Assembly: GCA_964654465.1 (NCBI GenBank)
Contig: CAZZIO010000068.1
Span: 1 to 19,359, forward strand
From: an uncultured Dictyoglomota bacterium
Lineage (GTDB): Bacteria > Dictyoglomota > Dictyoglomia > Dictyoglomales > Dictyoglomaceae
Direction of reading: 5' to 3'
Length of the DNA: 19,359 bases
Below the pieces are notes generated by a model. That model worked only from the letters and a program-made list of their open reading frames with translations, was not told where the DNA came from and searched no databases. Made by a program: the position numbers and the translations under genes. This document shows positions 1 to 19,359 of the stretch, one piece after another; within the stretch, counting starts at the first letter, position 1, and each line of letters starts with the position of its first letter.

Positions 1-11
1 ATATTTGTCAA

Positions 12-1064
12 TTACAATCTCAAAGAATCCCTATATATAACTTGAGCAGGTATTAGTACCCTCTTTTGAGTTATATTCTTGCCATGATTAATATCAATAA
101 TTATATTCAATATCTCTTTGACTATCTTCTCTACGTCCCATTTAAAAGTAGTTAATGAAGGCTTAATTTCAGTAGAAAGAGAAATATTATCACAACCTAT
201 TATACCAATTTCTTTACCAATATTTAATCTCTTCTCTTTTAACCTTTGTATTAAACCAATTCCCATCCAATCATTTGCAGTAAAAATACCTATAGGCTCT
301 CTAATTTTATTGTATATACTATAAATTTCATCGCCAATCATATACCCTGATGTATAATTCATTTTTGATTCTATAACCCTATAATTTATTCTAGTAGAAC
401 TTTTCACTCTATCTAAAAACCCAATTTTTCTAAGATAAGATGCGGTATATCTTTCTGGCCCTGCTAAATGTATTAAAAATAAATATCCAGACTTAATTAG
501 AATTTCAGCAGCCATCCATCCTATCCTATAATCATCTACAGAAACTTGTATAATCTCGTCATGATTCATATACTGTTCTATGGTCAAAATATACTTATAA
601 CTTCTCTTAACTTTTTCTATTAATTCATCATTTAAAAGACCTATCATAACGATAGGGATATCTTTATTTTTTTTACTTTCATTAGTAAGACTTTCTACAT
701 TTACAAAAAGGATCTTAAAACCATTAAGAGTAAAAATATTAGTTAGCTCCACAAAAAACCTTGCATAAAAAGGATCATCGCTTTTTATGTCAGGAGAGGA
801 TAAAATATGCACAATTTTATCTCGAGTCTTAGGTACAATATATGTGCCTTTCCCTTGAAATTGAATAAGTAATCCATAATTAATTAACTCTTTTATTACA
901 GAACGTATAGTAGTACGACTAACCTGAAAAGTTTCAGAAAGGTCTCTTTCTGAGGGTATTTTTACATAATCATACCCTCTATTCTCTTCTATCAGTTTTA
1001 ATATTTCTTCTTTAACTTTTTCTTTAACTAATGGTTTAAACTTCATTTTTAAACACAATACCAT
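12..1064 (-). CDS. GntR-family HTH fused to LacI/periplasmic-binding-protein-like sensor domain (AraR-type transcriptional regulator)
   Basis: N-terminal GntR wHTH (KIPSERDLSETFQVSRTTIR...QGKGTYI). C-terminal LacI-type motifs (FTANDWMGIG, IGIIGCDN, PSLTT, YRDS). The true start could be the second ATG at 1046. Confidence 0.9.
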   Translation of the reverse strand: MVLCLKMKFKPLVKEKVKEEILKLIEENRGYDYVKIPSERDLSETFQVSRTTIRSVIKELINYGLLIQFQGKGTYIVPKTRDKIVHILSSPDIKSDDPFYARFFVELTNIFTLNGFKILFVNVESLTNESKKNKDIPIVMIGLLNDELIEKVKRSYKYILTIEQYMNHDEIIQVSVDDYRIGWMAAEILIKSGYLFLIHLAGPERYTASYLRKIGFLDRVKSSTRINYRVIESKMNYTSGYMIGDEIYSIYNKIREPIGIFTANDWMGIGLIQRLKEKRLNIGKEIGIIGCDNISLSTEIKPSLTTFKWDVEKIVKEILNIIIDINHGKNITQKRVLIPAQVIYRDSLRL

Positions 1065-1125
1065 TTAAATACCACTTTAAATATAAAGGTATCATATTAG
1101 AAAAAAAAGTCAATTATTTTTAAGA

Positions 1126-1154
1126 TTGACTATGTGTAAGTTTAAATTTAATAT
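1126..1154 (+). promoter_or_regulatory. Putative sigma70 promoter of the DUF296-RraA pair
   Basis: TTGACT (1126-1131), 17 nt, TAATAT (1149-1154). SD-like AAGGGGTGA lies just upstream of ATG 1190. Confidence 0.5.
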
Positions 1155-1189
1155 CTTAACTATAAACATATTTAAAGGGGTGACAAAAT

Positions 1190-1624
1190 ATGAGAGCTTT
1201 TAAAAAAGCTAACACCCAGAAAAATGAAATAATAATTATCAATCTGGATCCTGAAGAATTTCTCATTGAAAGTATAGTTGATTATCTTAAAAACAATAAT
1301 ATTAAAAATGCTTGCGTGATTAGTGGAATTGGCACCTTAAAAAAATTAACATATCATCGTGTTCTTTCCACATCCATTTATCCCGAAAACGAATATCTAT
1401 CTTTAGAAGGACCTTTTGAACTATCTTCTCTTCAAGGAATGATAATAAACTATGAACCACATCTCCATTTCGTAGCTTCAGACTTAAAAAATACATATTC
1501 AGGCCATATTGAGTTTAATTCTCAAGTATTGTATCTAGCAGAAATTGTCTTATTAACATTGAATAACTTTTCTCTTAAAAGAAGGCTCAATGAAAAAAAT
1601 ATAAACATTATCGAGGAGGAATAA
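1190..1624 (+). CDS. PPC-domain (DUF296) protein, putative metal-binding
   Basis: SGIGTL, FELSSLQG, PHLHF...SGHI and AEIVL motifs typical of DUF296/PPC proteins; 144 aa. Confidence 0.85.
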   Translation: MRAFKKANTQKNEIIIINLDPEEFLIESIVDYLKNNNIKNACVISGIGTLKKLTYHRVLSTSIYPENEYLSLEGPFELSSLQGMIINYEPHLHFVASDLKNTYSGHIEFNSQVLYLAEIVLLTLNNFSLKRRLNEKNINIIEEE

Positions 1625-1629
1625 CCAAA

Positions 1630-2328
1630 ATGGTTTTCAATGATAAAGAAAATCAAGAACTTTTGAAACTTTTTGAGGGATTAAGAGTGGCAGATGTAAG
1701 AGATGGACTTGATTATCTTTTGTTACATCATAATTATAGTATTCCCTATACTATAAAACCTCTATTTCGTACAAGAATTGTTGGTATTGCAAAAACTGTT
1801 AGATATCTTCCTTATAAAGGAGAAATACCCAGAATGTCACCAAAAGAATATGCTGAATGGATGGGTTATTATTATAACAATATATGTACATATCCATGGT
1901 TAGATACAATTAAAAAAGGAGATTTTATAGTAATAGATCAAAGTTGTGTAGACGCAGGATTAATGGGATCAAACAACTCTCTATTAGGTTTCACTAAAGG
2001 AGTAGTTGGATATTTAACCAACGGAGGTCCAAGAGATTCTGATGAATTAATATTACAAAAGATTCCTTTTTGGTGTAAATTTATATCTCAGAAAACAGTA
2101 ATTGGAAGGTTGCAGTTTGATGCAATGAATATTCCTGTTAATATAGAAGGCGTAATTGTTAATCCAGGTGATATTGTAGTAGCAGATGGGGATGGAGTAG
2201 TCATAGTACCCCGTGAAAAAGCTTTTGAGGTAGCTATGTATGCCAGAAAAGAATTAGAAATGGATAAAGAGGGAAGAAGAAAACTATATGACATAATGGG
2301 CTGGAACTATGATGAAACAGTAAAATAA
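1630..2328 (+). CDS. RraA-family / HMG-CHA aldolase-like protein
   Basis: ADVRDGLD, G-x-A-x-T-V, GGPRDSDE and VNPGDIVVADGDGVVIVP motifs. SD GAGGAGG at about 1613-1619. Confidence 0.85.
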   Translation: MVFNDKENQELLKLFEGLRVADVRDGLDYLLLHHNYSIPYTIKPLFRTRIVGIAKTVRYLPYKGEIPRMSPKEYAEWMGYYYNNICTYPWLDTIKKGDFIVIDQSCVDAGLMGSNNSLLGFTKGVVGYLTNGGPRDSDELILQKIPFWCKFISQKTVIGRLQFDAMNIPVNIEGVIVNPGDIVVADGDGVVIVPREKAFEVAMYARKELEMDKEGRRKLYDIMGWNYDETVK

Positions 2329-2360
2329 AGAGGGAGGAGAAAAATCTCCTCCCTCTTTAT
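2325..2360. terminator. Bidirectional intrinsic terminator between convergent genes
   Basis: Perfect 16-bp inverted repeat ATAAAGAGGGAGGAGA-AAAA-TCTCCTCCCTCTTTAT filling the gap between the two stop codons. The U-tracts are short. Confidence 0.8.
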
Positions 2361-4646
2361 CTATTTTACTATTACATCACTTGAAAATTTTCTTTTCTCA
2401 GTTATTACTTTTGTCTCTTTAATCTGGAAATTACCTTTAAGTTTGATGTCTTCAGATGAAGACCCAATCATTACCTCAAAATTTCCTCTTTCTACCACAA
2501 ACCTCATAAACTCATCATAGAAAGCAAGTTGCTCAGGATACAAAATAAACTTAATAGTCTTTTCTTCTCCAGGATTTAAATAAATCTTTTTGAACCCCTT
2601 CAATTCTTTAACTGGCCTTTCTAAGCTTGCTATTTCATCATGTATATAAAGTTGTACAACTTCTTCTCCAGCTAGTTTTCCTACATTTTTTATTTTAAAA
2701 GTTATTTCAACAGATTCCAAGGAATTAACTATTTGAGGTTTTATCTCTAAATTGGAATATTCAAAATTTGTATAAGATAGACCATGACCAAAAGGATATA
2801 GGGCTTTAGCTTTAGCATCAACATAATCAGTAAAGGCAGAAGGCTTTCTATTATAATATACCGGTATTTGACCTGTTACAGCCGGAAAAGATATAGGAAG
2901 TTTTCCTGAAGGATTGTAATCACCAAATATAACATCAGCTACTGCATTTCCTCCTTCTTCTCCTGGATACCAAGCAGTTAAAATAGCATCCATATTTTCA
3001 TCTTCCCATTTCAAAGCCAATGGTCTTCCATGGATAAGAACAAGTATAATAGGTTTACCTAACTTCTTAAGCTCTTTGAGCAATTTCCTTTGGATCTCAG
3101 GAAGTTCTAATTCTGATCTATCATTACCTTCTCCAGATATACCTCTATGGAAAAGACCACTCTCTTCTCCCATAACAGCAATTATAACTTCTGACTTCTT
3201 AGCTTCTTCTAAGGCATTTCTTATATCTTCATCAGAACCATCCACTATATCACATCCTTTAGCATAATGAATATCTGTATTCTTAGAAACTTTATTTCTT
3301 ATTCCCTCAAGTATACTTACTGTTGGTACAGCACATACTTCTTCTATCTTCTGGCCTTCTAATGTTTCAGAAACAGATGGAATATGTACAGTATAACTAT
3401 AATCACCATGTAGATTTCTTGGATTATCAGCATTAGGACCTATAACTGCAATAGATTTTATATCTTTTGGAAGAGGAAGAATTCCATTATTCTTAAGTAA
3501 GACAATTGATCTTCTAGCAACATCTCTTGCCAGTTCACGATGTTCAGGAAGATCAAAAGTTTCATATACTTTCTTAGGCTCTTTCTCTTCTTCTTCGAAT
3601 AAGCCTAAAAGGAATTTTGCTCTCAATACTCTCTCCACAGAAGTATCTATAACTTCCTCTGAAATTAATCCTTCTTTTACTGCTTGAATGAGAGGTTCAC
3701 CATAACAATCAATTTCGGGTAACTCAATATCAATTCCTGCTTCAAGGGCTAAAACTGCAGCCTCTTTAGCATCCTTTGCCACTCTATGAAAATTTTCTAA
3801 CATCCTAATAGCAACATAATCAGAAACCACAAACCCTTTAAAGCCCCATTCCCATCTTAATATTTTAGTTAACAAAAATTTAGATGAAGCACAAGGTACA
3901 CCATCTATTTCATGGTATGCATTCATTAAAGAACCAGCTTGAGCCTCTTTTACAGCCACTTCAAATGGGAAAAGAAATACTTCTCTAAGTTCCCTTTCTC
4001 CAATTTTAGCTGGTCCTAAATTTCTCGCACCTTCAGAAATACCATAAGCAGTGAAATGCTTAATTGTAGCAACTATTCCTTCTTTCCAGTCCTCACCTTG
4101 AAGTCCTTTCACGTAAGCTGAAGCCATTCTTGAAACCAGATACGGGTCCTCTCCAAAAGTTTCTTCTGTTCTTCCCCATCTTGGATCTCTTGGGATATCA
4201 AGAACTGGAGCTAATCCTTGGTGAACGCCTACAGCCCTCATTTGTTGCCTAATAACATCAGTAACCTTCTGAATAAGATCTGGTTCAAAGGTGCTTGCCA
4301 TACCAATCGCTTGTGGAAAAGTAGTAGCACCCTTTGCTAAATATCCGCTAAGACATTCCTCATGAATAATGGCAGGAATTCCAAGTCTTGTTTTTTCTTT
4401 AAGAAACTTTTGAATCTTGTTTCTCAAAATAACTGCTTTCTCAGGTTCTACACCCTTATCACCAGCCAATCTTGTAATTTGACCAATTCCGTATTTCAAA
4501 TATTTTTGAGCTTTTTCCTCAGAAAATTCCCCATTATCATCTACTAAATTTTTAGCAAATACTGCTTGCAATTGTGCAATCTTCTCTTCGAGAGTCATCT
4601 TTTTAATTAATTCTTTAACCTTTTTACTTAACTCTTTTTCTTCCAT
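2361..4646 (-). CDS. Glycoside hydrolase family 3, probable cytoplasmic beta-xylosidase (GH3_N, GH3_C, Fn3-like)
   Basis: MTLEEKIAQL, HEECLSG, RDPRWGRTEETFGEDP, KHF, VVSDY (nucleophile Asp), GEGNDR, YPFGHGLSYT and ELKGF motifs. No signal peptide. SD AAGGAGGT at about 4653-4660. Confidence 0.92.
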   Translation of the reverse strand: MEEKELSKKVKELIKKMTLEEKIAQLQAVFAKNLVDDNGEFSEEKAQKYLKYGIGQITRLAGDKGVEPEKAVILRNKIQKFLKEKTRLGIPAIIHEECLSGYLAKGATTFPQAIGMASTFEPDLIQKVTDVIRQQMRAVGVHQGLAPVLDIPRDPRWGRTEETFGEDPYLVSRMASAYVKGLQGEDWKEGIVATIKHFTAYGISEGARNLGPAKIGERELREVFLFPFEVAVKEAQAGSLMNAYHEIDGVPCASSKFLLTKILRWEWGFKGFVVSDYVAIRMLENFHRVAKDAKEAAVLALEAGIDIELPEIDCYGEPLIQAVKEGLISEEVIDTSVERVLRAKFLLGLFEEEEKEPKKVYETFDLPEHRELARDVARRSIVLLKNNGILPLPKDIKSIAVIGPNADNPRNLHGDYSYTVHIPSVSETLEGQKIEEVCAVPTVSILEGIRNKVSKNTDIHYAKGCDIVDGSDEDIRNALEEAKKSEVIIAVMGEESGLFHRGISGEGNDRSELELPEIQRKLLKELKKLGKPIILVLIHGRPLALKWEDENMDAILTAWYPGEEGGNAVADVIFGDYNPSGKLPISFPAVTGQIPVYYNRKPSAFTDYVDAKAKALYPFGHGLSYTNFEYSNLEIKPQIVNSLESVEITFKIKNVGKLAGEEVVQLYIHDEIASLERPVKELKGFKKIYLNPGEEKTIKFILYPEQLAFYDEFMRFVVERGNFEVMIGSSSEDIKLKGNFQIKETKVITEKRKFSSDVIVK

Positions 4647-4683
4647 GATAATACCTCCTTATAAGCAAACGTTTTTATCTTAA

Positions 4684-4712
4684 ATTATAAACTAATAGGA
4701 TAAAAAAATCAA
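4684..4712 (-). promoter_or_regulatory. Putative sigma70 promoter of the GH3 gene
   Basis: Minus strand TTGATT (4712-4707), 17 nt, TATAAT (4689-4684). Confidence 0.65.
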
Positions 4713-4779
4713 AAAAGAATTACTAATCAAAATAATATATGTTATTATTATTTAAGACTACTTTGTTATGGAGGTAACT

Positions 4780-5670
4780 ATGGATAAGAATATAAAATTT
4801 AAAGTGGTAACAGACACTACGTCTGATATACCTACTGAGATAGGAAAAGGGCTTAATATTAATATAATTCCTTACTATATTCATATGGATGGAAAATCTT
4901 ATGAAGAAAATGTTGATATTCAGCCTGAAGATGTTTGGGAATATCTAAAAAAGGCTCCAGAAAATAACCTTCCTAAAACAGCATGTCCTGGTGTAGGAGA
5001 ATATTATGAGGTATTTAAAAAAATTTTAGAAGAAGGCTTATCTGTCTTAAGCATACATTTAACATCATGGGGAAGCGGTGCTTTTCAATCAGCCAGTACA
5101 GCAAAATCTATACTAAAAGAGGAAAATCCAAATTATGAAATAGAAGTTATAGATTCTAAAAGTGTTTCGTTAGGAACTGGGTTTATGGCTATAGAAGCTG
5201 CTCGAGCTGCACTAAAAGGATTATCTCTAAAAGAAGTAGTAGAACATATCCAAAAAATAAGAGAAAACTTATTTCATGCTTTTACTAATGAAACATTAAA
5301 ATATCTTGCAGCTGGTGGAAGGATAGGTAAAGCAAAGTATCTTTTAGCTGAAATATTAAATATCAATCCCATAATTTCAATTGATAAAGAGGGAGTCCTT
5401 TTTGCTTTAGATAAAGCAAGAGGAAGGCTTAATTCCTATCAAAAAATTATATTTCATATGCATGATTTTTTTAAAGAAAAAATCAGTTTGAATATAGGAT
5501 TACTTCATGCAAATGCATGGGAAGAGGTACAGAAATTAAAAGAAGAAATTGCTAAATATTTTGAAATAAAAGAAGTACTTATTAATAAATTATCAGCGGC
5601 TCTAAGTGTTCATTCTGGACCTGGCACTGTAGGTGTGATTGCCTATCCATCATCCCTTTCCATAGAGTAA
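4780..5670 (+). CDS. DegV family fatty-acid-binding protein (FakB-like)
   Basis: VVTDTTSDI, PKTACP, SGAFQSA, VIDSKSVSLGTG, LKYLAAGGRIG and VHSGPGTVG motifs. Start moved from 4768 to ATG 4780 because GGAGGT at 4770-4775 is a well-spaced SD. Confidence 0.92.
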   Translation: MDKNIKFKVVTDTTSDIPTEIGKGLNINIIPYYIHMDGKSYEENVDIQPEDVWEYLKKAPENNLPKTACPGVGEYYEVFKKILEEGLSVLSIHLTSWGSGAFQSASTAKSILKEENPNYEIEVIDSKSVSLGTGFMAIEAARAALKGLSLKEVVEHIQKIRENLFHAFTNETLKYLAAGGRIGKAKYLLAEILNINPIISIDKEGVLFALDKARGRLNSYQKIIFHMHDFFKEKISLNIGLLHANAWEEVQKLKEEIAKYFEIKEVLINKLSAALSVHSGPGTVGVIAYPSSLSIE

Positions 5671-5672
5671 AT

Positions 5673-5701
5673 TTGACAAAAACCATAATTTAATTTAAAA
5701 T
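5673..5701 (+). promoter_or_regulatory. sigma70 promoter for the FMN riboswitch-ribU transcript
   Basis: TTGACA (5673-5678), 17 nt, TAAAAT (5696-5701), immediately upstream of the riboswitch P1. Confidence 0.8.
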
Positions 5702-5713
5702 TATCGGCAAGGT

Positions 5714-5879
5714 ATTACCTTCGGGGCAGGGTGAGGGAAGAGATAAAGCTCTTCCCAATTCCCGACCGGCAGTGATGGTATCTCTACAAGAGATACCTAA
5801 GCCTGCGAGCAAGTCTTTTGGCTTGCAGACCTGGTGAGAATCCAGGGCCGACGGTATAGTCCGGATGGGAGAAGGTAAT
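5714..5879 (+). ncRNA. FMN riboswitch (RFN element)
   Basis: Conserved blocks TCGGGGCAGGGTGA..AATTCCCGACCGGC, AGCCTGCGA, GGTGAGAATCC and GCCGACGGTATAGTCCGGATGGGAGA. P1 is ATTACCTTC (5714-5722) paired with GAAGGTAAT (5871-5879). Lies upstream of an S-component gene. Confidence 0.96.
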
Positions 5880-5892
5880 TTATTTATTTGTA

Positions 5893-5930
5893 AAAAAAGC
5901 CCTGGGGGTAAATACCCCCAGGGCTTTTTT
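5893..5930 (+). terminator. Riboswitch-controlled intrinsic terminator
   Basis: GCCCTGGGGGT-AAAT-ACCCCCAGGGC stem (5899-5924) followed by TTTTTT (5925-5930), upstream of SD AAGGAGG. Confidence 0.9.
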
Positions 5931-5955
5931 AATTCTAAAAAAGGAGGTTGATAGC

Positions 5956-6489
5956 ATGACCACTAAAAAGCTTACAACAATTTCTATCTTAACAGCCTTA
6001 TCTATCATCTTATCAATAACAATCTATTTCCCCATTCTCCCCCAAGCCCCCTATTTATTGTATGATCCAGGAGATATTCCTTTATTATTAATAGCTTTGT
6101 ATTATGGTATTTCGGAGGGTATCATTGCAACTCTTATTGTGGCAATTTTGATGGCCATATTCACAGGCCAAGGTGGACCTATAGGAGCTCTTATGCATTT
6201 TATAGCCACAGGCACCTTAATAACAGTAGCTGGCATATTATACAGAAAAACAAAAAATAGAATTCTATCTCTATTTTTTGGAACAATAAGTATGGCTATA
6301 ACAATGGCAATTGCAAATTTAATACTCACTCCCATCTACTTAGGAGTACCAAGAAGTAGTATTATTCCATTAATTATTCCAGTGATAATTCCATTTAATT
6401 TAATTAAGGCTGGTGTCAATTCAATTATTGCTTATCTTATTTCCTCCATAAATACATTAACTAATTATCTATTGGAGAAGAAGGAATAG
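5956..6489 (+). CDS. ribU: ECF transporter S-component, probable riboflavin transporter
   Basis: Highly hydrophobic 177 aa with S-component motifs (YLLYDPGDIP, GGPIG, PFNLIK). Substrate assigned from the upstream FMN riboswitch. Confidence 0.85.
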   Translation: MTTKKLTTISILTALSIILSITIYFPILPQAPYLLYDPGDIPLLLIALYYGISEGIIATLIVAILMAIFTGQGGPIGALMHFIATGTLITVAGILYRKTKNRILSLFFGTISMAITMAIANLILTPIYLGVPRSSIIPLIIPVIIPFNLIKAGVNSIIAYLISSINTLTNYLLEKKE

Positions 6490-7333
6490 AAATGAACAAA
6501 GCTAAGAGTATAAGAAAAGCTCCAATAAACTGAATAAAAGATAATGATTCTTTTAATATAAAAAAGGCAAAAACAGTAGCAAAAACTGGTTCTAAGTTAT
6601 ATATTAAGGCTGATTTCGTAGGAGTAAGGTACTTTTGACCTATAAGTTGAAGTGTCAGAGTTAAAGAAGTAGCAATAGTACCTAAGTAAAAAACAGGAAG
6701 AAAAGATATAAAAATACTTTTTAAAGGGAGACTTCCTGTTTCAAAAAAAATATGGAACAATAATGCTAAAAGAGCTGTTAAAAAGAGTTCAGAAAAAGCA
6801 AGATCTAAAACTTCTTTTTTATGAACTACATATGCAATATAGACAATCTGGATAGCATAGAGTAATGCGCAAATAAAAACCAGGAAGTCTCCCCAATTTA
6901 CATAACCAATCTGCTTAAAATCGACAGTAAGCATAGTTAATCCTAAGAAGGCTATAGAAACCGAAAACCATAATCTAACACCAATTTTACTTCCCAAAAA
7001 TATTCTTTCAAAAAATGGTACCATTAAAACAGAAAGCCCAGTTATAAAAGCACCTTTAGTAGCAGTTGTAGATCTTAATCCAAAAGTTTGAAAAGCTATA
7101 GCTGAAAAATTAATAATTCCTAAAATTGATCCTGCCCAATTTATTGTTAAAGGATCCCTTTTAGCTATGAAATAAATACTTAAAGATAGACTTCCCAAAA
7201 AGAATCTTACAAATAAAAGAAAAAAAGGAGTAAGATATTTTAAAGATATCTTCGTCAAAGAAAATGTACTTCCCCATATTAAAGTTACAAAAATTAAAAT
7301 TAATGTACCTTTAATTTCCAATTTTCTCATCAT
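6461..7333 (-). CDS. EamA/DMT family permease
   Basis: About 10 TM segments in two EamA repeats; IWGSTF, QTFGL, GD, LEPVFA and E-x-L-x4-GA motifs. Confidence 0.9.
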   Translation of the reverse strand: MMRKLEIKGTLILIFVTLIWGSTFSLTKISLKYLTPFFLLFVRFFLGSLSLSIYFIAKRDPLTINWAGSILGIINFSAIAFQTFGLRSTTATKGAFITGLSVLMVPFFERIFLGSKIGVRLWFSVSIAFLGLTMLTVDFKQIGYVNWGDFLVFICALLYAIQIVYIAYVVHKKEVLDLAFSELFLTALLALLFHIFFETGSLPLKSIFISFLPVFYLGTIATSLTLTLQLIGQKYLTPTKSALIYNLEPVFATVFAFFILKESLSFIQFIGAFLILLALFISIPSSPIDN

Positions 7334-7341
7334 ATAGCAGA

Positions 7342-7352
7342 ATTATATCACA
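7342..7352 (-). promoter_or_regulatory. Extended -10 promoter of the EamA gene
   Basis: Minus strand TGTGA-TATAAT, ending 8 nt before ATG 7333. Confidence 0.6.
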
Positions 7353-7356
7353 ACGA

Positions 7357-7385
7357 TTTACAAATAAGCATATTTGGGTTAAGAT
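7357..7385 (+). promoter_or_regulatory. Putative sigma70 promoter of the DUF151-purH-glycosylase operon
   Basis: TTTACA (7357-7362), 17 nt, TAAGAT (7380-7385). SD GAGGTG precedes ATG 7420. Confidence 0.5.
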
Positions 7386-7419
7386 ATGATAAAAGGTCAA
7401 TCAAAAGAGGTGAAATATC

Positions 7420-7893
7420 ATGATGGTTGAGGTTTATATAGCAGGGCTAAGTTTAGATCCTCAAACCAATCAGTTTGTTGTTCTTTTAAGAGAAAAGCCA
7501 GAAGGAAAAAGATTCCTCCCAATATGGATAGGTCCTTTTGAAGCAAATGCTATTGCTATTGCTTTGGAAAAAATAGATATAGGGAGACCTCTTACCCATG
7601 ACCTTCTAAAAAATATAATTGAATCTTTAAATGCAAAGGTAGATAAAGTTTATATACACTCCCTAAAAGAAAATACTTTTTATGCGACCATCTTCTTAAA
7701 TGTAAGCGATAAAACATTAGAAATCGACTCCAGACCTTCTGATGCTATGGCCCTTGCTTTAAGAACTCAATCTCCCATTTATGTAGATTCCCAAGTATTG
7801 GAAGAAGCTGGTTTTGTAGAGGAATATAATGCAGAAGAAGAATTAACAAAACTATTAAGAGATTTAAATCCTGAAGAATTCAAAAAACAATAA
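7420..7893 (+). CDS. Bifunctional nuclease family protein (DUF151)
   Basis: LPIWIGPFEANAI, RPLTHDLL and IDSRPSDAMALALR signature motifs. Confidence 0.92.
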   Translation: MMVEVYIAGLSLDPQTNQFVVLLREKPEGKRFLPIWIGPFEANAIAIALEKIDIGRPLTHDLLKNIIESLNAKVDKVYIHSLKENTFYATIFLNVSDKTLEIDSRPSDAMALALRTQSPIYVDSQVLEEAGFVEEYNAEEELTKLLRDLNPEEFKKQ

Positions 7894-7911
7894 GAAGGAG
7901 GTTATATACTA

Positions 7912-9408
7912 ATGCCTTTCTCTCTTATTAGTGTTTATGACAAGACCGGAATTGAGAATCTTTGCCTTGAATTAATCAACCATGGATATCATATTATTGC
8001 GACTTCTTCTACTGCTAAATATCTAAGGGAGAAAGGATTTGAAGTAAAAGAAGTATCTGAATATACAGATTTCAAAGAATTAATTGGTGGAAGAGTTAAA
8101 ACACTTCATCCCAAAATATTTGCAGGAATTTTGGCTAGAAGAGATAAAAAAGAAGACATAGAAGACATACAGAAAAAAAACATCCCTTTAATAGATATTG
8201 TTGTTTGCAACCTTTATCCTTTTGCAAAAGTTATTTCTAAAAAAGATGTATCTTTAGAAGAAGCATTAGAAAACATCGATATCGGAGGTGTAAGCCTTTT
8301 AAGAGCAGCTGCAAAAAACTTTCCATATGTTCTTGTAGTCCCATCCCCTGAAGATTACGAGAAAGTAATTCAATATTTAAGAGAAAATAGTAATGATATT
8401 GAATTTAGAAGAGAGATGGCTATTAAAGCCTTTTCTATTACCTCCATATATGATCAAACTATATCCTCCTATTTATCTCAAGAATTTTATGAAAATATAA
8501 ATCTTAATTTAAGCAAGAAAATAGATTTAAGGTATGGAGAAAATCCTCAGCAAAAAGCAGGATTTTATACTTTACCTTATCAAGAAATACCTTTTGAGAA
8601 ACTTCAAGGAAAAGAATTATCCTATAATAATCTCTTAGATATGGATTCAGCTTGGAATTTAGTTAAAGAATTTACAGAGCCCACTGTAGCAATTATCAAG
8701 CATAACAATCCTTGCGGTGTAGCTTCTGACAATAACCCCACTAAAGCCTTTTTAAAAGCCCTTGAAAGTGATCCTGTATCAGCATATGGTGGAATTATAG
8801 CATGCAATTTTATTTTAGACGAAAATACAGCAAAAGAGATAACAAAATCTTTTTTTGAGATTGTAGTAGTACCAGGTATTACAGAAGAAGCTAAAAATAT
8901 TCTTTCTACTAAAAAGAACTTAAGAGTTTTAATATATAAAGAAAATATTCCAGAGAATCCTTTTGAGATAAGATCTTTAAGGAGAGGATTCTTAATTCAA
9001 ACCTTCAATAATGTAATGATGAAAAGCTATGAAGTAAAAACATCTATAAAACCTGATGAAAAGGATATAGAAGAATTACTTTTTGCTTTAAAAGTTGTAA
9101 AACATGTTAAATCAAATGCTATTGTGGTTAGTAAAAACAAACAAACCTTAGGAATTGGAGCTGGACAAATGAATAGAGTGAATTCAGTAAAAATAGCACT
9201 AGAACAAGCAGGAGAAAAAGCAAAAGGGGCTTATCTTGCATCTGACGCTTTCTTTCCTTTTCCAGATTCCATAACTCTTGCAGCCCAATACGGAATAAAG
9301 GCTGTAATTCAACCATCAGGGTCCATAAGAGATGAGGAAGTAATAAAAGAAGCAGAGAAAAATGGAATCATATTAGTCATGATAGATACCAGACATTTTA
9401 GACATTGA
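7912..9408 (+). CDS. purH: Bifunctional AICAR transformylase / IMP cyclohydrolase
   Basis: SVYDKTG, GRVKTLHP, NIDIGG, RAAAKN, LRYGENPQQ, KHNNPCG, KSNAI, ASDAFFPF and RHFRH C-terminus. Confidence 0.97.
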   Translation: MPFSLISVYDKTGIENLCLELINHGYHIIATSSTAKYLREKGFEVKEVSEYTDFKELIGGRVKTLHPKIFAGILARRDKKEDIEDIQKKNIPLIDIVVCNLYPFAKVISKKDVSLEEALENIDIGGVSLLRAAAKNFPYVLVVPSPEDYEKVIQYLRENSNDIEFRREMAIKAFSITSIYDQTISSYLSQEFYENINLNLSKKIDLRYGENPQQKAGFYTLPYQEIPFEKLQGKELSYNNLLDMDSAWNLVKEFTEPTVAIIKHNNPCGVASDNNPTKAFLKALESDPVSAYGGIIACNFILDENTAKEITKSFFEIVVVPGITEEAKNILSTKKNLRVLIYKENIPENPFEIRSLRRGFLIQTFNNVMMKSYEVKTSIKPDEKDIEELLFALKVVKHVKSNAIVVSKNKQTLGIGAGQMNRVNSVKIALEQAGEKAKGAYLASDAFFPFPDSITLAAQYGIKAVIQPSGSIRDEEVIKEAEKNGIILVMIDTRHFRH

Positions 9409-10055
9409 ACCAAATAGAAGAGATTTTTAAAATTCTTTTTGATAGATATGGTCCTCAATATTGGTGGCCTGCTGAAACTCCTTTTGAAGTAATAGTAGGA
9501 GCTATTCTTACTCAGGCCACAAGTTGGAATAATGTGGAAAAGGCAATTAATAATTTAAAAAAACATAATCTTCTTGATCCTTATAGTATTTACAACATCT
9601 CTGAAAAGGATTTGTCAAATCTTATTAAACCATGTGGATTTTACAAGATAAAAGCAAAAAGACTTAAAAGTTTTATAGAGTTTTTTATTAGTAAATTTGA
9701 AGGAAACATATCCAAGATGAACGTTTATCCCACATCATATCTAAGAAAAGAACTTTTAAACATAAATGGCATAGGTATGGAAACCGCAGATTCCATTTTA
9801 TTATATGCATTAAATAGACCTGTTTTTGTAATTGACAACTATACCAAAAGATTATTTCACTGCCTTGGACTTTTTGACTACAAATTACCTTATGAGAAAT
9901 GGCAACAAATTTTTCACAACTCTTTATTCCCAATTTACCAACTATATCAAGAATATCACGCACTGATTATAGAACATGGTAAAAGAAAATGTAGAAGATG
10001 CAATGATAAATGTTTTCTTAAAAAGACTTTATATTTAAACCCTACTTTTGGATAA
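9405..10055 (+). CDS. HhH-GPD DNA glycosylase (endonuclease III-related, MagIII/MpgII-like)
   Basis: WWPAETPFEVIVGAILTQ, GFYKIKAKRL, HhH LLNINGIGMETADSILLY and VIDNYTKR. The TTG start overlaps the purH stop (TTGA). Confidence 0.88.
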   Translation: MNQIEEIFKILFDRYGPQYWWPAETPFEVIVGAILTQATSWNNVEKAINNLKKHNLLDPYSIYNISEKDLSNLIKPCGFYKIKAKRLKSFIEFFISKFEGNISKMNVYPTSYLRKELLNINGIGMETADSILLYALNRPVFVIDNYTKRLFHCLGLFDYKLPYEKWQQIFHNSLFPIYQLYQEYHALIIEHGKRKCRRCNDKCFLKKTLYLNPTFG

Positions 10056-11076
10056 AAGCTTTTTCTAAAGGTTCCTTTTTTATTTCTCTTATGGATAATT
10101 CTTTCATTACTTTTATAAAAATTGTTTCTACATAATTATCAGGAATATCACCCACGAGAAGATAATATTTATTATCTTTCTTCCAAACTATAGATTTCCA
10201 CAGAATATTAGATGCAAAAAATACCTGAGTACCATCAATAATAATAAGCTGTCCAGTAGGTCTGAAAGGAATATTGCCCTCAAAAAGGGATAAATCAGAA
10301 ACTCCATCTGAATACTTATAATAATGGGTTATTTTATCATTATCTTCTAATATAGAATAAAATTTAATAAGCATATATCCTAAAGGAAGCTCAAAAGGTA
10401 CTTTTGCATTATTAATTTTTTCCTCGACTAATTTACTCTCCTCTATTTTCGTATTCTTATTTCTTATAAAGTCAAGATTAAAAAGATTCTCAGAGAACTT
10501 AGGATTAAAATTGATCTCTATAAACATCGTTCTTCCCACAATTTTTCCATTACTATTATACTTATCCGTTCTCAAAGATATATATTTTTCACTATCTATC
10601 CACATTTTACTTATGAGTTTCTTAGTATATTTAGAAACGAATAGAATAACATATACCCTCCTGCCTAAAAATACCTCTTCATTTTCTATAGTAACAATAT
10701 AATTTTTCCTTATTAATCTTATTTGTCTTTCTATCTCATCTTTAGTTCTTATGATAAAAGATGAAGGAGAAATTCTTACCACATTAATTTTAGGGTCAAA
10801 ATCATATTGATATCTTCCATTATCTATAACTACTCTACCCAAAAGGAAGGGTGGAGATAAATAATCTTTTCTAAAAAGATAATTACCATTAGAATAAACC
10901 TTAGCAATACTTGTTTTCTCAAAATTAGGATCATCAAATAATATAGAAACCTCTATGCCTGAAAATGGTACTATACCATTATTTTTTTCATAATTTCTAA
11001 TAATTTCGAAAGGATCTTCAGCAAAAACAGTTGTAATGTAAAAGAGACTTATAAACAGTACAAATATCCTTTTCAT
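10042..11076 (-). CDS. Exported RseB/MucB-like (LolA-fold) sigma-factor regulatory protein
   Basis: Signal peptide (..TTVFA-ED). LolA/RseB-like segments (FLGRRVY, MWIDSEKYISLR, INFNPKFSENLF) and C-terminal LPLGY...YSDGVSDLSLF...LVGDIP as in RseB/MucB C-domains. Lies downstream of sigma/anti-sigma. Confidence 0.7.
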   Translation of the reverse strand: MKRIFVLFISLFYITTVFAEDPFEIIRNYEKNNGIVPFSGIEVSILFDDPNFEKTSIAKVYSNGNYLFRKDYLSPPFLLGRVVIDNGRYQYDFDPKINVVRISPSSFIIRTKDEIERQIRLIRKNYIVTIENEEVFLGRRVYVILFVSKYTKKLISKMWIDSEKYISLRTDKYNSNGKIVGRTMFIEINFNPKFSENLFNLDFIRNKNTKIEESKLVEEKINNAKVPFELPLGYMLIKFYSILEDNDKITHYYKYSDGVSDLSLFEGNIPFRPTGQLIIIDGTQVFFASNILWKSIVWKKDNKYYLLVGDIPDNYVETIFIKVMKELSIREIKKEPLEKAFIQK

Positions 11077-11079
11077 TAC

Positions 11080-11517
11080 TCATTTTCCACTATACTGATA
11101 AAGTACAAGATCGACCAAAGTATTTTCATTTATTGAAGTACTCATTTTTCCGTGAAAGTTATAATAACTGTATATGTTTTTATCAAAACTCTGAGATTTA
11201 AAATAATTCTGGGCAAGAAAGATAATTGCACCGAAGAAAGCAATAAAACCAAGAATTAAAAGGAATTTTCTGAACGGGTTCTTTAAAAATTCATCTTTCT
11301 CTAAGGTATATTTTACCCAGATTTTATCTGACAATTCTTCGTAAGGTTCAATTTCAGGAAGTTCATGGATTAATTTCACTATTTTCTCCATCATTTCTAA
11401 TTCCCTTCTACAATAAGGACAAGTTAAAAGATGAGCTTCTAACTCTCTCCTTTTATCTGGAGAGATTTCACCATCAATATATGACGATATCAATCTTTTG
11501 GCCTCTTTACATTGCAT
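11080..11517 (-). CDS. Zinc-binding transmembrane anti-sigma factor (zf-HC2/ZAS)
   Basis: C3...ISSYIDGE...HLLTCPYC (HxxxCxxC), one TM helix (about aa 85-103) and a short exported tail. Overlaps the sigma gene stop. Confidence 0.9.
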   Translation of the reverse strand: MQCKEAKRLISSYIDGEISPDKRRELEAHLLTCPYCRRELEMMEKIVKLIHELPEIEPYEELSDKIWVKYTLEKDEFLKNPFRKFLLILGFIAFFGAIIFLAQNYFKSQSFDKNIYSYYNFHGKMSTSINENTLVDLVLYQYSGK

Positions 11518-12181
11518 AATTTACATCTTCCTTTAAAAGTTTCTCTTTCAATTCTTTTCTTGCTCTAAAAAGTCTTGATTCTACAGTACCCACAGGACAA
11601 TTTAGTATTTTAGCTATCTCCCCGTATGACAATCCTTCATATTCCCTAAGTATTAAAACTTCCTGATATTCCTTAGGAAGCTCCTTTATTAATCTACGTA
11701 CTTTACTTTTCACATCTTCCTTTTCTACTATATCTAAAGGATCCTTTGTATCTCCCGCTATTATACTTTCAAATGTATTATCATCTTCTTCATTTATTGA
11801 ATTATCTAAGGAATATACTTCTTTATTTTTTCTTCTATAATCATGAGCAATATTAATCGTTATTCTATAGAGCCATGTAGAAAACTTTGAATCTCCTCTA
11901 AAACTATTAATACTTTTAAAGGCCTTTATAAATACTTCTTGTACAAGATCTTCCAAATCTGGAATATTTCCAAGTTGAAGATAAAGAATATTCAAGATTT
12001 TCTTTTCGTATCTTTTCACAAGGATAGAGAAGGCCTCTCTATCTCCACCTTTGATATAAGAGAGAAGAGCATGATCAGATAACTTGCCTTTTTCCTCCTC
12101 AGAAAGGGAGGAAAAAGGCTTTAATTCATTATCAGATATAGTTTTCTTTCCTTTAATCACACTAACTAATTCTCTATACAT
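11507..12181 (-). CDS. ECF RNA polymerase sigma-70 factor (RpoE/SigW-like)
   Basis: Region 2 (EDLVQEVFIKAF..FRGDSKFSTWLYRITIN) and region 4 (LREYEGLSYGEIAKILNCPVGTVESRLFRAR). Confidence 0.95.
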   Translation of the reverse strand: MYRELVSVIKGKKTISDNELKPFSSLSEEEKGKLSDHALLSYIKGGDREAFSILVKRYEKKILNILYLQLGNIPDLEDLVQEVFIKAFKSINSFRGDSKFSTWLYRITINIAHDYRRKNKEVYSLDNSINEEDDNTFESIIAGDTKDPLDIVEKEDVKSKVRRLIKELPKEYQEVLILREYEGLSYGEIAKILNCPVGTVESRLFRARKELKEKLLKEDVNYAM

Positions 12182-12201
12182 AATATTTTCTTCCCTTCAG
12201 T

Positions 12202-12840
12202 TTAAAATTTAGGAGCCTTTCTATTATATATCATTAACAAGTATCTTAACCTTGCCACATCCCCTTTATCTAAAACATTGCTTATCTCTTTCCACATTTC
12301 TTTCTTCGTATCCTTTTCTTTTATCCTTAGTTCTCTAATCTCTTTTTTCAATTGTTCTAATTTTTCCTTATCTTGACTTCCAAGAGCTCTTGCTTGTAAA
12401 GTCTTTTCTCTTATTTGTAATCTTAATTCCTTTAAAGCATCAAAATACTTATCCAAAATAGCCTTAACTTTTACCTTCTGTTCTTCTTTAAGCTTTAAAC
12501 TCTTATCAAGGAAAGACAGTAAATTCTTCTTCCATTCTTCATATATCTTGTTATTCAAAATTTTTAATTCTTTAATATTTTGCTGTAATTTTTCAGAATC
12601 AATCTTTTCTTCTCTTAAAAGTAACTGAATCTCAGCTTGTATTCTATTTCTTTCTCTTAAAAGATTCTGTAAATCTTGAGAAACAAGAACTCCCAGCCCA
12701 AAGGTATATCTGTTTCTGTCTAATATCATAACTTTTTCTCTATAAAGCATCGGACCTTTATGATTTGGAGTAGCAAAAATAATATTTGAAATAAGGAAAA
12801 GTATTATTAAGATTCCTACAACATACTTCAGACTTTTCAT
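12202..12840 (-). CDS. Exported helical/coiled-coil protein, possibly Spy/CpxP/ZraP-like
   Basis: Signal peptide, charged all-helical sequence and an LKEEQ motif resembling LTxxQ. SD AAAGGGGTGA. Family assignment is tentative. Confidence 0.55.
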   Translation of the reverse strand: MKSLKYVVGILIILFLISNIIFATPNHKGPMLYREKVMILDRNRYTFGLGVLVSQDLQNLLRERNRIQAEIQLLLREEKIDSEKLQQNIKELKILNNKIYEEWKKNLLSFLDKSLKLKEEQKVKVKAILDKYFDALKELRLQIREKTLQARALGSQDKEKLEQLKKEIRELRIKEKDTKKEMWKEISNVLDKGDVARLRYLLMIYNRKAPKF

Positions 12841-12879
12841 ATTCTCACCCCTTTCTAAATACCTTTTTACATAATTTAT

Positions 12880-12905
12880 GACGAAAATTACTATTTTTTA
12901 TTCCC
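12880..12905 (-). promoter_or_regulatory. Candidate ECF-sigma-dependent promoter
   Basis: Minus strand GGGAAT (12905-12900), 16 nt, CGTC (12883-12880), upstream of the four-gene ECF module. Confidence 0.55.
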
Positions 12906-14376
12906 AATTTTTAGCTCTTCTAACAGCTTCTTTCCATTTCTTTAAAAGCTCTCCCCTTTTCTCCTCTGAGAGACAGGGCTCAAAAATTTTCTCTTCTCTC
13001 CATAAATGCTTGAGTTCATCAGTACTTTTCCATAAACCTACTCCAAGGCCTGCCAAAAATGCTGCACCTAAGGATGTTGTTTCAGTAATAAGAGGTCTTA
13101 TAACTCTTATATTAGAAATATCAGACTGAAATTGCATAAGAAAATTGTTAGCAGAAGCACCACCATCAACTCTTAATTCTCTAATTTTTATACCAGTCTC
13201 TTCACTCATGAGTTCTAAAACATCTTGGGTTTGATATGCTATAGCTTCCAAAGCTGCTCTTATAATGTGTCCTTTCTGAGTTCCGCGGGTTATTCCTATA
13301 ATTAGTCCCCTCGCAAACATATCCCAGTAAGGCGCTCCCAGCCCTACAAATGCAGGTACAAAAAACACTCCTCCGTTATCATCAACACTCTTTGCAAGAA
13401 TTTCGCTTTCTAAAGAATTCTTTATAATTCCTAAATTATCCCTAAGCCATTGTATCACTGCTCCTGCAATAAAAACACTACCTTCTAAGGCATAATAGAT
13501 CTCATCTCCTACCCCATAAGCTATAGTAGTAATAAGACCTTTAGATGAATATTTAATATTTTTGCCCGTATTCAGTAAAATAAAACAACCAGTACCATAT
13601 GTATTTTTTACTATGCCTTCTTCAAAACCACATTGCCCAAAAAGGGCAGCTTGTTGGTCTCCTGCATCCCCAGATATGGGAATCTCAAAATTGTCAATAA
13701 TATGGCATGTCCCATATACACAACTTGAAGGGAGAACCTTAGGCATCATAACTCTCGGAATATTCATTATCTCTAAGAGCTCATCATCCCAATCTAAGGT
13801 TTTTAAGTTAAAAAGCATAGTTCTTGAAGCATTAGAATAATCTGTAACGTGGACTTTACCTCCCGTAAGATTCCATATTAACCAAGTATCCACTGTACCA
13901 AAAAGGAGCTTACCTTCTTCAGCCTTTCTTCTTGCGTTAGGTATATTGTCTAATATCCATTTAATCTTGGGCCCTGAAAAGTATGCATCAATTACAAGAC
14001 CAGTTTTCTCCTTTATTAATTCAGAAAGACCTTCTTTCTTTAATTCTTCACAATAATTTGCTGTTCTTCTACACTGCCAAACAATTGCATTGTATATTGG
14101 TTCTCCTGTTTCTTTGTCCCACACAATAGTTGTTTCTCTCTGATTAGTAACTCCTATAGCAGAAATCTCTTTTGGTGATATGCCTGATTTATAAACAGCC
14201 TCTATCATTACTTCTTTTTGAGAATTCCAAATATCCCAAGGATTATGCTCTACCCATCCTGGTTTTGGGAAAATTTGAGGAAATTCTTTTTGAGCCATAC
14301 TAATAATATTACCTAAGGAATCAAAAACTATTGCTCTTGAGCTCGTAGTTCCCTGATCTAATGCAAGAATATACAT
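12898..14376 (-). CDS. glpK: Glycerol kinase
   Basis: [60 protein letters not shown] and RVDGGA motifs. SD GGAGGT. Confidence 0.97.
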
Positions 14377-14405
14377 ATTTACCTCCCCCTCTTTCCTAAA
14401 TTTTT

Positions 14406-14972
14406 TTATTTTTTCCTCAAATAGTCTATCAAATCGTTCAACTGCTTTTTATACATAGTTACGTGATAAAAAGGATTTAATGGTTGTCCTTTACTCCATG
14501 CTTCCATAAATTTTTGAAATTCCTGTCTCTCTTTCTCAGAAACATTTTGTGGTCCTCTCCATTGAGGATTAACTTGCCCCTGACTTATCTGTGAACCTTG
14601 AGGATTTTGTTGCAACTTTTGCCTTATTTCTTCAAATCTTTTTTGCCTTTCTATTTGTAATTTGTCAAGATAGGTTATTTGCTCATCAGTTAAAACAGTC
14701 TCAATCCTTGATATAAATTTATCAGCCTCCTTCTTGGGAAGCATATTTGTTTTAAGAAGCTCCTGTAGGATAGGAATAAGTTTTTGAGCCTGGTTTTTTG
14801 TAATAGCCACCTTCTTATCTTTATCAAGCTCTCTTAAATCCCTTATTAATCTTATAAGATATTGAACTTCTTGAGACATAAAATTTCTTCTTTGTTGTTG
14901 AGTTTGGGTTTGAGGATATACTAAGGTTATTAGTAATATAACGAACAACATTAAAGTAATTAGTCTCTTCAT
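14406..14972 (-). CDS. Exported hypothetical helical protein with Gln-rich linker
   Basis: Start moved to ATG 14972 (SD AAGGAGG at 14987-14981). Signal peptide [33 protein letters not shown] and LTDEQ motifs, Q/G/P-rich segment and NPF motif. Confidence 0.7.
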
Positions 14973-14988
14973 GGCATTTACCTCCTTA

Positions 14989-16209
14989 TTATTCATACCT
15001 CAAAGCCTCTATAGGATTCAATTTAGAAGCTCTTCTTGCAGGATAATAACCAAAAAATATACCAACCAATGCAGATACTGTAAACGATAAGATTATAGGA
15101 TTTAATGTTACAACAGCAGAAAGACCAGAAAATGATTTTATAATTTGTGCTAAGAAAATACCTAATAAAATACCCACTATCCCACCTACTACTGACACAA
15201 TTACTGATTCTAAGAGAAATTGCAAAAGAATATATCCAGATTTTGCTCCTACAGCTTTTCTTATACCTATTTCTTTTATTCTTTCTGTAACGTTGACCAA
15301 CATTATATTCATAATACCTATTCCACCAACTAAAAGGGAAATAGCCGCTATTCCTGCAAGAAAGAGAGTTAATGTTTGCATTGACTGATTCAAAGAAGAA
15401 AGAATAGTTAATTGATTCTGTACTACAAAATCATCTTCATCGGGATTTGTTATCTTATGCTTTTTTCTTATTATTTCCTCAATCCGGGTTTGAAGATCAT
15501 CCATGACATCAGGACTTACAGCAGAAATATATATATTGTTTAAAAAATTTCCTCCTTGAATTTTACGCTGAAAGGTAGTTAAAGGTATAAATATCATATC
15601 ATCCAAGTTAGCAAATCCGCCTAATTGTCCTTGAGGTTCAAGAATTCCTATAACTTTAAATGTTATTCCAGCTATTTTTATACTTTGACCCACAGGGTCC
15701 TCATTCCCAAAAAGAGTTTCGGCAACAGAAGATCCCAATACTGCTACTTTTTTACTCCCCCTATAATCCTCTTCACTGAAGAAATCTCCTTCCTTTAACT
15801 TTATCTCTCTCACCCTCATATAATCAGCAGAAGTACCAATAACTTGAGTATTAGAATTTGATGCCTTATACTTTACCTGAACATTTCTGTTTGCATAAGG
15901 TACTATAGCTACTACTTTTGAACTGTCCAACTCTTCTTTAAGAGCTTCATAGTCATCATTAGTAATAGAACTTCGAGGTGCTCCTCTTACAAGCCCAACT
16001 CCTCTACCAAATCGTGGAAAAACAGTAAGAAGGTTAGACCCAAGAGATGTAAACTGCTTTTCAATAGAATATTTAGTACCCTCTCCTAAGGATACTAAAG
16101 TTACTACAGCTGCGACTCCTATTATTATCCCAAGAGTTGTAAGAAATGTTCTTAATTTATTTGACGAAAAGCTATAAAGGGCCATCTTTAGTATCTCTAC
16201 AATCATCAT
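14989..16209 (-). CDS. MacB/FtsX-family ABC transporter permease (no fused ATPase)
   Basis: NKLRTFLTTLGIIIGVAAV, large periplasmic domain, SLLVGGIGIMNIMLVNVTERIKEIGIRKAVGA and YPARRASKLNPIEALRYE. Confidence 0.95.
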   Translation of the reverse strand: MMIVEILKMALYSFSSNKLRTFLTTLGIIIGVAAVVTLVSLGEGTKYSIEKQFTSLGSNLLTVFPRFGRGVGLVRGAPRSSITNDDYEALKEELDSSKVVAIVPYANRNVQVKYKASNSNTQVIGTSADYMRVREIKLKEGDFFSEEDYRGSKKVAVLGSSVAETLFGNEDPVGQSIKIAGITFKVIGILEPQGQLGGFANLDDMIFIPLTTFQRKIQGGNFLNNIYISAVSPDVMDDLQTRIEEIIRKKHKITNPDEDDFVVQNQLTILSSLNQSMQTLTLFLAGIAAISLLVGGIGIMNIMLVNVTERIKEIGIRKAVGAKSGYILLQFLLESVIVSVVGGIVGILLGIFLAQIIKSFSGLSAVVTLNPIILSFTVSALVGIFFGYYPARRASKLNPIEALRYE

Positions 16210-16220
16210 AGTTATTACAC

Positions 16221-17519
16221 CTACCTTAAAGGAACCCCTGGAATTCTTATTTGCATTTGCTGGTTTGTAGATCTTGATGTACTGCTTGATGATGATAAAA
16301 CAATAACATCACCTTCTTTAAGACCACTTTCCACAATCACATTTGTACCATCGTCTTCTCCCAAAGTGACCCTAACAAGTTCAGTGTTTCCGTTTCCTTT
16401 AAGGATTTCTACATAACTTCTTCTTTCTGTCTTTTTTATAGCTCTAAGGGGTATTAATAAAACATTCTTCTTCTCTAAAAGAATAATATCCCCATCAGCA
16501 CTCATCCCTACTTTTAATTTTAAACCAGGATTAGGTATTTTAACCCTTACCTTAAATATAGGTATATTATTTGAAATAGTTGCAACAGGAGATATCCTAA
16601 TTACTTTTCCCTCAAATTCTTCATCAGGAAAAGCATCTAAAGTAACTCTTACAGGTAGACCCAAAGAAACTTTTCCTATATCTGTCTCATCTACTTCTAA
16701 ACTTAATTCCACATTATCTGTATCCAGTAGCGTCATTAGAACAGTATTATTTGAAATTATTTGGCCATTTACTACTTTCACATTAGACACAATTCCAGAA
16801 AAGGGTGCTTTTATAATAGTATTTTCTAAGTTTTTTTTCGCATTTTGTAAATCCAATTTTGCCTTTTCAAAAGAAAGTCTACTTGTTTCAAGATCTTTTT
16901 GTAAATTTTTAAGTTGATTATCATAATTACTTTTCACGGTCTTTAAATTTGTTTCTGCTTGCATATATGAATTCTTTGCTTTTTCCGAAGTTAGTCTAGC
17001 ATTATCCAAATCACTCTGTGAAGCAAACCCCTTTTCAAAAAGTCCTTTAATCCTTTCTAAATTCTTCTCAGCATTTTTATATTCCAAAAATGCATTATCT
17101 CTACTTATTTGAGCATCACTTAAGTTTTTATCTAAATTTCTTTTTTGTGTTTCATAATTAAGTTTTGCTTGTTCATAGGAGTTTTCAGCATTTTTATAAG
17201 AAATTAATGCTTGATTATAGGATATTTGATAATCTGTAGGATCAACTTTTACAAGAATATCTCCTGCTTTCACTTTTTTACCTTCTTCTATCACATATAT
17301 GACTGTCCCTGATACTTTACTGACAATATCAAGACTTCTCTCAGCCTCGAGCATTCCACTGCCAGATACCGTTACTAAAAGATCTCCTCTTTGTACAGTA
17401 TATGTGGTAATTGTAGTTTTATTTGAAGAAGTTTTTGAATTTCTACCAAAAATACTCCATGATCCTATAATTACAACTAAAATAGCTATAACAATGATTA
17501 ATATACTTTTCTTTTTCAT
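16221..17519 (-). CDS. MacA/HlyD-like periplasmic adaptor protein
   Basis: N-terminal anchor, lipoyl halves (VSGTV..EGKKVKAGDIL; IKAPFSGIV), long alpha-hairpin with R-x3-L-x6-S tip, VDETDI, GMSA and SGLKEGD. Confidence 0.93.
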   Translation of the reverse strand: MKKKSILIIVIAILVVIIGSWSIFGRNSKTSSNKTTITTYTVQRGDLLVTVSGSGMLEAERSLDIVSKVSGTVIYVIEEGKKVKAGDILVKVDPTDYQISYNQALISYKNAENSYEQAKLNYETQKRNLDKNLSDAQISRDNAFLEYKNAEKNLERIKGLFEKGFASQSDLDNARLTSEKAKNSYMQAETNLKTVKSNYDNQLKNLQKDLETSRLSFEKAKLDLQNAKKNLENTIIKAPFSGIVSNVKVVNGQIISNNTVLMTLLDTDNVELSLEVDETDIGKVSLGLPVRVTLDAFPDEEFEGKVIRISPVATISNNIPIFKVRVKIPNPGLKLKVGMSADGDIILLEKKNVLLIPLRAIKKTERRSYVEILKGNGNTELVRVTLGEDDGTNVIVESGLKEGDVIVLSSSSSTSRSTNQQMQIRIPGVPLR

Positions 17520-18565
17520 TTTTTAACTTCTCCTCCTTCGAAAAGTACTTTTCCTACAGAGATAGAAAGATTGTCTAAATTTTTAAAATATGTGTGCAAA
17601 GAAGAATAATAATTGTTTTCAGCCTTTATTAAATTTATTTCAGCATTCATTAGATCTAATTTCGTTATTAATCCAGCTTCAAATCGCGTTTTTGTAATAT
17701 TGTAATTCTCTTTAGCAAGATCCAAATTAATCTTTTGTAATTCTACTTCCTTCAAACTTGCATACAATTGGTCTAACCTTTGAGCTATAGTTAATTTTGT
17801 ACTATTCAATACCTGTTCTAAATTCATCTTTGCACTTTCCAATGAATTTTGGGATGACAAAAGAGTTGCTTTTGGTGTATATTCATTATTATAAAGCTTT
17901 ACTTGTAAATTATAGAGTTCAACATTATTACTTGCCTGTACAATATTTGTTAAATTCTCTTTTGCAAGATTAAAAAGATTATCCAACGTAAAGTTAAAAA
18001 CTACAAGATCTGGCTCTTTGAGGGTTATATTTTCCATAGGAGAGACCCCCAAGGTTTGCCAAAACTGACTCCAAGTTATAGCGAGATTATTCTCTGCTGA
18101 TTTTAACATATTTTGAGCAGACAAATAATTTATTTCTGCCTGTTTAACATCAGTGGCAGTTGCATTACCTAACTGAAATTTTAGCTTTACTGCATTCAGA
18201 TTTTCAAGATAATATTCTACTTGTTTTTTATATAATTTAACTTGTGCTTGTGCTTCTAAGACAGAAAAATAAGCATTTCTAACACTTTGAATTACTTGAA
18301 TTCTTGTATTATTATATTTTACCTGTTCAAGCTTTACATTTAATTCTGCTTGCTTTAAAGAGAGTATTAAAGTAGTTGGATCTTTCTTTTTATTTTCATA
18401 ATCAAAAACTGCATTATCCAAATTTATTTTCGCTACCAAAATATCTTTATTATTTTTTAAAGCAATATTTACTGCTTCATCAAAAGTTAATATCTTTAAT
18501 TCTTGAGAATAGCCTAACGTAAGAACCAAAAATGTTAAAACTAAAAAAGCCAATACTTTTCTCAT
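17516..18565 (-). CDS. Short TolC-family protein (alpha-helical repeats, apparently lacking beta-barrel strands)
   Basis: Signal peptide and two OEP repeats (LTFDEAVNIALKNN...VRNAYFSVL...KFQLGNATATDV; ...RFEAGLITKLDLMNAE). Only 349 aa. Confidence 0.85.
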   Translation of the reverse strand: MRKVLAFLVLTFLVLTLGYSQELKILTFDEAVNIALKNNKDILVAKINLDNAVFDYENKKKDPTTLILSLKQAELNVKLEQVKYNNTRIQVIQSVRNAYFSVLEAQAQVKLYKKQVEYYLENLNAVKLKFQLGNATATDVKQAEINYLSAQNMLKSAENNLAITWSQFWQTLGVSPMENITLKEPDLVVFNFTLDNLFNLAKENLTNIVQASNNVELYNLQVKLYNNEYTPKATLLSSQNSLESAKMNLEQVLNSTKLTIAQRLDQLYASLKEVELQKINLDLAKENYNITKTRFEAGLITKLDLMNAEINLIKAENNYYSSLHTYFKNLDNLSISVGKVLFEGGEVKK

Positions 18566-19359
18566 AGTAGATTACCCCCTAAATTTCCAAGAAGATTAGT
18601 TAATTGGACTCTTAAAAGATTATAATTTAAAATAGCATCTTCAAGATCATACTTGGCCTGTATAAATTCTATTTCATAACTCTTTAAATCCAAATCTGTA
18701 ATTAAGCCCAAACTATACCTTATCTTTTGAGCCTCAAAATTTAGTCTCTTTTGTTCTAAGGCAATCTCTTTCTGTTTTATAACGGATTGAGCTTGAATTA
18801 GATTATAATAGGTCTTCCAGAAATTAAGTTCTACCTCTTTCTTAGTTTTCTCAAAATTAATCCGCGTTTGTTTCAAGGAAAGTTCTGCTTGTGTTTTATT
18901 TATATTACTACTTCCTCCATCCAAGATAGGAATACTAAACTGAATCTTGATATTCCATGACTCTTTACTCGAACTTATTGTATCTCCAAAAGTTTGATCT
19001 GTATTAAATGATAAAAGATAGTTTTTTGTATTAAAGGAGGCATTATAAGATGCATTTCCAGTATTGTAATTTCCACTAAATGAGATACCCCAAGATGGAA
19101 GATATGCTTTATCTAAATTAAGCTTACTTTTTTCTAATTCTAAGCTCGCATTTTTTACACTTAAATTATTAGTATAAAGTTTACTCAAAAGATCTTCAGG
19201 TTTGTCTTCTATTTCATCATATTTAATATCAATTTTTACCGGAACTCTTGGTAAGGTTGTTCCTAAAAGATTTTCAAGGGACTTATATGCTAATTCTAAA
19301 TTACTTTTTGCTGAGTTATAATTAGTCTCTGCCAATTTTTCCCTTTGTTTATAATCCAA
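18562..19359 (-). CDS. TolC-family outer membrane protein, 5'-truncated by window edge
   Basis: Second OEP repeat with YLP...FSIPILDGG beta region, YYNLIQA and RYSLGLITDLDL. The ORF runs off the window, so the listed 'M' is an edge artefact. Confidence 0.88.
   Translation of the reverse strand: MDYKQREKLAETNYNSAKSNLELAYKSLENLLGTTLPRVPVKIDIKYDEIEDKPEDLLSKLYTNNLSVKNASLELEKSKLNLDKAYLPSWGISFSGNYNTGNASYNASFNTKNYLLSFNTDQTFGDTISSSKESWNIKIQFSIPILDGGSSNINKTQAELSLKQTRINFEKTKKEVELNFWKTYYNLIQAQSVIKQKEIALEQKRLNFEAQKIRYSLGLITDLDLKSYEIEFIQAKYDLEDAILNYNLLRVQLTNLLGNLGGNLL

Follow-up and report, generated by a model that had tools for sequence, protein, structure and literature searches.

The only efflux pump of a heat-loving Dictyoglomota bacterium is encoded in an operon with two TolC paralogues, one of which, TolC-B, is predicted to be a complete TolC alpha-domain that lacks strands. 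TolC-B is conserved, and its pairing with a barrel-bearing paralogue, TolC-A, is 1:1 and obligate. The pairing recurs in several deep-branching bacterial groups and points to an undescribed four-part pump. We favor, at somewhat less than even odds, a MacB-type exporter of four components in which a TolC-B trimer would be a soluble alpha-tube stacked between the adaptor (MFP) hexamer and the TolC-A trimer and would make the duct longer in lineages with a wide periplasm. A paralogue that is conserved and widespread, with the tunnel kept and the barrel lost, implies a pump architecture that is undescribed, be it a duct of twice the length or a channel of mixed subunits.

An exporter operon with two TolC paralogues

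The analyzed window, 19,359 nt in length, is the whole of contig C68. Its last 141 nt are identical to the first 141 nt of contig C15, on which the adjoining MacB-like ATPase gene sits. Joining the contigs yields TolC-A as an in-frame protein of 447 aa with an N-terminal hydrophobic leader. Gene order in the operon is ATPase, TolC-A, TolC-B, MFP, MacB-type permease, and a conserved 196-aa protein, and ORF calls place overlaps of 4 nt at both the TolC-A/TolC-B and TolC-B/MFP junctions. Features in the window are as follows:

18562..19359, minus strand: C-terminal part (265 codons) of TolC-A, the OMF that has the barrel; ORF open at the window end (Pfam OEP, 1.4e-26)
17516..18565, minus strand: TolC-B, a barrel-less OEP paralogue of 349 aa (Pfam OEP); its start overlaps the stop of TolC-A by 4 nt
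18503..18565, minus strand: TolC-B residues 1-21, an N-terminal hydrophobic leader without a lipobox Cys, a putative export signal recognized by eye
18368..18382, minus strand: TolC-B turn 1, residues 62-66, D-P-T-T-L, in place of beta-hairpin 1 (alignment and AF2)
17873..17890, minus strand: TolC-B turn 2, residues 226-231, N-N-E-Y-T-P, in place of beta-hairpin 2 (alignment and AF2)
16221..17519, minus strand: membrane-fusion (adaptor) protein, MFP, of 432 aa (Pfam, NCBIfam); its start overlaps the stop of TolC-B by 4 nt
14989..16209, minus strand: MacB-type permease of 406 aa with FtsX fold and periplasmic core domain (Pfam MacB_PCD, 1.3e-53; FtsX, 6.5e-23)
14406..14996, minus strand: conserved 196-aa protein with hydrophobic N-terminus, last gene of the operon; no family

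A MacB-like ATPase, an FtsX-fold permease with a periplasmic core domain, a HlyD/MacA adaptor, and an OMF, all in one operon, identify a MacB-type exporter. The operon deviates from the scheme of exactly three periplasm-spanning component types with one OMF, as it has two OMF paralogues that are always paired. The permease matches the NCBIfam MacB equivalog model at 1.2e-78, which is under that model's cut-off. The MFP matches NCBIfam RND_mfp (8.8e-61) and Pfam HlyD_D23, HlyD_3, Biotin_lipoyl (residues 62-91), and Biotin_lipoyl_2 (residues 236-263). Its two lipoyl half-domains are separated by ∼144 residues, read as a long alpha-hairpin (segment 92-235), and midway along this segment is an R-x3-L-x6-S match (156-167), which we take to be the R-L-S-like motif of adaptor tips. 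The 196-aa protein has no Pfam or NCBIfam family, with only chance-level matches at E ≤ 10, and its homologues occupy the equivalent position in Dictyoglomota and Deinococcota loci.

Fold of TolC-B and of its barrel-bearing partner

TolC-B matches Pfam OEP (PF02321) in two stretches (4.6e-32), and a genome scan likewise finds two OEP matches in its frame. Aligned to a hairpin-bearing relative of 421 aa (P0032), it shows gaps of 41 and 38 columns exactly at the two hairpin slots. In the AF2 monomer (21-row alignment; pLDDT 92.3, pTM 0.83), helices span residues 40-61, 67-131, 137-172, 206-225, 232-296, and 302-337, and turns occupy 62-66 and 226-231. The long helices, of 65, 36, 65, and 36 residues, and an equatorial segment conform to the alpha-barrel of OMFs, and the only two strands are equatorial and three residues each. 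A canonical TolC-class OMF has four transmembrane beta-strands per subunit; in their place, TolC-B has turns of 5-6 residues and no strands. Lacking beta-hairpins, TolC-B is therefore predicted to lack a membrane part. Tip turns of the G-x-x-[ST]-x-x-D type are kept at residues 133-139 and 298-304, and the leader is modeled as a helix at 2-17, with pLDDT < 50 at 17-21. A Foldseek search with the model gave 44 matches at E ≤ 0.001, all to OMFs, with a TolC (9tg4_A) being the best (5.8e-12, TMq 0.71).

TolC-A is predicted to retain the barrel. Pfam OEP matches are present on both contig halves of its gene, and since the protein of the window spans two contigs, strands were counted in an AF2 model of an 87% identical relative, the TolC-A of locus L004. 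Both slots of the model are stranded, with 2 + 4 strands or six per subunit, and pLDDT in the second slot is 69-86. By eye, all four slot-2 strands of the window TolC-A show alternating hydrophobic residues. In a MAFFT L-INS-i alignment, used for slot lengths because hmmalign with the TolC-B profile misaligned hairpin-bearing proteins, the median slot 2 is 77 residues in A-type partners of the first TolC-B subfamily (n = 54) and 78 in those of the second (n = 17; at least 71 residues in 16), versus 54 in 58 generic OEPs, a difference of ∼23 residues. The initial annotation had described hairpin slots cut to a few residues and intact helical motifs in the 349-aa protein, and a strand-rich upstream gene overlapping it by 4 nt. 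The alignment and the all-helical model without normal beta-hairpins, the ORF calls, recovery of the full upstream gene through the C15 overlap, and the six-stranded L004 model confirm this observation. Its estimate of about 60 residues in the TolC-A slot, taken as extra residues between common anchors, is correct for slot 2 (73 vs. 13; slot 1, 59 vs. 15).

The strand count raises the possibility that TolC-A and TolC-B assemble into one TolC-like trimer, most simply A2B, in which 6 + 6 strands would form a 12-strand barrel and four helices per subunit a 12-helix tunnel. We consider a mixed trimer rather unlikely, but it stays a rival because two times six strands equals 12. The predicted 2 + 4 strands, the alternating hydrophobic residues, and a slot 2 that is long in partners of both subfamilies are consistent with co-assembly, as are helices of nearly equal length (67/36 residues in the L004 model of TolC-A vs. 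65/36 in TolC-B). Conversely, the genes are 1:1 with a 4-nt overlap and not 2:1, and the turns of TolC-B are polar or charged and fixed in length. Geometric reasoning suggests that the two TolC-A sheets would have to shift in opposite directions by ∼30 degrees over the TolC-B sector with linkers of only 4-7 residues, whereas an A3 barrel, with 18 strands at a lower tilt, would fit a 12-helix tunnel unstrained. The summed slots are also similar in A-type partners (54 + 77) and generic OEPs (69 + 54), thus the extra length of TolC-A may partly reflect relocation of a loop. A specific history, in which a gene duplicated long ago and its copies diverged, one losing all four strands and the other acquiring two more to leave an asymmetric A2B heterotrimer, is unlikely; if true, A2B would be the first heteromeric, symmetry-broken channel of the TolC class.

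Conservation of TolC-B and its pairing with TolC-A

TolC-B is widespread, with 721 representatives (clusters) at E ≤ 1e-30. Among the best 150 rows of the search, 105 are barrel-less in both slots; another 43 with one slot short were set aside, as alignment to the TolC-B profile misplaces hairpin-bearing proteins. Across 61 B-type relatives from Dictyoglomota, Deinococcota, and unclassified MAGs, slot 1 is 15 residues in 59 and slot 2 is 13 residues in all 61. In alignment A2, D62 and T65 of turn 1 are nearly invariant and N227 and T230 of turn 2 are invariant; T230, P231, and Y229 rank 12th, 18th, and 25th of 319 positions across 101 barrel-less representatives. Fixed slot lengths and highly conserved turn-2 residues argue for a functional end instead of a decaying remnant. 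Loss of the hairpins, taken alone, could mark TolC-B as a decaying or non-functional duplicate of TolC-A. With an intact frame, a confidently modeled fold, and slot lengths constant across phyla, conservation already contradicts this reading, and we regard it as extremely improbable.

Named lineages with TolC-B are Dictyoglomota and Deinococcota, plus Atribacteria and Bacillota MAGs. The latter two, labels that rest on MAG names, contribute the second subfamily, which also adjoins a long-slot OEP and occurs in several gene orders. A tree of 99 rows, a subset with hairpin columns retained that includes 19 of 55 genome loci, 16 protein ids, 12 of 17 distinct partners, and 28 of 58 generic OEPs, recovers TolC-B with 16-residue turns and TolC-B with 18-residue turns as separate clades (support of 100 and 98, respectively). 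At its deep forks, the tree neither supports nor rejects a single origin of TolC-B or of A-type partners. The long slot 2 may be one inherited trait, a point against a mixed trimer.

Of 49 loci with 1.3 kb or more of DNA upstream of TolC-B, 48 have an A-type gene as the direct upstream neighbor, and the sole exception (L037) carries an N-run there. Six genomes scanned for OEP genes have nine A-B pairs and no solitary OEP. Every barrel-bearing OEP gene in them adjoins a B-type gene, and the absence of any A-type gene without TolC-B is also what a mixed trimer would predict. The expectation that the two genes co-occur elsewhere was borne out with almost no exception. The pair is kept across four gene orders and beside RND pumps (L070 and L071). 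In the L010 lineage, it is intact though no pump gene is adjacent, and is preceded by ECF sigma, anti-sigma, RseB-like, and DegP-like genes, an envelope-stress setting.

Obligate pairing with TolC-A and not with any one pump type, along with the envelope-stress setting, could indicate that TolC-B is an accessory of TolC-A outside the conduit. It might, for example, help to assemble or hold TolC-A in the periplasm, or act as a gate or decoy, closing off the adaptor tube or the TolC-A entrance in an idle pump. Such a role is doubtful. A full alpha-barrel and both canonical tip turns are kept over very long evolutionary distances and exceed the needs of a chaperone or cap, and the adaptor gene immediately follows TolC-B in 34 of 47 testable loci.

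Long ORFs at L033, L052, and L054 (788, 764, and 733 aa, respectively) were considered as A-B fusions and rejected. The first is an over-extended high-GC frame, with TolC-A in another frame and TolC-B with its own leader, and at the other two loci the profile census shows an A-type ORF of its own. A search for natural MFP-B or A-B fusions among longer proteins gave three weak, unrelated matches of 8000 scored candidates, a result that weighs slightly against a stacked duct.

A proposed stacked duct and known systems

In the favored arrangement, the exit duct would consist of two TolC paralogues in series, with TolC-A as the outer-membrane channel. TolC-B would be exported to the periplasm and trimerize into a TolC-like 12-helix alpha-barrel of ∼100 Å with no membrane part. 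Its lower end, which has canonical OMF helix-turn-helix tips, would dock on the adaptor hexamer at its tip. Its upper end would be a crown of six tight alpha-hairpins with D-P-T-T and N-[DE]-[YF]-T-P turns, docking tip-to-tip on the periplasmic tips of the TolC-A trimer, as the adaptor hexamer normally does. The resulting duct would be ∼10 nm longer and could suit lineages in which the outer membrane is far from the inner membrane. The long hairpin of the adaptor also counts toward a stacked, lengthened duct.

A three-copy prediction of TolC-B (residues 22-345, alignment A2), run without controls, scored 0.00 in both runs and speaks neither for nor against a trimer. Other observations are less readily accommodated. 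D-P and T-P are common helix N-caps, and the turns of TolC-B start with them, so their conservation may be structural and not reflect an interface. A stack does not explain the extra predicted hairpin of A-type partners, which a mixed trimer could. The initial annotation had proposed co-assembly or, alternatively, a periplasmic extension or plug. Its interpretation is partly supported overall. A periplasmic extension agrees with the data no less well than co-assembly and is ranked first, and a plug gains no specific support.

Envelopes of these lineages have been described. Dictyoglomi and Deinococcus-Thermus form rotund bodies with a common outer membrane, and the envelope of Atribacteria is atypical (PMC10665443). 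The periplasm of Thermus is "extraordinarily wide" and the length of PilQ may have adapted to it (PMC4463427, PMC12024867). The PilQ secretin of Thermus thermophilus is a precedent for an envelope-spanning machine that is lengthened where the periplasm is very wide, but it belongs to an unrelated family and has extra domains in one chain, versus a second paralogous ring in the proposed stack (PMC4463427). Among the lineages considered here, a wide envelope is documented for Thermus alone.

Features shared with TolC/OprM (PF02321) are two OEP repeats, helices H2/H3/H4 and H6/H7/H8, 65-residue long helices, an equatorial segment, and Gly-containing periplasmic tip turns. In contrast, TolC-B is without beta-hairpins, the prediction for TolC-A is six strands per subunit versus four, and both score 93-97 bits against the NCBIfam TolC subfamily model, far under its cut-off of 225. 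Common to the operon and MacAB-TolC are a separate MacB-like ATPase, a permease with the MacB periplasmic core, and a HlyD/MacA-type adaptor with an R-L-S-like tip. In contrast to MacAB-TolC, the operon has ATPase and permease as separate genes, two OMF paralogues, the extra 196-aa protein, and a longer adaptor hairpin. If stacked, the upper end of TolC-B would resemble the tube of the adaptor hexamer in geometry, as six alpha-hairpin tips on an open cylinder, but fold and origin differ and by eye its turns have no R-L-S motif.

All solved TolC-class ducts that we found are of a single protein species with a barrel. A literature search, with subscription journals and supplements outside its coverage, returned no description of a TolC paralogue without a barrel, of an OMF with 18 strands, or of one that is heteromeric. 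The pairing bears on how deep-branching diderms, such as Deinococcota, Dictyoglomota, and Atribacteria, operate envelope-spanning machines where the outer membrane is wide or detached, and the question is directly testable, as Thermus and Deinococcus are harmless and can be cultured. In the accessible part of a report on Dictyoglomus turgidum, the same six-gene cluster as in the window is Dtur_0835-0840, listed as an ATPase, "two of TolC," HlyD, a permease, and a predicted transmembrane protein (PMC5167688). That part names both genes as TolC orthologues, is silent on barrel loss, and describes the cluster as identical in D. thermophilum and similar in Meiothermus and Thermus (PMC5167688).

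The operon and the contig join

Five ORFs follow one another on the minus strand of the window, with 4-nt overlaps at the A/B and B/adaptor junctions. The first of these overlaps had been reported in the initial annotation and is seen in the ORF coordinates.

18562..19359, minus: A, C-terminal part; ORF of 265 codons, open at the window end; Pfam OEP (PF02321)
17516..18565, minus: B; 349-aa ORF; Pfam OEP (PF02321)
16221..17519, minus: adaptor; 432-aa ORF; Pfam HlyD/CusB adaptor domains
14989..16209, minus: permease; 406-aa ORF; Pfam MacB_PCD and FtsX
14406..14996, minus: 196-aa protein; no Pfam or NCBIfam family

The window is the entire contig C68, and comparison of contig ends placed its positions 19219-19359 on positions 1-141 of a second contig, C15 (141 nt, identical). 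Read through this join, A is an unbroken 447-aa protein with a hydrophobic leader, and a 239-aa MacB/LolD-like ATPase is encoded immediately upstream of it on C15. Because the join is in frame inside A and restores the synteny of relatives, the assembly break sits within gene A, and the operon order is ATPase, A, B, adaptor, permease, 196-aa protein. The Dictyoglomus genome paper, in its account of this gene cluster, places it at Dtur_0835-0840 in D. turgidum, including "two of TolC", reports that D. thermophilum has an identical cluster and that Meiothermus and Thermus have a similar one, and calls both genes simply TolC orthologues (PMC5167688). The nearest named relatives of B are Dictyoglomaceae proteins (57-93% identity).

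The 196-aa protein (14406-14996, minus) begins with a hydrophobic stretch, while the rest of its chain is Gln-rich and looks helical, and it is kept as the final operon gene in Dictyoglomota and Deinococcota loci alike. Given this conserved place, it could serve as a fifth component of the pump or be a substrate.

Folds of B and of its partner

Both positions that hold a beta-hairpin in the two OEP repeats (slots 1 and 2) are reduced to a few residues in B, as first proposed from the sequence. Alignment with a hairpin-bearing relative leaves gaps of 41 and 38 columns exactly at the two slots, and the AF2 model (pLDDT 92.3, pTM 0.83, 21 aligned sequences) is all-helical, with no normal beta-hairpins and only two equatorial strands of three residues each. 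Turns of five (62-66) and six residues (226-231) link helices 40-61 to 67-131 and 206-225 to 232-296, respectively. In a Foldseek search of the PDB, all 44 matches at E ≤ 0.001 are TolC-class channels and all have a barrel, which B lacks (best match 9tg4_A, E 5.8e-12, TMq 0.71). The closest PDB entry by sequence is E. coli TolC (2.4e-6), and no solved structure within B's own family is apparent. By eye, B has a putative N-terminal leader. B belongs to the OEP family by sequence and fold, yet fails the family's defining membrane feature, and annotation as an outer-membrane channel is unsuitable for B.

Retrieval of full-length A upheld the suggestion that the upstream gene has longer slots: between common anchors, A has 59 and 73 residues and B has 15 and 13. 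Because A spans two contigs, a relative identical at 390 of 447 positions (locus L004) was folded as a stand-in. In this single AF2 monomer (pLDDT 89.0), slot 1 forms two long strands (64-80 and 83-101) and slot 2 forms four shorter strands (273-282, 285-292, 297-307, and 316-324; block pLDDT 69-86), in line with the extra beta-strands initially suspected in A, whose four slot-2 strands all show hydrophobic/polar alternation by eye. Slot 2 has a median of 77 residues (range 73-97) in 54 complete A-type partners from genomes and 78 in those from metagenome loci (at least 71 in 16 of 17), versus 54 in 58 generic OEPs (range 46-71 plus one at 96). Slot 1 shows the opposite trend, with medians of 54 and 49 in genome and metagenome partners versus 69 in generic OEPs. 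Judged from these lengths, the long slot 2 is a systematic trait of A-type partners. One Deinococcus A-type protein (L033:4151-5884) has a long proline-rich repeat segment behind its leader that is absent from Dictyoglomus-type A.

Distribution and gene settings of the pair

A scan by sequence pattern, with each species represented by a single genome, yielded 55 B loci which, by record title, belong to Dictyoglomota, unclassified "bacterium" MAGs (labels as deposited), and Deinococcota (Meiothermus, Calidithermus, Thermus, Deinococcus, and Trueperaceae). In a profile-based census, 59 of 61 B-type rows have 15 residues in slot 1, the remaining two being truncated, and all 61 have 13 in slot 2. 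The anticipated co-occurrence of barrel-less and strand-rich genes holds, as the end of an A-type gene adjoins the start of B in 48 of the 49 loci whose upstream DNA extends for 1.3 kb or more. The sole exception, L037, is uninformative because a run of N lies at that very place, just behind a leader-like start. In 34 of 47 testable loci, the gene after B encodes an adaptor. Five loci (L015, L018, L019, L031, and L035), of Deinococcales, Trueperaceae-type, and unclassified MAG hosts, have two A-B-adaptor sets on opposite strands, transcribed divergently, and the second A-B pair is far more divergent.

In the window's genome (99.97% complete), PF02321 matches are confined to A, B, and the coiled coil of the adaptor. 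Scans of five further genomes, with pairs judged by position, length of the frame, and extent of the profile match, found two A-B pairs and no other OEP locus in Meiothermus taiwanensis and Deinococcus rufus, two pairs plus one short extra match in a 266-aa frame in Thermus thalpophilus, and one pair and no other OEP locus in both a Dictyoglomaceae MAG and an L010-lineage MAG. On this sequence evidence, B is a conserved family that is always paired with an A-type gene across the informative loci and six scanned genomes.

When 1.84 billion representatives were scanned in full with the B profile (HMMER), 63,172 proteins scored E ≤ 0.001, and 721 of them reached E ≤ 1e-30. Both slots are short in 105 of 150 rows (the 149 best matches plus B), which share the turn-2 pattern N-[DE]-[YF]-T-P; in turn 1, the anchors enclose either 16 residues, with D-P-[ST]-T, or 18. 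The same scan recovered P0154, a 1246-aa protein in which three TolC-like units, each with hairpin slots, stand in tandem (six OEP repeats in all) and which may be a single-chain "trimer" channel.

The 18-residue form is labelled "TolC family protein" in Firmicutes/Bacillota and Atribacteria MAGs (names as deposited), and look-alike Atlas clusters are most frequent in Bacillota and Deinococcota. Of 52 metagenome loci with this form, the 34 with full-length matches (L059-L092) were analysed. A second, normal-length OEP gene is present in 24; in the other 10, B starts within ∼0.8 kb of a contig end or is cut, or the contig is shorter than 2.7 kb. Gene orders include adaptor-ATPase-permease-A-B, A-adaptor-ATPase-permease-B, A-ATPase...B, and B-A, and an RND transporter replaces MacB at two loci. 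At L070 (1604-5959) and L071, a 1451-aa ORF runs from an RND transporter into an A-type OEP, and a barrel-less B gene comes next. This ORF reflects either a true fusion or a missed stop codon. In the L010 lineage (unclassified MAG; L010:1832-7368), ECF sigma, zf-HC2 anti-sigma, RseB-like, and DegP-like genes precede the A-B pair and no pump gene adjoins it, which suggests envelope-stress control of the pair.

Proposed arrangement of A and B in the pump

In canonical pumps, the outer-membrane factor (OMF) has glycine-containing tip turns that mesh with adaptor tips. B keeps both turns (133-139 and 298-304) and retains all that a TolC subunit needs for a 12-helix tunnel. The adaptor has ∼144 residues between its lipoyl halves, with an R-x3-L-x6-S match at the centre of that segment (156-167). 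We tentatively favor a stacked duct, with a B trimer between an adaptor hexamer and an A trimer. Such a trimer of B would form an open cylinder with an upper rim of six tight alpha-hairpins and, since an adaptor hexamer presents the same geometry to TolC, this rim would dock on the periplasmic tips of A. The rim turns are invariant in length, and T230, P231, and Y229 rank 12th, 18th, and 25th in conservation among 319 positions. These conservation data contradict the idea that B is a decaying copy, which is extremely improbable.

The main rival, the initially suggested co-assembly of A and B in one trimer, is rather doubtful. It alone accounts for the partner's one extra hairpin (2 × 6 = 12 strands), but, on geometric reasoning, two identical A subunits would have to displace their sheets oppositely over B's sector, through linkers of only 4-7 residues. 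Moreover, a trimer of A could form a closed barrel of similar radius from 18 less tilted strands, and the long slot 2 may be a single inherited trait, the deep forks of the tree being open. The 1:1 gene ratio also counts against a mixed trimer and, with the overlapping genes, fits A3B3. An accessory role for B, as a holding factor or gate, is ranked lower still, as unlikely.

Among the open-access main texts searched, none describes a TolC paralogue without a barrel, an OMF with 18 strands, or an OMF of heteromeric make-up. The system resembles a MacAB-TolC pump in its working, with a fourth, duct-type component added. In favor of the stacked duct, the lineages with the A-B pair are ones with reported unusual or wide envelopes: Dictyoglomi and Deinococcus-Thermus are described as forming rotund bodies with one shared outer membrane and Atribacteria as having an atypical envelope (PMC10665443), and the Thermus periplasm is called "extraordinarily wide", with PilQ length plausibly adapted to that width (PMC4463427; PMC12024867).
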